Of a stretch of DNA of 64,000 nucleotides, positions 1-64,000 are shown in pieces. Below the pieces are notes generated by a model. That model did not search any database. It saw only the letters and a program-made list of their open reading frames with translations, and was not told the origin of the DNA. The translations under genes and the position numbers were made by a program. Positions within the stretch are counted from its first letter, which is position 1; each line of letters opens with the position of its first letter. This DNA comes from Candidatus Poribacteria bacterium (GTDB lineage Bacteria > Poribacteria > WGA-4E > WGA-3G): positions 224,001 through 288,000 of the forward strand of contig CAXXUA010000006.1 in assembly GCA_963663765.2 (NCBI GenBank), in the 5' to 3' direction.

Positions 1-14
1 TGCCTACAAAGCGC

Positions 15-50
15 CAAATCAACGGTATGAATGCCATTTAGGCATTCCCC
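15..50 (-). repeat. 36-bp hairpin+GTTGATTTG micro-element inserted in a GTAGGC-GCGCTTTGTAGG REP-like palindrome
   Basis: Minus strand reads GGTAGGC[GGGGAATGCCTAAATGGCATTCATACCGTTGATTTG]GCGCTTTGTAGG. Related units at 21699, 21833, 32359, 41283, 43755, 44921. A CAGGACTTACGCACCC element end lies at 61-76 (minus). Confidence 0.85.
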
Positions 51-248
51 GCCTACCGTTGGGTGCGTAAGTCCTGCAAATTAAGACACAACGAACAACA
101 CGCAAACCCTCTTTACTCCAGCGGAGCAATATGTTTATAACCACATTGTCAACCGACATTTCCGCTCCAGCGGAGCGGTATGTGATTTCCAACACATAGC
201 ACTCCGCTGGAGTGCAAGATTGTGGGTATACCGTTTTCTATAAACATA

Positions 249-873
249 CTATAGTTTGGACAATTTTTTCCAAACATGAGTTGATAAAAAATTGATTCAC
301 CGCTTATGTTACAAAATAAAAAAACAACGAAAAAAACAGAATCCCTCTTTGCTCCAGCGGAGCAATATGTTTATAGCCACATTGTCAACCGAAATCTCCG
401 CTGGACAGGGTTATTCAGTTTTAGGTATTTTTGATAAGTATTTACTATAACGTTAATTTTATTTATTGCCATCTTGTCCATGTCTTTAGTCCCGTAGGGA
501 CGATATGTTTATAGAAAAATGTTATCTACCCCTATGGAGTTCCGTAGGAACGGCATAGAATAATAAACATATCGTCCCTACGGGGCTAAAGACCGATGTT
601 CATGTTTCAAGAATCTAAACTTGATGTGTAAGGTGCAGTTAGGAAACCTCATTTGGGTATTAACTTTCAGTAAATCTCAATAACAGAAAACTTTTAAAAC
701 TGAATAACCCTCTCCGCTGGAGTACAAAATTGTGTGTATACCGTTTTCTATAAACATAGCACTCCGCTGGAGTGCGTAATTTTCTTCAGTTTCATAATAT
801 ACGAAACTCGTAGAAAAATAGGAGTTATATTGAATACTCAACTTCTACAAAATGAGAATTGTCCAAACTATAG
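249..873. mobile_element. MITE with CTATAGTTTGGACAATT terminal inverted repeats, TA-flanked
   Basis: Perfect 17-bp TIRs at 249-265 and 857-873, TA at 247-248 and 874-875; interior has CTCCAGCGGAG/CTCCGCTGGAG palindromes and a nested MITE. Confidence 0.8.
406..712. mobile_element. Nested MITE with CAGGGTTATTCAGTTTT ends (ISAs1-like CAGGG terminus) and 9-bp target duplication
   Basis: TIRs at 406-422 and 696-712; TCCGCTGGA duplicated at 397-405 and 713-721; interior has GTCCCGTAGGGAC palindromes; second inverted copy at about 32230-32534. Confidence 0.85.
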
Positions 874-877
874 TAAG

Positions 878-960
878 TAGTAGCACAATCTGTTAGATAG
901 TGCTACAAAAACTTCCAAGCAAGGCACAACTGACAGTTTGTGCTACAAAAACTTCCAAGA
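878..960. repeat. REP-like doublet of the GTAGCACAAACTGTTAGTTTGTGC family
   Basis: GTAGCACAATCTGTTAGATAGTGCTAC and GCACAACTGACAGTTTGTGCTAC; related copies near 19392-19448 and 54746-54768. Confidence 0.7.
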
Positions 961-985
961 AGTGTATTATACTCTATTAGAAATG

Positions 986-3529
986 TTAGGATAGCAAAGA
1001 AACTGTTCCTTGATTTCCATCTACCTGAATTACTTGTCCGTCACTTATATTTTGTGTTGCATTTGATATATTTACAACAGCGGGGAGTCCGTATTCTCTT
1101 GCAACAACAGCCCCATGTGACAACATCCCACCCCGTTCCATCACCAAGCCGGCAGCATTGAGAAACAACGGTGTCCATGCTGGGTCTGTTGAAGGACAAA
1201 CGAGAATATAACCTTTTTCAAATGCGTGCAGGTCGGATGGGTTTGATAGGACTTTGGCGGGTCCCTTTGCAATCCCTGCTGAAACACCTACACCTGTATA
1301 AGTGTCCGCTGATTCTGTTGATAGTGATGTTCCTATACAATCCACCGCATCACTAAAGACGACATCAGGCACTTCAATCTGCAGTAAGAGTTCATGTCTA
1401 TTTTTGCGTTCTGCTATTTTCTCACTGAAGTCGTGACCTTGTATAAGTAGATACAATTCATCAGGTAGAAGATAGAATATTCCTCCATTGAGTTTATATC
1501 TGTTATCCAACACAACCAAAGCACGCCGAATCTGTTCATATCCGAGCATCAGATAGAATTTCGCTGTTTCTCGAAACGGCATATATCGTCTTGTAAAAAC
1601 TAGTTCGCTTACTATCTGATTGTGCAACCCCTTTTTCTTAACTAAAATTCCAGTGAGTTCTTTCTCCGCAGCTTCCCGCAGTTTTTCTTGTCGCGCAAAG
1701 TGTTGATTTTCAATCTGTTTTTGTTGTCCGTTTTCAGCATCTTCTTTAGAAAGGGATGCGATGATCTGTTCAAGAAAAGTAGTGTCTTCACGCCACCTGG
1801 GTTTTGCCAATTCGAACTCTCCAACCGCACGGTGTCCGTATACCTTTAGGAAATCTATAAGCGTCAACTCACCAGTTCCAACTTGCTGTAGTTTTGCATT
1901 TGTTTCAACCGTAAGATTACCAGCAATCCCACTGATGAGACGACTTGCGAGGTTTTTTGCTGTTGTTTCATCAACACATTTCTGTAGTGCAGCTTCCAAA
2001 CGTTGTAACGAAAAAGCAGCAAGTACGGTAGCAGTCAGTGCTTTCGGTGCAAAGTCATCCAACGTCTTGTTACACCATTCCTTAAACTTCTTGACTAATT
2101 CCGTGTCCGATAGTTCTGAATACGACAAGTTTTGTTCATTAACAACATTTTCCTTGAATATTGGAAAGATTTCTGCTGTTAACTCTGTGTCAAATTTAGA
2201 TCGTAATTTTCTCAGTCGTAATTCTGCTTTCGTCATACGTACAATGTAGAGAGGCAGTTTGAACCAAAATGCTGCAGTGCATTTTTTGATATTAAATGTT
2301 GCTTGCGCATACATAGCTTTTGTGGGATTCTGCTTCACCGCATCAAAATCGTGTGCGAACGGGAATCCATCAAAGAAAAGTTCAGTCTCACGATTCAAAT
2401 TAACGAAGATTCTTCCGCAGATTAGGTCAAGAATCCCCATTTTATGAACGCGATTGCTTGGATAAAAACCTAAACCACGATATGCTGTACCTAACCCGCC
2501 ATCTGCAGACATAAAATGCTTCATGATCTCCCATGTCAATGGTAATGGTGCAGGTAATACTTCTGCGAGATTGTGATGACTCCAGATCGTTGGGTTAGCT
2601 TCTGTTAACGTTTTGAGTTTTTGAATTTCCTCCTGTCGTAACATCTCAATTTTGCTATCAGAGTTTTTAATTGGTGCATGTGTTTGTGTCGTTATTGGTC
2701 GTGCTTGCAATAAGTGTAACACGTTATTTGCTATTGCCCACTCAATATCCATCGGTTGACCGTAGCGTGTTTCAACATCAAGTCCGATTTGTATGAGTTG
2801 TTTTAACTGAGCATGGGTTAAGCTTGGTATGTTCTGTTGGTCTGTGGTCACCTCATTCACACCAGTTGCGGTGATCATCTCTTGTTTCGTTGCAATAGCA
2901 CTTTCTAATACATCACCAGTGTCACGTGAGATTTGGAAACTGTCCGGTGTTATTTCACCAGACACCACCGATTCACCTAATCCCCAATTGGACTCAACGA
3001 TACTAACGTTTTTGTTGAAAGGACTGACGGTGAATAACACACCAGAAACATCTGCGTTGCACATTTCTTGCACAACAACTGCCATTGCTAATCCGTCACT
3101 TTGGATGTTTTTTGAACGTCTATATGCAATTGCACGGTCTGACCAGAGAGATGTCCAACACTTCTTTATAGCGTGGAAGAGTTCATCGGTTTTAACATGC
3201 AAAAAGGTGTCTTGTTGTCCAGCAAAACTTGCTGTATCCAAATCTTCTGCAGTTGCGCTGGACCGAACAGCCACTGTGTTTGTCTGCAATTTTTCACGCG
3301 CTTTCAGAATTTCCTCAATTAACACATTTGATAATTCTATGTCTATGATGCTGCTCAAGTTCTGTTCAGATATACTCTCAACAGACTTTCGGTAAGCATC
3401 TGTAGTCACACAGAATCCGTTTGGTACTTGAAATCCTGCTTGTGTTAATTTTCCGAGATTCAACCCTTTTCCACCTACAAGTGGTAGATCGTCCTCATCT
3501 ATTTCTGGAAAATGTTTTATTAATTGCAT
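986..3529 (-). CDS. PEP-synthase-like phosphotransferase with rifampin phosphotransferase (RPH) domain order
   Basis: N-terminal ATP-grasp (VGGKG, AVRSSATAED, SFAGQ, DIEWA, LQARPIT), central helical domain, C-terminal His-swivel (SHGAVVAREYGLPAV); start placed at MQLIKHF. Confidence 0.85.
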   Translation of the reverse strand: MQLIKHFPEIDEDDLPLVGGKGLNLGKLTQAGFQVPNGFCVTTDAYRKSVESISEQNLSSIIDIELSNVLIEEILKAREKLQTNTVAVRSSATAEDLDTASFAGQQDTFLHVKTDELFHAIKKCWTSLWSDRAIAYRRSKNIQSDGLAMAVVVQEMCNADVSGVLFTVSPFNKNVSIVESNWGLGESVVSGEITPDSFQISRDTGDVLESAIATKQEMITATGVNEVTTDQQNIPSLTHAQLKQLIQIGLDVETRYGQPMDIEWAIANNVLHLLQARPITTQTHAPIKNSDSKIEMLRQEEIQKLKTLTEANPTIWSHHNLAEVLPAPLPLTWEIMKHFMSADGGLGTAYRGLGFYPSNRVHKMGILDLICGRIFVNLNRETELFFDGFPFAHDFDAVKQNPTKAMYAQATFNIKKCTAAFWFKLPLYIVRMTKAELRLRKLRSKFDTELTAEIFPIFKENVVNEQNLSYSELSDTELVKKFKEWCNKTLDDFAPKALTATVLAAFSLQRLEAALQKCVDETTAKNLASRLISGIAGNLTVETNAKLQQVGTGELTLIDFLKVYGHRAVGEFELAKPRWREDTTFLEQIIASLSKEDAENGQQKQIENQHFARQEKLREAAEKELTGILVKKKGLHNQIVSELVFTRRYMPFRETAKFYLMLGYEQIRRALVVLDNRYKLNGGIFYLLPDELYLLIQGHDFSEKIAERKNRHELLLQIEVPDVVFSDAVDCIGTSLSTESADTYTGVGVSAGIAKGPAKVLSNPSDLHAFEKGYILVCPSTDPAWTPLFLNAAGLVMERGGMLSHGAVVAREYGLPAVVNISNATQNISDGQVIQVDGNQGTVSLLS

Positions 3530-3640
3530 ATTACAGATTTGACGGCTAATGATGGTAGAAGTTGAATTAGTATAGCAGCGCCGACCTATAGAATGCAAAT
3601 CTGATTTTTTTGTCTGAACCAGGGCTTCCAGAATTTACAG

Positions 3641-3861
3641 CAGGACTTACGCAAAATAAGGCTATCAAGTCCAAAGAAAAAACCGAGTATTTTGGGATAC
3701 CTCCAGATCAAAAGATAATCCTAAGAATTGTTTCTTTTAGAGGCTACCCTCAAAAATCGTATACTACATCAAAAAATTACGGTACAACTCTACAACGCCA
3801 CTCTTTTAGTTTTTACCTCAAAGCCAAATTCATTATCACGCCTGTATAGGTAAGGATTTAG
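3641..3861. mobile_element. Truncated non-autonomous element with CAGGACTTACGCA end
   Basis: Same terminus as the complete element at 46960-47081; its distal 88 bp (3774-3861) recur at 5388-5475. Confidence 0.55.
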
Positions 3862-3898
3862 AAGGATTCTAAAAACTGGGAGGGTACTAAAGTTAATA

Positions 3899-4775
3899 GA
3901 GCGTATCTCATAAATATTAAATGGTTTGATTTTTTCTTTTAATTTCTCATCATCTCTGCTAAACTATATCTATTTCTACTATAAGTAAGGAGATGATTTG
4001 AATGGAACTTAGTGATAAGGAATGGGAAATTATTGAACCCCTAATGCCAGAACCACCATCGGATAAACCGGGGAGACCTTGGCGTGGTAATAGAGAAGTG
4101 TTAGATGGGATACTGTGGGTGTTGCGAACAGGAGTTCCCTGGCGGGATTTACCAGAAAAGTATCCACCCTATCAAACCTGTCATCGTCGTTTTCAGCAAC
4201 GGTCATCGGATGGAACGCTTGAAAAAGTTCAAATGGCACTCACAGAAATGCTTGAAAAACGAAAAAAAATAAATATGAGTGAGTGTTGTATTGATGCGAA
4301 ATTCGTTCCTGCCAAGAAAGGAGGCACTTGTGTTGGTCCAACGAAGTGCGGCAAAGGGACAAAACTGCTAGCGATTACAGAAAAGTCTGGTAGACCTGTG
4401 AGTGTTCTGATTACAACGGCTTCTTGTCATGAAGTGCGCTTGGTTGAACCGGCATTGGATGCGTGTTGGACATCCGAAAACCCCGCAGTGTTGATTGGGG
4501 ACAAAGCTTATGACTCCGATCCTTTAGATGCTTCTTTGAGGGAACGTGGTATTGAAATGGTAGCACCTCATAAAAAGAATCGTCCAAAACAGGCTACACA
4601 GGATGGTCGGCGTTTACGACGGTATAAGCGTCGTTTCAAAGTAGAAAGATTTTTCAGTTGGTTAGAGGATTATCGGCGTTTAGTTGTTCGTTGGGAATAC
4701 TACGCTGAAAATTATTTAGGTTTTGTACTTCTTGCTTGCATACCTATGTCGCTAAAATATTTATGAGATACTCTG
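3899..4775 (+). mobile_element. IS5-family insertion sequence
   Basis: TIRs GAGCGTATCTCATAAATAT (3899-3917) and ATATTTATGAGATACTCTG (4757-4775), TA on both flanks; single transposase ORF whose stop lies in the right TIR. Confidence 0.9.
4002..4766 (+). CDS. IS5-family DDE transposase
   Basis: LSDKEWEIIEPL, GILWVLRTGVPWRDLP, IDAK, GDKAYD, YKRRFKVERFFSWL motifs; AAGGAG RBS. Confidence 0.92.
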   Translation: MELSDKEWEIIEPLMPEPPSDKPGRPWRGNREVLDGILWVLRTGVPWRDLPEKYPPYQTCHRRFQQRSSDGTLEKVQMALTEMLEKRKKINMSECCIDAKFVPAKKGGTCVGPTKCGKGTKLLAITEKSGRPVSVLITTASCHEVRLVEPALDACWTSENPAVLIGDKAYDSDPLDASLRERGIEMVAPHKKNRPKQATQDGRRLRRYKRRFKVERFFSWLEDYRRLVVRWEYYAENYLGFVLLACIPMSLKYL

Positions 4776-4868
4776 TACAAAGTTCGTGAACCCGTTTACG
4801 GTTATTGACATCCGTTCTACTTTCCAACTTCACACTACGTTTTCGTACCACTCCTTTTTCCACACGCA

Positions 4869-5114
4869 CTACACGCTTACACAACAAATAATACTTACGA
4901 GACGCACGAGTCCGCCTGCCGAACTCACGAAGCAAACACTCATAAGGTGTATATCAACGGAATTCGGAACACGCCGACGAGATTGCTTACGAGACTCCCA
5001 ATGCCAACGATAATACGAACCAACACTCACTCCCGCTTCTTCACATGCCAAACTCACAGAAGTGCGCCTAAGCAACACAACCAGATCAGCAACAACCTCT
5101 TGTGACAACCGCAT
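4869..5114 (-). CDS. Small putative helix-turn-helix protein
   Basis: Strong RBS (AAAAGGAGGGTTAG-ATG); SVSLACEEAGVSVGSYYRW resembles transposase/terminase-type HTH; C-terminus uncertain. Confidence 0.5.
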   Translation of the reverse strand: MRLSQEVVADLVVLLRRTSVSLACEEAGVSVGSYYRWHWESRKQSRRRVPNSVDIHLMSVCFVSSAGGLVRLVSIICCVSV

Positions 5115-5292
5115 CTAACCCTCCTTTTTCGCGAAGGTTTTTAATATAATGTTTTTCAAAAACACGGAATTATAATGCAATTAATGCAACATACTCTTAA
5201 GGATGCCATATTTTCAACCCAAAACACTACATAACATCCTTTCAAGGTCTGTTCTGGCAGTTGGGGATCCTATCCACTCTTTGAGTAATTTA

Positions 5293-5384
5293 CAACCTAT
5301 CTCATAAATCGGGGTTTCTAACCTCAATTTACTGGACACTCGATCAGCTGAATTTGAACAAATATGCATTTATGAGATACGCTG
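5293..5384. mobile_element. MITE with the TIRs of the neighbouring IS5 element
   Basis: CAACCTATCTCATAAAT ... ATTTATGAGATACGCTG, TA-flanked; contains half-REP GGGGTTTCTAACCTC. Confidence 0.8.
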
Positions 5385-5475
5385 TAGAAATTACGATACA
5401 ACGCTACAACGCCACTATTTTAGTTTTTACCTCAAAGCTAAATTCGTTATCACGCCTGTATAGGTAAGGATTTAG

Positions 5476-6371
5476 TCGGAGTTGCTAACTTATACAACGC
5501 TTTACCGAAATGAGCCGCATTCTCACGCTCCGCAACATAACGTATGCTTGGTGTTCTCGCACTCGGTGTCGCATCAGAACTATTTGGAGGTTGTGGATAA
5601 TCTCTATAAATACAACCAACTTTGGTTTCTTTCCACCCCTCTTGTGAGTTGGTGTCGCATCCATCACAACTCACATACCAACACTGATTGTCTTCAAGGG
5701 TTTGGCATTCTACTTGTTCACACACATTCAAATCTTCTGAACATTCAAGCACTTTTTCACGCACTGTCGTATGGCACACTTCTATCCCTTGAAAAGACAA
5801 CTCTTGTACCGCGGCTCTATAGTCAAAATGCACAGCAACATTACACATCCGTTCTACAACACGACGCGTCCATTTACCTTTCAACTTTTGCCGCACATCC
5901 CAAGGTCTATGATAATGTCCCGAACTACATTTATACACCCAACGGTTCACATGGATCTTGCCACAAAGTGTCGTGATATTCACACCGTGCTTCTGTATCG
6001 GACGACACACTTGTTCACATTCTGGGCATTCAACAGGTTCTTCTGATTGCTGAGAAGCATCTGCTGATACAAAACTTCTACTAACTTGTGAGCACTTAGC
6101 ACTTCTAAGGATAAGGTCTCGCACACAAGCCTCAGCTTCTTCTAATGGGACGCAAGGGGATGACGAAAGTTTTCCAGTAACCTCAGCGATCTCTTTTAAA
6201 ATCTCCTTGATTTCGAGACACTCTGATGGTATACATATAATAATATTGAGCATTGGTATCCTCTCCTATAAATATGATTATATTCTGATTATTAGGAAAG
6301 GGTGCCATTTTTTATTTAATTTCGCAACATCTTTTTACACATCAGTATTTCTACAAAAACTTTACACACCC
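5476..6371 (-). pseudogene. 3'-truncated ISKra4/ISLre2-type transposase with one TIR
   Basis: ORF from 6253 with CPEC...TTLCG...WYVSCDG...WKETKVG; TIR AAAACTTTACACACCC at 6356-6371; homology to the copy at 54940 stops near 5480. Confidence 0.8.
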
Positions 6372-6488
6372 TATCATTTATTCGCTTAACTTTTGCTTTT
6401 TATCGTCAAATGTGTTATTATTTTAGACGTTGATTGAACGGTGTAATTTATAAAGGTTTCTGAAGGTTAGTTTTGTCAAAATGGGTGA

Positions 6489-7217
6489 ATGATGCGTAAC
6501 TATTATATTGAGTCCTTTGAAGTAACTCAGCTGTGGGGGTATCAAAACATTAATCTGCCTTTTAACAGTGATGTAAATATATTGATAGGTCCAAACAGAT
6601 CTGGTAAAACCACTGTTCTGCACTTTTTATATTCTATATTATTGGTCAATTTACAAAATATCTTAGACATTAAATTAATTTCCTTAGTGCCAATCGTTTG
6701 GCTTCCTGTAAGTCGTCGTTTGCCTGAAAAAGAGGATGAGGAAGAACGATAATATATAAGAAGTGAAGGTTTAGAATCTGTAGACTTACGGCTCAAGGAA
6801 TTGTTAGCCGGTCTCTCTCGTTATCACTCTGTCTTAAACGGTCAGCTCTCTGAGCGTTATAGGGAGTTTGAACGCCAAGTCTTATCGGTGATACTTTACA
6901 GTAAACAACATGACCAAGTAAATTCAATACTAAAAGCGATACCTTCTTCGTTGCCAACAGAATCTGAGAAAGATTAATTACGGAGAGCTTTTGATGATGC
7001 AGTACTTCTTGACGAACAAATGCAAAGTAGGATTAATGATCATTTTGCTGCAGCAGAACAAGCAGTCAAACGAATAAGTGAAAGCAAAGACCCTGACTTG
7101 GAATTAGAAGATTTTCTTGTTTTTCCACTTATAAGTCGAACCAAAGACATGGTTGAATATGCAAGGGAACTTGAAGAAGATAGAGAAAGTATTTTCGCTT
7201 CGTTAGTTAGTTCTTAA
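6489..7217 (+). pseudogene. Fragmented AAA/ABC-type ATPase
   Basis: Walker A LIGPNRSGKTT then WLPVSRR; the frame continues across stops at 6750-6752 and 6976-6978 and ends without signature or Walker B. Confidence 0.65.
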
Positions 7218-7236
7218 TAAAACAATTTGTTATATA

Positions 7237-8010
7237 ATGGACAATACATCCGAAACCTTAACCTGTAGAAACTGCAGCGAAGATATACAATTAAAAGCCT
7301 TTATTGATAACCTCAAGGTATGCCCCGCTTGTGATGCTCATTTTCCAATGAGTGCTCAAGAACGGCTAAATCTACTTGTGGATGCAGACACTTTTAATGA
7401 AACTGATGTAAACCTGTACTCTATTGATGCGTTAGAATTTCCGGAATACACCGATAAACTTGAACGAGACATAACAAAGACCGGTCTCCGATCAGAAATG
7501 CTATCTGGCACTGCACAAATTGGGAGTTATCCAGTCGCAATCGCAATTGGAGATGTCGGATTTATAGGTGGCACTTGTGGTGCTGTCATCGGAGAAAAAG
7601 TAACACGCTGCATTGAACATGCTGCAGACAACGACTTACCACTTATAATTGTATCTGTGAGTGGTGGCATGCGGATGCAAGAAGGTACAATGGCATTAAT
7701 GCAAATGGCAAAAACTGCTGCCGCATGTGTTAAGTACGCACAAAAAGGCGGAATCTATATATCTGTCGTTACGGATCCAACATTTGGTGGTGCCACCGCA
7801 AGTTATACCTCTCTCGGTGATGTGATTATTGCTGAACCGGGGGCACGCGTGGGTTTTGCCGGTCCGCTTGCTGTCGCTAGCCTACAAGAAGAATTACCTG
7901 AGAACTTTCAAAAGGCAGAATCATTAGTAGCACACGGATTTATAGACCATATAATACACAGAAATGCAATGCAACAATTACTAACCGACCTGCTCTCTTT
8001 TATCTATTAA
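7237..8010 (+). CDS. accD: Acetyl-CoA carboxylase carboxyltransferase beta subunit
   Basis: CxxC...CxxC zinc ribbon, GEKVTR, SGGMRMQEG, DPTFGGATAS, AEPGARVGFAG. Confidence 0.93.
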   Translation: MDNTSETLTCRNCSEDIQLKAFIDNLKVCPACDAHFPMSAQERLNLLVDADTFNETDVNLYSIDALEFPEYTDKLERDITKTGLRSEMLSGTAQIGSYPVAIAIGDVGFIGGTCGAVIGEKVTRCIEHAADNDLPLIIVSVSGGMRMQEGTMALMQMAKTAAACVKYAQKGGIYISVVTDPTFGGATASYTSLGDVIIAEPGARVGFAGPLAVASLQEELPENFQKAESLVAHGFIDHIIHRNAMQQLLTDLLSFIY

Positions 8011-8241
8011 AGTATCTAATGCTTCTCTCGTAACATCCAAAATAAAATAACCACATTGGCTAAACTTACGAAACTCCCCTTTTTCTGTCACTATATTGTA
8101 AATTACACGTTTAAGATAAATATACATACATTCGCTTAATCTCTATGAACTAATAGAGACTACATTCATCTCGATAGTTATTATATCTTAAGAACACATA
8201 CTATAATAAATGTTAATATCAGAAGGACATACGAATTCAAA

Positions 8242-10518
8242 ATGCCAAAATCATTAGTTGTCGTTGAATCACCTGCTAAAGCCAAAACAATAGAAAAAAT
8301 ACTTGGGAAAGACTATATCGTTGACTCCTCTGTTGGACATATCCGCGATCTACCAAGAAAAGAACTCGGAGTTGATCTTGACAATCATTTTAAACCAAAA
8401 TATGTCATGATTCGAGGGAAAGGTCCTGTCGTCAAAGCTATTCAAGATAAAGCAAAAAAGGTAGATTGTATTTACCTCGCAGCAGACCCAGATAGAGAAG
8501 GTGAAGCAATCTGTTGGCACCTCGCAACCGAACTCAAAAAAGCGAATAAACCTATCTATCGCATTATATATAATGAAGTTACACAAAGTGCAATTTTAGA
8601 AGCTATTGAAAATCCTGGAACGATAAATCAAGCTCTTGTGGACGCACAGCAAGCTCGACGGGTATTAGATAGACTCGTTGGCTACAAAATAAGTCCTATT
8701 TTATGGCGAAGTGTAAAACCCGGTTTGAGTGCAGGTAGAGTTCAATCCGTTGCTGTTCGACTAATATGTGAACGAGAAGCGGAAATAGAAGCATTTAACC
8801 CAGAAGAATATTGGACACTCACAGCTACTCTTACTCCTAAACAAAATGAACACCTTTTTCCAGCGAAACTACATAAGATAAGTACAAAGAAAGGTGAAAT
8901 AAATAATTACGGTTTCAAAATAGATGAAGAACGCGCAAAAGAGTTAGCATCCGATGCAAAAGACCAAACATATATAGTAGAAAAGGTCCAAAAACGTGAA
9001 AGAAAACAGAATACAGCTGCACCTTTTAAAACAAGCACTCTACAGCAGGAAGCTTCACGCAAACTGCGATTTACTGCAAAAAAGACGATGATGGTCGCAC
9101 AAAAACTATATGAAGGTCTGAATATCGGCAAAGAAGGACTAGTTGGACTCATCACCTACATGCGTACAGATTCAACAAGAGTGGCACAAGAAGCTCTTAC
9201 AGCCGTAAGAAAATATATCAAAGGATCTTATGGATCTGAATACCTACCTGCACGGGCAATAACACACAAGAGCAAAAACAACGCACAGGACGCACATGAA
9301 GCAATCCGACCGACAACACCACTACATACACCAGATTCTTTAAAACAACATTTGACTAAGGATCAATACCGTTTGTATGATCTTATCTGGAAACGATTTA
9401 TCGCAAGCCAAATGAAACCAGCAATCTTTGACGCGACGACGATTGACATTAAAGCCGGTCGATATCTATTCCGCGCTACTGGTTCTGTAATTAAGTTTGA
9501 TGGTTTTAGACGTGTGTATATGGAAGGTCAGGATGATGCTGCCTCAAATGGAAATGATGGAGATGGGGAAAATGTCAATTTACCTGAACTTAAGGATGGG
9601 GAAATACTTGATCTACGTAAGTTAGATCCAAAACAGCATTTCACACAACCCCCTCCACGTTTTAATGAAGCTACTCTTGTCAAAGCATTAGAAGCAAAGG
9701 AAATTGGTAGACCAAGTACCTATGCAACAATAATTTCTACAATTCAAGATCGTGGATATATAACAAAAGAACAGCGAAGACTACTACCTACTGACATTGG
9801 TAGACTCGTCAATGAATTATTAGTTCACGGTTTTCCTGAAATCGTAGATGTTGAATTTACGAAGGAGATGGAACAAAAACTTGACACTATTGCTGAAGGA
9901 AAAGTAGACTGGGTTGACACTCTGGGTGAATTCTACCCACCGTTTCAAGAAGCACTCAAAGAAGCACCTGATAAAATGTACGAAGCACGAAAAGCAATGG
10001 AAGTTGAGTCAGATGAAAAGTGTGAAAAATGTGGGGGTAACATGATTGTCAAATGGGGTAAATATGGAAGATTCCTTGGATGTTCCAATTATCCTGAATG
10101 TGAAAATATCAAGGCAATAAATGGAGACGATACCCCTGCTGCGGAACCTGAAGAAACAGATACACTATGTGAGAAGTGTGGCGAACAGATGGTCATAAAG
10201 CAGAGTCGATCCGGCGCACGGTTCTTGGCATGCAGCGGTTATCCAAAGTGTAAGAATGCAAAACCTATTCCGATGGGAGTTGACTGTCCAGAAACAGAAT
10301 GTGACGGTTATTTAGGTGAACGTCGCAGTAAACGTGGTAGAGTATTCTACGGGTGTAGCAACTACCCAAAATGTGGATTCGCAAGTTGGGATAAACCGAT
10401 TCCAGAACCATGTCCAAAATGTGATGCAACATATCTAGTCGAAAAGACACAAAAGTCTGGTGAAATTATAACAACTTGTGCTTCAAAAGAATGCGATTAT
10501 TCCAATACTCCTGCTTAG
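8242..10518 (+). CDS. topA: DNA topoisomerase I
   Basis: LVVVESPAKAKTI, DPDREGE, SAGRVQS, ITYMRTDS, QDAHEAIRPT, C-terminal zinc ribbons. Confidence 0.98.
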   Translation: MPKSLVVVESPAKAKTIEKILGKDYIVDSSVGHIRDLPRKELGVDLDNHFKPKYVMIRGKGPVVKAIQDKAKKVDCIYLAADPDREGEAICWHLATELKKANKPIYRIIYNEVTQSAILEAIENPGTINQALVDAQQARRVLDRLVGYKISPILWRSVKPGLSAGRVQSVAVRLICEREAEIEAFNPEEYWTLTATLTPKQNEHLFPAKLHKISTKKGEINNYGFKIDEERAKELASDAKDQTYIVEKVQKRERKQNTAAPFKTSTLQQEASRKLRFTAKKTMMVAQKLYEGLNIGKEGLVGLITYMRTDSTRVAQEALTAVRKYIKGSYGSEYLPARAITHKSKNNAQDAHEAIRPTTPLHTPDSLKQHLTKDQYRLYDLIWKRFIASQMKPAIFDATTIDIKAGRYLFRATGSVIKFDGFRRVYMEGQDDAASNGNDGDGENVNLPELKDGEILDLRKLDPKQHFTQPPPRFNEATLVKALEAKEIGRPSTYATIISTIQDRGYITKEQRRLLPTDIGRLVNELLVHGFPEIVDVEFTKEMEQKLDTIAEGKVDWVDTLGEFYPPFQEALKEAPDKMYEARKAMEVESDEKCEKCGGNMIVKWGKYGRFLGCSNYPECENIKAINGDDTPAAEPEETDTLCEKCGEQMVIKQSRSGARFLACSGYPKCKNAKPIPMGVDCPETECDGYLGERRSKRGRVFYGCSNYPKCGFASWDKPIPEPCPKCDATYLVEKTQKSGEIITTCASKECDYSNTPA

Positions 10519-10584
10519 TTAAAATGTAAAGTCTTCAATTCATGAGATTCCATAGGTTTTCCTCCTACTATAAAGTGAATAATA

Positions 10585-11256
10585 ATGATCCAACTCCATC
10601 AAGTCAGTTACAGTTATGATAATCTAAGCGTGCTTGAAAAGGCAAGTTTTCGACTTGAAAGGGGTGAATTCGCGTTCCTCGTTGGTGAAAGCGGTGCAGG
10701 TAAGACTACATTGCTAAAGCTACTATACAGAGAATTTATCCCATCGTCAGGTACATTAAATGTACTCGGGCAATCACTTTCAGATCTAACACCATCAACC
10801 CTACCTATATTCAGACGAAAAATAGGTATTGTATTTCAAGACTGTAATCTGGTTGAAACGAAAACTGTTGAACAAAACCTCGCAATTCCACAGAAATTAA
10901 TCGGAACGAAAAAACAGATCCTGCGAGATAATGTCAATAATTTACTACACCAAATGGGGTTAATACACCATAGAAAAGCATTTCCAAAAGATATTTCAAG
11001 TAACGAAAGAAATCGACTGGCTATAGCACGTGCGATCATAAACAGTCCATTGTTATTGATCGCAGATCAACCTACAGAAATTCTTGATCCAATGCTTACA
11101 CTTGAAATGCTTACGCTTTTTGATACACTAAATTTTCAAGGAACTACGGTATTAGTCGCAACCGCAGATCCAGAACTCCCTGAAAAATTTGTGCAATCAA
11201 AAAATGCTACAACCAAACGGGTTTTCACACTGAAGGATGGTTATATTACAACCTAA
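10585..11256 (+). CDS. ftsE: Cell-division ATP-binding protein FtsE, degenerate ATPase motifs
   Basis: GESGAGKTT, RRKIGIVFQD, directly upstream of ftsX; signature, Walker B and H-loop altered. Confidence 0.85.
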   Translation: MIQLHQVSYSYDNLSVLEKASFRLERGEFAFLVGESGAGKTTLLKLLYREFIPSSGTLNVLGQSLSDLTPSTLPIFRRKIGIVFQDCNLVETKTVEQNLAIPQKLIGTKKQILRDNVNNLLHQMGLIHHRKAFPKDISSNERNRLAIARAIINSPLLLIADQPTEILDPMLTLEMLTLFDTLNFQGTTVLVATADPELPEKFVQSKNATTKRVFTLKDGYITT

Positions 11257-11367
11257 GTTTCGCTATCTGAAACAATCTCAAGAGAAAGAATCTGTCTCGT
11301 CTTTTGAATCATTACAAAGTGATTGTATCCAAAAAAATAATTAATCAACAAGAAGTTAGAATTAGAT

Positions 11368-12246
11368 ATGCGTTATCAGTTTCAAAACGCCTTTACTCAC
11401 ATTAGACAGAAAAGTACAATCAATTTATTTTGTATTATTACGCTCTGTTTTCTTACTTTATTACTGAGTACATTTCTTTTTAATCATTCCTCAATTTACA
11501 ATGAACTATTACATAGAAAAACCACCGCCCCAATTATAGCATTTGCAAACGACATCGTTATTGAGGAAGATGCACGGCTTTTTGCAAATCAAATTCGCAA
11601 GACACAGCAAATCCTTCATATTGAATATGTTTCAAAGGAAGAACATTATAACCGTGCTGAACAACAATTTGGACATCTCGGTACAATAATTAAGAATGCT
11701 ATGTCCGGAAGTAATCCCTTTCCAGCTTTATTAGAAATATATGTTGATCCTACAAAAACATCACGAAAATCATTAGAGAAAATTGCTTTTGAGTTAGAAG
11801 CGTATGACAAGATTGATGATGTTGTACTCACCGGACACGGTGTACTAACAGATATATTTCGTCAAACAAATCGAATGACAGTTGCAAGTATTGCTATAAC
11901 CATTCTTTTGTCACTCCTATTCATATATACTGCCGTTCTTAAAACTGGTAAGAATAGACATCAAGAAATACAACTATTGAATCTAATTGGAGCAACACGA
12001 GGCTACATTCGGATTCCATTCGTACTTCATGGGATGTTCATCGGTCTTATTGGTGCTACCTTAGGTCTGGCATGTTTCTATTTCCTGTACAGCGTGTTCA
12101 CTTTTCAACTTGGTGTGTTAGAGTTTCTACCATATTATCAACTAATTGCTGTTGTAACATCCAGTACAATAATTGGAATGTTTGCTGGTATTCTTGCCTA
12201 TCGTAATTATGTAGTTTCTTGCAGTAAAAATAAGGTTATATATTAA
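11368..12246 (+). CDS. ftsX: Cell-division permease FtsX
   Basis: Four TM segments, YVSKEE, NPFPA, EIQLLNLIGATRGYIRIPF. Confidence 0.88.
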   Translation: MRYQFQNAFTHIRQKSTINLFCIITLCFLTLLLSTFLFNHSSIYNELLHRKTTAPIIAFANDIVIEEDARLFANQIRKTQQILHIEYVSKEEHYNRAEQQFGHLGTIIKNAMSGSNPFPALLEIYVDPTKTSRKSLEKIAFELEAYDKIDDVVLTGHGVLTDIFRQTNRMTVASIAITILLSLLFIYTAVLKTGKNRHQEIQLLNLIGATRGYIRIPFVLHGMFIGLIGATLGLACFYFLYSVFTFQLGVLEFLPYYQLIAVVTSSTIIGMFAGILAYRNYVVSCSKNKVIY

Positions 12247-12308
12247 TACATAGAACGAACAAGCTTCAAATTTTATTCAAAACTGAATTCTTTATTCAAA
12301 ACTATATC

Positions 12309-14066
12309 ATGAAGAATATTGAAATTAGCAAAATTTTCAGTAATATTGGCGAATTCTTACAAATACGCGGAGATGCATCATTTCGTATCAGATCCTATGA
12401 AAAAGCCGCAAGAGTTATTGCAGACCTTACTGTTGATGTTAGCGAATTAATTGAAAGTGGTACTTTCCAAAATATATCCGGTATAGGAAAGACGATTGAG
12501 GAAAAGACAAAGGAGATCCTTGAAACGGGAACTTGCCAAGCCTATGAGAAACTGAAGGATGAGATGGGAGTAGGGGTTCTGCAACTCTTGGATATACAGG
12601 GGATTGGTAGTAAAACAGCAAATCGTCTATATTCAGAATTGGGTATAAAAAACCTGAATCAACTCACAGAAGCACTTGAAGAAGGAAGACTTCAGGGAAT
12701 GAAAGGTTTTGGGAAAAAGACACTTGCTACTATATCAAATAGTCTACAGTTCCAAAATGAGAATCGGGGTGTAAGGGTAATTTCAGTGTCCTTTGCACTC
12801 GCAGAGAAACTAACTGATGTCTTGAATGCTTGTTCTGATATCACAAGGTTTGAATTAACAGGTGAATTACGAAGACGTGAAGAATTAATCCGAAGTCTTG
12901 AAGTTGTAGTAGAATGTGCTGAAAACATAGATACAACACGGGATACAATACTACAACAACTAACAGAACATAAACAGCAATTTCATTCCAATCTCATCGA
13001 TTCTGACAATCAGCAAATAGCAAATAAGCCATTATTACAAACTATTGAGAACATTATACTTTTTATAGACAATGATTTTCCTGTAGTTATCTATCTGACA
13101 ACACCATCATCGTTTGAATGCATCCTATTCCTTTCAACAGCAACAGATGCACACATTTCAGCACTACCCATTGACAAACACATTCTAAACCAGACAAATG
13201 ATTTTCTGCAGCAGTCACAAGATAGCACTGAGATAGAGATTTATGAGAAGCAAGGAATGTCATATATTCCTCCCGAATTACGCCAATACGCTGATACTGT
13301 TCAGTTAGCATTGGATAATAATTTGCCAACACTCATTAAATTAGAAGACATGAAAGGCGATTTGCATGCGCATACTGAATGGAGCGATGGAAGAAACACC
13401 ATGGATGAGATGATAACCACCGCTATTGAATTCGGTCTTGATTATTTTGCAATTACAGATCATTCAGCCTCCTCAACGGTCGCTAATGGATTGGACCAAA
13501 AACGGCTGTTAGCACAGATAAAGCATGTCCGCGAGGTGGATTCTCAAACGGAAGATATAACAATACTTGCAGGATCTGAAGTAGATATTAGAAGGGATGG
13601 TTCGCTGGATTATTCAGACGAGATTCTTGCACAGCTTGATATAGTTATAGCAAGTATTCACAGTCATTTTACTTTATCCGAAACAGAAATGACAAAAAGG
13701 ATGATAGCTGCTATTGAGAATCCTTATGTATATATCATAGGTCACCCGACAGGCAGACTGCTCGGTAGTAGACCGATGTACCCAATCAATCTTGATGAGA
13801 TAATCCACGCGGCTGCAGAGAACAATACAATATTGGAGATAAACGGTTCTCCGAGTAGATTGGATTTAGGACCAGAATATGTCCGCAAAGCAAAAGACGC
13901 AGGTGTTCTAATTTCCATCAATACTGATGCCCATGCTGTACGCCAATTTGTTCACCGTAAGTATGGTGTGAATGTAGCAAGACGCAGTGGATTGACCAAA
14001 GAAGATGTAATTAATACCTACCCATTAGATAAACTCCGAAAGATATTACATAAGAATGGAGAGTGA
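12309..14066 (+). CDS. polX: DNA polymerase X / PHP exonuclease
   Basis: FRIRSYEKAA, HhH motifs, IPPELR, PHP motifs GDLHAHT, TDHS, HPTGR, NTDAH. Confidence 0.92.
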   Translation: MKNIEISKIFSNIGEFLQIRGDASFRIRSYEKAARVIADLTVDVSELIESGTFQNISGIGKTIEEKTKEILETGTCQAYEKLKDEMGVGVLQLLDIQGIGSKTANRLYSELGIKNLNQLTEALEEGRLQGMKGFGKKTLATISNSLQFQNENRGVRVISVSFALAEKLTDVLNACSDITRFELTGELRRREELIRSLEVVVECAENIDTTRDTILQQLTEHKQQFHSNLIDSDNQQIANKPLLQTIENIILFIDNDFPVVIYLTTPSSFECILFLSTATDAHISALPIDKHILNQTNDFLQQSQDSTEIEIYEKQGMSYIPPELRQYADTVQLALDNNLPTLIKLEDMKGDLHAHTEWSDGRNTMDEMITTAIEFGLDYFAITDHSASSTVANGLDQKRLLAQIKHVREVDSQTEDITILAGSEVDIRRDGSLDYSDEILAQLDIVIASIHSHFTLSETEMTKRMIAAIENPYVYIIGHPTGRLLGSRPMYPINLDEIIHAAAENNTILEINGSPSRLDLGPEYVRKAKDAGVLISINTDAHAVRQFVHRKYGVNVARRSGLTKEDVINTYPLDKLRKILHKNGE

Positions 14067-14078
14067 AGGGAATATGCT

Positions 14079-16010
14079 ATGAAACGATCACAACTTGCCC
14101 CTGCAAAACGCGCTATCATTATCGGTATGGATGGAGCAAGCATGGAACTTGTCAATAACATGATTGCTTGGGGTCATGCACCCAATATGGAAAAAATCCG
14201 AAATACAGGCGTCTACCGTCCAATGCTTGGTGTTTTTCCTACATTAACACCACCAGGTTGGACGGCTCTTTCTACCGGGTCTTGGCCTGGTACCCATCAA
14301 GTTATGGATTTTAACATACGCGCTTTAGGTAAAGAACTCAATAAGACAGTATGGGGTATAAACACAGGTTTGTGCCAATCTGAATATTTATGGAATCTTG
14401 TTGAACGCGCCGGTGGAAAACCCATACTTGTAAAATGGGAAATGTCCTGGCCACCCACAGTGAAAACCGGTATTCAGGTAGAGGGAACAGGACCGGGTGT
14501 TTCAAATCACCATCAAATCGCTGGGTACCATCTATTTGTATCGGGAGAATGGGCACCGCGACCAATCGGGGGACAACGTGACCCTGAAACACTTGATCCA
14601 AGTGCATTACAAAAGATTAAACACATCGATTCTGTGAATATTGTACCAGTTGATTTAAATAAATGGCAAGGAGAACTCCCTGATTCAGAGAAACCTTTGC
14701 TGGAAGTGGAACTAACGATCCAACCATTAGCACGTGGAAGAGCGGATATGAATCGGGGTAAAACCGGCAAATCAAAAACATATTATGCCCTTATATATGC
14801 AATGGGACAAGATGGTTATGATAGAATTAGGGTGTTCAGTAAGCGTTCTGATGATGATGTTGTCGCTGATCTTGCTGTAAGTGATTGGAGTGACTGGTGG
14901 ATTGATTCATTCGTTATTGATGATAGTGATGTTGAAGGATATGTGCGAATGAAACTCGTTACTCTTACTCCGAATGCAGATGCTTTTGAACTCTTTGTAC
15001 CACAGATTTGGCCAAGAACAGATTACACTGTCCCATCAGAAATTGCAACTGACATTGATAAGCATGTTGGTTCATTCCTACAGAATCCTGCACGTGACGC
15101 ACTTGGGAAAGTAGATGATGACACCTATTTTGAGTTGTTAGATTACCATCATCAACGACTCGCAGATGTAGCGACATATCTTGCATCCGAAAATGAATGG
15201 GATGTACTCATGGTAGAAACACATGCGCCAGATTATGCAAGCCACTTCTTCCTGAGTCAAGCAGATGAGGTTAGCGGTGCCTCAGCAGAAACAATCCATC
15301 GTTGCAGAGAAGGATTGCGCCGGACCTATGAATCTGTTGATAGAATGATAGGACAGATTGCTGAACTTGCTGATGAAGATACGGTAGTTCTTATCTGTGC
15401 TGACCATGGAGGCACTCCGAATCAATTCCGTGCAGTAGATATTGAGAAAGTCTTGGAAAAGACTGGGTTTATCGTCAAGCAGAAAAATGGTGATATTGAT
15501 TGGACTAAAACACGAGCTTTAAATGTTGGATTAGTTCATATTTTCATCAACCTCGCAGGTCGTGAACCTAACGGCATAGTTGCTGCAGAAGACTATGAGA
15601 TGACACAACGTGAGATCATCGCAGCATTGCATGCATATAAGGATGAAGAGACCGGTAGACACCCGTTTTCATTAGCGGTAACACGTGAGGATGCAGAAAT
15701 GTTGAACCTACAAGGCGATCTTGTCGGTGATGTAGTTTACGCACTTCGTCCAGAATTCGATGGTGCCCATGGCAAGCAGCTACCATCTGTGAGTTTTGGT
15801 ATAGGAGGTCAACATTCCACATTTATTCTTTCTGGCGCGGGTGTTAGGAATGGAGTTTCTTTGGAACGTCAAGTCCGTGTAGTTGATGTCGCACCAACGA
15901 TCTGCTATCTTTTGGGGTTACCAATGCCTGAAAATGTAGAAGGCGGTGTAGTTTATGAAGCATTAGAGAATCCCAATTGGCATTTAACTCGTCTTGCTGA
16001 ATTGGAGTGA
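14079..16010 (+). CDS. Alkaline phosphatase superfamily (nucleotide pyrophosphatase/phosphodiesterase) protein
   Basis: IIIGMDGA, TLTPPGWTALSTG, ADHG, VDVAPTI. Confidence 0.85.
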   Translation: MKRSQLAPAKRAIIIGMDGASMELVNNMIAWGHAPNMEKIRNTGVYRPMLGVFPTLTPPGWTALSTGSWPGTHQVMDFNIRALGKELNKTVWGINTGLCQSEYLWNLVERAGGKPILVKWEMSWPPTVKTGIQVEGTGPGVSNHHQIAGYHLFVSGEWAPRPIGGQRDPETLDPSALQKIKHIDSVNIVPVDLNKWQGELPDSEKPLLEVELTIQPLARGRADMNRGKTGKSKTYYALIYAMGQDGYDRIRVFSKRSDDDVVADLAVSDWSDWWIDSFVIDDSDVEGYVRMKLVTLTPNADAFELFVPQIWPRTDYTVPSEIATDIDKHVGSFLQNPARDALGKVDDDTYFELLDYHHQRLADVATYLASENEWDVLMVETHAPDYASHFFLSQADEVSGASAETIHRCREGLRRTYESVDRMIGQIAELADEDTVVLICADHGGTPNQFRAVDIEKVLEKTGFIVKQKNGDIDWTKTRALNVGLVHIFINLAGREPNGIVAAEDYEMTQREIIAALHAYKDEETGRHPFSLAVTREDAEMLNLQGDLVGDVVYALRPEFDGAHGKQLPSVSFGIGGQHSTFILSGAGVRNGVSLERQVRVVDVAPTICYLLGLPMPENVEGGVVYEALENPNWHLTRLAELE

Positions 16011-16049
16011 AAACGTAGCCGATTGAATTGGTTTAATCCTATTTTCTAA

Positions 16050-17450
16050 CTATTGTAATCGTTGTAAATAAATGTCGTGATCTTTACCACGTGCATCACT
16101 CCAAACGACGATGGCACTGCCATTTCCTGTTGCGATTGCCATAGGTGAAATCTGTTGCTTTTCTGCATCACAAACCGGTATCCCATTTTCTTTCCAAAGT
16201 GACTTCCCGTTCATATCAATCCATTGTGCATAAATTGCATCTTCAGTTGAATCCCCAAAATCTTGTCTATAATCTAACCAGTAGATAATAGCACCTTCAG
16301 CCCCATCAGAAACAAGTTTAGGATTCTGTTGTACACCACCAGCAGTACATACATGTACACCTGTTTTGTTCCATAATAACTTACCATCTGCATTGACGCG
16401 TTGAGCATAGATGTCAGCAAAGATATCCCTATCATCCCACCACACCACGATGAACCCTCCATTGCCATCACTGATACACTCTTGTTGTTGTTGATTTGCT
16501 TTGACATCACAGATAGAAATTCCGTCTTTTTGCCATAATGCTTTTCCATTTGCATCTATATGTTGTGCATAGAGTTGTGCAGTCGTGAGGAAATTTGGGT
16601 CATTTCTATAGTCGGGCCATACACAAAAAACACCACCATTACCATCCGCGACGATTTTAGGACCGCCTTGGTTTCCTTGTGCTGAGCAGATAGGAATGGG
16701 AGATTCCCATACAGCATTTCCCATGCTATCAATACGTTGTGCTAATATATCCCAATCGGGTGTGCTGATATCCCACCATACGAATATTGCACCCCCATCA
16801 CCGTCACTAACTAATGTGGGATCATATTGGTCTGCTTTTCCCTCAAATACTGATACTCCATTCTGATTCCAAATTGGTTTACCATCAGCAGATATTTTCT
16901 GGGTGTAGATATCTTGGTTACCAGAACGCCAATCCTCCCAAACAATTATCGCCCCACCGTTTCCATCTGCGATTGCAGAGAAATCGTCTTGAAGAGTAGG
17001 TTCAGTACAAATAGAAACACCATTTTCTTGCCATAATTTCTTACCGTTTGCATCAATCCGTTGGGCAAAACTGTCCTGGGAACCGTTGCGTGTATCACCC
17101 CACACCACTATAGCACCGCCAGTTGAGTCTGATACGATGACTGGTGCACTTTGTGAACTGTTGTGTTCACAGACAGCGATACCATTAGCATCCCAGAGTA
17201 TGTCTCCAGTGTCAGTTACCCTTTGTGCAAATATATCGTAGTTTTCATTTTGCGCATCTCTCCACGCAACAATTACCCCGTTTTCGCCATCAGATGTCAG
17301 CACTGGAAAGAGTTGTGCGTTCTTTGCAGCGCATATAAGTAGGTTGTCTGATACCTGCCATTCTGAATTAGCAATTAACAGGAATAAATTTAAGCATAAA
17401 ATTATAAGAAGGGAATTTAGTAGGAAGTACTTAGTCAAAGTAATATCCAA
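16050..17450 (-). CDS. Secreted repeat (beta-propeller-like) protein
   Basis: Hydrophobic N-terminus and about eight repeats of DGxGGAIIVWxDxR...DIYAQRIxxxG...W; start uncertain because the TTG lies in a MITE end. Confidence 0.8.
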   Translation of the reverse strand: MDITLTKYFLLNSLLIILCLNLFLLIANSEWQVSDNLLICAAKNAQLFPVLTSDGENGVIVAWRDAQNENYDIFAQRVTDTGDILWDANGIAVCEHNSSQSAPVIVSDSTGGAIVVWGDTRNGSQDSFAQRIDANGKKLWQENGVSICTEPTLQDDFSAIADGNGGAIIVWEDWRSGNQDIYTQKISADGKPIWNQNGVSVFEGKADQYDPTLVSDGDGGAIFVWWDISTPDWDILAQRIDSMGNAVWESPIPICSAQGNQGGPKIVADGNGGVFCVWPDYRNDPNFLTTAQLYAQHIDANGKALWQKDGISICDVKANQQQQECISDGNGGFIVVWWDDRDIFADIYAQRVNADGKLLWNKTGVHVCTAGGVQQNPKLVSDGAEGAIIYWLDYRQDFGDSTEDAIYAQWIDMNGKSLWKENGIPVCDAEKQQISPMAIATGNGSAIVVWSDARGKDHDIYLQRLQ

Positions 17451-17561
17451 TTAACGGGATACGTATTAGTAGGGTGCGGTTTCCTAACCGCACCGGATCC
17501 GAGAACATCAGAACAGTTAGGAAACCGAACCTAACGTTAAAAAAGATAAACCCCTTAATTG
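17448..17561. mobile_element. MITE-like element CAATTAACGGG...CCCCTTAATTG enclosing a REP doublet
   Basis: Imperfect 11-bp TIRs; inside GTAGGGTGCGGTTTCCTAACCGCACC and an inverted partner. Confidence 0.55.
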
Positions 17562-17645
17562 AAAAAAGTTGTTGTATATCTTTTTAACGGATGATATGAG
17601 AGTGTGGAAAATCAAATTTCCTGAACATAATCAAAATACTCTTTT

Positions 17646-19223
17646 TTACATCAATAATTCTTCACCGATTGGGAAAAACTGGTCTGCCATTGACTGCAAG
17701 TCCATTGATGTATTATGCTCAAACGCAACTACCTCAATTCGTTTATGCTGCTGTTTGATGAGTTCTGCTAATGGACAAAAATCTCCGTCACCACTAGCTA
17801 AGATTATAACGTCCAAAGAACTCAGCATGGAAACCACATCAACTGCAATCCCTACATCCCAATCCCCTTTAGCAGAACCATCTCCGCGTAAACGCAAGTC
17901 TTTACTACGAATTGTATATCCGTTATGTTCTAAAAGTGAGAAAAAGTTTGATTGGTCAATCTCTGGTATTTGCACAATGTAAGCATAAGCAGATATAAGT
18001 TGGCGGGGACCTACGATTAGGTCAAGAAGTTTAATATAATCTACACGTCTTTCAAATCTGTCTTTTGCTGCGTAGAACATATTTTGTACATCAACGAAAA
18101 CACCTACACGGGGTTGTGTAGTTTCTTTTACATTGTCTTCTTTCGTCTCTTCCTGTTGTAAACTCAATTGATTTACCGTTTGACGAATATTGTTTAGCGC
18201 ATTTCGGGATACAACATGCGATCTTTCAAAATTGTCAAATTGATGCTGAAGATTAGACTTAAACTCTTCATAAGTTTGGGATTGTCTAAAGAGCGCTTCT
18301 TCAACCAGTTTTAGTTCAACAGTAAAAACTTCTTTAGATGTTCTGAGCTGAGATAGTTCATTTAGCTGTAAGGAAATTTGATCATACTTCGTGATTAACT
18401 GTTGGTGTTCAACATCTAATTTCATAAGTGAAGCATTTGTTTCGTTATATTGTGCTTCTTTTTCATGCAAACTTTCATTTTCCTGTTGAAGAAACACTAA
18501 CTTTTTTTCTATATCTTTAAATGCAGTTACCTTTATTTTGTTCTGCTTGTTTTCATCAGTTAGAAACTGACAATGTTGTTCCAACATTCTATTCTTTTTT
18601 TCTATTGCAGCGAATTTATCTTTTAACTCATTATAGTCACTGTCTAACAATTCCAAATTGCTTTTCAAATCATCAATTCTTATTTCTGATTCCTGATTCT
18701 CAACAGGACAATCTTTTTGGATGACTTGTATCTCGGTAGAAGGAACTATTGGTTTGGTTGGATTTTCAACAAAACGAAATTGTCCGTTACATACATTTTG
18801 TACATTGTATGTATCATAGGCAGTATTTAACAAATGGCATCCATGGGCGTGGACTTCTTCACGATTATCTATTATTAAAGCCCAAACAACTTCAGGAAAT
18901 TCTCCTGATTCAATCAAGGGACCGGGTGATTTAAAATAAGTATGTATTTCATCTTCCAACATATATCCCACTCTTGAAATTGCTTTCGAAACTTTCTGTG
19001 ATAAATGTTCAAAGACAATTTCATCAATGTCGGATTGTCTAAAAAAAGCATTTGTTAATCTATTTAATAGCTCATGTTTTGAGGAAGAATATAACTTGTC
19101 AGGATCACTGACAAGTTTTGTATTCATTAGAATACTGAAAAGTTCCCTCTCATTTAATAACATTTCAAGAAACCATTTTAGTTGTTCTCGATGTAATTTT
19201 AATTTTAGGTTTAGTTTAGACAT
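17646..19223 (-). CDS. Coiled-coil protein with C-terminal NYN (LabA/DUF88, PIN-like) domain
   Basis: VFVDVQN, KGDWDVGIAVD, SGDGDF; central heptad-rich region. Confidence 0.88.
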   Translation of the reverse strand: MSKLNLKLKLHREQLKWFLEMLLNERELFSILMNTKLVSDPDKLYSSSKHELLNRLTNAFFRQSDIDEIVFEHLSQKVSKAISRVGYMLEDEIHTYFKSPGPLIESGEFPEVVWALIIDNREEVHAHGCHLLNTAYDTYNVQNVCNGQFRFVENPTKPIVPSTEIQVIQKDCPVENQESEIRIDDLKSNLELLDSDYNELKDKFAAIEKKNRMLEQHCQFLTDENKQNKIKVTAFKDIEKKLVFLQQENESLHEKEAQYNETNASLMKLDVEHQQLITKYDQISLQLNELSQLRTSKEVFTVELKLVEEALFRQSQTYEEFKSNLQHQFDNFERSHVVSRNALNNIRQTVNQLSLQQEETKEDNVKETTQPRVGVFVDVQNMFYAAKDRFERRVDYIKLLDLIVGPRQLISAYAYIVQIPEIDQSNFFSLLEHNGYTIRSKDLRLRGDGSAKGDWDVGIAVDVVSMLSSLDVIILASGDGDFCPLAELIKQQHKRIEVVAFEHNTSMDLQSMADQFFPIGEELLM

Positions 19224-19921
19224 GAAAGTCCTCCGTTTCCTCTAAGTTCATATAGCATTACGCGTTAAATTCAAAAAACAAATGAAATATATCAATTGAG
19301 AAAAACTATATGACGGTAGGGAGTATTAGTTTCTTTCCTCCTATCTAAAGGATAAGCAGTTTTTGTTAAAATAACCCAAGTTACCACCCATGTAGCATTA
19401 CCTGTTAGATTGTGCATCTTAAATCACAAACTGACAGTTTGTAATGCAAAAACATCTTAAAAGTGTATAAAAACCTATTAGAAACGGTGTATGTATGTAT
19501 AAACCTAATGGTAGCAACTTCAATTATATTAATGTTTTTAGTCACAATTATTTGTTTTTTCTACGATAAACATAATTCTAACAGGTGGATTTTCAGGAAA
19601 ATACTGGTATTTGTGATGGCGCAAATTGTGATTAATTGTCATATATGTTCTACAGTACTATCATTTAATGTTCTTACAACAAAATATGCACCGTTTTATG
19701 TAAATGATCCTTATTTTTTTAATTGATTAGTATCTACTTCACTAGTTAATACACTATTTGATAAGTCATTATACAAAAAATGCACTACATAGTCAAGCAT
19801 TAAATGTAATAATTCAACCATTCTGATTCCTTATTGACAGTAAAGATAACTTTCGTATTCGCCAAATAAATCATGGTTCAATTAAATAAGAATGTTGAAT
19901 TCCTTACGAAAAATGGATATT

Positions 19922-20485
19922 TTATTTATTTACTATCCAATGTGATACGGTATAGAGGTTTGTAAAAATCCAATCAGGCTTTGACGTCTTGTTTGTTAGA
20001 TGAGGAATCATATAATGTTGATAAGAATTATAACCGTGTCCTGTTAATACGAGAATAGGAGATACACCAGCAGATTGAGCAGCTTGAATATCTGAAATGG
20101 AATCACCAATGAAAAATGTTTCAGATAGATTAAAGTTATATTCATGGGAAGCACGCATCAACATACCAGGTTTTGGTTTCCTACAATTACAATTGTCATT
20201 AGGATGGTGTGGACAATAATATATTTTTTTAATTTTACCGCCAAATTTTTCAATTTCAACAAGCATTTGACGATGAACATCAGCAAGTTGCTGCTCAGAA
20301 AAAATACCGCGTCCAATTCCTGCTTGATTGGTCACAATATAGATTTCATAACCGTGATCAGTGAGTTTCTTAATTGCTTTTTGACTATTAGGAAGGAATG
20401 CGAAGTCTTTCCAGTTACAAACATAGCCATTATCGGGAGGATTCTTATTGATGACACCGTCTCTATCCAGAAGAACGGTTTTCAT
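19922..20485 (-). CDS. gmhB: D-glycero-D-manno-heptose 1,7-bisphosphate phosphatase
   Basis: LDRDGVIN, VTNQAGI, CPHHP...CNCRKPKPGM, IGDSISD. Confidence 0.92.
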   Translation of the reverse strand: MKTVLLDRDGVINKNPPDNGYVCNWKDFAFLPNSQKAIKKLTDHGYEIYIVTNQAGIGRGIFSEQQLADVHRQMLVEIEKFGGKIKKIYYCPHHPNDNCNCRKPKPGMLMRASHEYNFNLSETFFIGDSISDIQAAQSAGVSPILVLTGHGYNSYQHYMIPHLTNKTSKPDWIFTNLYTVSHWIVNK

Positions 20486-20550
20486 TGTTTTCTCCAATTA
20501 GACGAACATGATTTATACAATACACAATCATTGACACTACCTAATAACTA

Positions 20551-21600
20551 TTACTGCATTGTGTGAATTTCCTTATGGAGTTCATCTGGCGTGACAACTG
20601 CACACCCCATCTTCCTGACAACAATTCCTCCAGCAATGTTTGACAGTTGTACAGCACTATAGTTATCAGCATTTGATGCAAGAGCAAGTGCATAAATAGC
20701 ACAAACTGTGTCACCGGCACCCGTTACATCAATGACTTTGTGTGTATGAGGTAGAAAGTGTTTAACTTTTAAAATGCCAGCACTGTCTCGTTGAAATAGA
20801 GACATGCCCTCTTCTTCACGCGTAATCAATAGTGAATGTAATGATAACCGATCTAATATTCTTTCTCCCACAGAAATTAGGTGAGAAATATCAGTTATTT
20901 CTTCCAATACGGCAGCACCAGCTTCTTTGTGGTTAGGTGTAAGTGCTGTGACACCTTCATAGTCCCAAAAATTATTTCTTTTGGGATCTACTATTATGGG
21001 TATATCTTGATGCTTTGCTTGCCCGACGACTGCTTTAATTAACTCGGAATTAATCGCTCCCTTATCATAATCTGCGAATATGACAGCATCACTATTTGCT
21101 ATGTGAGATAATGTGCCTCTTAACAACCGTTCACGTATTAACCCACCAATTTCTTGCTTAGATTCATTATCAATTCGGAGAAGATGATAACCTTGTTCTA
21201 AAATCAGGTTTTCAGAATTCTCCTGATTTTGGGTAGTTGAGTTGTGGATTTTAGGACGGACAATTACACGAGATTTCTTACTCGTAGGTCGTTGAATATC
21301 TAAACAGATGTCAGTAGACCCGATACCCAATGTATTCAACATCCGGATGAGTTTTTCACCGTCTCTATCTTTACCGATGACTCCAATTAATTCTACCTGT
21401 CCTCCTAAACTGACAACATTTTGTGCAACGTTTGCAGCTCCTCCACAACCAATATGTTCACCGACACTCTCAAAAACAGGTACTGGCGCCTCTGGTGATA
21501 TACGGTTGACATCACCCCAGACATATTCATCTAAAATAATATCTCCGATGATAGTAACCTTTTTATTTTGAAATTGTGCTAATATTTTTGTTAAGTTCAC
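20551..21600 (-). CDS. rfaE1: Heptose 7-phosphate kinase (HldE/RfaE domain I)
   Basis: IGDIILDEY, RISPEAPVPV, GGAANVA, DYDKG, VDPK, DVTGAGD. Confidence 0.9.
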   Translation of the reverse strand: MNLTKILAQFQNKKVTIIGDIILDEYVWGDVNRISPEAPVPVFESVGEHIGCGGAANVAQNVVSLGGQVELIGVIGKDRDGEKLIRMLNTLGIGSTDICLDIQRPTSKKSRVIVRPKIHNSTTQNQENSENLILEQGYHLLRIDNESKQEIGGLIRERLLRGTLSHIANSDAVIFADYDKGAINSELIKAVVGQAKHQDIPIIVDPKRNNFWDYEGVTALTPNHKEAGAAVLEEITDISHLISVGERILDRLSLHSLLITREEEGMSLFQRDSAGILKVKHFLPHTHKVIDVTGAGDTVCAIYALALASNADNYSAVQLSNIAGGIVVRKMGCAVVTPDELHKEIHTMQ

Positions 21601-21698
21601 ATCATTATATTATCATAACTAAGCAAGTTTTTGCAACAAACATTGCAGGAAAGGGTCTGTAAATATTTTGCACAACAAATCATTCTCCATAGTAGCGC

Positions 21699-21902
21699 GA
21701 AATCAAAGGTATGAATGCGATATTGCCATACCTCGGATTTCTCGGATTAGACTCTTATATCTTATTGTATGCCTTAGATAACGCTTTTGCTTAGCAATAC
21801 AACCTAATGTTGGTGTATTATCCGTGTCATCCGGGGAATGCAAAAGGCATTCATACCCGGGGAATGCCATACGCGGATTCATATCGTTGATTTCTTGATT
21901 TG
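21699..21902. repeat. Cluster of hairpin+TTGATTT micro-elements inside AATCCGCG-family repeats
   Basis: Minus-strand unit 21699-21734; plus-strand unit from 21833 with a second unit (21859-21894) nested before its TTGATTTG tail. Confidence 0.7.
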
Positions 21903-21959
21903 GTGTAATCTGTGATTCAGTCTAAAAATAACTTTACACAATATACATTTTAAAAAAAG

Positions 21960-21988
21960 TTGACAACATCTTTGAAAAGGTGTATACT
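21960..21988 (+). promoter_or_regulatory. Sigma70-type promoter of the tRNA pair
   Basis: TTGACA-17 bp-TATACT ending 16 bp upstream of tRNA-Leu. Confidence 0.8.
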
Positions 21989-22004
21989 ATAGTATTGTAT
22001 TTTT

Positions 22005-22091
22005 GGTCGAGTGGTGGAATCGGTAGACACAATGGACTTAAAATCCATCGCCCATACAACAGGCGTGAGGGTTCAAGTCCCTCCTCGACCA
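22005..22091 (+). tRNA. tRNA-Leu(TAA)
   Basis: Acceptor GGTCGAG/CTCGACC, anticodon arm ATGGA-CTTAAAA-TCCAT, long variable arm, GGTTCAAGTCC. Confidence 0.95.
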
Positions 22092-22118
22092 CTTCTCATA
22101 CCAAAGAGTATATCTTAT

Positions 22119-22192
<74 letters not shown>

Positions 22193-22241
22193 TCTCACTC
22201 TTATTTCTCTACTATTCCTACTAAAAGCAATTAACTTATTT

Positions 22242-23306
22242 TTACGATAAGACACTTACATCATCGGATGTATGTACCGGATATGGACTGATGTCATAGT
22301 TTCCTTCCAATGAAATGTCTTCTACCATAACTACCCTTTCTGATAAAGCAGATTTATACATTGCGAAAATAGTTTGGACAATATGCAGGTTGCTACGTCC
22401 ATCAGTAAGCGGCTTTTTCTCGGTTTGCAAGCAATCAAGAAAGTGTACCATTGCATTACCAAAGGCATCGGGAAACCATGTGCCATGTATTTCAGGTCTA
22501 ATCTCCTGAATTTCTGGTTCTGTGAGATAGACAGTCATGTCTGCACTGTTTCCAATGATAGCTCCCTTCGTTCCCTGTATTCGGATTTCTTCATGTGGAT
22601 GTTGAAAATTATGTCCAGTATTCGCAAGAAATGACCAATTGCATGAAAGCAAACCTTTTACACCATTACGACATTTGAAGAGTACTACAGACATTGTTTC
22701 CCCTTCTTCAACGGAACGATCATGTCCATGTGCTTGACAATAAACGCTTTCTATTTCTCCAAACCATTTATTGATAAGGCTGATGTGATGCACTTGCATC
22801 ACTGCTATGAGATGTTTAGCGGGATACCCTGTATAGAATCCATTGCAAGTTATGGATACATGGTAGATATCACCAAGGTGTTCAACATTGATGTAAGGTC
22901 CAATGGTGAGAAACCCAGGTACGAAACAAGCGTTCTGATTGATCATCAGCTGCACGTTGTGCTTTTCACACGTATCTACCATTTCAACTGCTTGCTGCAT
23001 CGTCATTGAAAAGGGTTTTTGACAGAAGATGTGTTTACCTGCTTGTGCTGCGGCGTGTACTATGGGGGATCGTATCCATGGATGCACTGCTAAATCAATC
23101 ACATCAATTTGCGTGTCAGTAATCAAATCAACAATGCGCGTATATCTTCTGTTGATTCCAAATCTATCGCCAACTTCGTGTAGTCGTGTTTCATCTTTAT
23201 CGCAAATTGCTGCAACATGCAAATCCTTGCGTTGATAACCGTGTAGGTGTTGTTGTCCTATACCTAAACCTATTAGTCCGATGCCGAAATCTTGATTATT
23301 TAACAT
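22242..23306 (-). CDS. Gfo/Idh/MocA oxidoreductase
   Basis: IGLIGLG Rossmann start, AGKHIFCQKP. Confidence 0.88.
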   Translation of the reverse strand: MLNNQDFGIGLIGLGIGQQHLHGYQRKDLHVAAICDKDETRLHEVGDRFGINRRYTRIVDLITDTQIDVIDLAVHPWIRSPIVHAAAQAGKHIFCQKPFSMTMQQAVEMVDTCEKHNVQLMINQNACFVPGFLTIGPYINVEHLGDIYHVSITCNGFYTGYPAKHLIAVMQVHHISLINKWFGEIESVYCQAHGHDRSVEEGETMSVVLFKCRNGVKGLLSCNWSFLANTGHNFQHPHEEIRIQGTKGAIIGNSADMTVYLTEPEIQEIRPEIHGTWFPDAFGNAMVHFLDCLQTEKKPLTDGRSNLHIVQTIFAMYKSALSERVVMVEDISLEGNYDISPYPVHTSDDVSVLS

Positions 23307-23356
23307 GTGAAGTGTGATTCTTCTGTTTGGTTGAGAAATACGCTTGATAAGTAAAT

Positions 23357-24619
23357 CTAAATACCTATCCCTTCGTCTATTTCTCGTTGGTAAGTATTGA
23401 TAGATTCATCTAACATTTTTTCTATATGGATAATATCGCCAGATGCACCAGATTCTAACATCGCATAAGAAACGGCTACAGAACGCGTGCCATTATACGA
23501 ATCTACTTCAATAGCACAGTTTCCTACAATTGCTTCTGCAAAATCACCATACTCAATAGCGATGATTTTTGCATCCGTATCAGCAAACGGCAAATCATAC
23601 TGCCACAGTCGGTCACCACCAAACAGGTCAGTAGTTACAGCATCAAGACTGAAATCCGGTACAAGTTCCAATACCTTCTCATCGTTAATAGTACCTATTC
23701 CATCAATCTGTAATGATATATTTCTTCCGCTTCGGTCACCGGGTAACGTCATAGACCCTTGTGAACCGTGTATTTGACGCAGCCAACTACCTTGTCCCCA
23801 TGCACCATGGTCTTCTATGTATTGTCCAACGACTCCATTCTTGAATGTCAATGTTGCATAAGCTGCATCTTCAGCGGACGCTTCAAATTCAGCAGGCATC
23901 TTCCGTTGCCATTCAGTATAAACCCCAGCAGGATTTGAGCCGGATTCGCCAGTTGTCGCAGCCGGATTGTGACGGATAGGTTCATGTAAACGTGTTTGTG
24001 CATACACAGTAGCAATCTCACCCAATAGATATTCCATCATGTCTGCATAATGCACACCGACATCAAGCAGTACCCCGCTTTGATCCTTCTGATGTCGCCA
24101 AACAGAGATAAGCATGCGATTTGATCCGCCAATTGCATGATGAACAAGAAAGCGCGGTTCTCCAATAACTTCAGCAGTGAGCAGTGCTTTTGCAAGACGA
24201 TTGATAGGATCACGACGATAGTTTTCTGCTACGCTTAGCACTGCATCTGAGGATTCTACAGCACGACGTATTAAGTTACACGCGCGAACGGTTAACCCCA
24301 TCGGTTTTTCCACCATTGTGTGCCATCCACGCTCAAGTGTCTCCACTGCAACTGTGTGATGATACGGGGGTGTAGTCGTTACGTCTACAGCGTCTACGCC
24401 AACAGCAGCAAGCTGTTCAAGGTTTTCAACAACAGTTAGTTTTTTTCCGAAACGTTCTTCAGCTTTTTTTGCAAGTGATTCTGCATTTTCAATCACAGGA
24501 TCACACGCACCCACAAGGTCAAACCGTTCCCAGCCTACACGATGCAGTTCTGCTAATCCATACATGTGCCTATGTCCCATCCCACCACAACCAACAATTG
24601 CAAGACGAATTTTATCCAT
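23357..24619 (-). CDS. Gfo/Idh/MocA oxidoreductase
   Basis: LAIVGCGGMG, VEKP, LLDVGVHYAD. Confidence 0.9.
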   Translation of the reverse strand: MDKIRLAIVGCGGMGHRHMYGLAELHRVGWERFDLVGACDPVIENAESLAKKAEERFGKKLTVVENLEQLAAVGVDAVDVTTTPPYHHTVAVETLERGWHTMVEKPMGLTVRACNLIRRAVESSDAVLSVAENYRRDPINRLAKALLTAEVIGEPRFLVHHAIGGSNRMLISVWRHQKDQSGVLLDVGVHYADMMEYLLGEIATVYAQTRLHEPIRHNPAATTGESGSNPAGVYTEWQRKMPAEFEASAEDAAYATLTFKNGVVGQYIEDHGAWGQGSWLRQIHGSQGSMTLPGDRSGRNISLQIDGIGTINDEKVLELVPDFSLDAVTTDLFGGDRLWQYDLPFADTDAKIIAIEYGDFAEAIVGNCAIEVDSYNGTRSVAVSYAMLESGASGDIIHIEKMLDESINTYQREIDEGIGI

Positions 24620-24627
24620 ATCACTTC

Positions 24628-26217
24628 CTAACGGTTTAGAATTATGTCTAATCTTTTCAAATCGGTTTCAAACAACCTTGTATCTTTACGGTATATATCG
24701 CGTCGGTTTAACACTTTCGCAGCATAGATTTTACCCCTACTGATAAGCGGTCCGCCTACCCTAACTCTACCCGGTCCAACATTATATGCACCAAGCGCTA
24801 ATGTAAGGTTATTTTCATATTTTCTCAGAAGTCTTTTGAAGTAGATCAGTCCTGCTTCAAGGTTCTTCATAGCATCAAATCGCTCATCAACACTTCCATT
24901 CAGACTCGGTTTGAGTCTGTTTTTGTAATAAGGAACATTCAACCCGATTTCCCTTGCAGTTCCAGGTACCAGCTGCATCAACCCACCAGCACCTGTTTTT
25001 GATACTGCAACAGGATTGAAGTTGGATTCAACATATATAATTGCAAGCAAGAGTTCTATTGATATTTTGTGCTTTTTGGCTATTTGTAGACTATTTTTTC
25101 TTGTTGAATCTTGTGAAGAATTATCAAGGGTTTTGGGATTTTTGCCAGAGGAAGAATCACTAATGCTTGAATCGTTATCTTTCGGTTCAATAAATATCTG
25201 GTCATTGGCACTTGTAGATGTTTTTTCATTATTTACACTATTACCGTAGGCAAATATATTCTGTGAACCACCAAATGTGATACCTAGGGCAAACATGTGC
25301 TTATACTTTAGATTCTCATCATGCAAGAAAGTATAATATGTTTGCTTTCCCCACTTATTGAATGATAAACCTAAACTCCAAGATTGATGAGACGACTCTG
25401 TATCGAAGGAGAAGAGTGACCCAATATTTGCTGCAAAGGGTCCAGTAACAAGTTCAAGACTCGTACCAAAACTTGCAGGATAGACATTATAGCAGGAATG
25501 CCACCTAATCACAGGATGGGGGGTTAATGTTGTTCCAAGAGCAATTTGCTGATCAAATGTTTGTAATACTGTACCATTCTGATGCGGTATAGATACACCA
25601 CTAATATCCTTATACTGCATTCCCACAACAACATAAGGGGAAAGTACCAATGATGCACCAACGTCATAGTTTGGTGCCCAAAGACTGTTGCTTAATGGTG
25701 CGCGCGTATATCCAGTACTTGCACCAAACTGCAGCGGACCGAATTTTCTTGCAAAGGAGAGTAATGCCTGATTGTAACCATACTCAAATGTACCAATAGG
25801 ATTAGAAATATGGTCTACAAGGAAACGGTCAGATGTGTTCAGATCAAGGAAGTTGATACCAAAAGTACCAATCCGTTTGATGGGGTAAGCAAAAGAAAAG
25901 GCACCTTGAGAGAAATCATAGATAAGGTTACCATGATGCAGAGACGCAAGTCCAGCAGGATTCCATAAGGGACTTGTCGCATCATCATTAGTGCTGATAA
26001 AAGCGTGGCTTAAACCCAAACCACGTGTACCAACAACGGGTCTCAGGCCATTATTACCACTTTTGGACTGACTATTGCGTGTTTCAGCAAACAAATCCTT
26101 ATTAAAAAGGGGAACCGTGAAAAAGAGAAGAAAGAAGACTAATAAAAACCAACTTCGTTCACGGTATATCAAGGTGTCGAGCTGGGTTTTCACTTTTGTC
26201 TTTGTACCTGATTTCAA
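24628..26217 (-). CDS. PorV/FadL-like beta-barrel fused to SLT lytic transglycosylase
   Basis: RGLGLSHAFISTNDDATSPLWNPAGLA N-terminal motif; C-terminal VESNFNPVAVSKTGAGGLMQLVP and ALGAYNVGPG; start uncertain. Confidence 0.8.
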   Translation of the reverse strand: MKSGTKTKVKTQLDTLIYRERSWFLLVFFLLFFTVPLFNKDLFAETRNSQSKSGNNGLRPVVGTRGLGLSHAFISTNDDATSPLWNPAGLASLHHGNLIYDFSQGAFSFAYPIKRIGTFGINFLDLNTSDRFLVDHISNPIGTFEYGYNQALLSFARKFGPLQFGASTGYTRAPLSNSLWAPNYDVGASLVLSPYVVVGMQYKDISGVSIPHQNGTVLQTFDQQIALGTTLTPHPVIRWHSCYNVYPASFGTSLELVTGPFAANIGSLFSFDTESSHQSWSLGLSFNKWGKQTYYTFLHDENLKYKHMFALGITFGGSQNIFAYGNSVNNEKTSTSANDQIFIEPKDNDSSISDSSSGKNPKTLDNSSQDSTRKNSLQIAKKHKISIELLLAIIYVESNFNPVAVSKTGAGGLMQLVPGTAREIGLNVPYYKNRLKPSLNGSVDERFDAMKNLEAGLIYFKRLLRKYENNLTLALGAYNVGPGRVRVGGPLISRGKIYAAKVLNRRDIYRKDTRLFETDLKRLDIILNR

Positions 26218-26971
26218 AGTGGAGATGGGGACCTGTAGAAAGTCCAGAATTTCCTGTTAAGCCAATCGCCTGTCCCTGCTTGACAATATCACCTACGGAG
26301 ACACTTATTCTTGATAAATGCGCATACGCTGTCGAAAAATCATCTGTATGTTGTATCACAACTATTCTACCATAACCGCTCATCCATTTTGCTTTACTAA
26401 CCCTACCTGTCTTGGATGCATATACGCGTGTACCTGTAGCTGCACGGAAATCTATACCTTCATGCATCATGTATCTGCGTCTAATCGGATGGTGACGATA
26501 ACCATACTTTGATGTAACATACAACTTTATTTTCAAGGGATTCGCAAAACCTATTATTTCTTCATTTGGTATATAGATTTTCTGATCAATTCTAAGACGT
26601 CTTGGATTGGAAATATCATTAATTCGTTGAAGTTGTTTCCAATTTTGAAAATTGTATTTTTGAGAAATACTGTATAACGAATCTCCAGCTTTTACTACGT
26701 GCCAAACTCCATCAGAACTATTTTCACCATTTACCGGTTTAGTAGCAATTGGGATAAGTAACTTTTCACCGATTTGTAAACGATCATAAGATGTTATACT
26801 GTTAGTTTGAGCAATGGATTTCATAGGCACATCATATTTTCTGGCAATTCCCGATAGAGTCTCCCCTCTTTTGACTTTATGCAGCATTCCAATACACGAA
26901 GATGTCCACGATTCAGATAAAACTATTATGAACAAAACGATTAAAATAGCTTGTATTTTGTTTTTCTTCAT
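26159..26971 (-). CDS. LysM-LysM-M23 peptidoglycan endopeptidase
   Basis: Signal peptide, two LysM repeats, HEGID and HLHFE zinc motifs. Confidence 0.93.
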   Translation of the reverse strand: MKKNKIQAILIVLFIIVLSESWTSSCIGMLHKVKRGETLSGIARKYDVPMKSIAQTNSITSYDRLQIGEKLLIPIATKPVNGENSSDGVWHVVKAGDSLYSISQKYNFQNWKQLQRINDISNPRRLRIDQKIYIPNEEIIGFANPLKIKLYVTSKYGYRHHPIRRRYMMHEGIDFRAATGTRVYASKTGRVSKAKWMSGYGRIVVIQHTDDFSTAYAHLSRISVSVGDIVKQGQAIGLTGNSGLSTGPHLHFEIRYKDKSENPARHLDIP

Positions 26972-27034
26972 TTCATTCCTTATTTTAGTATTGCTAATCA
27001 GAGTTAACTTGTTAATAGTAAGTAAATAGTATTA

Positions 27035-27132
27035 CGACCTATCTCATAAATGGTAGGAGAGGTTTCTAACCCCAATTTAACAGACACATGAACCTGTGAT
27101 TTTGAACAAAATCGCATTTATGAGATACACAG
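27035..27132. mobile_element. IS5-derived MITE (second copy)
   Basis: CGACCTATCTCATAAAT ... ATTTATGAGATACACAG, TA-flanked, homologous to 5293-5384, contains GGTAGGAGAGGTTTCTAACCCC. Confidence 0.8.
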
Positions 27133-27230
27133 TAGTTTTAGTAAGTAAAGGTTTATATTAATTTATGACATAATTATGTAATTAAAGTTCGTAACTCCAA
27201 TTTTATTTTATTTTATTTTGCTGCTAAATT

Positions 27231-27755
27231 CTATTCTTGAACAATTTTTAGTAATATTTCATTTGTTTCTGTGAGTATTTGTGTGTCAGTCTTAATTCCA
27301 GAAGAACCAACAGAGACAACCTCACTAATTGCTGTCACGACAAGTTGGAGAACTTCAACTTGGGTATTTTCTTCTCCTAAAGTACTGGGTGCAGTCCAAG
27401 AAACAGAATAATCTTTTGTGGAAGAAAGAGTTCCATATTCTGTTATATTGAGCCAATTTAACACGATGTCCGATGCATTTACTCCCTGAACCGATGCTGT
27501 TAACTCTATCTGTTCTCCCGGTGTTACAGTTGTTTTTGTAACGGTTATTGTAACATCAAGATCACCGGCTTGTTCCTCATCCTCTGTTGTTACTACTTCA
27601 ATAACTGAATCATCACCATTCTCCATTTCATCATCCATCACATCTGCATCTGATACAGTGTCTGTCACACTGCTTCCACCACAACTCAAACTGCTAAGAA
27701 CAAGACATACAATTAACAACACATTAAACAATACAAGACAACGACTAACTAACAT
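27231..27755 (-). CDS. Putative lipoprotein with Ig-like domain
   Basis: Hydrophobic leader ending SLSC, acidic linker, beta-rich C-terminus; GGAG RBS. Confidence 0.7.
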   Translation of the reverse strand: MLVSRCLVLFNVLLIVCLVLSSLSCGGSSVTDTVSDADVMDDEMENGDDSVIEVVTTEDEEQAGDLDVTITVTKTTVTPGEQIELTASVQGVNASDIVLNWLNITEYGTLSSTKDYSVSWTAPSTLGEENTQVEVLQLVVTAISEVVSVGSSGIKTDTQILTETNEILLKIVQE

Positions 27756-27971
27756 AACTCCACCCTAATTTTATAATATTCCTATAACAATCATAAAATG
27801 ATAACTTGATTCTATCCATCTATATAAAATAAGCATAAAAAGCATTTAAAAAATGCTGACACATTATACAGAATTTTGCATCTATGTAAAACCTTAATAC
27901 AACGATACGTTATAAAATACGAATGAATCAGTAATATAGTTACATGAATAGGTGAGTTTGCTAAAATAATT

Positions 27972-27999
27972 TTAGCAGAGATGGTCATCCCTGCTAAAG
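27972..27999 (-). terminator. Probable intrinsic terminator after the cytochrome c gene
   Basis: TTTAGCAG...CTGCTAAA hairpin immediately past the stop codon. Confidence 0.55.
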
Positions 28000-28003
28000 T
28001 GTA

Positions 28004-28783
28004 TTATCTTGCAGTACTCTCTAACTGCTCTCGTAAGAATGCAAGTAAGTCAGCAATATCTTGATCACTCAGGATATCCGAGGCATAAAAAGGCATAAGT
28101 ATGGGACCTCCACCTCGAATCGTCTTTGCCCAACGAATTACTGTTTTATCAACATCCCGTGGTAATCTTGTACCAACGATCCGTGGTCCGATACCAGCTT
28201 TGAAGGGTGTGGTATGACAAACGATGCATGCACGACCAAAGAGTTTCCAACCTTTCTTAGAATCTCCACTCATCGCAGCAATTTTCTCGGATGCAGTTGT
28301 TTTTGCTTCCTCATCAAGCATTTCCATTGTAAATTCAGGACCTTTGTTGTCACCTGAGATAACTTCAAAATATGCCATGAGCGCTTCTGCATGTTCAGCT
28401 GGAATAGCAGTTGGGTTAACTTTGTCGGGAGCGACCTTTTGTAAGAAATGTTCGTAGCAGAATCCACCGCCACCAGCGGCACGCGCAAAGTCTGCACCAG
28501 TAATCATCCCACCTTTTGCTTCACCACGTTGTGTCACACCTATGACACTATGTCCTGCACGAATTAAACCATCTGGATTTGCTTCCTCGTCAAAATCCGC
28601 GTGACAGTCAGCACAAGCAAGACCACTCACTCTTTTGGGGCTTAAAGTCCCCTTAAAAGTCGGGTCGTGGAATAACTCTCGCCCCAGTTGTGCTTTGTCA
28701 GGCAGCTTTTGCGCTTGTGTAAAATATACCAACACTGCTACCAATATTACACCAATTGTAAGCGAAACGATTTTACGCATCAA
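28004..28783 (-). CDS. Exported diheme c-type cytochrome
   Basis: Signal peptide, CADCH and CIVCH, distal MP. Confidence 0.88.
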   Translation of the reverse strand: MMRKIVSLTIGVILVAVLVYFTQAQKLPDKAQLGRELFHDPTFKGTLSPKRVSGLACADCHADFDEEANPDGLIRAGHSVIGVTQRGEAKGGMITGADFARAAGGGGFCYEHFLQKVAPDKVNPTAIPAEHAEALMAYFEVISGDNKGPEFTMEMLDEEAKTTASEKIAAMSGDSKKGWKLFGRACIVCHTTPFKAGIGPRIVGTRLPRDVDKTVIRWAKTIRGGGPILMPFYASDILSDQDIADLLAFLREQLESTAR

Positions 28784-29004
28784 AAATCTCCTTTATACAA
28801 GTAAAAATCTATTCATTTAAATATTTTAACAATTCTAACTTAATTAGTCAAGATAATTTATACCATTATTCCTGCAATACCATTATTTGACAGAATATTA
28901 TGAAATTCGTTTATTTCATAACAAATAAATTGTCCCCACTAAAGTACACACCGTTGAATAATGAAAAAAATGCTAAAAGAAATGTTTTGTATGGATTAGA
29001 TAAA

Positions 29005-29841
29005 TCATGACCAGACAAAGACCTCATTATCATCAGGAGAATATCCGACGAATACAGCTAAGACAATTCTGGCACGTGTTCCTTTGACAGGTGGAACTTC
29101 GTGTATACAACGAGTATTGAAAAAATACAGATCCCCTTGTTCTAAATTGACTTGACAATTTTCAATGTTATTCTCGCTGGCATATTTATCAAATGTTACA
29201 GCCTCAATGAACGGTTGCACCTCTTCCGTCCATAGACATCTATGAAGTATAGCCTGTGTACCATCACCAGATTCATCTGCATTTTGCATACACAACACAC
29301 CCGCGAATTGGTGTTCAAAGCGATACACCGCATAGTCTGTGCGATTCTCACGGTATTTTACGCTATCAATATGTGGTTTGTAGCTATGTGTTTCATAATG
29401 AACTCTGAATATCGCAGGACCATATTTCTTGCTATCAGGTTCTTGTGCAACCCTTACCTCTTTACCAGGAGCAAGCGCAGCAAGGGAATGATATATTAAG
29501 TTTATTGGATTCTCATACCCATCAAATAGGAATTGGAAGAGATGATGTGTTGCTTCGGCATGTGCGAAAAAACCCTCTCTATCACTCCCACGATTACCAA
29601 GACTTGTCCCAATATCAATCCTTTTTCGCTTGTCAGCGGAATTAATATCTGCTTCATCACGCATCAAACCCATATTTGTGAACCGGTTGATTAATCCATC
29701 ACACTGTTCACGAGGATAAGCATTTCGCAGAATTATAGCAGGTATCTCCACTTGCGAAAGTGTGTAAATTGGGTTACTATAGGTATCACAAACCGTTTTG
29801 AGATCAGGTTCCGTTGGTAACCAGTCATTTCTTTTGTGCAT
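29005..29841 (-). CDS. 2-oxoglutarate/Fe(II) oxygenase-fold protein
   Basis: HID motif, GDLYFFN...HEV, distal R. Confidence 0.75.
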   Translation of the reverse strand: MHKRNDWLPTEPDLKTVCDTYSNPIYTLSQVEIPAIILRNAYPREQCDGLINRFTNMGLMRDEADINSADKRKRIDIGTSLGNRGSDREGFFAHAEATHHLFQFLFDGYENPINLIYHSLAALAPGKEVRVAQEPDSKKYGPAIFRVHYETHSYKPHIDSVKYRENRTDYAVYRFEHQFAGVLCMQNADESGDGTQAILHRCLWTEEVQPFIEAVTFDKYASENNIENCQVNLEQGDLYFFNTRCIHEVPPVKGTRARIVLAVFVGYSPDDNEVFVWS

Positions 29842-29915
29842 AGTTCACTCACAACCTTGGTAAAGTCATCCTCATCAAATTCTGAAGTCTTATATGTTTG
29901 TAGCGTATGATATAT

Positions 29916-30740
29916 TCAAAATTTTGGATTGAATAGATAATCATTGAGTTTATCTGAGACAAATTCTGCATTATGATCAAGTTCACTGTTTTCAAAGGCT
30001 GCTTCACAACCTGTTTGATACTTCAAACGTCTTCTGCTTCGAAGCCAATGTATACGATGTATCATAGCTATCATGTGTCGTGGTTCGTTGGATAGATTTG
30101 GGACACCTCTATGCCACAAACGTATATCCCGAATCATTGCACTACCTTTTTTAGCATTTCCCCTGATAGGTGGGGCGATTTCGCGTCGTTTCGCTTCAAT
30201 ATTGGCATCAATGTCTGTACCACCGAATACCAAATGGGAACCGGGCCAAAGTTCAACGCTGCCATTTTTCTCTGTTGTGTCTTGTGGGGATATATTTACT
30301 ACGACTTCAGCAGCTGGGTGTGCTACCTCCTGATTATTCCACAAATGACCACCATCTCTATGAAGCGGTTGAGTCATACTTCCCGGACAATTGGTGTTCC
30401 CGTTGTAAAAATTATTGTATACACCAGGTCCAAGTAAAGCCTTTGTTACCTGCACTACAAAAGGATTTGCAACAATATCACTAAAGATGTATGGTGCAAA
30501 CGGTGGTGGTCCCTGTTGAAGATGTCCCTTTAACATGCCAGCACCACCCCAATGCTTAGACTTCAACAACAATTGAGAATCTGCATCCATCTTTTCTCGC
30601 AGTATATCAAGACTTTTGTGATTGATAATGTTCTCAATAATAACATAGCCTGCAACTTTAATAGCATCAACCGCTTGCTTGACCCGTTTTTCTGTTAGTA
30701 GACTTGAGGAAATTTCCTTAGGCTGAACTGTTATCACCAT
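29916..30740 (-). CDS. Phytanoyl-CoA dioxygenase (PhyH) family protein
   Basis: QPLHRD, NGSVELWPGSH, WHRG; start at MVITVQ. Confidence 0.88.
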   Translation of the reverse strand: MVITVQPKEISSSLLTEKRVKQAVDAIKVAGYVIIENIINHKSLDILREKMDADSQLLLKSKHWGGAGMLKGHLQQGPPPFAPYIFSDIVANPFVVQVTKALLGPGVYNNFYNGNTNCPGSMTQPLHRDGGHLWNNQEVAHPAAEVVVNISPQDTTEKNGSVELWPGSHLVFGGTDIDANIEAKRREIAPPIRGNAKKGSAMIRDIRLWHRGVPNLSNEPRHMIAMIHRIHWLRSRRRLKYQTGCEAAFENSELDHNAEFVSDKLNDYLFNPKF

Positions 30741-32088
30741 TGAAGAATTCCTTATACAGCGCTCTAACCGCAGTGGCCATGTCAACAGATTTCACTCCAA
30801 ACATCATACTCACCTCATTTGAACCTTGGTTTATAATCTCTATATTGACTTTAGAATCTGCTAATGCGGTTGTTGCTCGTGAAGCAATACCCACCGTGTG
30901 CTGCATGCCTTCACCAACGACCATTATGAGACTTAACCCACGTTCAACTGATATATCCTCAGGCGCAAGGGTTTTACGTATCTGTTCGACTACTCTTTTC
31001 TCTTTATTCGTTGGTAAGTTCTCTTCACGTATGATAACAGATAGATTGTCTATACCTGACGGGATGTGTTCAAAGGAGATATTCTCACTTTCAAAAATCT
31101 GTAATAAACGTCTACCGAAACCAATCTGTCTATTCATCAGATATTTACTTAGATAAATACAGCACACATGACCCATCGCAGCGATACCTACAACAGGAGT
31201 TTCTCTTGAATTGCAGTGAGGAACAATCAATGTACCTGCAGACTTCGGATTGTTTGTATTGCGAATGTGAACAGGTACCATAGCACGATATACCGGTTCA
31301 AGTGCTTCATCATGAAACACTGAAAAACCTGCATAAGAGAGTTCACGCATTTCACGGTAAGTAAGTTCTGAGATTGGAGCAGGATTGGTTACAATGGATG
31401 GGTTTGCAGCAAATACTGAATCAACATCAGTGAAATTTTCATAAACTTCTGCTCTTACAGCACCTGCAAGGATAGCACCAGTTATGTCAGAACCACCACG
31501 TGAAAATGTTACAATGTGACCCTCTTTTGAATATCCAAAGAATCCTGGAAAAATCGTTATTCCTGGTCGTTCACTCAGACTGCGCAGACGGTTGTATGCT
31601 TCAGGAAGCACTTGTGCATTCCCCGGTTCATCAGAGAGAAGCAAGCCAGCATCCTTTGGGTTCACATAGTGTGCATCAACATCACGGGCTTGCAATACTT
31701 GCGCTATTAAACGGGCACAATTATCTTCTCCACCCGCTTTCATCGTATCCATATAGAGATCAGCATCATCTGTGTCGTTTTCAAGACGTTCAGTTAAATC
31801 TCGGGCTATCGGTTCAGCGACTTCAGCGGGGAGCTTCAATTCTTTTACGATATTCCTGTAACGTTCAATAGCCTCAGCGCAGTCGGATGCACCGATTTTT
31901 CCAGCGAGTCTTTCTGATGCCGCTGCAATCAGTAGATCCGTCACCTTAATATCTTGACTGTGTCGTTTTCCCGGCGCTGATACGACAATTAAACGTCTGT
32001 CAGAATCTGCTGTGATGATGTCACATACTTGGCGGACCTGTTCACCCGTTGAGAGTGAACTCCCGCCAAACTTAGATACTTTTAACAA
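30718..32088 (-). CDS. lysC: Aspartate kinase
   Basis: KFGGSS, VVSAPGK, TFSRGGSD, two ACT domains; TTG start after GGAGG. Confidence 0.92.
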   Translation of the reverse strand: MLKVSKFGGSSLSTGEQVRQVCDIITADSDRRLIVVSAPGKRHSQDIKVTDLLIAAASERLAGKIGASDCAEAIERYRNIVKELKLPAEVAEPIARDLTERLENDTDDADLYMDTMKAGGEDNCARLIAQVLQARDVDAHYVNPKDAGLLLSDEPGNAQVLPEAYNRLRSLSERPGITIFPGFFGYSKEGHIVTFSRGGSDITGAILAGAVRAEVYENFTDVDSVFAANPSIVTNPAPISELTYREMRELSYAGFSVFHDEALEPVYRAMVPVHIRNTNNPKSAGTLIVPHCNSRETPVVGIAAMGHVCCIYLSKYLMNRQIGFGRRLLQIFESENISFEHIPSGIDNLSVIIREENLPTNKEKRVVEQIRKTLAPEDISVERGLSLIMVVGEGMQHTVGIASRATTALADSKVNIEIINQGSNEVSMMFGVKSVDMATAVRALYKEFFNGDNSSA

Positions 32089-32229
32089 TCCAATCCTCCA
32101 ATTCATTACCCTGTGTATAATAGAAATAATTCACTAATATAGACATTAGACATGAAATATTCAATTCCAAATTCCATTGTCATTTTACCACGTATACATT
32201 TTTATGTCAAAAAATTATACAAAGCGGAA

Positions 32230-32534
32230 CGGATATTCAGTTTTAAGAGTTTTCTGTTCTTGAGATTTACTGAAAGTTAATTCCCAGGTTCGGTTTCCTA
32301 ACCGAACTTTACGCATCAATTTTACATTATTGAAACATGAACATCGCTCTTTAGTCCCGCCAAATGCTATATGCGCATTTGGCGTTGATTTGATAGGGAC
32401 GATATGTTTATAGAAACGAGTACCCTCCCCAGTTCTTTAGTCCCGTAGAGACTAAAGACATAAACAAGATGGCATCACATAAAATTAACGACATAGTAAT
32501 ATATTATCAAAAATATTGAAAACAGAATAACCCG
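32230..32534. mobile_element. Inverted, diverged copy of the 406-712 MITE carrying a 34-bp micro-element
   Basis: Matches the reverse complement of 406-712; extra GCCAAATGCTATATGCGCATTTGGCGTTGATTTG at 32359-32392. Confidence 0.8.
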
Positions 32535-32543
32535 AACAAAATG

Positions 32544-32789
32544 GGGTGTGTAAAGTTTTTTGCAAGGTATTATCTGAATTGTTGGTGTTTCTCTTGTGGG
32601 AGGGGTTTTCAACCCCGATTTGAATTACAGATTACGCAGTTGCCATAAGAGGGAGAGATTAGGTAGGAGTGACCAGAAGGTCGCACCTACCGAGGAGAGG
32701 ATCTACATTCGGCAATAATAGTCGCATTTCATAATGAAACAAGATTTATTTCAAATGGTATAACAACATGTCAAATACTTTACACTACC
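32544..32789. mobile_element. MITE with ISKra4-type GGGTGTGTAAAGTTTT end enclosing two REP types
   Basis: Left end identical to the TIR at 54832; degenerate right end AAATACTTTACACTACC. Confidence 0.6.
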
Positions 32790-32903
32790 GTGAAACAACA
32801 TTCTGTTGAAGCACAAAATGATTGTAAATGTGAAGTACGGAGTTCGCGGAATAATCTGACTCGCGGATGACAGTGATTACTATTTCTATGAACGACTCAT
32901 CCC

Positions 32904-35241
32904 TTACTTCAAAATAAGCATTTTTCGGGTTGACGTAAAATCCTCCGCGGTAAATTTAAAATAGTAAACGCCACTTGATACATTTTCTCCATTCTCATTT
33001 TTTCCATCCCAATGCGCGGCTTTCGACTGTGAGGTGTAAAGACCGGCTTGCTGATGTCCAATATCTAACTTCCGAATTAATATTCCATCAGCAGCAAAAA
33101 CTTCAATTGAGACATTCGCAGGTTTGGAAAGTTGATAAGGTATCCACGTCTCAGGATTGAACGGGTTAGGGTAATTTTGGAAAACCGCAGTCGTCTTAAT
33201 TGTTCCCCACCTTGTATATTGCTTTCCTTTAGGGTCAACCGAGAGAGTACCATCAATTGAAAATGGCCACAATAGTATTGTGCCGTCATTACTTGCTGAA
33301 GCAAGTGTCAAGCCATCATAACTGAATGATACGCGATTAACATCAGAAGTGTGTCCAATCATTGTCTTGATAGGATTACCTGTAAAAACCTCCCAGAGAC
33401 GAATCGTTTTATCGCTACTCCCTGATGCAAGTGTGCGTCCGTTCGGACTGAATGAGACAGAGTTGACCCTATCCGTGTGACCAGTCAAAGTCGGGAGATG
33501 AGTACCGGAGTCTACATTCCACAACCGAACCGTATCATCAATACTTGCAGATGCAAGTATTTCACCATCGGGACTAAATGCTACATCCATGATTGTACCT
33601 CTATGTTCTGTCAGTATTCTTAGAAAGATACCACTATCCACTTCCCAGAGACGAACGTCTCCATCATTACTGCCTGATGCAAGCAACTTACCATCAGGGC
33701 TGAATGAAATACCTAACACCCAATCAAAATGTCCGCTCAAAGTTCGAAGATGATCACCTGTACTTACCTCCCAAAGTCGAATTGTGTGGTCTTCACTTGC
33801 TGAAGCGATGATTTGATTATCTGGACTGAAAGCAACATCTGAAATATCCTCTGTATGCCCAATCAACGTCCGTAGATGGATACCTGTGTCAAGATCCCAC
33901 AACCGAATCGTATCATCATAGCTAGCAGAAGCTAATATTTCTCCATCAGAACTGATATCTACGTTTAGAACCGGACCCGTATGTCCGGGCAGTGTACGGA
34001 CGTGACTTCGATTGGTTAAATCCCATATTTGAATACTATTGTCAAAACTCGCTGATGCAAGTAATTGGCTATCCGGAGTGAAAGAGACACCCCTAATCCA
34101 AAAAAAATATTCTGAAAAAGTCTTGATTAAATTCCCACTACTAACATCCCATAGACGCATTGTGTGATCAAGACTACTAGATGCAAGTAACTGATTATCT
34201 TGGCTGAATGCAACAGTATGGACCCGTCCAGTATGATCTGTCAACGTTCTAATTAGATCACCATTACTAATGTCCCACAATCGAATCGTGTTATCTGTAC
34301 CCGATGATGCAAGCATTTCACCATCGGAACTGATAGTGACGCTCAGAACCCATGAAGTATGTCCCTCAAGTGTCTGGAGATGATTACCAGAACTGACCTG
34401 CCACAACCGAATTGTAGTATCAGCACTACCCGTAGCGATTGTTTCTCCATCAGGGGTAAACGATAAATCATTTATAGAATATATATGCCCCGACAGGGTC
34501 CGAAGATGTTCACCAGTACGTGCATTCCAAAACCGTACCGTACTATCTTCACTACCCGAGGCAAGTATTTCACCGTCAGGACTAAAAGAAACGCTACGCA
34601 CTCTATCAGTATGTCCCTCCAGTGTATACACCTCTTCACCCGTACCAGCATCCCACAACCGGACAGTTTTATCGGAACTACCCGAGGCCAACATTTCTCC
34701 ATCTGAACTAAACGATACGCTAACGACCGGCCTAGTGCTTAGTCACGTGCTTATTGACGGATCTAAAAAGAAGTCGGGAATCGGAGTTCCCTCCTACAAT
34801 ACCAAGATTTCTGTAGGAGCGATCTCCGATTCGAAACCTACAATAGTATGTTGACTAAGCACTAGTATGTCCAGTTAATGTTCGGAGATGACTACCAGTA
34901 TTTATGTTCCATAGACGTATCGTATTGTCACTACTCGCAGATGCAAGTGTTTCTCCATCAGGACTAAGCGCAATACTGTTGACAGTGGATGTATGTCCAG
35001 TGAGTAAATCCTGTGGTTCATTTGTCTCTGCATCGTAAAACCAGATTCCGATGCTGCCTGCAACAATCAGTCTCGTGCCATCTTTCGTGAATGCAATATC
35101 TTTAATTTCACCTTTACCCAAACGTGCATTTGTATCTTCTGGTAATCCAATAGTTGTATAACTCTGTGCAAAACTGTACTGCAAATGGATATTTACTACA
35201 AACAGCAATGTTAAAGCAAACGCAATCAGCATCTTCTTCAT
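32904..35241 (-). pseudogene. Secreted WD40-repeat protein with C-terminal FlgD/T9SS-like domain, interrupted by a MITE
   Basis: ORFs 34855-35241 and 32904-34694 join into one 735-aa frame if 34736-34865 is removed; many GH...WD repeats; QNYPNPFNPETWIPY C-terminal domain. Confidence 0.92.
34736..34861. mobile_element. 126-bp MITE with TGCTTAGTCA ends and CTAG target duplication
   Basis: CTAG at 34732-34735 and 34862-34865; interior is a REP doublet (GGGAATCGGAGTTCCCTCCTACA / TGTAGGAGCGATCTCCGATTCG). Confidence 0.92.
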
Positions 35242-35402
35242 AAAAACTACTCCTTATATCATAAAAGGATTCAGTTCTAATTTCTTAATGTTATCCTAAT
35301 CACTCTATTTTCTTAATGTTATCCTAATCACTCTATTCTATATCGTAGTACCTATTATATTCAAACTAATCATAATTAGTCAACAGGAAAAATGGGTGTG
35401 TA

Positions 35403-35533
35403 CAGAGTTATTCAACTGTTACTCTATATCTTTGTTGGTGGGTTTTGTAACCCCGATTTGTTATGCTGCTTCTCTAAAACCAGGGTTAGAAACCCTCCCA
35501 TAATAGTCCATATCGGACAATTGAATACCTCTG
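35403..35533. mobile_element. 131-bp MITE with CAGAGGTATTCAATTGT-type ends
   Basis: CAGAGTTATTCAACTGT ... ACAATTGAATACCTCTG around a REP doublet; same length and end family as 44690-44820. Confidence 0.75.
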
Positions 35534-35637
35534 GGATATATCAGATTTAGCATGAGAAGGCAAGCTATATTTGATATATACGAATATACACTAACTAATA
35601 TCTACAATTGAATGCCTCTGCGTAAGAATTCTGATTC

Positions 35638-35666
35638 TTGACAACTCAATGTTGATATGCTATACT
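35638..35666 (+). promoter_or_regulatory. Sigma70-type promoter with extended -10
   Basis: TTGACA-17 bp-TATACT with TGn, upstream of the 35750-39890 gene run. Confidence 0.75.
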
Positions 35667-35749
35667 AATAAACAGTTTTTCTTATGGAAAATAAAGTCCA
35701 AATTTATGTATTTTCAAACATTTTAGATTAGAAATGGAGTGCAATACTC

Positions 35750-36340
35750 ATGGATATCAAACAAACTTTAGACAATAGAATCTCAGAATACAATCTTCTT
35801 AAACATCCCTTCTATCAAGCATGGAGTGCCGGTGAACTACCAATTGATGCATTGAAGTGTTATGCACGTGAATATGGTGCATTTATCTCTACAATGCCAA
35901 AGGGATGGGAAACATTGAATGATGTAGAAACAGCAGAAGAAGAAACAGAACATATTGAATTGTGGCAAGATTTTGCTGACGGTCTTAATACAGAAATTTC
36001 TGATGCACAAATCCCCCAGGTGAAGACTCTTTTAGATACAGCAGACAACCTTTTTTCAAACAGTAACACCGCATTAGGGGCGCTCTATGCTTTTGAGGTA
36101 CAGCAACCTGAAACCGCGAAATCAAAATTAGCAGGTTTGAAGGAATTCTATCAATTACCTGATAAAGTTGAACCGTATTTCGTAACACATTCACACAATG
36201 AACACGAAGCTGAAAAACTACTTGAGCAGATAAATACATTACCAGCAGATTTGCAGGAGACAGTGATACAAGCGTGCGAACAGATGAGTCGTGCTTTATG
36301 GGATGCACTTACAGGAATCCACGATGCCGAATGCGCTTGA
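35750..36340 (+). CDS. CADD/PqqC-like heme-oxygenase-fold diiron protein
   Basis: LLKHPFYQAWSAGEL, EE...HIELWQDFA, GALYAFE, SKLAGLKEFY, YFVTH. Confidence 0.85.
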   Translation: MDIKQTLDNRISEYNLLKHPFYQAWSAGELPIDALKCYAREYGAFISTMPKGWETLNDVETAEEETEHIELWQDFADGLNTEISDAQIPQVKTLLDTADNLFSNSNTALGALYAFEVQQPETAKSKLAGLKEFYQLPDKVEPYFVTHSHNEHEAEKLLEQINTLPADLQETVIQACEQMSRALWDALTGIHDAECA

Positions 36341-36710
36341 TACGGTGAAAGCATATTTTGACGCACTTGTTGCAAAAGATGCTGAAACCCTTATTGCAAT
36401 GATGCTCCCTGTTACACACTATGTAAAAATAGGTACAGATGCAGGTGAAATTATTGTTGGCGAGGAAGGTCTTGTGGAATATTACCGTAACCATGTTGCG
36501 AGTACTGAGGATTTCAGCATCAATCTCATCAACCTTGATGTACAAGAACGCGAAAATGTTGCTTGGTTCTACACACGTCAACTTTGGAAACTCAAGTGGA
36601 AAGGTAATTCAGAAGAATTTGTGATGCGAATAACAGGTGTTTTAGAAAAGATTGATGAGTCTTGGAAGTTCGCACAAATTCATGCGTCCATTGGAGTTTC
36701 TATATCTTAG
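36324..36710 (+). CDS. SnoaL/NTF2-like protein
   Basis: IGTDAGE, MRITGVLEK...WKFAQIHAS. Confidence 0.82.
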   Translation: MPNALDTVKAYFDALVAKDAETLIAMMLPVTHYVKIGTDAGEIIVGEEGLVEYYRNHVASTEDFSINLINLDVQERENVAWFYTRQLWKLKWKGNSEEFVMRITGVLEKIDESWKFAQIHASIGVSIS

Positions 36711-36728
36711 TACTTTGAGGTAAAGTTC

Positions 36729-37424
36729 TTGAATATTTCTGTTATCTCATTTGATGGTGATATGACCTTATGGGATTTTGTTAAGGTCATGCGACATTCT
36801 CTGAATCAGACATTGATTGAATTACAAAAATATGTTAAAACCCAACATGCTTCAGATCTCACCATTGATAAGATGATTGAAATCAGAAATACGTATGCGG
36901 AAGAAGTTAAAGGTAAAATCTGGAACCTTGTAGAAATTAGACGCGGTGCATTTGAACGGACTCTTGAACTCGTTGGTTCTCCAAACAAAAAACTTGCTAA
37001 ACATCTTCATAATAAATATATTAGACACCGTTTTGAAAATATAGAACTATATCCTGATGTCATTTCAACACTTGACATGTTAGCACCACATTTCAAGTTA
37101 GGTCTACTCTCAAATGGAAATACCTACCCTGAACGATGTGGACTTGAGGATCGGTTCGCGTTTGTTGTATTTTCTCAAGATGTGCAAGTTGAAAAACCAG
37201 ATCCAAAAATCTTTGAGATAACTGCTCAGAGAGTAGGTTGTGAATTCACAAAATTGCTTCATGTAGGAGATTCACTCAAAAATGATGTAGCAGGAGCAAA
37301 GAATGTTGGTGCATCATCAGTTTGGCTCAACCGTGAAGGTGTAAGGAACGATACAGGAATTCAACCTGACTACGAAGTGACTTCCTTGACTGAAATCCCC
37401 GAAATATTAGGATTGAAAAGGTGA
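36729..37424 (+). CDS. HAD-family hydrolase
   Basis: FDGDMTL, LSNG, EKPDPKIF, HVGDSLKND. Confidence 0.9.
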   Translation: MNISVISFDGDMTLWDFVKVMRHSLNQTLIELQKYVKTQHASDLTIDKMIEIRNTYAEEVKGKIWNLVEIRRGAFERTLELVGSPNKKLAKHLHNKYIRHRFENIELYPDVISTLDMLAPHFKLGLLSNGNTYPERCGLEDRFAFVVFSQDVQVEKPDPKIFEITAQRVGCEFTKLLHVGDSLKNDVAGAKNVGASSVWLNREGVRNDTGIQPDYEVTSLTEIPEILGLKR

Positions 37425-37425
37425 A

Positions 37426-37710
37426 ATGATGATTACAATTTCTGAAGAACTTAAACAGGCAGTACAGGATTCCAAAGACAACTTTGTGCGTCTTGTGGAT
37501 CCAGAGACAAATGCTGAATATGTTGTTTTACCCGCAAAAACATTTGATCAAATTCAAGAAGGACTATTTTACGACGACGGTCCACTTTCCGATGAGGAGC
37601 AGAGTGAGTTACTTGTAGAAATGGGGCTGAGCATGGGATGGGATAATCCTGAAATGGATGTTTACAACGAACTTGATCCACGGAGGAATAATGAAGGTTC
37701 AACGCAGTGA
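37426..37710 (+). CDS. Probable antitoxin
   Basis: Small acidic ORF overlapping the downstream PemK/MazF gene; GWDNPEMDVYN C-terminus. Confidence 0.65.
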   Translation: MMITISEELKQAVQDSKDNFVRLVDPETNAEYVVLPAKTFDQIQEGLFYDDGPLSDEEQSELLVEMGLSMGWDNPEMDVYNELDPRRNNEGSTQ

Positions 37711-38050
37711 CATAGTTCTTGTGGATTTTCCTTATAGTAATCAGATGGAAAGTAAAATACGCCCAGCACTTGTTGTTCAAGCGGATGTTTGGAACCAAAG
37801 GCTCAATAGCACAATTCTCGCAGGTATCACAAGTAGTCGTCTTCGAAGAGTCGGTGCACCTACACAGTATTATATTGATATTTCTGCGATTGAAGGGGAA
37901 GAAACAGGACTTCGTCTTAATTCAGTAGTTCAATGTGAAAAGTTAATCGCTTACAATCAAAACCGAATCCTACGCGTTATTGGTAACTTTTCCGATGCTG
38001 TAATGTTGCAGATAGATAAATGTCTCCAATCCGCATTAGGCATACGATAA
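37691..38050 (+). CDS. PemK/MazF-family endoribonuclease toxin
   Basis: RSDIVLVDFPY...KIRPALVVQ...GITS...TGLRLNS; GGAGG RBS. Confidence 0.9.
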   Translation: MKVQRSDIVLVDFPYSNQMESKIRPALVVQADVWNQRLNSTILAGITSSRLRRVGAPTQYYIDISAIEGEETGLRLNSVVQCEKLIAYNQNRILRVIGNFSDAVMLQIDKCLQSALGIR

Positions 38051-38062
38051 ATACAGGTACTT

Positions 38063-39076
38063 TTGATGCAAAAACGAGATTATTACGTAATACTAAATGT
38101 ACCTCGTGATGCCTCTGCTGACGAAATAAAAAGAGCATACCATAAACTTGCACTCAAATACCACCCAGATAAGAATCCCAACGATGACATTGCAGCTGCG
38201 AAGTTTAGAGAAGCAACAGAAGCTTATGAAGTGCTGTCAGATGATACGCAACGAGAACGTTACAATCAAAATCTCACATCAAAACCTGGGTACGAAATGG
38301 TTTATGGGGATGACGGTGCAGAGATGGTGTTGATACCAGATGGAGAATATCTGATGGGATGCACCACTGGAGATACTGACGAAACTCCTATCCATTCAGT
38401 TTATCTTGACAATTTCTATATGGATAGGTACGCAGTGAAAAATGAACAATATCAAGCTTTTGTTGATCAAAACCCGCAGTGGAGCAAAAACAATATACCA
38501 AATGAATACCACGATGGGAACTATTTAAAACTTTGGGATAGAGAGAAGGGTTACGGGCAGGGAAAATACAATCATCCTGTCGTTGCTGTCAGTTGGTATG
38601 CAGCAATGGCGTATGCACAATGGTCAGGTAAACGATTACCAACAGAAGCTGAATGGGAAAAAGCCGCAAGAGGTGGATTAGTCAGTAAAACCTATCCCTG
38701 GGGAGACACAATAAGTAGAAACAAAGCAAATTACGGTATCCGTTGGGACGGCAGAGTCTCTTCAATCGCTACGACACCCGTCGGTAGTTTTCCACCAAAT
38801 AAATTCGGGTTATATGATATGGTAGGTAATGTTCGGGAGTGGTGTCTGGATGTCTACCAATCTGATTTCTACGAAAATTCACCAAGAAACAATCCAATCG
38901 CTGGTGAAAATATGGACATATTGTTATCGCACTATTTAGAGATAGACGGTTCTCGTGTTTTTCGCGGAGGAACATGGTATTATTCTCCTGATTCCTTACG
39001 ATTGACACGAAGGATGAGAGACATACCCTCCTTCGCTACTACGAGTGTTGGATTCCGATGTGTAAAAAAGGACTAA
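38063..39076 (+). CDS. DnaJ J-domain fused to FGE-sulfatase (SUMF1) domain
   Basis: DYY...KYHPDKN J-domain; [32 protein letters not shown]. Confidence 0.88.
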
Positions 39077-39077
39077 T

Positions 39078-39890
39078 ATGATGATGACTCCAGAACAACG
39101 GTATCTGTTTGATGTCATGGGTTACCTGCATCTCAAAAATGTAATCAAGGGAGAAGAACTCAGGGCTGCACAGGAAGCTGCTGATTCATACATAAATGCA
39201 AATCCACAGGAACTACCAACCGGTTTCGATTCAAGTGGGAAACATCTACCAAACGGTTTTGCATTCGCCAAACCTTTAGAAGCACTTACACTCCACCCAG
39301 CGAGTTGGTCCATCATCAAGGAACTAACGGATAATAAACCACAACTTGCACGTGGCACGATGATTGCCGACAGGCTTGGTGTACCAGAGGGGGGAGAAGC
39401 CTTACGACTACATTGCGCACGAGAAGATTATGGACGCGACAGAAACTGTTTCGAAAACCGAAACGGTAAAATCTACTGCGATGATTTTGTCGTTTTTCCT
39501 TACCTCACTGATGTACAGCCCGGTGATGGAGGACTCCTAGTTATTCCCGGTTCACACAAAGCCGAATTTGACCGGCCTCTAACCCTTTTCAACAATGGAA
39601 CACCTGACGATGTCATTGATATACCAGAGGGTGTCGTCAACATCACACCAAACGCTGGAGATATAGTGATTATCTCCGAACTCTTGTCACACGGTGCACT
39701 GCCTTGGATACCAAAAGATCGATACCGTTGCATCTTAACCTTACGCTATAGACCACAAAATCGAGGTGAGAGCAGAGTGTCTGCAGAAGTTAGAGAAAGA
39801 CTATCCCCAGAAACTATAGAACTTATTTCACACGCCGACCTTTCACATACAAAAGATATTGTTAAGCATGATGTTATCACGCTGACGTAA
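39078..39890 (+). CDS. PhyH-family dioxygenase-like protein
   Basis: YLFDVMGYL, GGLLVIPGSHK, HGALPW. Confidence 0.85.
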   Translation: MMMTPEQRYLFDVMGYLHLKNVIKGEELRAAQEAADSYINANPQELPTGFDSSGKHLPNGFAFAKPLEALTLHPASWSIIKELTDNKPQLARGTMIADRLGVPEGGEALRLHCAREDYGRDRNCFENRNGKIYCDDFVVFPYLTDVQPGDGGLLVIPGSHKAEFDRPLTLFNNGTPDDVIDIPEGVVNITPNAGDIVIISELLSHGALPWIPKDRYRCILTLRYRPQNRGESRVSAEVRERLSPETIELISHADLSHTKDIVKHDVITLT

Positions 39891-39895
39891 TCGGG

Positions 39896-40771
39896 CTAAT
39901 GAACTGGTCTCACCGATGGTGCGCCATGTTTTTCGCACCATGATGCAAGCGGACTTTCTCCACCACTGGGAATAAATTCTTTCGTTTTATTGAAGGATTC
40001 ACCCACTAAATACTGCTCAAGTGGGGTGAGTTTGTCCAACAATGTCTTCTCCTGTGTCCGATAATCCATCGGCATCACCCATCGGTATCCGTAACCGATC
40101 ATCACCCCCTTACGGGTCCGGTCAGTTAAATTCGCAGCACCAGCATGAAAAGTACGGTTTTCAAACAGAAGACAATCACCAGGTTGTAGACTTGCTTCAA
40201 GTGCACCATCGGGATCCGTCTGTCCTTTCGGAATGGCAAAACTTTCCAGAAGGTGGTTGCTTCCGGGGGCAACAAGCGTTACACCAGAATTGGGTTCACT
40301 CAGATCAGTGAAGTAGTATGCACATTTTAGCAATAGACGGGGTACCGTATTTCCATGTGTTTTCTTTGCCATGCTGTAGTCACGATGCCAACCGGGTTCA
40401 CGCACGGTATCTGGTGTACCCGATGGGTTTGGGTATTTGTATATCAGGTGTGAGGTCATCAGTTGTAAATGCGCACCAAGCAACTGCACCACAATCGGGA
40501 GGATAGTCTCCTGCGTGAGCAATGGAATAAAGGCATCGTCAATAGAGATGCAATTTCGGAAACCATCGTATGAATTGCGACTATTGAGTTGACGGTACTC
40601 ACGACGATCACTCGCTATCATTCTGTCGCTCACCTCAATCAATTGCCCGATGGAATCTGAGTCCAGAACATTACGTATAATGAGATAGCCTTTGTCGTCA
40701 AAATGGCGGATCTCTTCATCAGAGAGTGGATGCCAATCAAGATTATTTACTGCTTCGTTAGCGTGTGTCAT
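39896..40771 (-). CDS. PhyH-family dioxygenase
   Basis: GWHRD, VAPGSN, GDCLLFENRTFHA. Confidence 0.88.
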   Translation of the reverse strand: MTHANEAVNNLDWHPLSDEEIRHFDDKGYLIIRNVLDSDSIGQLIEVSDRMIASDRREYRQLNSRNSYDGFRNCISIDDAFIPLLTQETILPIVVQLLGAHLQLMTSHLIYKYPNPSGTPDTVREPGWHRDYSMAKKTHGNTVPRLLLKCAYYFTDLSEPNSGVTLVAPGSNHLLESFAIPKGQTDPDGALEASLQPGDCLLFENRTFHAGAANLTDRTRKGVMIGYGYRWVMPMDYRTQEKTLLDKLTPLEQYLVGESFNKTKEFIPSGGESPLASWCEKHGAPSVRPVH

Positions 40772-40908
40772 TGTTTTACCTCCTATGTATTATTTAGGAA
40801 TGAGAACATAGATTGTAATATGAGAACTACTGGGGTATTATCATAACCTAAGTTGAAACAAAGATGTACAAACATTTATAGTAAAATCCATAATTACTGA
40901 TACACAAC

Positions 40909-41200
40909 GGTAGGTTCGGTTTCCTAACCGAACCTATGGGTCAATTTAATAAAAATATGTTGGTGTTTCTCTTGTGGGAGGGATTTTCAACCCCGATTTA
41001 GCAATTTGAAACCTGTATAATCGGGGTTGAAAGCCCCTCCCATATTGGTGAAAACTTAAAAATACGCTTGTATTACTATGACTCCTTGTCAATACCCAAT
41101 GTTATTGGGATTGTCTTATATACAGTCCCGTAGGGACGATATGTTTATAGAACATACACGAACAACCATTCGTTAGTCTCGTAGGGACGATATGTTTGTT
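40909..41200. repeat. Cluster of REP-like palindromes of three families
   Basis: GGTAGGTTCGGTTTCCTAACCGAACC, GTGGGAGGGATTTTCAACCCCG doublet, two GTCCCGTAGGGAC-type copies. Confidence 0.75.
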
Positions 41201-41282
41201 CGAACCCCATCTTATATACAATTCGTCCCTAATGAAGATTAAGTTATTAAACGGGTAATTAAATATTTCTCACTCGGTAAGC

Positions 41283-41419
41283 GGGGAATGCCTTAATGGC
41301 ATTCATACCGTTGATTTGGACGAATGCCATAGGCGCATTCGGCGTTGATTTGGGGGAATGCCAAAAGGTATTCATACCGTTGATTTCTTGATTTCTTGGT
41401 TTCTTGGTTTCTTGATTTG
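41283..41419 (+). repeat. Tandem array of three hairpin micro-elements plus four 8-bp tail repeats inside a REP
   Basis: Units 41283-41318, 41319-41352, 41353-41387, then TTG(A/G)TTT(C/G) x4; an uninterrupted REP follows at 41444-41468. Confidence 0.88.
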
Positions 41420-41551
41420 GTGCTTTGTAAGTGCACCCACAATGGTATGCGTGCTTTGTAAGCGCACCAACGAATGAGTTAACTGACACAAGTCGTTATA
41501 CTAATTCATGTTTGCAAATTGTCCAATCTATAGTATAGTTATCAACTTGAA

Positions 41552-43630
41552 TTATCCTAACATCTCCACAAACGCATCAACATCCGTTGTCGGTTCTTGA
41601 CAAACATAATTTTCACAGACAAAAGCAGTTGCACTATTTTCAACCTGCGGTTTATTAACAAGGAGTGGTAATTGCGATTCTTCAGTCGGTTCACATAAAG
41701 CAACGACTTTGTTTGGCAAATACATTCCATGCATCGCAGCTAACATTGCCTTTGTTTTAGCATCCTCTTTATTGCCAATGATAGCAATTTCTTTCGGTGT
41801 AGATAGCAAAAACGCTAACTCACACAACAATTGACCAGAACCGGTAGGCATCACATCCATTTGGTGATAATAGAGTCTTAACGTCCTTACTGCTTTATCG
41901 TGCAATTCAGGTCTATCAAGATGTTTTGCAATTCGTAACAGACTATGAATTGCCATAGATGCGCCAGATGGTGTCGCACCATCGTAGGCAGATTTTGATT
42001 GGACAATAAGTGATTCGTGTGCTTTTCCAGTAAAGAAAAATCCTTCACCATCATCATCACCGAATTGTTCAATCATCCGATCTGTCAGACGTTCTGCTTC
42101 TGTAAGCCATTTTGAATCAAAACTTGCTTCGTATAACGCAATTAAACCAGCGATAAAATAAGAATAGTCCTCAAGATAAGCATTTAGATGACTTTTACCA
42201 GCACGGTAAGTACGGAACAACAAACCATTATCTTGAGTAAGTGTGGTTAAAACAAACTCCGCAGACTTTTCACATGCAGTCAGATACGCAGAATTACCAG
42301 TCAACTGATATCCCATTGCCATTCCACGTATCATGATCCCATTCCAACTAGTAAGGATTTTGTCATCAAGTCCCGGTTTGATCCGTTGTTTTCTTTCTGC
42401 AAATAATTTCTTTCTCCCATCAGAAAGGAGCGATTCCAATTCATCTTGATCCATTCCCAACTTACGTGCAAAGATGTCTGAGGGTGTTTGCACATGTAGA
42501 ATGTTTTCACCTTCAAAGTTACCATGTGGAGTGATGTCGTAATACTCGCAGAATATTTTTGCATTATCTTCTCCAATTATATCTTCAACTTCGGAGGGTT
42601 CCCAGACAAAAAATTTACCTTCCACTCCTTCACTATCTGCATCTTGTGTGGAATAGAATCCCCCATTTTCTGCATCATACATCTCCCGCAGCACATAGTC
42701 TAACGTCTCAGTGCCTATGTCACGATAGAAAGTATTTTGTGTCGCTTGGTATGCTTCAAAATAAGCTACAACAAGTTGTGCATTGTCATAAAGCATCTTT
42801 TCAAAGTGTGGAACTAACCATCGTTGATCTGTGGAATATCGATGAAATCCACCACCAAGTTGGTCATACAAACCACCACGCGCCATCTTCTCAAGCGTAA
42901 GCTCAACCATTTCTAAAGCATTCGCATTCCCACTATGTTGCCAATAACACAATAGGAACGGCAAACCCATACTCGGTGGAAATTTTGGCGCATTCCCAAA
43001 GCCACCATACTGAGAATCAAATTGGGATCGGTATTGTTGAAATGCTTTCGTCATGAGTTCGTCAGTGAGTTCACTTATACTGGGATCCACAAGGTTACTC
43101 ATCCGATTTAGCTGCTGTGTAAGCTGGTCAGCTTGTTCGAGCACTTGTGTGTGTTTTTCGTTAAATGCTTCTGCAACAGCATGCATCACTTTGGGAAATC
43201 CGGGTCTTCCATACCTGTCTTCCGGTGGATAATATGTACCCCCAAAAAATGGTTTCAACTCAGGAGTAAGGAAAACAGTCATTGGCCAACCACCTTGACG
43301 AGTCATTGCTTGCACAGCACTCATATAGATTTCATCTAAATCAGGACGTTCCTCTCTGTCTACCTTGATGTTGACGAATAATTCGTTCATTATAGCCGCA
43401 ATCTCCTCATTTTCAAAAGATTCGCGTTCCATCACATGGCACCAATGACAAGCAGAATATCCAATACTAAGCAGGATAGGTCTCTGTTCACGTTTCGCAA
43501 GTTCCAACGCTTCTTCACCCCAAGGATACCAGTCAACGGGGTTATGTGCATGTTGGATTAAATAAGGACTCGTTTCGTTGATAAGACGGTTGCTGTGTTT
43601 GGGAGTTTCATGCATGTGTGCATTCTCCAA
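41552..43630 (-). CDS. Thioredoxin-domain / six-hairpin glycosidase-like protein (YyaL/SSP411)
   Basis: [46 protein letters not shown]. Confidence 0.95.
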
Positions 43631-43869
43631 AATATAAGAAAATTAAGGTGAATTATGAAAATAATTATACATAGTTATCACTTAACTGATTTAAAAGACA
43701 GACTATTTATTATCCATCTTGAATTCGGTAGGTGCGACCTCATGGTCGCGACCCAGGAAATGCCAAAAGGAATTCATACCGTTGATTTGAAGGTCGCTAC
43801 TACCTGTGCAAGTGTAAAATTAATTCCATAATCTACCATAGTTTAGTACAGATTTACACTATATCAAAA

Positions 43870-43895
43870 CAGACGGAACTTTTTCTACCGTCTGT
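43870..43895 (-). terminator. Intrinsic terminator after tRNA-Glu
   Basis: ACAGACGG...CCGTCTGT hairpin followed by a T run on the minus strand. Confidence 0.7.
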
Positions 43896-43904
43896 ATAAA
43901 AAAA

Positions 43905-43976
43905 TACCGCTACGGGGATTCGAACCCCGGTTTGATGGCTGAGAACCATCCGTCCTCACCCATAGACGATAGCGGC
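43905..43976 (-). tRNA. tRNA-Glu(CTC)
   Basis: GCCGCTA/TAGCGGT acceptor, GATGG-TTCTCAG-CCATC anticodon arm, GGTTCGAATCC. Confidence 0.95.
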
Positions 43977-44002
43977 ATAATAAGTAAGCTATGACTTGAT
44001 GC

Positions 44003-44437
44003 TCAAGATTCCTTTTCTGATGTTATTCTTCCAGCATGTGTAATCATCTCACTTAACACATCAAGGTTCACATCTTCCAATTTCCGAAAACTGATATTAC
44101 TTTTTCCCACTTTGACTTTACCAAGTTTGGAAGCATATATCTCTGCAAGATACTTCTTACCTTCAACAGCGTTCACATACACACTGAAGTAATTCTTCTG
44201 GCGAGCCAACCCAACAAGAAACCATTCGACTTTCTTTTTATCAGAACGCACGTAGGAAAAATTGCCGTAACCGATGATCTGTTGTTGACTACCTCCCCAG
44301 AAAACACCTTCCCATAAACAATATTCCTGATCTGGTAACGCCCTTCTAATGAGTTTGTGAATTTTTTCTAAAACTGACTGAGTTTCTGTTTCTTGATTTG
44401 CAATAAAATCTTCTGGTCGAGTATCAACACGTTCCAT
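44003..44437 (-). CDS. DUF1801/YdhG-like protein
   Basis: IIGYG, QKNYFSVY, LGKVKVGKSNISFRKLED; lies between two tRNAs. Confidence 0.8.
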   Translation of the reverse strand: MERVDTRPEDFIANQETETQSVLEKIHKLIRRALPDQEYCLWEGVFWGGSQQQIIGYGNFSYVRSDKKKVEWFLVGLARQKNYFSVYVNAVEGKKYLAEIYASKLGKVKVGKSNISFRKLEDVNLDVLSEMITHAGRITSEKES

Positions 44438-44488
44438 CTTGTATCCTTTCCGGTTGGTTCATTATATTCCTGTCATGTGTCAGAAAAA

Positions 44489-44559
44489 CTGCCCGGGAAG
44501 GATTCGAACCTTCACTACATGGTCCAGAGCCATGCGTCCTACCATTAGACGACCGGGCA
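44489..44559 (-). tRNA. tRNA-Gln(CTG)
   Basis: TGCCCGG/CCGGGCA acceptor, CATGG-CTCTGGA-CCATG anticodon arm, GGTTCGAATCC. Confidence 0.95.
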
Positions 44560-44689
44560 TCGCTTCAAAAATATGTATGGTTTATGCCAATAATTTGCGA
44601 AAAATTATTGATAACCGATATATGACATATCAATATTTTATTATACCATATTTTGATTTGCAATAAAAATTAAAATAGGTGGGCGATAC

Positions 44690-44820
44690 CAGCGGCATTC
44701 AATTGTCACTTGAGTTTCTTGTGGGAGGGGTTTGTAACCCCGATTACTTGAATAGAATCGGCTCCTGAGTCGCGTAAATCACCAAGATATTTTGAAAAAT
44801 TCGACAATTGAATACCTCTG
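44690..44820. mobile_element. 131-bp MITE (CAGCGGCATTCAATTGTC...GACAATTGAATACCTCTG)
   Basis: 18-bp imperfect TIRs around a GTGGGAGGGGTTTGTAACCCCG REP. Confidence 0.75.
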
Positions 44821-45003
44821 TATGCGATTCGACTTCAAGCAGGTATCTTATCCACGTCCTCCGCGTCCCCCGCGATTCCGCACACACCCTACACTCCGCA
44901 TAATCCTTGAAATACCATACGGAGAATGCCGAAAGGCATGCATACCGTTGATTTCTTGTATTGGCGATTCTGTCTGCGAAAAACTTTATACATCCCCAAA
45001 GAA

Positions 45004-45123
45004 CAGGGTTATTCAGTTTTCTTAATTTTTGGACTTTTCCAAAAAGAACCCCGCGGTAGGAGCGACCTCCCGGTCGCGATTTTCTCAGAAAACGACTAAA
45101 ATGCTTAAAAGTAAATAACCCTG
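45004..45123. mobile_element. 120-bp MITE with CAGGGTTATTCAGTTTT ends
   Basis: Same end family as 406-712 but a different interior (GGTAGGAGCGACCTCCCGGTCGCG); imperfect 9-bp flank duplication CCCAAAGAA/TCCATAGAA. Confidence 0.75.
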
Positions 45124-45196
45124 TCCATAGAAAATCACACTTGCATATTATGCCTTACTATGATAATATATCAGAAAAGTTACAAAGGAGAAATAT

Positions 45197-46066
45197 ATGT
45201 TTAAAGTAGGTGTAATTGGTGACGAAGTATCACAAGACTTTGCAACCGTAGTCAATTTTGTAAAAGAATTCAACCTTGATTCCATAGAAATACGGTCGGT
45301 ATGGGACAAACTCCCACATCAACTCACAGATTCCGACATTGACGAAATGAAACGTATGTTAGATGGGACGGATATACAGATCATTGGGGTTGCATCTCCA
45401 TTTTTCAAATGCGATATGGACAACGTTGAGGAACGTAAAGAACATCTTGACATTTTGAAAGGATGCATCCGCACAGCAAAAGCATTTAATACCAATCTTA
45501 TTCGCACATTTGTCTTTTGGGACACTGGCAAAACAGTGGTTCGTTGGGACGAAATCATCTCTGCTTATGATGAACCACGCAAAATAATAGATGGTGAAGG
45601 TATTATACTGGGAATGGAAAACGAATCTACAACTTCGCTAAGTACTGCCAAACTCACAGCAAAGTTTATTGAAGAAATTGATTCTCCTAACATACGTGGA
45701 ATTTGGGACCCAGCAAATGAAGCACACGCAAAAGACGGTGTTACACCATTTCCCGACGCATACCAGCAGATGAAACCGACCATGATCCATGCACACCTAA
45801 AGGACGCTGCACCAAATCCTGATACCGGTGAAATGGAATCCGTACCTGTCGGCGACGGTGTCATTGACTGGCAAGGGCAGCTTCAAGCATTTGTTGACGA
45901 TGGATATGAAGGACATCTCTGCCTTGAAACGCATTGGCGACCCACTCTCAAAATTGACGATGATCTCATTAACAGACCCGGTGGAAAAGCCTTCTCCGAA
46001 GCAGGTGAAGAAGCATCGCGTATTTGCATTGAAAAACTACAAGGAATGATTGGAAAATTACAGTAG
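45197..46066 (+). CDS. Sugar phosphate isomerase/epimerase (xylose isomerase-like TIM barrel)
   Basis: ENE, WDPAN, HAHLKD, LETH metal-binding pattern. Confidence 0.88.
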   Translation: MFKVGVIGDEVSQDFATVVNFVKEFNLDSIEIRSVWDKLPHQLTDSDIDEMKRMLDGTDIQIIGVASPFFKCDMDNVEERKEHLDILKGCIRTAKAFNTNLIRTFVFWDTGKTVVRWDEIISAYDEPRKIIDGEGIILGMENESTTSLSTAKLTAKFIEEIDSPNIRGIWDPANEAHAKDGVTPFPDAYQQMKPTMIHAHLKDAAPNPDTGEMESVPVGDGVIDWQGQLQAFVDDGYEGHLCLETHWRPTLKIDDDLINRPGGKAFSEAGEEASRICIEKLQGMIGKLQ

Positions 46067-46108
46067 TTGTTTCAACTTTTCTTCTGATCACTAATTTAGG
46101 AGTTTGTT

Positions 46109-46885
46109 ATGTCAACCCAAAAAACAGATAAACGTTTTCAATACGTCCCAACAGATGATGCAGGTATCTACTATCCGGAAACGGATGATAGACCCTTTGC
46201 TGAATCCGACCTACACCTTATCCATATAATCGACACATACCACAGACTAAATGCTTATTATGAAGAAAGAGAGGACGTTTATGTTTCTGGGAACTTACTC
46301 ATCTATGATGTTCCCGGCAAAACACAACGTTCTATTTCTCCTGATGTCATGGTTGTCTTTGGTATTGAGAAAAAAATGAGACGCACTTACAAAACTTGGG
46401 AAGAAGGAAAAGCTCCTGACCTCGTCATGGAGTTTTCAAGTAAAACCACATATAGATCCGATCTCAATAAGAAAATGAAAAGATATGCACAATTAGATGT
46501 AAAAGAGTACTTTCTATACGACCCTGAACGCAGCTACTTAGACGATCCATTGGTTGGACTAAGACTCAATGATGATGCACAATTTGTAACAATACAACCA
46601 CAACTAAATGGTGGAATCCCATCAACTGTTTTAGGGTTAGAGTTTTATATTAAAGAAGATGATTTAGGAATTTACAATCCTACTTCAGATGAATGGCTAC
46701 CAACACCATCTGAAAAAGCAGAGAAAGAAGCTGAAGCAAGACGTCAAGAAGCACAAGCAAGAAAGCAAGCAGAACAAGCAAGACGTCAAGAAGCACAAGT
46801 AAGAAAGCAAGCAGAACAGGAAAACACACGACTTCAATCAGAAATTGAACGACTAAAAGGCTTATTAAACACAAATGAAAAATAA
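46109..46885 (+). CDS. Uma2-family (DUF820) endonuclease
   Basis: YPETD...AESDLH, SPDVMVVFG, PDLVMEFSS, EYFLYDP, coiled-coil tail. Confidence 0.9.
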   Translation: MSTQKTDKRFQYVPTDDAGIYYPETDDRPFAESDLHLIHIIDTYHRLNAYYEEREDVYVSGNLLIYDVPGKTQRSISPDVMVVFGIEKKMRRTYKTWEEGKAPDLVMEFSSKTTYRSDLNKKMKRYAQLDVKEYFLYDPERSYLDDPLVGLRLNDDAQFVTIQPQLNGGIPSTVLGLEFYIKEDDLGIYNPTSDEWLPTPSEKAEKEAEARRQEAQARKQAEQARRQEAQVRKQAEQENTRLQSEIERLKGLLNTNEK

Positions 46886-46959
46886 GATTGTAGTAAAAGA
46901 TACAGATGCTGTCTTATGTCACGCATTAACTATACGAATGACAAAGGTAATATAACCAT

Positions 46960-47081
46960 CAGGACTTACGCACCCAATAATAGGCGTGCTTTGTAAGCGC
47001 GCTGGAAACATAAATAATGCTGAAAATTACAGCATTATTATCACAATTCTTGATTAAATCATGTCAAATGTTTAAGTCCTG
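46960..47081. mobile_element. 122-bp MITE with CAGGACTTA ends and 5-bp target duplication
   Basis: CAGGACTTACGCA ... TGTTTAAGTCCTG; ACCAT at 46955-46959 and 47082-47086. Confidence 0.85.
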
Positions 47082-47121
47082 ACCATAAAATAAACACCAT
47101 ATTAGGAGTAGAAAATGTCAA

Positions 47122-47265
47122 CCTAATGAACTTTGACGTTCAAGTTGGGTATTCGTAGGGGCGTGGTCTCCACGCCCGATCTACACAAACTCACAAACCA
47201 AACGGGTTGGGGAACCCAACCCCTACGAATTCAACTACCGATTTTGATTGTCAAAGTTCATTAGG
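47122..47265. mobile_element. MITE with CCTAATGAACTTTGAC ends enclosing a REP doublet
   Basis: Perfect 16-bp TIRs 47122-47137 and 47250-47265; interior ATTCGTAGGGG...CCCCTACGAAT. Confidence 0.82.
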
Positions 47266-47401
47266 TGTCAACTTAAGAAAATATTGTTTGCATTTTCTCT
47301 TGTAGGAGGGGTTTTCAACCCCGATTTGAGCGGAAATGCACTAAAAAATCGGGGTTGAAAACCCCTCCCACAAGAGGTTAAAATCCTTAAGTTGACACCT
47401 A
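47262..47401. mobile_element. MITE with TAGGTGTCAACTTAAG ends enclosing a REP doublet
   Basis: Perfect 16-bp TIRs 47262-47277 and 47386-47401; interior GTAGGAGGGGTTTTCAACCCCG and its inverted copy. Confidence 0.82.
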
Positions 47402-47413
47402 TAGGAGTAGAAA

Positions 47414-48169
47414 ATGTCAAACCAAAAGACAAATAAACGATTTCAATACGTCCCAACAGATGATGCAGGTATCTACTATCCGGAAACGGATGGTAGACCC
47501 TTCGCAGAATCCGACCTACACCGTATCCATATAATCGACACATATCACAGGTTAAATGCTTATTATGAAGATAGAGATGATGTCTACGTTTCTGGGAACT
47601 TACTCATCTATGATGTTCCCGGTAAAACACAACGCTCTATTTCTCCTGATGTCATGGTTGTCTTTGGTATTGAGAAAAAAATGAGACGCACTTACAAAAC
47701 TTGGGAAGAAGGAAAAGCACCTGACCTCGTCATGGAATTTTCAAGTAAAACCACATATAGATCCGATCTCAATAAGAAAATGAAAAGATATGCACTTTTA
47801 GGTGTAAAAGAGTATTTTCTATACGACCCTGAACGCAGCTACTTAGACGATCCATTGGTCGGTCTAAGACTAAATGATGATGGACAATATGTAACAATAC
47901 CACCACAACCAAATGGTGGAATCCCATCAACTGTTTTAGGGTTAGAGTTTTATATTCAAGAAGATGATTTAGGAATTTACAATCCTACTTCGGATGAATG
48001 GCTACCAACACCTGTTGAAAAAGCAGAGAAAGAAGCTGAAGCAAGACAACAAGAAACACAAGCAAGACAACAAGAAGCACAAGCAAGACAACGTGCAGAA
48101 AACGAAGTCACACGACTTCAAGCCGAAATAGAACGACTGAAAGGTCAAGTTAACAGACATGAAGATTAG
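47414..48169 (+). CDS. Uma2-family endonuclease (tandem paralog)
   Basis: Nearly identical to 46109-46885 with a shorter C-terminal repeat tract. Confidence 0.9.
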   Translation: MSNQKTNKRFQYVPTDDAGIYYPETDGRPFAESDLHRIHIIDTYHRLNAYYEDRDDVYVSGNLLIYDVPGKTQRSISPDVMVVFGIEKKMRRTYKTWEEGKAPDLVMEFSSKTTYRSDLNKKMKRYALLGVKEYFLYDPERSYLDDPLVGLRLNDDGQYVTIPPQPNGGIPSTVLGLEFYIQEDDLGIYNPTSDEWLPTPVEKAEKEAEARQQETQARQQEAQARQRAENEVTRLQAEIERLKGQVNRHED

Positions 48170-49244
48170 ATCGGTTCGTACTTCCTTATACGATATTCCA
48201 CCGCAAGTCCAACGTACTGATGCTATACAAGCATTTGTCTCAATGGAATTTCCTTTCATTGAAATAGAAGATACAAATGGCATCGTTGGCACTGGATTTT
48301 CATATACAATTGGTAAAGGTGGAAAAGCAATCAAACAAATTATAGATGCATACCTAACACCTATTCTGCTTGAAGAGGACGCATCTAACATTGATCGTAT
48401 CTGGAACCGTATGTGGATGGAAACGCACTGGGTTGGTAGAGGTGGCATAGTCGGATTAGGGATGGCAGCTGTAGATATTGCCCTATGGGATTTAATGGCA
48501 AAACGCGCTGAACTCCCACTATATCAACTCCTCGGTGGTGCACGAGATTCTGTGCCTGTTTACAACACTGATGGCGGATGGTTACATCTTACGCAGGACG
48601 AACTCGTTAGACAATCAGCAGGTTATGTGGAACAAGGATTCAAGGGTGTAAAAATAAAAGTTGGTCTTGACAATTTACATGAGGATGTTGCACGTATATT
48701 CGCAGTACGAGAAGCTATCGGACAAGAACCCTACCTGATGATTGATGCAAACATGAAGTGGAATGCACGTGAAGCAATCCAACTCGCTTGCCGTATTGAA
48801 GAAGCAGACATTTTTTGGTTCGAAGAACCGATAGAAGCAGATGATGTTGATAGCCATATAGACTTGCGTGAAAAAACAACTATCCCCATCGCTATCGGAG
48901 AAACAATCTACAATAAATATGTCTTTCAGGAATATATCGCACAAGGGGCAGCCGATATACTACAACCAGATGCTGTCCGCGTCGGTGGAATTACCGAATG
49001 GATGAAAGTCGCGCATACCGCTGAATGTTTCGGTCTTTCAGTTTCTCCCCACTTTCTCATGGATTTACACGTACATCTATCTGCGGCTGTACCACATTCA
49101 CTTTTTGTAGAATATATTCCATCACTTGACCCAGTACTAAGTGATACACTAACACTCAAAGATGGACACTTTTCTCCCCCAAATCGACCCGGACACGGCA
49201 TTCTGTTTGATAAACAGAAACTAAAACAATATCAAATCTCATAG
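48159..49244 (+). CDS. Mandelate racemase/muconate lactonizing enzyme family protein
   Basis: DIALWDL, KIK, DAN, EEP, GE, QPD, PH. Confidence 0.92.
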   Translation: MKIRSVRTSLYDIPPQVQRTDAIQAFVSMEFPFIEIEDTNGIVGTGFSYTIGKGGKAIKQIIDAYLTPILLEEDASNIDRIWNRMWMETHWVGRGGIVGLGMAAVDIALWDLMAKRAELPLYQLLGGARDSVPVYNTDGGWLHLTQDELVRQSAGYVEQGFKGVKIKVGLDNLHEDVARIFAVREAIGQEPYLMIDANMKWNAREAIQLACRIEEADIFWFEEPIEADDVDSHIDLREKTTIPIAIGETIYNKYVFQEYIAQGAADILQPDAVRVGGITEWMKVAHTAECFGLSVSPHFLMDLHVHLSAAVPHSLFVEYIPSLDPVLSDTLTLKDGHFSPPNRPGHGILFDKQKLKQYQIS

Positions 49245-49269
49245 ACAATTACTATGCGAGGAAATCTAA

Positions 49270-49980
49270 TTGAAACTTAAAAATCGTGTCGCAATCATCA
49301 CAGGAGGCGGACGCGGCATCGGACGCGCAACCGCATTAGCATTTGCAAGAGAAGGTGCAGATATCATTCTCGCAGCTCGGACTTCATCAGAGATAACCGA
49401 TGTCGCAAATGTAGTTACAACACTCGGTAGACGTGCTCATGCAATCACAACTGATGTCCAAAACAAATCCGAAGTTAACGACATGGTTACACATACTCTT
49501 GACACTTTCGGTAGAGTGGATATTCTTGTCAACAATGCCGGCGTTGCAATCCATAACCCCATTCCTAACATACGTGAGGAAGATTGGGACATCACAATGG
49601 CAGTCAACCTAAAAGGTGTTTTTCTTTGCACTCAAGCTGTCTTTAGCAACATGTGTGACCAAAAACGCGGGCATATTGTCAACGTTTCATCGGTCTCCGG
49701 TAAATTTGGTCATACCAATGGAGGTGCATATTGTGCATCAAAATTCGCTGTTATCGGTTTTACCGAGACGACCAATAATGAAGGTAAACCACACGGTGTA
49801 AAAGCATCAGTCGTATGTCCCGGTCCAGTTGACACCAAGATGCGACGAGATAACCACCCAAACGATGTCATCGAAAACCTCACACAACCAGAAGATGTCG
49901 CTGACCTGATACTATTCCTTGTTTCACAATCTCCCCGCGCACATACTCTTGAGACTGTTATCCGAACACAATTAATGTAA
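49270..49980 (+). CDS. Short-chain dehydrogenase/reductase
   Basis: TGGGRGIG, NNAG, YCASK. Confidence 0.93.
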   Translation: MKLKNRVAIITGGGRGIGRATALAFAREGADIILAARTSSEITDVANVVTTLGRRAHAITTDVQNKSEVNDMVTHTLDTFGRVDILVNNAGVAIHNPIPNIREEDWDITMAVNLKGVFLCTQAVFSNMCDQKRGHIVNVSSVSGKFGHTNGGAYCASKFAVIGFTETTNNEGKPHGVKASVVCPGPVDTKMRRDNHPNDVIENLTQPEDVADLILFLVSQSPRAHTLETVIRTQLM

Positions 49981-49999
49981 ATTACATACCAGAGATAAA

Positions 50000-50776
50000 A
50001 TGTACATTGATTCACACGCACACATTCAGCTTAATCAATTTCAACATGATCAACAAGAAGTACTCAAACGTGCAATCCAAGCCGAAGTCAACACAATCCT
50101 TGTAATAGGATTTGACTTAGAAACCAGTAGGAGTGCGATTGAACTCGCCGAAAAACATGATAATCTCTATGCCACAGTTGGAATGCACCCACACGACGCA
50201 AAAAGACTAACACCAGACACTCTCACGACCTTCCGTGAACTCATAAAACATGAAAAAGTAATTGCATACGGGGAAATAGGGTTGGACTATTACCGAAATC
50301 TATCACCAACAGATATACAAAAAGACGCGTTCGAGAAGCAATTAGACATTGCTGAAGAAAACAACTTGCCAATTATCATACATAACCGAGATGCTTATAT
50401 GGATATACTCCCAATCTTAGAAGCACGATGCGGTAAAGTCAAAGGCGTCCTACACTGTTTTACTGGCGATGTTGAATTAATGCACAGAACGCTACAAATC
50501 GGATTTCACATAGGTATTGGGGGTATTGTAACATACCCAAATGCAAAAGACATACAAACTGTCGCAAAGGCAGTTCCTCAAGATAAACTACTGATTGAAA
50601 CCGATTGTCCATGGCTAACTCCTCAATTCCGACGTGGTAAACGCAACGAACCGGCTTACGTGGTAGCAGTTGCAAAAAAAATCGCTGAGCTTCGTCATAC
50701 CTCAACTGAGGCAATCGGTGAAATCACTACAAAGAATTTCAACACACTCTTTGGTATCTCAAAAAAGAAACCATAA
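50000..50776 (+). CDS. tatD: TatD-family deoxyribonuclease
   Basis: DSHAH, GMHPH, GEIGLDYY, LHCF, ETDCP, NEP. Confidence 0.93.
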   Translation: MYIDSHAHIQLNQFQHDQQEVLKRAIQAEVNTILVIGFDLETSRSAIELAEKHDNLYATVGMHPHDAKRLTPDTLTTFRELIKHEKVIAYGEIGLDYYRNLSPTDIQKDAFEKQLDIAEENNLPIIIHNRDAYMDILPILEARCGKVKGVLHCFTGDVELMHRTLQIGFHIGIGGIVTYPNAKDIQTVAKAVPQDKLLIETDCPWLTPQFRRGKRNEPAYVVAVAKKIAELRHTSTEAIGEITTKNFNTLFGISKKKP

Positions 50777-50785
50777 TTATTATCT

Positions 50786-51898
50786 ATGAAGCATCTGAAT
50801 CTTCGTATGTATGCGATGGTCATTGCACTCGTCTGTATCTGGATCATTTTTGCATTCCTCACTGGTGGAACTTTCCTTAGCAACCGTAATCTATCCAATC
50901 TATCACGACAAGGAACTGTGACTGCAATACTCGCATTAGGTATGGTGTTAGTCATCATTTCCGCAAATATAGATTTATCTGTCGGTTTCGGTGCAGGACT
51001 ACTCGGAGCTATCACAGCAATTATCCATGTACAGTGGAAGATACCAATCATCGTAACGCTAATGGCAGTTATCGGTATAGGATGCATTATAGGTGTTGTC
51101 CAAGGCTACCTTGTCGCTTATCAACGAATACCAGCATTTATTGTCACACTCGGTGGATTCCTGGTTTTCAGGGGTTTGATGTTGGCATTTACAAAAGGTG
51201 AGACCATCCTTTTACACGACAACTGGCTAAGAGACATTGGAGACGCATATCTTCCACATAGTATCGGATGGGGACTCATGGGTGTCGGTCTCGCTCTTAG
51301 TGGTTTTGTGTTTTTCCGACAAATAAATACAGCAAATTTACAAGAAAACAATAAATCACTCATACCAATTATAATAAAAACTCTGGTTACATGGGGATGT
51401 ATTATAGCGTTTGTAGTTTCCATGAATTCCTATAGAGGCATACCAATTCCCGCATGTATCCTTTTAGGTTTAACCTTTATCTTCCACTTCATTGCGAATC
51501 ACACTCGTTTCGGTAGATATGTCTATGCTGTCGGCGGTAACGCAGAAGCAGCATACTTATCTGGTGTCAATGTCCGAAGTATTACGCTACTTGTGTTTGC
51601 TCTAATGGGCGCATTGATGGCAATCGCAGGTATTGTCATGACTACCCGTCTCGGCAGTGCTGGACCAGGTGCTGGTAGGTTACTGGAATTAGACGCAATT
51701 GCCGCATGTGTCATCGGCGGCGCAAGTCTTATGGGAGGACGCGGCACCATCTTCGGCGCAATCTTAGGCGCATTCGTTATGGCAAGTCTCAGCAACGGAA
51801 TGAGCATGGCAAATATGGACATCGCATGGCAGGACGTCATCAAAGGTATAGTCCTTGTCACCGCTGTCGGATTTGACATGGCTTCACGAAAATCATAA
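50786..51898 (+). CDS. Sugar ABC transporter permease (XylH/GguB-like)
   Basis: IDLSVG, IPAFIVTLG, TRFGRYVYAVGGN, ELDAIAACVIGG. Confidence 0.9.
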   Translation: MKHLNLRMYAMVIALVCIWIIFAFLTGGTFLSNRNLSNLSRQGTVTAILALGMVLVIISANIDLSVGFGAGLLGAITAIIHVQWKIPIIVTLMAVIGIGCIIGVVQGYLVAYQRIPAFIVTLGGFLVFRGLMLAFTKGETILLHDNWLRDIGDAYLPHSIGWGLMGVGLALSGFVFFRQINTANLQENNKSLIPIIIKTLVTWGCIIAFVVSMNSYRGIPIPACILLGLTFIFHFIANHTRFGRYVYAVGGNAEAAYLSGVNVRSITLLVFALMGALMAIAGIVMTTRLGSAGPGAGRLLELDAIAACVIGGASLMGGRGTIFGAILGAFVMASLSNGMSMANMDIAWQDVIKGIVLVTAVGFDMASRKS

Positions 51899-52015
51899 CT
51901 GACTTTTCAAAACCTTCACTTTTTCTACAAAAATCAAACTTTTCTTATATTTTTTTAAACCGTTCTTAAGAATTTCCTACTCATTATAACCGAAATCTAA
52001 TTAGGAATTCTGTAT

Positions 52016-53800
52016 ATGTACTTCAATTTTATACCCATAAGCGACCTGAAAGATGAAGATCTCGTCCCGCTTGTTCAAGCTCGTGACGAAACAGCATTCA
52101 AGGAATTGATGAATCGTTACAATCCAAAAATCTGGTTTGTAGTTAACGAAAATTCAAGACAACGCCAAGATGCTGAAGAGATCCTTATGGACATCTGGAT
52201 GGCAGTTTGGGATAACATTATCGGTTTGCGAAAACCAGAAAGTTTTGGCGGTTGGTTACGCAGAATCGCACATAACGCCTGCAAAAGATACTACGCATCG
52301 GGAAAAAATCAGCATAGTGAAATACTATTAGATTACGATGAACTAACTCTACAGATTGATAGAGAAGCGGAACAACGTTTTCAAAACGCAAGACTACGAT
52401 CTGATGCAAGAGAAGCAGTACATCAACTTCCACAACGCATAGTGTCTGTCGCGAGATTATACTATCTTGAGCAGTGGAACGTCAATGAGATCGCTACTGA
52501 ACTCAACTTAGCTGTCGGTACTGTAAAGTCAAAACTCAGTGAAGTACGGAAACTGCTAAGAAAAGAATTTGAGGTTGAACCTATAAGGAGAGAAACTATG
52601 TCAGCTAACATGCAAAACAATGAAAACGAACAGAAAAAAATAAAAATTATAGGTGTTGGCGGTGCTGGATGTAACACTGTTAAACGCCTAATTGATGAAA
52701 GTTTGAGAAACACTGAATTCTATGTTGTTGATACTGATAAGGAAACCCTTAGTTCTTGCAATGAGGTGACACAAGTACAAATCGGTATAAACAATCTTAA
52801 AGGGCAAAGTACCAACGGAAACCTGGAACTTGGGAAAAGGGCAGCTGCGGAAAGTATGGATGAACTACGTACTATCGTCTCAGACGCAAATCTAGTTTTT
52901 GTAATTGCAGGTATGGGGGGAGGAACTGGTACTGCCGTTGCACCAGTTATTACTTCACTGGCACGCCAACAAAAAGCATTGACGATCTGTATGGCAACAC
53001 GTCCATTTGAAGTAGAGGGAAAACTACGCTCAGAACAGGCAGAAGAAGGGATAAGGGAACTGCACAGTAACGAGCATCCCCAAGCTGATGCAGTTATCAT
53101 TGTCCCAAACCAGCGAATACTCGATTTAGTTGACGTGGATTTACCTATACCACAAGCATATTTGGAAAGTGATGAAATTTTGGTACAAGGTGTAAGTCTT
53201 ATCGCAGAAATGGTTACACATAATGGTGAAATAAGTGTAGACTTAGAAGATATTCAATCAATACTGCAAGACAAAGGAACTGTTCTAATGAGTTTCGGCA
53301 AAGCTAATGGCGAAAATAGAGCAAGAATCGCTGCACGGAACGCAATATCCTCACCCTTATTGGAAGAGAGTAAAGTCAATGAGGAATCTGCAGTCATTGT
53401 TGGTATCGCATCTCCACCAGATTTTACCTTTCATGAATTAGATGAAACCATGAAGGAAATAGTTAAAGAAACCCCACCTGAACAGATTATGTTTGGATTA
53501 GTATATAAAAAAGAACTGGAGGCAACTGGGGAAGTGATAGTAACAATCATTTCAACAATACCTGATTCTTCTAAACAGCAAGTACTTACAATTGACACCA
53601 GTAAGGACACAGAAGCTCCCACTGATGATAAGACCGTTTCCGCATCAAAAAAACAAGAATTTACACATCAACCCAAATACAGTAATTATGATCTTTCATA
53701 TCTTATAAATCAAGTACCCGTAAATGTTAAAACAACCATTGAACAAGGTATTACTGCCACAGTAAAAAATCAACCACAGTCAGCAAAACTACAAAGTTGA
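52016..53800 (+). CDS. ECF sigma factor fused to an FtsZ/tubulin-like GTPase domain
   Basis: Sigma region 2 (DAEEILMDIW, SFGGWLRRIAHN) and region 4 (EIATELNLAVGTVKSKL), then IKIIGVGGAGCN, AGMGGGTGT, RPFEVEG, AISSPLLE in one frame. Confidence 0.9.
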   Translation: MYFNFIPISDLKDEDLVPLVQARDETAFKELMNRYNPKIWFVVNENSRQRQDAEEILMDIWMAVWDNIIGLRKPESFGGWLRRIAHNACKRYYASGKNQHSEILLDYDELTLQIDREAEQRFQNARLRSDAREAVHQLPQRIVSVARLYYLEQWNVNEIATELNLAVGTVKSKLSEVRKLLRKEFEVEPIRRETMSANMQNNENEQKKIKIIGVGGAGCNTVKRLIDESLRNTEFYVVDTDKETLSSCNEVTQVQIGINNLKGQSTNGNLELGKRAAAESMDELRTIVSDANLVFVIAGMGGGTGTAVAPVITSLARQQKALTICMATRPFEVEGKLRSEQAEEGIRELHSNEHPQADAVIIVPNQRILDLVDVDLPIPQAYLESDEILVQGVSLIAEMVTHNGEISVDLEDIQSILQDKGTVLMSFGKANGENRARIAARNAISSPLLEESKVNEESAVIVGIASPPDFTFHELDETMKEIVKETPPEQIMFGLVYKKELEATGEVIVTIISTIPDSSKQQVLTIDTSKDTEAPTDDKTVSASKKQEFTHQPKYSNYDLSYLINQVPVNVKTTIEQGITATVKNQPQSAKLQS

Positions 53801-53816
53801 TATAATAATTACTGTG

Positions 53817-54612
53817 TTGTGGTAGGGGTTTCCAACCCCGATTTCTGAATCATGGATGACGCGAAATGCACAAATCTAAAACCCTTGATGAGGTAAATCC
53901 TGAAAATCTCAAAATCCTGAAAATCCTAGTTCAAACAGAATCGCGGAGTAGATCCCTGTATAAAGTCTTATTGCATAGTATAAGCGTTTTCAAAGCCAAA
54001 ACACTTTATGCAGGTATCTTCTCCGCGCAATCCGCGTAATCCGATATTTCGCACCCAACCTCTTGTGGTAGGGGTTTCCAACCCCGTTTTCTGAATCATG
54101 TATGACGCAAAATGCACAATTCAAAAACCTTTGATGAGGTAAATCCTGAAAATCTCAAAATCCTGAAAATCCTGGTTCAGACAAACTGTCTTCTCCGCGC
54201 AATCCGCGTAATCCGTGATTTCACACCCACCCTCTTATGGGCTTACAATTACCCATAAGTTTTTGGGTATAGTCCGTTAAGTCTTTTGTGGGTGCCTATT
54301 GCTCAAAAACACCTGAAAACTGACCAATATTTTAGATGTAGAATACCGTTATAGGCCTATTAGACAAGTTTCACAAGATTTTTCAGTTCTTATGACCAGT
54401 TTTCTGTAATCTATCGGGGTTAGAAACCCCTCTTACAGCAGCATGGCGTGCCTTTGTACCTCCAATTTGACTTATGGGTAAAAGTAGGTCTTGTGGGAGG
54501 GGTTTTCAACCCCGATTTCTGAATCATGTATGACGCGAAATGCATACATCAAAAACCTTGATGAGGTAAATCCTGAAAATCTCAAAATCCTGATAATCCT
54601 GGTTCAGACAGA
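53817..54612 (+). repeat. Three dispersed-tandem copies of an approximately 125-bp REP + AATCCTGAAAAT unit
   Basis: TTGTGG(T/G)AGGGGTTT...CTGAATCATG...GATGAGGTAAATCCTGAAAATCTCAAAATCCTG at 53817, 54063 and 54491. Confidence 0.85.
54240..54490. mobile_element. 251-bp MITE inserted in the third repeat unit
   Basis: GGCTTACAATTACCCATAAGT ... ACTTATGGGTAAAAGTAGGTC; flanks TTATG/TTGTG; removal restores the repeat unit. Confidence 0.75.
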
Positions 54613-54831
54613 ATCCGCAATCCAGATTCAGACAATCCCCCAAATCCAATGTATATCTATTAGAAATCCCTTGTCCTTAACCCCACATAAACCCCCATCC
54701 GCACCCAACCTCCAATTATAATAATAACATTATTACTGATCTTTGTAGCACAAACTGTTAGTTTGTGCATTATTCCGCATCACTCCTAACAACTCAACGA
54801 GGACAAAAACATGCAACAACAAATCTTCCAA

Positions 54832-56288
54832 GGGTGTGTAAAGTTTTTATCACAAGAATGTACTGAATACAGATCTTGCTTAGTATTAGGTAAAATGGTA
54901 TCCTTCTATAAAACAGAATTTTTATCAGAGAGGATACCAATGTTTAGTATATCATTAGCAAGTTGTGAAGTCAAAGAGTTTAGAGAAGATGCAAACCATT
55001 TTGTAGAAAAGATCAATAATGTTTTACAAACCCTTAGTTCAGACAGTCTTTATGTAGACGCTATGGAGATATTAGTCTTTGAGACGATGCGTTCGTTAGG
55101 TCAAATGATGTTAGAAATGGTTGTTCTCAAACATTCCGTTGAACAAGTTTCTGGATCTGTTGAATGTCCACAATGTCAACAAGCATGTCGTCCGTATCGT
55201 AAAAGAGAACGCCGTATTACGACGCTATGTGGTGTTATTCGTGTTGACCGTTGGGTGTATCGTTGTGCTTCGGGTCATTATCATTTTCCGTGGGATACGA
55301 AAGAAAAGTTGAAAGGTCAATACACACATCGTGTAGCTGAAGTGATGTGTCGTATGCCTGCGCGTCTTGACTTCAGGGAGGCAGCAGAGGAGTTGTTTCG
55401 TCAAGGGATAGAAGTCAGTCGGACGACCCTCAATCAAAATGTGCGTGAATGGTCAAAAGCGTTGCGGGATTCACAACAAGTGGAAACACAAAAACTTGAG
55501 GCAAATCAGCGTTGGTATGTGAGTTGTGATGGATGCCACACCAACTCACAAGAGGGGTGGAAAGAAACCAAAGTTGGTTGTATTTATAGAGATTATCCAC
55601 AACCTCCAAATAGTTCTGATGTGACACCGAGTGCGAGAACACCAAGCATTCGTTATGTTGCGGAGCGTGAGAATGCGGCTCATTTCGGTAAAGCGTTGTA
55701 TAAGTTAGCAACGCAGAGCGGCATCTATTAAGAAGATATAGGGACGCAAGAGGTCGTGTTTATCGGAGATGGAGCGGCGTGGATATGGAACTTAGCGGCT
55801 GAATACTTCCCGAATGCTGTAGAGATTGTGGATTAATGCATGCCAAATCACATCTTTATGATGTGGCTAAAGTTGCCTTTGGTGAGACAGAAACAGAAGT
55901 CGTAGAAACTTGGGTCACAGAGACAGAACCCTTTCTTTTTGATGGCAACATTCCAGAAGTTGTCTCACGTATCCGTGCTTTAGTCACACAGCACCCAGAC
56001 GTTTGTGAGATTTTAGTAAGAGAAACAGGTTATTTTGAAAAACACGCGAAACGGATGTAATATAAAACGTTTAGAGAAAAGGGGTATCAGGTTGGGAGTG
56101 GTGTGATTGAGAGTGCGTGTAAACATGTTGTGGGACAAAGGTGTAAACAAGCTGCTATGAGATGGAAAAAAGAAGGTATCAACTCAGTGCTTGCTTTACG
56201 GTGTTTAGTCAAAAATAAGGCGTTGGACAGATATTGGATGCAACGCCCACAAGCAGCATGAAACTTATAACCAAAACTTTACACACCC
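54832..56288 (+). mobile_element. ISKra4/ISLre2-type insertion sequence
   Basis: Perfect 16-bp TIRs GGGTGTGTAAAGTTTT (54832-54847) and AAAACTTTACACACCC (56273-56288); no flank duplication seen. Confidence 0.88.
54940..56261 (+). pseudogene. Inactivated transposase
   Basis: CDG, GDGAAWIW, GSGVIESACK...MRW motifs broken by stops at 55729 and 56058 and a frameshift near 55835. Confidence 0.88.
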
Positions 56289-56380
56289 TAAATGATAAAT
56301 AAACTTGTATTTCAACGCATATTATGGTACAATTGACATTAACAAAATATTTAACTTTGTTGTAAAAAGAGGTGAGACCG

Positions 56381-56584
56381 ATGCCTGATAACGACACATA
56401 TAAATACCATTTGAAGAAAGGTAGAGAGATTATCCGTAGTGGTATTACGATTGATTTAGATCGGCGCGAAAAAGAACTCCAACGTAAATATGGTGACAAT
56501 GTTCATGTTCATAAGGTTGGTAATAAAACAACAAGAGAAGGCGCTAAGGAATGGGAGAAAAAACAGAAACTGGGCACTCCTTAG
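56381..56584 (+). CDS. Small basic GIY-YIG-like protein
   Basis: TYKY...SGITIDLDRREKE pattern; GAGGTG RBS; upstream TTGTAT-17-TACAAT (56305-56333). Confidence 0.65.
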   Translation: MPDNDTYKYHLKKGREIIRSGITIDLDRREKELQRKYGDNVHVHKVGNKTTREGAKEWEKKQKLGTP

Positions 56585-56615
56585 TATTCAATTTATTCAA
56601 TAAAAATTATTCAAT

Positions 56616-56661
56616 AAAAACTGAATATCTCAGAACCAATTTAGAGATATTCAGTTTTTTG
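56616..56661. terminator. Inverted repeat between convergent genes
   Basis: AAAAACTGAATATCTC ... GAGATATTCAGTTTTT. Confidence 0.6.
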
Positions 56662-56673
56662 CTGCTAATACAA

Positions 56674-57450
56674 TTAACGTGTAAGTCCTGATTTTTTAAT
56701 GTTTGCCCAACTTGTGGTAAGTTTGTTTGTAGGTTGTACTGGAGAGGCTGCGTCAAACCCATTACCCAAATCAGCAATTTCATTTTCTGTTAATGCACGA
56801 GAATATACCGCAGCATCATCTATCGCGCCACCATATCCTTCTCCATCTGCGCCTCCAAGTCTGTAGGTGTCATTTGCACCGACGGTTTCTTGAAAAGCCT
56901 CTTCTATAACTATTTCACCGTCAATATATATTTTAAAATTGGAGTTGTTACTCTGTACTACCACATGCGCCCACACATCCATCTCAATGGTACCAGGGTC
57001 AGTTTCACAAAGCACAGACCAACCGGCAGCTGTCCGTCCGCGCCAAGAAAGATAACCCCCAACCCTATTGAGAAAGAGTGTGTTGTGTCCTGAAGCACCT
57101 GGTAAACTTCTCCATATATGTTGAAAATCACCACCTTCAAATGTGGGATTAATCCAAACTGAGATTGTGTATGGGTCTGTCTTAAATAGGTCACCATGTA
57201 GTGTATCGGATGCTGACATCTGAATATGCGTACCCGCATTTAAGTGAATTGCTTGACCAAATTGCCCCGTATCCCAGTCTGATGAGCCTATTATTTCGCC
57301 ATTATTCTCATTTCCAGATGCATCATTTGCATTATCCTCTAATGGATAATAAGCAACCAAACCATCATCCAAGGCTGTCATTCCTAAACTCACACACATA
57401 AAGAGAAATGTAATAGACATAACATAATACATAATTTTCATTAGAATCAC
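56674..57450 (-). CDS. Secreted LamG/concanavalin-like protein
   Basis: Signal peptide, LVAYYPLEDNANDASG, WAHVV, IDDAAVYSRAL, C-terminal VQPTNKLTTSWANIK. Confidence 0.88.
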   Translation of the reverse strand: MILMKIMYYVMSITFLFMCVSLGMTALDDGLVAYYPLEDNANDASGNENNGEIIGSSDWDTGQFGQAIHLNAGTHIQMSASDTLHGDLFKTDPYTISVWINPTFEGGDFQHIWRSLPGASGHNTLFLNRVGGYLSWRGRTAAGWSVLCETDPGTIEMDVWAHVVVQSNNSNFKIYIDGEIVIEEAFQETVGANDTYRLGGADGEGYGGAIDDAAVYSRALTENEIADLGNGFDAASPVQPTNKLTTSWANIKKSGLTR

Positions 57451-57557
57451 TTCCTTTTTTGTAGAGTAGTCTTTAATTTAATTCCATTTTTTAATTCAAA
57501 TGTAGCAGAATTTTAACACAACATATAGAAAAAGTCAAATTTTGATTGTGGAACAAA

Positions 57558-59585
57558 TTATCTTTGCTTAAGAATTAGGTTTCCATAAACATCAACAACA
57601 GCGGAGAAATTGGGAGGAATTATTGTCGTTGCACTGAATTCTGTTACAACTGCAGGACCCATTATTTTATTACCGGGTAGTAAAGACTCACGTTTATAAA
57701 AACCTATTAGATACTTTTCATTTTCAAAGATAACAGAGTTCTCAGCGATCTGTGCATGCAATGATTCAGAACTTGCTAACGGTTCGGGTGTGAGTGTTGG
57801 CTTCTCGGTTTCCCCGATAGCAGAGAGTCTTAGGGTTACAATCTCTGCCGACGCATTATGGCGTGCATAACTAAATCTCTTTTCATGCATGTCATGGAAT
57901 CGTGCAACAAAATCTGTATCAATTTCCTCATAAGGGACATTTAACTCATAAGATTGACCAACATAACGCATGTCCAAAGAACGTCTGATTTTGAGATGCG
58001 ACAGATCAAATCCCTCTGATGTCATATCATCTCTTGCCCTATTCAGAAGAGTCTCAAATCCGTTATTCAGTTTTTGTTGTAAATTACTACCGAGGTCTTC
58101 AGTTTTCCATAAGACTGTTTGGGAATAATCTTTTACGACATCAGCAAATAACATTCCATAAGCAGATAACAATCCTCCATTTGGAGGAATCAACACATTA
58201 GCGATACCCAGATTTTCTGCGAGAAATGCTGCGTGCAGTCCACCTGCGCCACCAAAAGATACAAGCGTAAAATCACGTGTATCAAATCCGCGTTCAACTG
58301 AAATAACCTTGATAGCACGTTCCATTGCTGCGTTTGCAACTTTCAAAATACCGTCCGCAGTTTCAAATGGTGATAATCCGAGTTGATTAGCAATTTGTTC
58401 TATATGTTGTTGTGTTTTATCAGTTGTGAGAGACATTCTCCCACCCAAAAAATGTGTCGGTGAAATGCGTCCAAGGAACAGATTTGCATCTGTCACTGTA
58501 ATATCTGTGCCTTTGTTACCATAACAGATAGGTCCGGGGACAGCCCCGGCACTTTCAGGACCGACCCGCAACGCACCACCAGAATCCACCGTTGCTATTG
58601 ACCCGCCACCTGCACCGACTGTATGGATATCAATCAACGGGATTTTAATAGGTAACCCACTGATAGTACTCTCTGTCGTCATAGAGATGCCAACATCACA
58701 CAGGCTCACATCAGTAGAAGTTCCCCCCATATCAAAAGTAATTATTTTATTGTATCCAGCAGTATTTGCGGATTGATATGCACCAACGACACCTCCTGCA
58801 GGACCCGATAACACAGTCTGTATACCTGCTGATTCAAATCTCTTTGCAGAGATACAACCACCGTTGGAAAGCATCAGACGGAATGACTTTGGAAATGTAT
58901 CAGAGTCAATAAGCGTCGAGAGATGTTTCTCCAAAGTCGGACGAATGTAAGTGTTTGCAACAGTAGTGCTAAACCGAGAATATTCTCTATATTCTGGTAA
59001 TATTTCATGGGAGCATGAGATGGGTATATTTAGTGAGGAAAGATGGTCTGCGACAATTTTTTCGTTTTTTGGGTTCACGTACGAAAAAAGGAAACAGATA
59101 GCAATTGCATCTATTTTTAATGTGGTAAGTTTGTTAGAGAGTTTCTCAAGTTCTGTAGTAGTAATTTTTGTTTGAATTTCACCAGTGTGCAGCGTGCGTT
59201 CGATGATGCCAAAACGTCTTTCAGTAGGTATTAGTGGCGCGGGTCGTTGTACATTAATATCATAGAGATTTGGACGTGTCTGTCTACCGATTTCTATGAC
59301 ATCTTCAAAACCTTTTGTTGTAATCAGTGCAATTTTTGCACCTCTATATTCCAGTAACGCGTTTGTTGCGACAGTAGAACCGTGAACAATCTCAACATCA
59401 GAATGAGAGTGAATATTGTGTTGTTCTAATATTTCACTGACTCCCTGAATAACAGCATATGCAGGATTCATTGGAGTAGATAGTACCTTGTGTGTTAATA
59501 GTGAACCTTCCAAAGACATAACAATGTCAGTGAAAGTTCCACCAGTATCAACTCCAATTTTCTTTATATTTTTATCTTTTTGCAT
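57558..59585 (-). CDS. Hydantoinase/oxoprolinase A subunit
   Basis: DTGGTFTD, HGSTVATNALL, SGPAGG, DMGGTSTD, GAGGGS. Confidence 0.94.
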   Translation of the reverse strand: MQKDKNIKKIGVDTGGTFTDIVMSLEGSLLTHKVLSTPMNPAYAVIQGVSEILEQHNIHSHSDVEIVHGSTVATNALLEYRGAKIALITTKGFEDVIEIGRQTRPNLYDINVQRPAPLIPTERRFGIIERTLHTGEIQTKITTTELEKLSNKLTTLKIDAIAICFLFSYVNPKNEKIVADHLSSLNIPISCSHEILPEYREYSRFSTTVANTYIRPTLEKHLSTLIDSDTFPKSFRLMLSNGGCISAKRFESAGIQTVLSGPAGGVVGAYQSANTAGYNKIITFDMGGTSTDVSLCDVGISMTTESTISGLPIKIPLIDIHTVGAGGGSIATVDSGGALRVGPESAGAVPGPICYGNKGTDITVTDANLFLGRISPTHFLGGRMSLTTDKTQQHIEQIANQLGLSPFETADGILKVANAAMERAIKVISVERGFDTRDFTLVSFGGAGGLHAAFLAENLGIANVLIPPNGGLLSAYGMLFADVVKDYSQTVLWKTEDLGSNLQQKLNNGFETLLNRARDDMTSEGFDLSHLKIRRSLDMRYVGQSYELNVPYEEIDTDFVARFHDMHEKRFSYARHNASAEIVTLRLSAIGETEKPTLTPEPLASSESLHAQIAENSVIFENEKYLIGFYKRESLLPGNKIMGPAVVTEFSATTIIPPNFSAVVDVYGNLILKQR

Positions 59586-59622
59586 CTGTTGGTTATATAT
59601 ATATTAAGGTAACAAGTATATT

Positions 59623-60582
59623 TTACTCTACCACGTTTTTTGGTTTACCTTGTAAATATGCGATGATATTGTCAACCGCACCTTCATTAAGGAGATCAAC
59701 ACCTTCTGGAGTCATATCCGCGCAATGTGGAGACAAAATTACCTGTTCACAAGACAAGAGTGGATGGTTTTTTGGTATGGGTTCTTGGTCAAACACATCA
59801 ATTGCAGCACCACCGATATTTTCATTGTTCAAAGCTTCAACAAGTGCATCCGTCTCAATTATATTTCCACGTGCGACGTTAATCAGGAGTGCATTGGATT
59901 TCATCATTGCAAGTTCTCTTTCACCTATAAGGTGATAACTATCATCTGTCAATTTTATGTGAAGACTTACCACATCAGACATTTTGAGCAAATTTTCTAA
60001 TTGAACATACCGAATTCCGAGTTTATTTTCCTTTTCGGTAGTAGGATTATATGTCCATGCAATAACGTTCATACCGATAGCATTTGCAAGTCGTGCCATC
60101 TCCGAACCGATATGACCTGTACCGATAATCCCAAGCGTCTTACCTTGTAAATAGATGTTATCCATTCGGGGCCAGATTCCTGATTTCAAGGATTGGGTCA
60201 AGTATGCTGTCCGTTTAGCAAGCCCGAACATCAATCCAAAACTGTGTTCAGCAACAACAGGAGCAGTACGTCCCGGTTGATTACAAACAACAATTCCTTG
60301 CTGTTTTGCAGTCTCAAGATCAATCATATCAGTGCCGATTGAACATAAGGAAATTAGCTTTAGCTTAGGTAGTTGTTTTAGAACATCAGCATACCATTTC
60401 ACCATCCCGCGGGAATTGATAAGAATGTCAGCATCTTTTGCCCGACAGATTTTTTCTACGTCCGTATCGGGACGATCTTTATATATGACTACATCTCCAT
60501 AAGGTTCCAATCGTTTTAGATGATGCGATCCTTGTATTTGTTGAGGTGCGTCGCCAGGGACAACAATTTTGAGACGGTCCAT
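59623..60582 (-). CDS. D-isomer-specific 2-hydroxyacid dehydrogenase
   Basis: VAEH, GIIGTGHIG, INVARG, DVFDQEP, SPH; start at MDRLKIVV. Confidence 0.92.
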   Translation of the reverse strand: MDRLKIVVPGDAPQQIQGSHHLKRLEPYGDVVIYKDRPDTDVEKICRAKDADILINSRGMVKWYADVLKQLPKLKLISLCSIGTDMIDLETAKQQGIVVCNQPGRTAPVVAEHSFGLMFGLAKRTAYLTQSLKSGIWPRMDNIYLQGKTLGIIGTGHIGSEMARLANAIGMNVIAWTYNPTTEKENKLGIRYVQLENLLKMSDVVSLHIKLTDDSYHLIGERELAMMKSNALLINVARGNIIETDALVEALNNENIGGAAIDVFDQEPIPKNHPLLSCEQVILSPHCADMTPEGVDLLNEGAVDNIIAYLQGKPKNVVE

Positions 60583-60583
60583 A

Positions 60584-61333
60584 TTATGGTAAGTCAAGGT
60601 ATTCAAATGGATCAATACCTGAAGACACATAGTCAAAAACCTTTATGTGGGGTGGTGGATTAAACAGGTCTACACCAGGAGCACTACCTAATTGCCGCGT
60701 TATATACGGCACTACAGTTCCATCTGGGTATTTAAGGTCCTTCACAGTAATATAAACTGTGTCAGGGAAATTGGGATAAACTTTGCCGGTATTCCCATCT
60801 CTTATGGCTCCTGTGAAAGTTTTATTGCCCTCAGACCAGAGTTTGATTAAAACCCGATCAAACAGCTCAGAATTTCTCTGATCTGCGGGTGAGAGCTTGT
60901 GATAGTTTATCCTTCGCCAGACAGCACCTAGAGGGTAATCCTCAGGTACTTCTGGAAATGGTCCAAACCCGTGAGGGGAGACCTCAGGTATAGGAGGAAT
61001 ATCTGAAAGACGTATGACTCTACCTGCTACGGTAATTGTTTCATCTGATTCATCTTCCTCCTGCAAGGTTTCATCAGAATAAGAAATATCAGATATATCA
61101 TTGGTGTTTACCGATTCAGATTCTTCAGAGGTTGGTGTATTGCCTTCAACAGATACATCCGCCGTTTGCTGTGTTGTATTCTCAGTTTGGTCTTGAAGTT
61201 CAACGGACTCGTCTAACTCTTGTTTGTAAGTTCCAGTATTGTATTGATAATAAATTACACAACCAACACAGAAAAATATTAGGAAGACGAAACTGCCTAT
61301 AACAAACTTTTCAGTAATTATAAAACGAAACAT
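60584..61333 (-). CDS. Membrane-anchored hypothetical protein
   Basis: One N-terminal TM segment, acidic linker, Pro-rich VSPHGFGPFPEVPEDYP; AAGGAG RBS. Confidence 0.75.
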   Translation of the reverse strand: MFRFIITEKFVIGSFVFLIFFCVGCVIYYQYNTGTYKQELDESVELQDQTENTTQQTADVSVEGNTPTSEESESVNTNDISDISYSDETLQEEDESDETITVAGRVIRLSDIPPIPEVSPHGFGPFPEVPEDYPLGAVWRRINYHKLSPADQRNSELFDRVLIKLWSEGNKTFTGAIRDGNTGKVYPNFPDTVYITVKDLKYPDGTVVPYITRQLGSAPGVDLFNPPPHIKVFDYVSSGIDPFEYLDLP

Positions 61334-61454
61334 TTAGTACTCCTTTCATTTTGTTTGAGATATATGGAATGCAACAGTCAACCCAAATTAAAATAAATTA
61401 CAGATGATTAACTCAAAATTAGTTTACACCAATTATCCAAAAAAATCAAAAGGT

Positions 61455-61510
61455 GATCCTTGTTTCTGTGGAGTTGCGTCACCGGGGACAACAATTTTGG
61501 GACGGTTCAA
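61455..61510 (-). pseudogene. Duplicated 5' end of the 2-hydroxyacid dehydrogenase gene
   Basis: 47/56 nt identical to 60527-60582 by manual alignment; TTG start 3 nt after the BMP stop. Confidence 0.8.
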
Positions 61511-61513
61511 TCG

Positions 61514-62524
61514 TTATTTCCTATTCTTTTCTTTAGTATTCTTTTTTTGCCGCTTAGAAGGCACTTCAATTTCACCTGCGATAATCTTTGCTTTAAAATC
61601 CTCGACCTGTTTTAGGATCTCTTCAGTTAATAGCGTTTTATTATGTTCATCTACAATATATTCAATACCACCCTCTTTTAGACCGTAGTTTTTTACGCCA
61701 CCTGTGAACGTATCCGTCACAACCTTTTCAATCATTTGATATATAGACAATTCTACACCTTTAATAATGCTTGTCAATACTTGTCCAGGAATAAGATGAT
61801 TTCCGTTAGAGTCCACCCAGATAATATATTTATTTGTCTGTTTTGCAGCTTCAAGTACACCTAAACCACTTGCGCCAGCTGCTGCGATGATAACATCTAC
61901 ACCTTTATTATATTGTGCGAGTGCGAGTTCTTTTCCTTTAGCTGGATTATCAAATGCTTGTGGGGTAACACCGACATAGTTGACGAGAAGTTCTACATCT
62001 GGATTCGTATGTTTTATACCTGCGGCGAAACCGATTTCAAAAGCTTCCACCAGTGGAACTTTCATACCTCCGACGAATCCCACTTTTTTTGATTCAGTTT
62101 TTAGTGCTGCGATGACACCTGCGAGGAAAGTGCCTTCGTGTGCTTTATAAATAAGGGATGCTACGTTTGAGTGTTTTGCTTCTTCATCAATAAGTGTGAA
62201 GTTGACATTTGGGAAATCGGCAGCGACTCGGTTCATAGGTTCTTTGAATACGAAACCGACTCCGATGATGATGTCATATTTTAGTTTTGCGAGTCTTCGC
62301 ATTGCCAGTTCGTATTCAGCATTTTGTGCGGGATATATTTCAGTAAGTTTTATATCCCATTTATCTTCAGCTTTTTTTGCACCATTGTATGCTGCGTCGC
62401 AAAAAGAAAGGTCACCGCGTCCGCGCACGTTATAAATAAGACCGACTTTAACAGTAGCAGTAACATTATCGATAAATGCAAGACTCATGGTTATTATTGT
62501 TAGCAACAGAAAAAATTTTTTCAT
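61514..62524 (-). CDS. BMP-family (PnrA-like) ABC transporter substrate-binding protein
   Basis: Signal peptide, GRGDLSF, IIGVGF, KVGFVGGM, AAGASGLG, WVDSN. Confidence 0.92.
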   Translation of the reverse strand: MKKFFLLLTIITMSLAFIDNVTATVKVGLIYNVRGRGDLSFCDAAYNGAKKAEDKWDIKLTEIYPAQNAEYELAMRRLAKLKYDIIIGVGFVFKEPMNRVAADFPNVNFTLIDEEAKHSNVASLIYKAHEGTFLAGVIAALKTESKKVGFVGGMKVPLVEAFEIGFAAGIKHTNPDVELLVNYVGVTPQAFDNPAKGKELALAQYNKGVDVIIAAAGASGLGVLEAAKQTNKYIIWVDSNGNHLIPGQVLTSIIKGVELSIYQMIEKVVTDTFTGGVKNYGLKEGGIEYIVDEHNKTLLTEEILKQVEDFKAKIIAGEIEVPSKRQKKNTKEKNRK

Positions 62525-62594
62525 TAGGGAGCACTCCGACTATTGATTTTGGATTTTTTGTATGAATTTTGACGAAGCAGCGATAAAACCATAT

Positions 62595-62771
62595 TTGAGA
62601 TACGATCTCAAAATCAAACTGTTTATTGAGACATATTCTCAAAAACACATTCTGTATTGAGAAACGGTCTCAAAAGTTGCGAAATTGTCATATTGAGAAT
62701 ACATATCAATAACAATCTTCGTATTGAGATTTATTCTCAAAAGCATGTTTTTATTTGAGATACGATCTCAA
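62595..62771. repeat. Array of six TTGAGA-N5-TCTCAA palindromes with 31-bp phasing
   Basis: Starts at 62595, 62626, 62657, 62693, 62724, 62755; the only deviation in the 6-bp arms is TATCAA in site 4. Confidence 0.92.
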
Positions 62772-63179
62772 ATATTGTAATTGCTGTTAATTATCCAAAA
62801 TAGAACGAATCTTTTGTGAAAATATCAAAACTTATTAATTGAAAGCTAAAAAAGAATCTCATGGTGAAAAAACGTTCATGAGAATACCAGTTGGAAAAAT
62901 GTCACATTTTTAATTAGGGATAGGAAAATTGAATAAAGATTATTAATTAGAATACACCATCGCGAAAACAAATGCAACATTTTTCGTTGGGTAGGGTTTG
63001 TAGAAAATTTTAGGTTGGGTTTAAAGGTTGGAAGAGAAGAGATGTGAAAATAACATGATAGGAAATGAAACTGTACGAGCATTTAATGACGTATTGTACG
63101 TGCAAAACGTCATTAAAATGTTGGTGTGAAAAACAGAAATATGATAGAATTATCTGGTCAATATTAATGGAGAACCTTA

Positions 63180-63791
63180 ATGTCGAATTCAAGAAGAAGA
63201 AAAACACAACAACCCAGAGTCCTTGACGAAATACAACAGAGAATCATTTTAGACTCACTCAGAAATAGAGAACGCGATAGAACACTCGTACTCTTCTGTC
63301 TACGTACCGGACTTCGCAATGCTGAAGCATGTGGTATGAATATCGGGGATGTCATGAAATTCGGCAATATCGTAACGACTTTAGAAGTTCGGTCAGAAAT
63401 CGCAAAAAACAATGTCTCCAGAAGAATACCCCTCGTCAATGATGTACGAGACACATTATACGACTTCTTGGATTGGAAGTTAGAACGTAAAGAGAAAGAC
63501 GATTTAGATAGTCCCCTTTTCTGTACTCTCCGTACAAAAAATAGACTCGCCCCCCGCGACTTTCAACGTATCATGGAAGCAGCATCCGAAAACATCGGAC
63601 TCAGGTTCACACCACACGACCTGCGACATACCTTCGGCACTGAACTCTATAGAGCTACACACGATTTAGAATCTGTACGTATTGCATTAGGACACACCAG
63701 TTTAGATGCAACACTTATCTATATGCACACAAGTCCCGATATATTGCGGCAACGGTTTGAGACTGCGTTCGGTGGGCTTTCGCAAGACTAA
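63180..63791 (+). CDS. Tyrosine recombinase, catalytic domain only (203 aa)
   Basis: TGLR, AK, HDLRH, LGH, TLIY catalytic set; no N-terminal core-binding domain; extended -10 TGATAGAAT at 63142-63150. Confidence 0.92.
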   Translation: MSNSRRRKTQQPRVLDEIQQRIILDSLRNRERDRTLVLFCLRTGLRNAEACGMNIGDVMKFGNIVTTLEVRSEIAKNNVSRRIPLVNDVRDTLYDFLDWKLERKEKDDLDSPLFCTLRTKNRLAPRDFQRIMEAASENIGLRFTPHDLRHTFGTELYRATHDLESVRIALGHTSLDATLIYMHTSPDILRQRFETAFGGLSQD

Positions 63792-64000
63792 TATCTTCAT
63801 GTGTAGAACCTTGGCATAAGACAATTCTCTTGAAATGATTCTTAGTGTATTATCATATCAAAACGAATAAAAAAATGCGTTATACGCTAACGTGAGCATT
63901 AATTATTTTGGTGGTTTTATGAAATATACATATTTTGAATCTGCTTCATTTAAGTATAAAGTATTTGCACATTCATTTTTCCAGGATAACTTTTCATTTT

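What the first reader, a model, noticed from the sequence alone, without database searches (positions are those of the whole stretch)
41276..41468. A 34-36 bp hairpin micro-element that inserts into other repeats and stacks into arrays
Seen: ten units at seven loci (15-50, 21699-21734, 21833-21902 x2, 32359-32392, 41283-41387 x3, 43755-43789, 44921-44955). Type A is GGGGAATGCC-N4/5-GGCATTC-ATACCGTTGATTTG and type B is G(C/A)CRAATGC-N7-GCATTYGGC-GTTGATTTG. There are no TIRs and no clear target duplication. Every unit follows a C or another unit, most often at C^GCG or C^GTG, inside four different host repeat families. The same REP is split at the same base at 14/51 and 41282/41420, and empty versions sit at 41444-41468 and near 46981. 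Inference: a very small non-autonomous element moved in trans, for example by an HUH (IS200/IS605 or RAYT-type) or IS110-type enzyme, or by a templated addition process. I do not recognise it as a described family.
Basis: partly seen in the sequence, partly recalled or inferred. Interest (0 to 1): 0.8.

Follow-up and report, generated by a model that had tools for sequence, protein, structure and literature searches.

The report
Tiny hairpin repeat nesting inside repeats
A 35-base DNA hairpin with a fixed tail sits in hundreds of copies inside other repeats of a sponge-associated bacterium, appears to have been inserted many separate times at one precise kind of site, and no enzyme that could move it has been identified.

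Summary
In the whole genome (6.35 Mb, nearest named relative a Candidatus Poribacteria MAG) there are 676 type-A hairpin modules in 548 arrays and about 145 type-B units. They are almost always intergenic. They lie inside REP-like hairpin repeats at a C^G step, always in one orientation relative to the host repeat. Cutting out an array in one exact register restores an exact 18-base empty site found elsewhere for 272 of 497 type-A arrays and 73 of 82 type-B units; shifted registers give 0-13. In a 233-copy host MITE, filled and empty copies are scattered over the host tree as randomly as shuffled labels, and the inserts are 97-100% alike while the hosts are 86% alike. So the unit is a discrete module that went in (or out) many times after its hosts spread. 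Arrays grow by repeated or nested insertion and by 8-base tail slippage. The mover is unknown. No RT or IS110 transposase was found. RAYT and IS200 genes exist but are not linked to the unit, and three unit-rich relatives have no Y1 hit. The closest known kinds are the cyanobacterial SDR micro-elements and REP/BIME mosaics. I rate it a new variant of a known kind.

The parts
15..50 (-). Complete type-A unit (hairpin 24-50, tail 15-23), identical to the genome consensus. It sits at site 1 of a REP1 copy, which here lies in a MITE. The REP's second site is also filled, just upstream of the window.
21699..21734 (-). Decayed type-A unit, 8 edits against the 36-nt consensus
21833..21902 (+). Array of two A hairpins (21833-21857 and 21859-21885, joined by one C), then GTTGATTT, CTTGATTT and a closing G
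32359..32392 (+). Type-B unit (9-bp stem, 7-nt loop, tail GTTGATTTG) inserted at TTTAGTCCC^(G/A)TAGGGACGATATG of REP family H3
41276..41282 (+). Left part of the split host REP1 (degenerate head GGTAAGC)
41283..41318 (+). Type-A unit 1 of the array (loop TTAAT)
41319..41352 (+). Type-B2 unit (GACGAATGC-CATAGGC-GCATTCGGC plus tail)
41353..41419 (+). Type-A unit 3 (loop AAAA, stem with a G.T pair), followed by four extra 8-nt tail periods and the closing G
41420..41438 (+). Right part of the split host REP1 (GTGCTTTGTAAGTGCACCC)
41444..41468 (+). Empty REP1 copy (GGTATGC^GTGCTTTGTAAGC^GCACC), both sites unoccupied
43755..43789 (+). Decayed type-A unit (5 edits, no stable fold) between the arms of a REP2-type inverted pair
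44921..44955 (+). Decayed type-A unit (5 edits) with a degenerate second tail. By eye the flanks look like a decayed type-B loop (inference).
46981..47003 (+). Empty REP1 copy (GGCGTGCTTTGTAAGCGCGCTGG)

Best explanation
The unit is a very small non-autonomous insertion module, 34-36 nt long. It has a 7-9 bp hairpin built around AATGC...GCATT, a short linker, and an invariant tail GTTGATTT plus one base. It enters DNA at a C^G step (most often C^GYGC) that lies in the stem or loop of another hairpin repeat, in one fixed orientation, without terminal inverted repeats and without a target duplication.

Because it starts with G, each insertion recreates a C^G step at its left edge and at the linker/tail joint (CC^GT). 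Further insertions there give head-to-tail stacks and hairpin-in-unit nests. The 8-nt tail then expands by slippage.

Shown: exact boundaries, site and orientation rules, many independent gains or losses after the hosts had spread, hairpin constraint, and restriction to two genera.

Inferred: it moves as single-stranded hairpin DNA, cut and rejoined in trans by a strand-specific nuclease-ligase. A HUH/RAYT-like enzyme is the leading named candidate, but the evidence for that candidate is weak. Once a host family holds a filled copy, homology-dependent copying between host copies spreads the variant within that family.
For: **Census**
- 676 A modules in 548 arrays.
- About 145 B units: 290 hits counted on both strands of a near-palindrome.

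**Exact boundaries**
- 272 of 497 tailed A arrays restore an exact 9+9 empty site found elsewhere, but only in the register 'first G to TTT+1'. Registers (0,0) and (0,2) give 10 and 13.
- For B, 73 of 82 restore an empty site in that register. Register (0,2) gives 2 and (-1,0) gives 1.

**Discrete insert sizes**
- At REP H3: 523 empty copies, 59 with +34 nt, 43 with +70 nt (A nested in the B loop) and 5 with +105 nt.

**Orientation**
- 237 arrays in REP1 are all in the same orientation and 0 are reversed, although the REP stem is nearly palindromic.

**Independent events**
- In 233 copies of the host MITE the fill state needs 65 changes on the host tree, against 67.9 +/- 3.2 for shuffled labels (site 1). 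Site 2 needs 34 against 34.0 +/- 1.4.
- 6 of 16 multi-copy identical host haplotypes hold mixed states.
- Filled REP1 copies span the REP1 subvariants.
- The inserts are 97% (n=31) and 100% (n=16) alike, while the host MITE copies are 86% alike.

**Stacks**
- A stack of 11 units in one site mixes three loop variants.
- 10 of 22 abutting unit pairs differ in the loop.
- Two hairpins go with two tails in 69 arrays and with one tail in 5, as nesting predicts.

**Hairpin constraint**
- Compensatory stem variants are over-represented: 27 against 3.9 expected and 55 against 15.7 expected.
- Stem and tail positions are 98-100% conserved; loop positions are 56-82% conserved.
- The units fold as DNA with z-scores of -2.8 to -4.3.

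**Location and spread**
- Intergenic: 51 of 548 arrays lie in an open frame of 150 codons or more, against 432 of 548 random placements. Those 51 are fuzzy matches or frame ends.
- Lineage-restricted but intact across species: 39/39 and 58/65 genomes of two genera, 0/7 in the other genera of the family, 1/64 outside the family.

**The HUH idea**
- The hosts are GTAG-headed REPs. One RAYT (NF047646, 122.5 bits) and RAYT fragments are present, one of them beside REP1 arrays.
- The reverse complement of A reads ACGGTATG + hairpin, like the host's ACGGTAGG + hairpin.
- Unit counts are higher in genomes with a RAYT: median 95 against 33, p=0.03. The genomes are kin, not independent.
Against: **No mover identified**
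- RAYT genes in the genus are flanked by other REPs. A or B units lie within the 3.4-kb locus in only 5 of 30 cases. My own estimate from array density puts that near chance.
- G001, G010 and G044 hold 75-143 intact units but gave no PF01797 or NF047646 hit. G001 and G010 were searched with both families, G044 with NF047646 only. Of five unit-rich genomes, 0 reach the RAYT cut-off.
- G001 has its own dominant loop variant, which suggests amplification there.
- The ends of the resident IS200/IS605 are unrelated to the unit.

**No replication-strand bias**
- In the single-contig genome G033 the two strands are interleaved over the first 100 of 157 sites.
- The regional bias in G000 is partly due to clusters and is inconsistent between contigs.

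**Loop variant follows host context**
- Cramer's V is 0.63. A single trans-acting source does not predict this, and it points to homology-driven copying within host families.

**Junction details**
- The hairpin-hairpin joint carries an extra C, and the second tail starts with C instead of G. Simple insertion of the standard unit does not explain either.

**Direction of change**
- Insertion cannot be told from precise excision with these data.
Confidence: 0.45

Rival explanations
1. No dedicated enzyme is involved. After a few rare illegitimate insertions, the module spreads between copies of the same host repeat by short-tract gene conversion or replication template switching that uses the flanking host homology. 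Tandem duplication and slippage build the arrays.
For: - The loop variant is strongly tied to host context (Cramer's V 0.63). Site 1 of REP1 carries mostly the 36-nt TAAAT form and site 2 the 35-nt AAAA form.
- Units persist intact, with species-specific dominant variants, in genomes with no Y1/RAYT hit.
- Orientation is fixed relative to the host.
- Chimeric contexts exist, with the left flank of one host family and the right flank of another.
- Composite REP1+A tandem arrays have a 78-82 nt period.
- Nearly all arrays lie in repeated hosts: 347 of 548 have both flanks repeated, and only 24 have both flanks under 3 copies.
Against: - It does not explain how one module with identical ends entered at least 10 unrelated host families, the loops of B units and other A units, always at a C^G step.
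- It does not explain the 98-100% conservation of an unpaired tail.
- It does not explain the mixture of master variants within one stack.
- The main loop variants occur in most contexts.
Confidence: 0.3
2. The unit is only a passenger. It was fixed once in a variant of each host repeat and copied when that composite repeat (REP or MITE) was amplified by the host repeat's own transposase.
For: - Local tandem amplification of a REP1+A composite on contig C6 at 322-323 kb.
- A context-specific loop variant: CATACGC in 28 of 34 CAGGC contexts, and CAATAG in 12 of 12 of another context.
Against: - The fill state is as scattered on the host MITE tree as shuffled labels, and identical host haplotypes hold mixed states.
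- The inserts are much more alike than their hosts: 97-100% against 86%.
- Filled REP1 copies span the REP1 subvariants.
- Insertion at site 1 splits the REP stem and moves the GTAG head 36 nt away from it. This should spoil RAYT recognition (inference from the RAYT passages in PMC3733652).
Confidence: 0.07
3. The unit is copied through RNA by a reverse transcriptase (as I recall was proposed for the cyanobacterial SDR elements), or is moved by an IS110-type recombinase.
For: - Analogy with the SDR proposal (recalled from the abstract of Elhai et al. 2008; the paper is not held).
- The hairpin would also form in RNA.
- Contigs of an RNA run contain units from other loci, as loose ends. This is weak, because DNA carry-over is possible.
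Against: - No RVT_1 match in G000, while the control rings in 3 genomes.
- No DEDD_Tnp_IS110 match, while the control rings in 6 genomes.
- A 35-bp duplex circle is physically implausible (inference).
- The genome is 97.8% complete, so absence is not proven.
Confidence: 0.04
4. The unit is not mobile. It is a selected functional motif, for example a protein-binding site or an RNA element, that arose repeatedly or is kept by selection in intergenic hairpins.
For: - Strictly intergenic.
- The tail and stem are strongly conserved across two genera.
- By eye, the reverse complement of the tail is one mismatch from the IHF consensus as I recall it (not tested).
Against: - Identical 36-nt sequences at hundreds of sites cannot arise independently.
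- Nested and stacked copies, exact empty sites and very different copy numbers among species, from 1 to 493, are marks of insertion, not of point evolution.
- No Rfam family matches anything but tRNAs in the window.
Confidence: 0.04

Closest known systems
SDR (small dispersed repeat) elements of Nostoc and related cyanobacteria (Elhai et al. 2008, Genome Res 18:1484). The paper is not held. I saw only a passage in PMC4390886 and a mention in PMC3116915; the rest is recalled from the abstract.
   Same: - Very small dispersed repeats with a shared hairpin.
- Precise insertion into other repeats. SDR5 sits between the 3rd and 4th base of the palindrome HIP1 (passage seen).
- Nesting within copies of themselves and association with short tandem repeats (recalled).
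- No known mover.
   Different: - A different phylum: nearest named relative a Candidatus Poribacteria MAG, with only 29 HIP1 sites in the genome.
- 34-36 nt, not 21-27 nt (the latter recalled).
- A constant 8-9 nt tail that reiterates with an 8-nt period, not 7 nt (the latter recalled).
- The hosts are GTAG-type REPs and a MITE.
- Sequence likeness to SDR1-8 could not be tested.
REP / BIME / REPIN repeats mobilised by RAYT (HUH Y1) transposases. Passages seen in PMC3733652; search listing and abstracts seen for PMC2817692 and PMC3337134.
   Same: - 20-40 nt imperfect palindromes, intergenic, in hundreds of copies.
- Mosaic arrays.
- Thought to move as single-stranded hairpins.
- REPs lying inside other palindromes are reported.
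- RAYT and GTAG-headed REPs are present in this genome.
   Different: - No GTAG or CGTC tag. The reverse strand reads GTAT.
- Units stack in direct, not alternating or inverted, orientation.
- No RAYT is flanked by them.
- They are abundant in genomes without a detectable RAYT.
- They carry a conserved unpaired tail.
IS200/IS605 elements and their miniature derivatives (properties recalled)
   Same: - No TIRs and no target duplication.
- Strand- and sequence-specific insertion next to a short motif. On the reverse strand the unit lies 3' of GC(A/G)C.
- Hairpin recognition.
   Different: - One hairpin instead of one at each end.
- The ends are unrelated to the four resident IS200/IS605 copies.
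- No replication-strand bias in G033.
Modular pneumococcal BOX elements and ERIC variants with internal insertions (recalled, not looked up)
   Same: Modular small intergenic repeats with variable numbers of an internal module, or discrete internal inserts.
   Different: - Those modules are not known to enter many unrelated host repeats.
- The sizes and sequences are different.
- Not tested here.

Membership tests
REP/REPIN (RAYT-associated) | Short imperfect palindrome, intergenic, high copy number | tested here: met
   The hairpin folds. There are 676 modules. Only 51 of 548 arrays lie in long open frames, against 432 of 548 random placements.
REP/REPIN (RAYT-associated) | Conserved GTAG (or CGTC) tetranucleotide at one end, next to the hairpin foot (PMC3733652) | tested here: not met
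   The consensus GGGGAATGCCTAAATGGCATTCATACCGTTGATTTG has no GTAG or CGTC on either strand. The reverse strand has GGTATG at that place.
REP/REPIN (RAYT-associated) | A cognate RAYT gene flanked by the repeat | tested here: not met
   Of 30 RAYT loci in the genus, 5 hold an A or B unit within 3.4 kb, and the immediate flanks are other REPs. In G000 the RAYT is flanked by GTAGGAGGGAACTCCGATTCCC-type REPs and REP1.
REP/REPIN (RAYT-associated) | Replicative unit is an inverted pair of REPs | tested here: not met
   The units stack head to tail with a 35-36 nt period.
Cyanobacterial SDR elements | Precise insertion into other repeats, and nesting | tested here: met
   The SDR5/HIP1 rule is taken from the passage in PMC4390886.
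Cyanobacterial SDR elements | Sequence or structure likeness to SDR1-8, and size 21-27 nt | not testable with these tools
   The paper is not held. The size here is 34-36 nt, outside the recalled range.
Cyanobacterial SDR elements | Confined to a subgroup of cyanobacteria (recalled) | tested here: not met
   The nearest named genome is a Candidatus Poribacteria MAG. The unit is found in two genera of one family of that phylum.
IS200/IS605-derived miniature element | Ends like those of a resident IS200/IS605, with a hairpin at each end | tested here: not met
   Four TnpA+TnpB copies have unrelated end hairpins. The unit has a single hairpin.
IS200/IS605-derived miniature element | Orientation bias with the replication strand (recalled for IS608 and ISDra2) | tested here: not met
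   In G033 the strands are interleaved over the first 100 of 157 listed sites. G000 gives mixed results.
IS110/IS1111-derived miniature element | A DEDD transposase of the family in the genome | tested here: not met
   PF01548 gives no match in G000, while the control rings in 6 of 14 genomes.
Retro-copied element | A reverse transcriptase in the genome | tested here: not met
   PF00078 gives no match in G000, while the control rings in 3 of 14 genomes.
Known RNA family (Rfam) | A match at the gathering score | tested here: not met
   The window gives only 4 tRNAs.

The most novel reading that the evidence does not exclude
The module spreads without any transposase of a known family. Either an unrecognised strand-specific nuclease-ligase, conserved in just two Poribacteria genera, moves 35-nt hairpins as single strands. 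Or the hairpin drives its own spread among dispersed repeats through biased conversion or template switching at stalled forks. Either way it would be one of the smallest mobile DNAs known, and a second, independent case of the unsolved cyanobacterial SDR phenomenon.
Probability: 0.3. Interest if true: 0.85.

Novelty: new variant of a known kind. Interest (0 to 1): 0.66.

Why it matters
How repeats far too small to encode anything, and lacking inverted ends, multiply in bacterial genomes has been open since the cyanobacterial SDR elements were described. The role of RAYTs in REP spread is likewise still mostly inferred.

This family offers a clean rule set:
- an exact 35-36 nt unit;
- a C^G target inside hairpins;
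- one orientation;
- self-renewing target sites that explain the stacks.

It also offers natural contrasts: about 100 genomes carrying from 1 to 493 copies, some with and some without a detectable Y1 transposase. That makes the question testable by comparative genomics and by simple in-vitro cleavage assays.

In practice these units break short-read assemblies of these sponge-associated genomes. They can also serve as fine-scale strain markers.

Tried and rejected
**Replication-strand bias.** I looked for it as a single-strand signature.
- G000 shows regional blocks, for example C6 0-300 kb with 34+/8- and 300-520 kb with 2+/53-, and a weak link to GC skew.
- Contigs C13 and C15 go the other way, and clusters drive the counts.
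- The single-contig relative G033 shows interleaved strands. I dropped the idea.

**Orientation relative to flanking genes.** No link: ++ contexts 91/75, -- contexts 82/54.

**Intragenic copies.** None is convincing. Hits in long frames are fuzzy matches or frame ends.

**A multi-copy gene next to the units (a master element).** The flank-against-flank BLAST only recovered overlapping neighbours in clusters.

**Orthologous intergenic comparison with four other species.**
- I used 30 loci fetched from G016, G036, G017, G004 and G003, and inspected 8 syntenic pairs from G016, G036, G017 and G004.
- The repeat content differs completely and coding identity is only 73-88%. Single-unit gains cannot be resolved.

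**Read and contig evidence.**
- All runs are kept as short contigs that end at the repeats. None bridges a unit, so this says nothing about polymorphism or transcription.
- Loose ends showing the empty H3 form may come from other copies.

**Collection scans.**
- Metagenome scan for a unique flank of the 15-50 locus: 0 matches.
- Viral contigs with the 19-mer: 0 matches.
- Metagenome contigs with the 19-mer: at least 120 stretches, of which 80 were fetched. None is a same-strain ortholog. The 98% stretches are islands or multi-copy.

**Other checks.**
- Y2/IS91 search: uninformative, because the control rang nowhere.
- The likeness of CTTGAT in the tail to rolling-circle nick sites and IS91 targets, and of the reverse tail to the IHF consensus, is recalled only. 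I did not test either and use neither as evidence.
- Integron attC likeness was considered and dropped. The unit has no inverse core site at its 5' end.
- Literature: no paper linking Poribacteria with REP, MITE or RAYT repeats appeared in two searches. Elhai et al. 2008 is not held. Supplements were not consulted.
Full report
**What is in the window.**
- The region 41276-41468 holds a REP hairpin split by a 137-nt array. The array reads: type-A unit, type-B unit, type-A unit, four further 8-nt tail periods and a closing G. An intact, empty copy of the same REP follows at 41444-41468.
- The copy at 15-50 equals the genome consensus. The copies at 21699, 43755 and 44921 are decayed, with 8, 5 and 5 edits.
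- The A and B hairpins fold as single-stranded DNA with z-scores of -2.8 to -4.3. The decayed 43755 copy does not fold.
- Rfam finds only four tRNAs in the window.

**Whose genome.**
- The window is contig C6:224001-288000 of a 6.35-Mb, 15-contig, 41% G+C assembly.
- A DUF255 protein next to the array is 83% identical to one from a MAG titled Candidatus Poribacteria. All other relatives are at 56% or less.
- Runs that hold the stretch include ones labelled sponge metagenome.
- It is not a cyanobacterium. The HIP1 octamer occurs only 29 times.

**Census and anatomy.**
- The 19-mer that joins the A hairpin and the tail occurs 406 times exactly, and the B equivalent 138 times.
- With loose patterns there are 676 A hairpin modules in 548 arrays, and about 145 B units (290 hits on both strands of a near-palindrome).
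- An array reads: host ...C, then one to seven hairpin modules (GGGGAATGCC-N4/5-GGCATTCATACC) joined by a single C, then GTTGATTT(CTTGATTT)0-5, then one closing base, then host.
- The closing base is G in 425, C in 44, A in 24 and T in 4 of 497 tailed arrays.
- A and B share the core AATGC...GCATT and the tail. One A variant even carries the B loop CATACGC.
- A third hairpin type, GCATGC-GCGTATG-GCATGC, with the same linker and tail also exists.
- In 36-nt units every stem, linker and tail position is 98-100% conserved. Only the loop (56-82%) and position 3 (90%) vary.
- Compensatory stem variants are over-represented: 27 observed against 3.9 expected, and 55 against 15.7. Because subfamilies are amplified, these counts are not independent events.

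**Where they sit.**
- The arrays are intergenic. 51 of 548 lie in an open frame of 150 codons or more, against 432 of 548 random placements. The 51 turned out to be fuzzy matches or frame ends.
- Nearly all lie inside other repeats. Both 12-nt flanks are repeated in 347 of 548 arrays. In only 24 do both flanks have fewer than 3 copies, and those still look like decayed REPs.

The main hosts are:
- **REP1**, GGTAGGC^GTGCTTTGTAAGC^GCGC, with 1417 cores. About 186 are filled at site 1 and 40 at site 2.
- **REP H3**, TTTAGTCCC^GTAGGGACGATATG. 523 copies are empty, 59 carry +34 nt (B), 43 carry +70 nt (B with A nested in its loop) and 5 carry +105 nt.
- **The B loop**, CATAC^GCGCATT.
- **Several other GTAG-type REPs.** In all there are 72 context clusters, of which about a dozen are multi-copy.

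The step is C^G almost everywhere. All 237 arrays in REP1 have the same orientation and none is reversed, although the REP stem is nearly palindromic.

**Are the boundaries exact?**
- I cut out each array and joined 9 nt of each flank. This gives an 18-mer that exists elsewhere in the genome for 272 of 497 A arrays, but only in the register 'first G to TTT+1' and its equivalent slid versions. Registers (0,0) and (0,2) give 10 and 13.
- For B the figure is 73 of 82, against 2 and 1 off register.
- There are no TIRs and no duplication beyond a 1-2 nt ambiguity.

**Did the unit move on its own, or ride on its hosts?**
- REP1 is often part of a roughly 150-nt MITE with the ends CAGGACTTACGCA...TGCGTAAGTCCTG. 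A strict pattern finds 233 copies: 131 empty, 66 filled at site 1, 20 at site 2 and 16 at both. The inserts have discrete sizes of 35, 36, 43, 44, 70-72 and so on.
- On a maximum-likelihood tree of the host sequence, the fill state needs 65 changes (site 1) against 67.9 +/- 3.2 for shuffled labels. Site 2 needs 34 against 34.0 +/- 1.4.
- 6 of 16 identical multi-copy host haplotypes hold mixed states.
- The tree rests on about 130 nt and is poorly resolved, so it cannot prove randomness. A clonal filled subfamily would still have shown up.
- The inserts are 97% (site 1, n=31) and 100% (site 2, n=16) alike, while the host copies are 86% alike.
- Filled REP1 copies also span the REP1 subvariants.
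- Hitch-hiking is therefore rejected as the main process. It does occur locally: a tandem array of REP1+A composites with a 78-82 nt period lies on C6 at 322-323 kb.

**How the arrays form.**
- A stack of 11 units in one host site mixes three loop variants. 10 of 22 abutting unit pairs differ in the loop.
- Because the unit begins with G, the junction 'host C + unit G' is again a C^G step. Repeated insertion at the left edge would therefore give such stacks (inference).
- Two hairpins go with two tails in 69 arrays and with one tail in only 5. This is as expected if a whole unit enters another unit at the CC^GT joint between linker and tail.
- The joints do not fit perfectly. There is an extra C between the hairpins, and the second tail starts with C, not G. 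I cannot explain this.
- Once two tails stand in tandem, 8-nt slippage would give GTTGATTT(CTTGATTT)n (inference).

**Distribution.**
- The 16-mer ATTCATACCGTTGATT is found in 39 of 39 genomes of the window's genus and in 58 of 65 of one sister genus.
- It is found in 0 of 7 genomes of the family's other genera and in 1 of 64 genomes elsewhere in the phylum. The reversed control is 0 throughout.
- Copy numbers run from 1 to 493, and G000 has the most.
- Orthologous intergenic regions of four other species carry quite different repeats.
- Species have their own dominant loop variants, for example TAAAC in G001.
- Near-identity of an intergenic 36-mer across two genera, whose coding DNA is only 73-88% identical, argues for continuing copying or constraint rather than old relics (inference).

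**Search for a mover.**
- G000 has four IS200/IS605 copies (TnpA plus TnpB) with unrelated end hairpins.
- It has one intact RAYT (NF047646, 122.5 bits against a cut-off of 80), flanked by other REPs, and two RAYT fragments. One fragment lies at a contig end beside REP1 arrays.
- No RVT_1 and no IS110 DEDD transposase were found. The Y2 search was uninformative.
- Across 40 genomes of the genus, the RAYT query hits 29. A or B units lie within only 5 of the 30 RAYT loci fetched, and the immediate flanks are other REPs.
- G001, G010 and G044, with 75-143 intact units, gave no Y1_Tnp or RAYT hit. G001 and G010 were searched with both families, G044 with NF047646 only. None of five unit-rich genomes reaches the RAYT cut-off. 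These are MAGs of 92-97% completeness, so absence is not proven.
- Copy numbers are somewhat higher where a RAYT is found: median 95 against 33, p=0.03. The genomes are kin, not independent.
- No replication-strand bias is seen in the single-contig genome G033.

**Reading.**
- The data show a discrete, structured, site- and orientation-specific insertion module that has gone in or out of its hosts many times and recently.
- The mechanism is inferred. Its small size, the hairpin constraint, the strand specificity, and the lack of TIRs and duplication all fit single-stranded cut-and-join chemistry of the HUH type. The reverse strand of A even resembles the host REP head plus hairpin.
- But the named candidates (RAYT, IS200) fail the association tests.
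- The strong tie between loop variant and host context (Cramer's V 0.63) suggests that much of the spread within a host family is homology-driven copying.
- I therefore give 0.45 to 'trans-mobilised single-strand hairpin module, with secondary homology-driven spread' and 0.3 to 'no dedicated enzyme'.

**Comparison with known systems.**
- The closest kind is the cyanobacterial SDR family. The author's later review states that SDR5 is inserted precisely between the third and fourth bases of the HIP1 palindrome (PMC4390886, passage). The 2008 paper itself is not held, so nesting, tandem heptamers and the RNA proposal are recalled from its abstract.
- REP/BIME/REPIN systems share the size class, the hairpin, the intergenic mosaics and the occurrence of REPs inside other palindromes (PMC3733652, passages). 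This unit, however, lacks the GTAG/CGTC tag, an associated RAYT and the inverted-pair form.
- It is thus not a member of either family by the features I could test. It works like them in outline.
- I found no paper on such repeats in Poribacteria.

**Verdict.** This is a new variant of a known kind, and the open and interesting question is what moves it.

Noticed in passing
window 1-110 and upstream (C6:223900-224110); genome-wide: REP1 is often the inner hairpin of a roughly 150-nt MITE with 13-nt inverted ends (CAGGACTTACGCA...TGCGTAAGTCCTG). A strict pattern finds 233 copies, with median pairwise identity 86%.
   Followed up: partly
window 32340-32450; genome-wide: REP family H3 (TCTTTAGTCCCGTAGGGACGATATGTTTATAGAAA) has 794 pattern matches. 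These include 39 with a 20-nt internal duplication-like insert, and some tandem copies.
   Followed up: partly
window 40876-41275: The 400 nt left of the array are themselves built of other repeat families. They recur at 76-91% identity in G000 and in many genomes of the genus.
   Followed up: no
G000 C5:688634, C3:287718, C5:550867, C5:353059: There are four copies of an IS200/IS605 element (TnpA followed by a TnpB-like frame) with a conserved left-end hairpin. One copy has a changed C-terminus.
   Followed up: partly
G000 C10:24600-25277 and C4:621000-622500: A RAYT fragment (frame-shifted or stopped, cut by the contig end) lies directly downstream of a tandem array of empty REP1 copies. The intact RAYT on C4 sits between arrays of a different GTAG REP.
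   Followed up: partly
genome-wide, e.g. contexts GCATGCGCGT[...]; L167 and L171 in G017: A third hairpin module (GCATGC-GCGTATG-GCATGC, whose loop is the reverse complement of the B loop) carries the same ATTCATACC linker and tail. In G017, B-like hairpins without a tail sit inside A loops.
   Followed up: no
G000 C6:673-3598 vs metagenome locus L278:2447-5374: A 2.9-kb stretch is 98% identical to a metagenome contig whose flanks are unrelated. It may be a transferred or mobile island.
   Followed up: no
window 21833-22192 and 43755-43976: Two unit loci lie about 100-115 nt from tRNA genes (tRNAs at 22005-22091, 22119-22192 and 43905-43976).
   Followed up: no
contexts (genome-wide): A few arrays have the left flank of one host repeat family and the right flank of another, for example REP2-left with REP1-right. 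This looks like recombination between units in different hosts.
   Followed up: no
window 46109-46885: A gene of the Uma2 (putative restriction endonuclease, PF05685) family lies just upstream of the empty REP1 at 46981. I recall this family as greatly expanded in cyanobacteria, which also carry SDR elements. This is only a coincidence to keep in mind.
   Followed up: no

Follow-up and report, generated by a model that had tools for sequence, protein, structure and literature searches.

The window, a stretch of 64,000 nucleotides from the genome of a Candidatus Poribacteria sponge symbiont, contains at positions 52016 to 53800 of the forward strand, on which all features described below also lie, an intact open reading frame that starts with ATG, includes its stop codon and encodes a protein of 594 residues. 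An earlier reading made from the letters alone (the sequence-only reading) had delimited exactly this frame and had proposed that it encodes an ECF sigma factor joined to an FtsZ domain, an architecture that is borne out by Pfam and NCBIfam and is conserved under selection. The protein is a conserved and genuine one, consisting of an ECF sigma factor, a flexible linker and a complete FtsZ-type GTPase, referred to here as FtsZ2, and it ends in a tail that is a remnant of a PHP domain. Its main start is preceded by a putative, weak ribosome-binding site, AGGAA (52003 to 52007). The gene comes after that of an ABC permease, and the other upstream neighbors encode an enolase-superfamily enzyme, an SDR and TatD; downstream are repeats and a broken ISKra4 transposase gene. 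Among the neighbors screened there is no division gene and no recognizable anti-sigma gene or family, as the sequence-only reading had stated, and no defense gene is seen to adjoin the gene. In most ECF groups the cognate anti-sigma factor is encoded nearby. Lack of such a gene is typical of the ECF sigma factors with C-terminal extensions that are described in PMC7826278.

The ECF sigma domain spans approximately residues 13 to 185. Region 2 (residues 13 to 94; 52052 to 52297) is matched by Pfam Sigma70_r2 at residues 31 to 95 (E = 3.5e-8) and has AF2 helices at residues 13 to 94, with a pLDDT of ~75 to 89. Region 4 (residues 130 to 185; 52403 to 52570) is matched by Sigma70_r4_2 at residues 133 to 181 (E = 1e-5) with 25.5 bits, slightly below the cut-off of 25.7, and by Sigma70_r4 at residues 135 to 183, with AF2 helices at residues 140 to 184. 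The NCBIfam sigma70-ECF model TIGR02937 matches residues 27 to 184 with 71.1 bits (cut-off 42.9), and the PDB sequence matches over residues 10 to 197 are to the ECF sigma factors SigH, SigE, SigW and RpoE. With regions 2 and 4 present and no Pfam match to region 1 or 3, the protein belongs to the ECF (group 4) sigma factors. Its closest sigma paralogs within the genome have ~850 to 900 residues and carry WD40 domains (sigma-WD40 proteins). A tree groups the sigma domains that are fused to FtsZ, WD40 and PHP in a single clade (SH-aLRT 100) and places 10 other ECF sigma factors of the genome outside it. A single sigma clade with varying C-terminal modules fits a constant output that is joined to a variable input. 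The one run guessed to be of RNA (X10) gave a single contig of 246 nucleotides, which corresponds to positions 52325 to 52570.

The FtsZ core is complete (residues 206 to 517). Its N-terminal GTPase domain (residues 206 to 400; 52631 to 53215), delimited by Pfam, motif tallies and Foldseek, is matched by Pfam Tubulin at residues 208 to 372 (E = 4.9e-38) and includes the T1 motif GGAGCN (residues 215 to 220; 52658 to 52675), the T4 motif GGGTGTA (residues 301 to 307; 52916 to 52936) and RPFEVEG (residues 329 to 335; 53000 to 53020). The C-terminal subdomain (residues 401 to 517; 53216 to 53566), delimited by Pfam and T7 tallies, is matched by Pfam FtsZ_C at residues 421 to 514 (E = 2.3e-15) and includes the T7 loop GEISVDLEDI (residues 404 to 413; 53225 to 53254). 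All four motifs had been quoted in the sequence-only reading. The GTPase signature GGGTG[ST]G is thus present together with FtsZ_C, with its final Gly replaced, and the core of the T7 loop, SVDLED, keeps both Asp residues and has Ser in place of the Asn of NVDLED, which is found in the paralog of the same genome. In FtsZ, the NxDxxD of this loop supplies the catalytic residues. Foldseek aligns FtsZ2 to solved FtsZ structures with TM scores of 0.92 to 0.94, an rmsd of 1.7 to 2.0 Å and ~38% identity. The ftsZ equivalog model TIGR00065 matches residues 196 to 528 with 285.3 bits, below its cut-off of 295.2, compared with 390.1 bits for the canonical copy of the genome. That FtsZ2 is the division FtsZ of the cell can be rejected, because a separate, canonical ftsZ lies beside ftsA and FtsZ2 falls into a distinct clade. 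The canonical protein ends in DIPAFLR, and the DIPxFL-type tail is absent from the window protein, as had been claimed; canonical ftsZ is detected in 150 of 151 Poribacteria genomes.

The remainder of the protein (53567 to 53797), assigned by gapless alignment to the long forms of the family and by AF2, consists of a disordered segment (residues 518 to 566) and a DnaE PHP remnant (residues 548 to 594). It includes a predicted helix at residues 569 to 584 (53720 to 53767), in which the block of residues 571 to 580 has a pLDDT of 83. In the long forms, the N-terminal ~40 residues of the PHP domain are the counterpart of the tail, with no gap in the alignment. The metal-binding HxH motif is lost in the tail, HLHNH having become HQPKY, and the window protein has no PHP match in Pfam.

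The unit at 51947 to 53840 is duplicated in the genome. The second copy (contig C13 of genome G000) contains a paralogous frame of 594 residues (L003, 916 to 2700) with ~95% protein identity to that of the window. In the alignment, the 69 nucleotides 5' of the ATG are 100% identical between the copies and the sequences farther 5' are unrelated, while downstream identity ends at approximately 53840, inside a repeat.

Conservation, selection and origin of the fusion

Among the matches listed, a query that spans the junction between sigma and FtsZ2 matches in 90 of the 96 genomes of three genera (35 of 38 in g1, 54 of 57 in g2 and the single genome of g4) and in none of the 55 other Poribacteria genomes (0 of 4 in g3 and g5, 0 of 51 in other families), where matches with E weaker than 1.6e-28 were counted as non-spanning. 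Counted by hand and by genome among the matches listed, the long, mid and short architectures number 52, 24 and 68, respectively. A search of genome contigs with a single junction peptide returned two close Poribacteria relatives and three partial, chance-like matches. Confirmation of the junction, which the sequence-only reading had asked for, comes from contigs of two runs from two other studies that cover it (approximately 52586 to 52631) without indels, namely record 2 of X2 (51948 to 53218) and record 10 of X6 (51900 to 53727); the contigs of a third run (X8) do not bridge it. Neither these contigs nor the relatives have a stop codon at the junction, which that reading had named as a finding that would speak against it. 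An assembly artifact can be rejected, given the fusion in 90 of 96 genomes, several of them single-contig, and the bridging contigs of the two outside studies.

Both halves of the fusion are under purifying selection. Relative to orthologs (dS of ~0.5), omega is 0.16 to 0.18 for the sigma half, 0.14 to 0.16 for the GTPase domain, 0.41 to 0.47 for the C-terminal subdomain and 0.36 to 0.52 for the tail, values that reject a pseudogene and do not show the neutrally evolving FtsZ half that the sequence-only reading had raised as a contrary outcome. Even between the recent copies within the genome, omega of the sigma and GTPase domains is 0.10 to 0.19, and that of the C-terminal subdomain is 1.37 (19 non-synonymous and 4 synonymous changes), a value based on only 23 substitutions. 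Compared with the canonical copy, the C-terminal subdomain is approximately nine times less constrained (omega of 0.47 vs. 0.054), the constraint on FtsZ2 of the window is 3 to 9 times lower and FtsZ2 evolves approximately four times faster, as measured by path lengths. The short form B, which lacks the whole C-terminal subdomain and the T7 loop and keeps the nucleotide-binding face, is more widespread and more constrained than any other form, with an omega of 0.09 to 0.10 for its FtsZ part. Among the 37 rows of lineage A, which comprises the forms with a full T7 loop, GGGTGT is kept in 36, the T7 Glu in all 37, the second T7 Asp in 36, the T7 Asn in 24 (Ser in 11) and the first T7 Asp in 25. 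With the C-terminal subdomain relaxed and the T7 Asn lost in 13 of the 37 A rows, the filament-type GTPase activity of FtsZ2 may be weakened.

Phylogenetic analysis against canonical ftsZ, which the sequence-only reading had suggested, revealed an FtsZ half that arose as a paralog long ago and is distinct from the division FtsZ. Every non-canonical FtsZ of the family falls into a single clade (UFboot 99 / SH-aLRT 97), nested within the FtsZ clade of the family (100/99). FtsZ2 therefore descends from an old duplication of the lineage's own ftsZ, and in the tree its clade predates the fusions. In genus g3 FtsZ2 is unfused, and in the sister genus g5 it is fused to DnaN, with no sigma domain. The 594-residue form of the window is a truncated derivative of a sigma-FtsZ2-DnaE triple fusion of ~1,435 residues, from which the polymerase has been lost and a PHP remnant of ~40 residues has been kept. 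The DnaE core of the triple fusion covers positions 1 to 881 of the 1,022-position DnaE model and is 67% identical to the housekeeping DnaE, against 65% to the product of a second full-length dnaE of the genome (L038). DnaE alone is joined to a sigma domain of the same clade in P0127 and P0285.

The loss of the DnaE part, the repeats and the broken insertion sequence that adjoin the gene, the relaxed C-terminal subdomain and tail and the TIGR00065 score slightly below cut-off could all be taken to mean that the gene is a decaying relic of the triple fusion that is heading for loss. The selection data largely refute this reading, to which we give next to no probability: the frame is intact in both copies of the genome and in orthologs at 77 to 79% identity, the low omega of the sigma and GTPase domains persists between the recent copies, the 69-nucleotide promoter region is identical between these copies despite a coding dS of 0.074, and the tail motif is kept across mid forms that are only ~50% identical to each other.

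Linker and predicted internal start

The two halves are connected by a disordered linker (residues 186 to 205; 52571 to 52630; AF2 pLDDT of ~30 for residues 188 to 205), whose length and EPIRRxTM motif are conserved. Within it lies a predicted second start (52585 to 52600), which consists of the Shine-Dalgarno sequence AAGGAG (52585 to 52590) and an ATG (52598 to 52600) at Met195. In all 36 A rows examined (33 ATG and 3 GTG) and in 18 of 20 B rows, a start codon precedes the FtsZ core by 13 residues, and Shine-Dalgarno pairing ranks in the top 5% of the windows of the respective gene in 34 of the 36 A rows and 18 of the 20 B rows. For these counts the 16S tail was taken from the genome sequence, and the rows omitted a variant from genome G044 that is nearly devoid of sigma (L075) as well as L077, which is the same gene as L036. 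The Shine-Dalgarno sequence and start are conserved in their nucleotides, whereas the residues encoded there vary; the three Met-to-Val changes keep GTG as a start codon. The signal is absent from the DnaN-FtsZ junction, and the true start of unfused FtsZ2 has an equally strong one. Judged by these sequence features, the internal start is predicted to yield an additional, free FtsZ2 of 400 residues.

Conservation of the start at a junction with varying residues, its match in strength to the start of unfused FtsZ2 and its absence from the DnaN-FtsZ junction would also suit an incidental fusion, in which a sigma-ftsZ2 operon has lost the sigma stop codon and the partners are independent of each other apart from co-expression. 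The gene would then give two products, a sigma factor that is either cleaved off at the linker or an inert part of the fusion, and free FtsZ2 translated from the internal Shine-Dalgarno sequence and ATG. Such an arrangement would also accommodate the disordered linker and the G044 variant, in which most of the sigma domain is missing and the open frame begins late in sigma region 4. We regard it as decidedly unlikely, however, because the frame is open across the junction in 90 of 96 genomes although dS is saturated between distant members, which is unexpected for a neutral fusion. The conserved length and EPIRRxTM motif of the linker and the positive docking prediction described below also argue against it.

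Proposed role of FtsZ2 and comparison with known systems

A putative ECF-type, bipartite promoter-like element lies upstream of the gene (51949 to 51986), consisting of a T-tract with TAAACC (51956 to 51961), an 18-nucleotide spacer and CTCATTA (51980 to 51986). The consensus TTTAAACC-N18-CTCTWTA precedes all six sigma-clade genes of the genome, and the element, with its spacing fixed at 18 nucleotides, recurs before genes of types A, B and sigma-WD40 in two genera. A strict pattern matches the genome 4 times (0.07 expected) and a medium pattern 8 times (2.6 expected), 6 of the 8 preceding the six sigma-clade genes. In a scan with a PWM, which was built with a few mis-anchored sites (L020, L023, L027 and L107-L109), the sites of the six sigma-clade genes are among the top seven; only these six genes stand above shuffled background across the genome, with no output regulon visible. 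Promoters of ECF sigma factors are bipartite (-35/-10) and usually autoregulated. We propose from this distribution that the element may be an autoregulated ECF-type promoter, and it could alternatively be read by another factor.

Docking of the sigma half (residues 1 to 190) on FtsZ2 (residues 200 to 520) with one predictor gave an ipSAE of 0.74 (runs of 0.74, 0.73 and 0.75), compared with 0.00 for the best of three controls. The runs share at least 93% of contacts, with a partner pLDDT of at least 74. Solved complexes attain the docking mark in 58 of 80 cases and mismatched pairs in 2 of 110, rates that are approximate since our own alignment was used. No solved sigma-FtsZ complex is known, which makes it unlikely that the predictor reproduced an existing structure. 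Sigma region 2 is predicted by this model to contact the FtsZ2 GTPase domain, through sigma residues 15 to 24 and 65 to 72 and FtsZ2 residues 271 to 285 and 307 to 318, the latter in the part that is kept by the short paralog. The AF2 monomer of the window protein has a beads-on-a-string layout with long disordered linkers. Neither it (pTM of 0.54) nor that of the short paralog (pTM of 0.44) has a confident inter-domain geometry, and so they do not corroborate the docking. The interface residues do not discriminate between the sigma domains fused to FtsZ and those fused to WD40; they are equally conserved in both, and their conservation is thus not explained by contact with FtsZ.

The sequence-only reading had suggested that the sigma factor is controlled by GTP binding or by co-polymerization, and we likewise infer that control by GTP or co-polymerization may operate here. 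At a probability of roughly 0.4, we propose that the protein is an autoregulated, one-component sigma factor in which FtsZ2 serves as an attached anti-sigma factor that responds to GTP or to assembly. The sigma half would read the consensus element before its own gene and five clade siblings, and the FtsZ2 GTPase domain would stand in for an absent anti-sigma factor. At rest, the helix H3/H4 face of FtsZ2 would lie on sigma region 2 and mask its surface for binding RNA polymerase and the -10 element, and GTP-dependent, head-to-tail assembly of FtsZ2 would alter this contact and set the level of active sigma. Candidate assembly partners are the protein itself, the division FtsZ, the short sigma-FtsZ2(N) paralog and the free FtsZ2 that the internal start is predicted to yield. 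With the nucleotide-binding face kept and the T7 face missing, the short paralog could only cap such assemblies and not extend them. Retention of GTP-binding and T7 residues, the predicted docking of FtsZ2 on sigma region 2 and the lack of a nearby anti-sigma gene lend indirect support to control of the sigma factor by GTP or co-polymerization. The occurrence of FtsZ2 fused to DnaN without sigma in g5 and unfused in g3 points to a separate function of FtsZ2, which a model of it as a sensor alone leaves unexplained. Tentatively, and with some doubt, the proposal may be extended to a system in which GTP-dependent assembly of the FtsZ type sets how much sigma is available: transcription of a small, self-amplifying sigma circuit would read the polymerization state of a second FtsZ, the polypeptide of relatives would add a DNA polymerase III alpha core, and with the internal start one gene would encode the sensing sigma factor as well as a free partner for assembly.

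Alternatively, the FtsZ2 filament may be a scaffold or tether that positions cargo, such as sigma with RNA polymerase or promoter DNA, DnaE and DnaN, with regulation of sigma not being the point. TubZ/TubR plasmid partition couples a filament of the tubulin/FtsZ family to a helix-turn-helix DNA-binding module, and the scaffold could be likened to a TubZ/TubR in one polypeptide that organizes the transcription and replication machinery. The window protein differs from that system in being a single polypeptide, in being FtsZ-like rather than TubZ-like and in that no centromere-like repeats were found. Several features suit a scaffold: independent fusions have linked FtsZ2 to a DnaE core and to DnaN, replisome proteins that bind each other; the FtsZ2 clade is older than the fusions; the beads-on-a-string model resembles the core-linker-peptide layout of canonical FtsZ; and the A forms keep the full T7 face. 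We nevertheless consider a scaffold unlikely, for the commonest and most constrained form, B, is without the C-terminal subdomain and T7 loop and cannot extend a filament, WD40 propellers are found fused to sigma domains of this clade as well, which better fits a sensor module, and a scaffold does not need the predicted docking.

Phages commonly inhibit essential proteins such as FtsZ and DnaE and might do so in this host, and FtsZ2 could conceivably be an integrated decoy. The sigma factor would bear a bait (FtsZ, DnaE or the generic binding module WD40), and binding of a phage inhibitor would free it to start a defense or stress program. In favor are a single sigma clade with a single promoter type, whose members are variously fused to FtsZ, FtsZ and DnaE, DnaE alone or WD40, the fast evolution of FtsZ2 relative to canonical FtsZ and the omega of 1.37, which hints at diversification of the C-terminal subdomain. 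Against these points, that omega comes from so few substitutions, no defense genes are seen next to the gene and no regulon is found past the sigma genes themselves, and we judge a decoy highly improbable.

ECF sigma factors with C-terminal regulatory extensions, the existence of which the sequence-only reading had stated, are described in PMC7826278, including SnoaL-like (ECF41, ECF56 and ECF294), TPR (ECF42) and Cys-rich (ECF238) types. The window protein is like them in its sigma2 and sigma4 core, in the domain that follows sigma4 and in the lack of a nearby anti-sigma gene. A putative autoregulated promoter precedes its gene, and its extension, like theirs, would be expected to contact and modulate the core. 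It is unlike them in that its extension is a cytoskeletal GTPase of ~400 residues, FtsZ, to which relatives add a DnaE polymerase core, and in that the junction holds a predicted internal start. Compared with canonical FtsZ (TIGR00065), FtsZ2 has the same fold and has largely kept the T1, T4 and T7 motifs, whereas it has an N-terminal sigma domain, lies outside the division cluster and is without the C-terminal peptide that binds FtsA/ZipA. Planctomycete-type ECF sigma factors reportedly have large WD40-containing extensions, as Jogler et al. (2012), a paper cited in PMC7826278, are said to have found; the closest sigma paralogs in the genome carry WD40 likewise, and the window gene has FtsZ instead. 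With class I anti-sigma domains there is a functional analogy, since on our proposal FtsZ2 would cover surfaces of sigma region 2 as an anti-sigma factor does, without relation in sequence or fold, the masking domain being a GTPase in the same polypeptide.

In the literature searched, at the level of abstracts and for the most part outside subscription journals, no sigma-FtsZ or sigma-FtsZ-DnaE fusion is described. Term look-ups found no such fusion in the text available from PMC7826278, PMC8999054, PMC7671368, PMC9871819 and PMC2875224. The words FtsZ, tubulin and Poribacteria do not occur in the main text of any of three ECF papers, PMC7826278 among them; GTPase is absent from the main text of PMC7826278 and GTP from those of the other two. 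The ECF extension types listed in Supplementary Table S2 and Text S2 of PMC7826278 may bear on novelty. Whereas built-in sensor domains in ECF sigma factors, as well as FtsZ paralogs, are already known, a sigma factor with a cytoskeletal GTPase domain, and a single protein that combines a sigma factor, FtsZ and a DNA polymerase core, appear to be new in the literature searched. If FtsZ2 gates sigma, gene expression would be linked directly to the assembly of a division-type protein or to its nucleotide state, and the polypeptide of relatives would physically tie transcription, a division-type cytoskeletal GTPase and replication. How division, replication and transcription are coupled is a long-standing question, for which this would offer a compact system open to testing in a surrogate host. 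The natural series of unfused, sigma-fused, N-domain-only, DnaE-fused and DnaN-fused forms could be used for dissecting the function of a second bacterial FtsZ, and the predicted internal start suggests that gene fusions can retain such a start and give two products. A representative search also returned a divergent sigma and Tubulin protein, P0149, which is 35% identical and whose sigma domain falls outside the clade.

An ECF sigma factor joined to an FtsZ paralog

The gene at 52016-53800 (+) is a 594-aa open reading frame without interruption, which confirms the observation of a sigma-FtsZ fusion gene. Residues 27-184 match the NCBIfam sigma70-ECF profile (71.1 bits, cut-off 42.9), including Pfam Sigma70_r2 (residues 31-95) and r4/r4_2 (residues 133-183), while residues 196-528 are an almost full-length FtsZ (TIGR00065, 285.3 bits, just below the cut-off of 295.2), including Pfam Tubulin (residues 208-372, E 4.9e-38) and FtsZ_C (residues 421-514, E 2.3e-15). 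The profiles and the unbroken frame bear out the sequence-only reading that sigma regions 2 and 4 continue into an FtsZ fold, and the FtsZ motifs that it quoted are all found (residues 215-220, 301-307, 329-335 and 404-413). By sequence, residues 10-197 resemble solved ECF sigmas, such as SigH, SigE, SigW and RpoE, and residues 204-554 resemble solved FtsZ structures, best of all 4m8i (E 4.7e-67). An AlphaFold2 model from an alignment of 64 family members (pTM 0.54) predicts a layout like beads on a string, with confident sigma2 (13-94), sigma4 (130-185) and terminal helix (569-584), an FtsZ core (206-517) with pLDDT of about 90 and a disordered linker (188-205) and stretch (518-566). The modelled core agrees with solved FtsZ at a target-normalised TM of 0.92-0.94 and rmsd of 1.7-2.0 A.

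The window lies on contig 6 of a genome (6.35 Mb, 97.8% complete) that contains four FtsZ-like loci: a canonical ftsZ that adjoins ftsA (447 aa, 390 bits, T7 loop GEINVDFADV, tail DIPAFLR), the window gene, a second 594-aa copy of it on contig 13 and a short sigma+FtsZ gene whose 406-aa product stops just ahead of the T7 loop. The long and mid-length genes, including the window gene, are referred to here as A and the short ones as B. Although the FtsZ half shares fold and motifs with division FtsZ, it scores below the equivalog cut-off, lacks the C-terminal peptide and lies outside a division cluster, in line with the missing DIPxFL tail and division-gene neighbors noticed before; because of these three differences it is best called an FtsZ paralog.

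A query spanning the junction (residues 121-300; E <= 1e-40) gave a bimodal outcome among 151 Poribacteria genomes. Matches across the junction were confined to one family: genus g1 has them in 35 of its 38 genomes (the window's genome included; the exceptions are G027, G146 and G044), g2 in 54 of 57 and g4 in its single genome; none was found in the four g3 and g5 genomes or in 51 genomes of eight other families. Canonical FtsZ is present in 150 of the 151. Contigs from two other studies cover the junction without an indel (run X2, 51948-53218; run X6, 51900-53727), as the sequence-only reading had asked of independent sequence, and the junction was not bridged in a third run examined. Given the matches across the family and these bridging contigs, the fusion is real and inherited. 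Relatives that carry a name are MAGs of Candidatus Poribacteria; one run with matching sequence is labelled sponge metagenome. In G044, an A-lineage gene (L075, G044:C1:4939253-4940515) has a 430-aa open frame that begins late in sigma region 4 and therefore misses most of the sigma factor; this natural variant keeps the FtsZ part and the internal Met.

Origin of the FtsZ half and of the window form

In many relatives the sigma-FtsZ module forms the first ~580 residues of a ~1,350-1,470-aa open frame. In a 1,435-aa protein of the same genus (L035, 597..4904 of G030:C1), Sigma70_r2, r4, Tubulin and FtsZ_C are followed by PHP, DNA_pol3_alpha, DNA_pol3_finger and HHH_6, a sigma-FtsZ-DnaE triple fusion also found at L036 (621..4901). 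The G030 and window loci correspond, since an upstream ABC-permease gene is common to both. The fused DnaE core shares 67% identity, in a gapless alignment, with the main (housekeeping) DnaE of the window's genome and stops past the HhH domain at position 881 of a 1,022-position model, so that it lacks the C-terminal region of full-length DnaE. By a hand count of the rows listed from the junction-spanning search (151 genomes sampled), about 52 genomes have long frames, 24 have mid-length ones (493-700 aa, the class of the window gene) and 68 have short ones (398-464 aa); genomes typically combine a single A gene, long or mid, with a single short B gene.

In FtsZ-domain trees, the canonical, A and B sequences of the family form one clade that no FtsZ from other Poribacteria families joins; A and B each occupy one side of a branch, the split inside A tracks genera, and the window gene, its in-genome copy and two orthologs are nested among DnaE-bearing forms. 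All mid forms end in ~40 residues that can be aligned gap-free with the first ~40 of the PHP domain, with the metal-binding HxH gone, the helix pattern IP[ED]xVxxxI[ED]NxVS retained and the ORF ending at about one point. From this nesting and the PHP-aligned tail, the form of the window gene is a truncated derivative of the triple fusion.

FtsZ has also been joined to the beta clamp: both g5 genomes carry an intact DnaN-FtsZ fusion (L134, G079:C1:2873068-2875185; L135, G108:C1:622931-625006; frames of 710 and 694 aa) together with free dnaN and canonical ftsZ, and the junction-spanning query found no sigma-FtsZ fusion in either. One g3 genome has an extra, unfused, core-only FtsZ of 308 aa. 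In a careful tree with 19 A, 10 B, two DnaN-fused and one unfused copy, all non-canonical copies form one clade (99/97) within the family clade (100/99), which places the FtsZ half relative to canonical ftsZ, a comparison that had been called for. This single clade points to one old duplication, hereafter FtsZ2, later joined to different partners. The window's genome also has a second full-length dnaE paralog (L038, C5:312245-315274), absent from G030 and G072, both close relatives; a small ECF sigma standing alone (L110, C5:309647-310150) is encoded about 2 kb upstream of it. A search with the DnaN-FtsZ protein detected tandem dnaN pairs in this genome (C5:1144392-1146686) and in G025 and G033.

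The junction itself retains a start signal. A start codon lies 13 residues ahead of the FtsZ core in 36/36 A rows (33 ATG, 3 GTG with Met to Val), and B rows have ATG at the junction position in 18/20, the other two having Met one residue off. At 7-11 nt upstream, a purine-rich GGAG/GAGG/GGGG core persists despite variation in the amino acids encoded. For its pairing with the 16S tail of the window's genome, the median is -7.8 kcal/mol versus a background of -2.4 (35 rows); the pairing falls in the top 5% of the gene's own windows in 34/36 A and 18/20 B rows, which are interrelated rather than independent. The true start of the unfused FtsZ2 has a comparable signal (-8.1 kcal/mol), and the DnaN-FtsZ junctions have none (0.4 and -1.5 kcal/mol). 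In the window, the internal SD occupies 52585-52590 (+) and the ATG starts at 52598 (+), and the gene probably also yields a free FtsZ2 with a predicted length of 400 aa. The simplest origin of the fusion is a sigma-ftsZ2 gene pair in which the sigma gene lost its stop codon. That the gene merely delivers two independent products of such an operon, its stop codon lost, seems rather improbable to us.

Relatives of the sigma half and a shared upstream element

In this genome, fusion seems to be the usual state of ECF sigmas: most of 34 ECF-like matches are N-terminal in long frames (463-1,247 aa). Some of these extensions match Sortilin/Vps10-type propellers. Six sigmas are mutually closest. Three of them belong to the two A genes and the B gene, and three to sigma-WD40 proteins of ~850-900 aa encoded on contig 11 (L109, C11:45906; L108, C11:52050; L107, C11:76938; frames 854-907 aa); the sigma domains of these WD40 proteins are the closest kin of the window gene's sigma. 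In the sigma tree these six, metagenomic sigma-WD40 proteins and a sigma-PHP protein (P0127, which has a cluster mate of 1,084 aa) form a clade (SH-aLRT 100) separate from ten other ECFs of the genome. As FtsZ-, WD40- and PHP-fused sigma domains fall into one clade, a single sigma type is seen, in this tree, to bear several alternative C-terminal modules. Database records call the short and WD40 forms just "sigma-70 family RNA polymerase sigma factor". Another sigma+Tubulin protein (P0149, NCBI source, 456 aa, on a 2,078-nt contig) is only 35% identical to the window protein, its sigma lies outside this clade on a long branch, and it is possibly an independent fusion in another lineage.

Every member examined, i.e., A genes of two genera, the B gene and the sigma-WD40 genes, is preceded by TTTTTTTAAACC-N18-CTCT[TA]TA, which has invariant spacing and begins 57-73 nt ahead of the ATG. 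In the window's genome the strict pattern occurs 4 times versus 0.07 expected from base composition, and a medium pattern 8 times versus 2.6 expected, 6 of these being the six clade genes. A PWM scan places the six among its top seven and finds no other site in this genome above shuffled background. The strict pattern has 4 matches in G030, 2 of them ahead of its A and B genes, and 1 in G097, ahead of its A gene; G035 and the tested genomes of g5 and g3 lack it, and a reversed-pattern control gave 0, 0, 0, 0 and 1 matches in those other genomes. Between the two in-genome copies the 69 nt ahead of the ATG are identical and similarity stops beyond. We read the element as a predicted ECF-type autoregulatory or cross-regulatory promoter, which this sigma itself may recognize.

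Constraint, predicted contact and proposed mechanism

Nei-Gojobori omega was calculated for the window gene against orthologs in G072 and G023 (dS ~0.5) and the in-genome copy L003 (dS 0.074), with canonical FtsZ of the window's genome and G072 as the control for the two FtsZ subdomains. Against G072 and G023, omega is 0.16 and 0.18 for sigma, 0.14 and 0.16 for the FtsZ GTPase domain (control 0.042), 0.47 and 0.41 for the C-subdomain (control 0.054) and 0.36 and 0.52 for the tail; against the in-genome copy it is 0.10, 0.19, 1.37 and 0.30, respectively. By these values the FtsZ half is constrained, its GTPase domain as much as sigma and less than division FtsZ. The neutral evolution that would have undone the sequence-only reading is not seen, and the selection data largely refute a decaying relic, the chance of which we consider negligible. 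Between the in-genome copies, the C-subdomain (53216-53566) has 19 non-synonymous and 4 synonymous changes, with the sigma and GTPase domains at omega 0.10-0.19, which could reflect relaxation or diversification after duplication. GGGTGT is retained in 36/37 A-lineage rows; in the T7 loop, all 37 have Glu, 36 the second Asp, 25 the first Asp and 24 Asn, which is replaced by Ser in 11, and canonical FtsZ has GEIN[VL]DFADV in 26/26 rows.

Prediction of a complex between residues 1-190 and 200-520, with an alignment of the family, scored 0.74 (runs 0.74, 0.73 and 0.75; best of three controls 0.00), with at least 93% contact agreement between runs and partner pLDDT of at least 74; in calibration, the mark applied is reached by 58 of 80 complexes of solved structure and by 2 of 110 mismatched pairs, counts that are rough for a user-supplied alignment. 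This docking, the output of a single predictor, supports binding of the sigma half to the FtsZ2 half. The predicted interface joins sigma 15-24 and 65-72, the end of the region-2 helix and the loop that in ECF sigmas is turned towards the clamp helices of the polymerase and the -10 element, with FtsZ2 271-285 and 307-318, made up of the T3 loop's end plus helix H3, and of helix H4 right after GGGTGT. The FtsZ2 side lies wholly within the N-domain kept by the B form. Two AF2 monomer models (pTM 0.54 and 0.44) do not corroborate a fixed arrangement, and the sigma interface residues are equally conserved in the WD40-fused siblings.

As the most likely mechanism (probability about 0.4), we propose an autoregulated one-component sigma factor with FtsZ2 in place of an anti-sigma factor. 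The FtsZ2 GTPase domain would mask sigma region 2, and its nucleotide state or head-to-tail assembly, with itself, free FtsZ2, the B form or division FtsZ, would alter the masking such that sigma is released or sequestered; the B form could only cap assembly, because it has the nucleotide face and misses the T7 face. The protein would work like ECF sigmas with fused regulatory extensions, and its sigma half shows the sequence hallmarks of an ECF sigma. The earlier interpretation is supported in part and considerably extended. The analysis establishes which domains are present, that the FtsZ half is a paralog, that the fusion is conserved and under selection, and that FtsZ motifs, the promoter element and a start signal at the junction are retained; recognition of the promoter, masking, GTP dependence, assembly and capping are what we infer. 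The DnaE and DnaN fusions would also suit a scaffold in which FtsZ2 positions RNA polymerase and replisome parts, a possible but doubtful explanation given the B form without T7 and the WD40 siblings. An integrated decoy that senses inhibitors of essential proteins is highly improbable.

ECF sigmas with a fused regulatory domain and FtsZ paralogs are known; here the partner is unusually surprising and the proposed mechanism testable. No description of a sigma-FtsZ, sigma-FtsZ-DnaE or DnaN-FtsZ protein was found in the literature searched, which covers few subscription journals, and the main texts of the ECF papers and FtsZ-family surveys consulted do not mention such fusions.

Downstream of the gene, 53817-54611 contains three copies of a ~121-nt repeat (at 53817, 54063 and 54491), a second repeat of 52 nt and GGGGTTTCCAACCCC-type inverted arms. 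From 53776 onward, metagenome contig depth rises 4-10 fold, which marks a multi-copy REP/MITE-like element; it is also found downstream of the contig-13 copy. Beyond it, the ORFs at 54811-55731 and 55836-56060 are fragments of a single ISKra4-family transposase (83.8 and 18.2 bits, under the cut-off of 205), a broken IS element.
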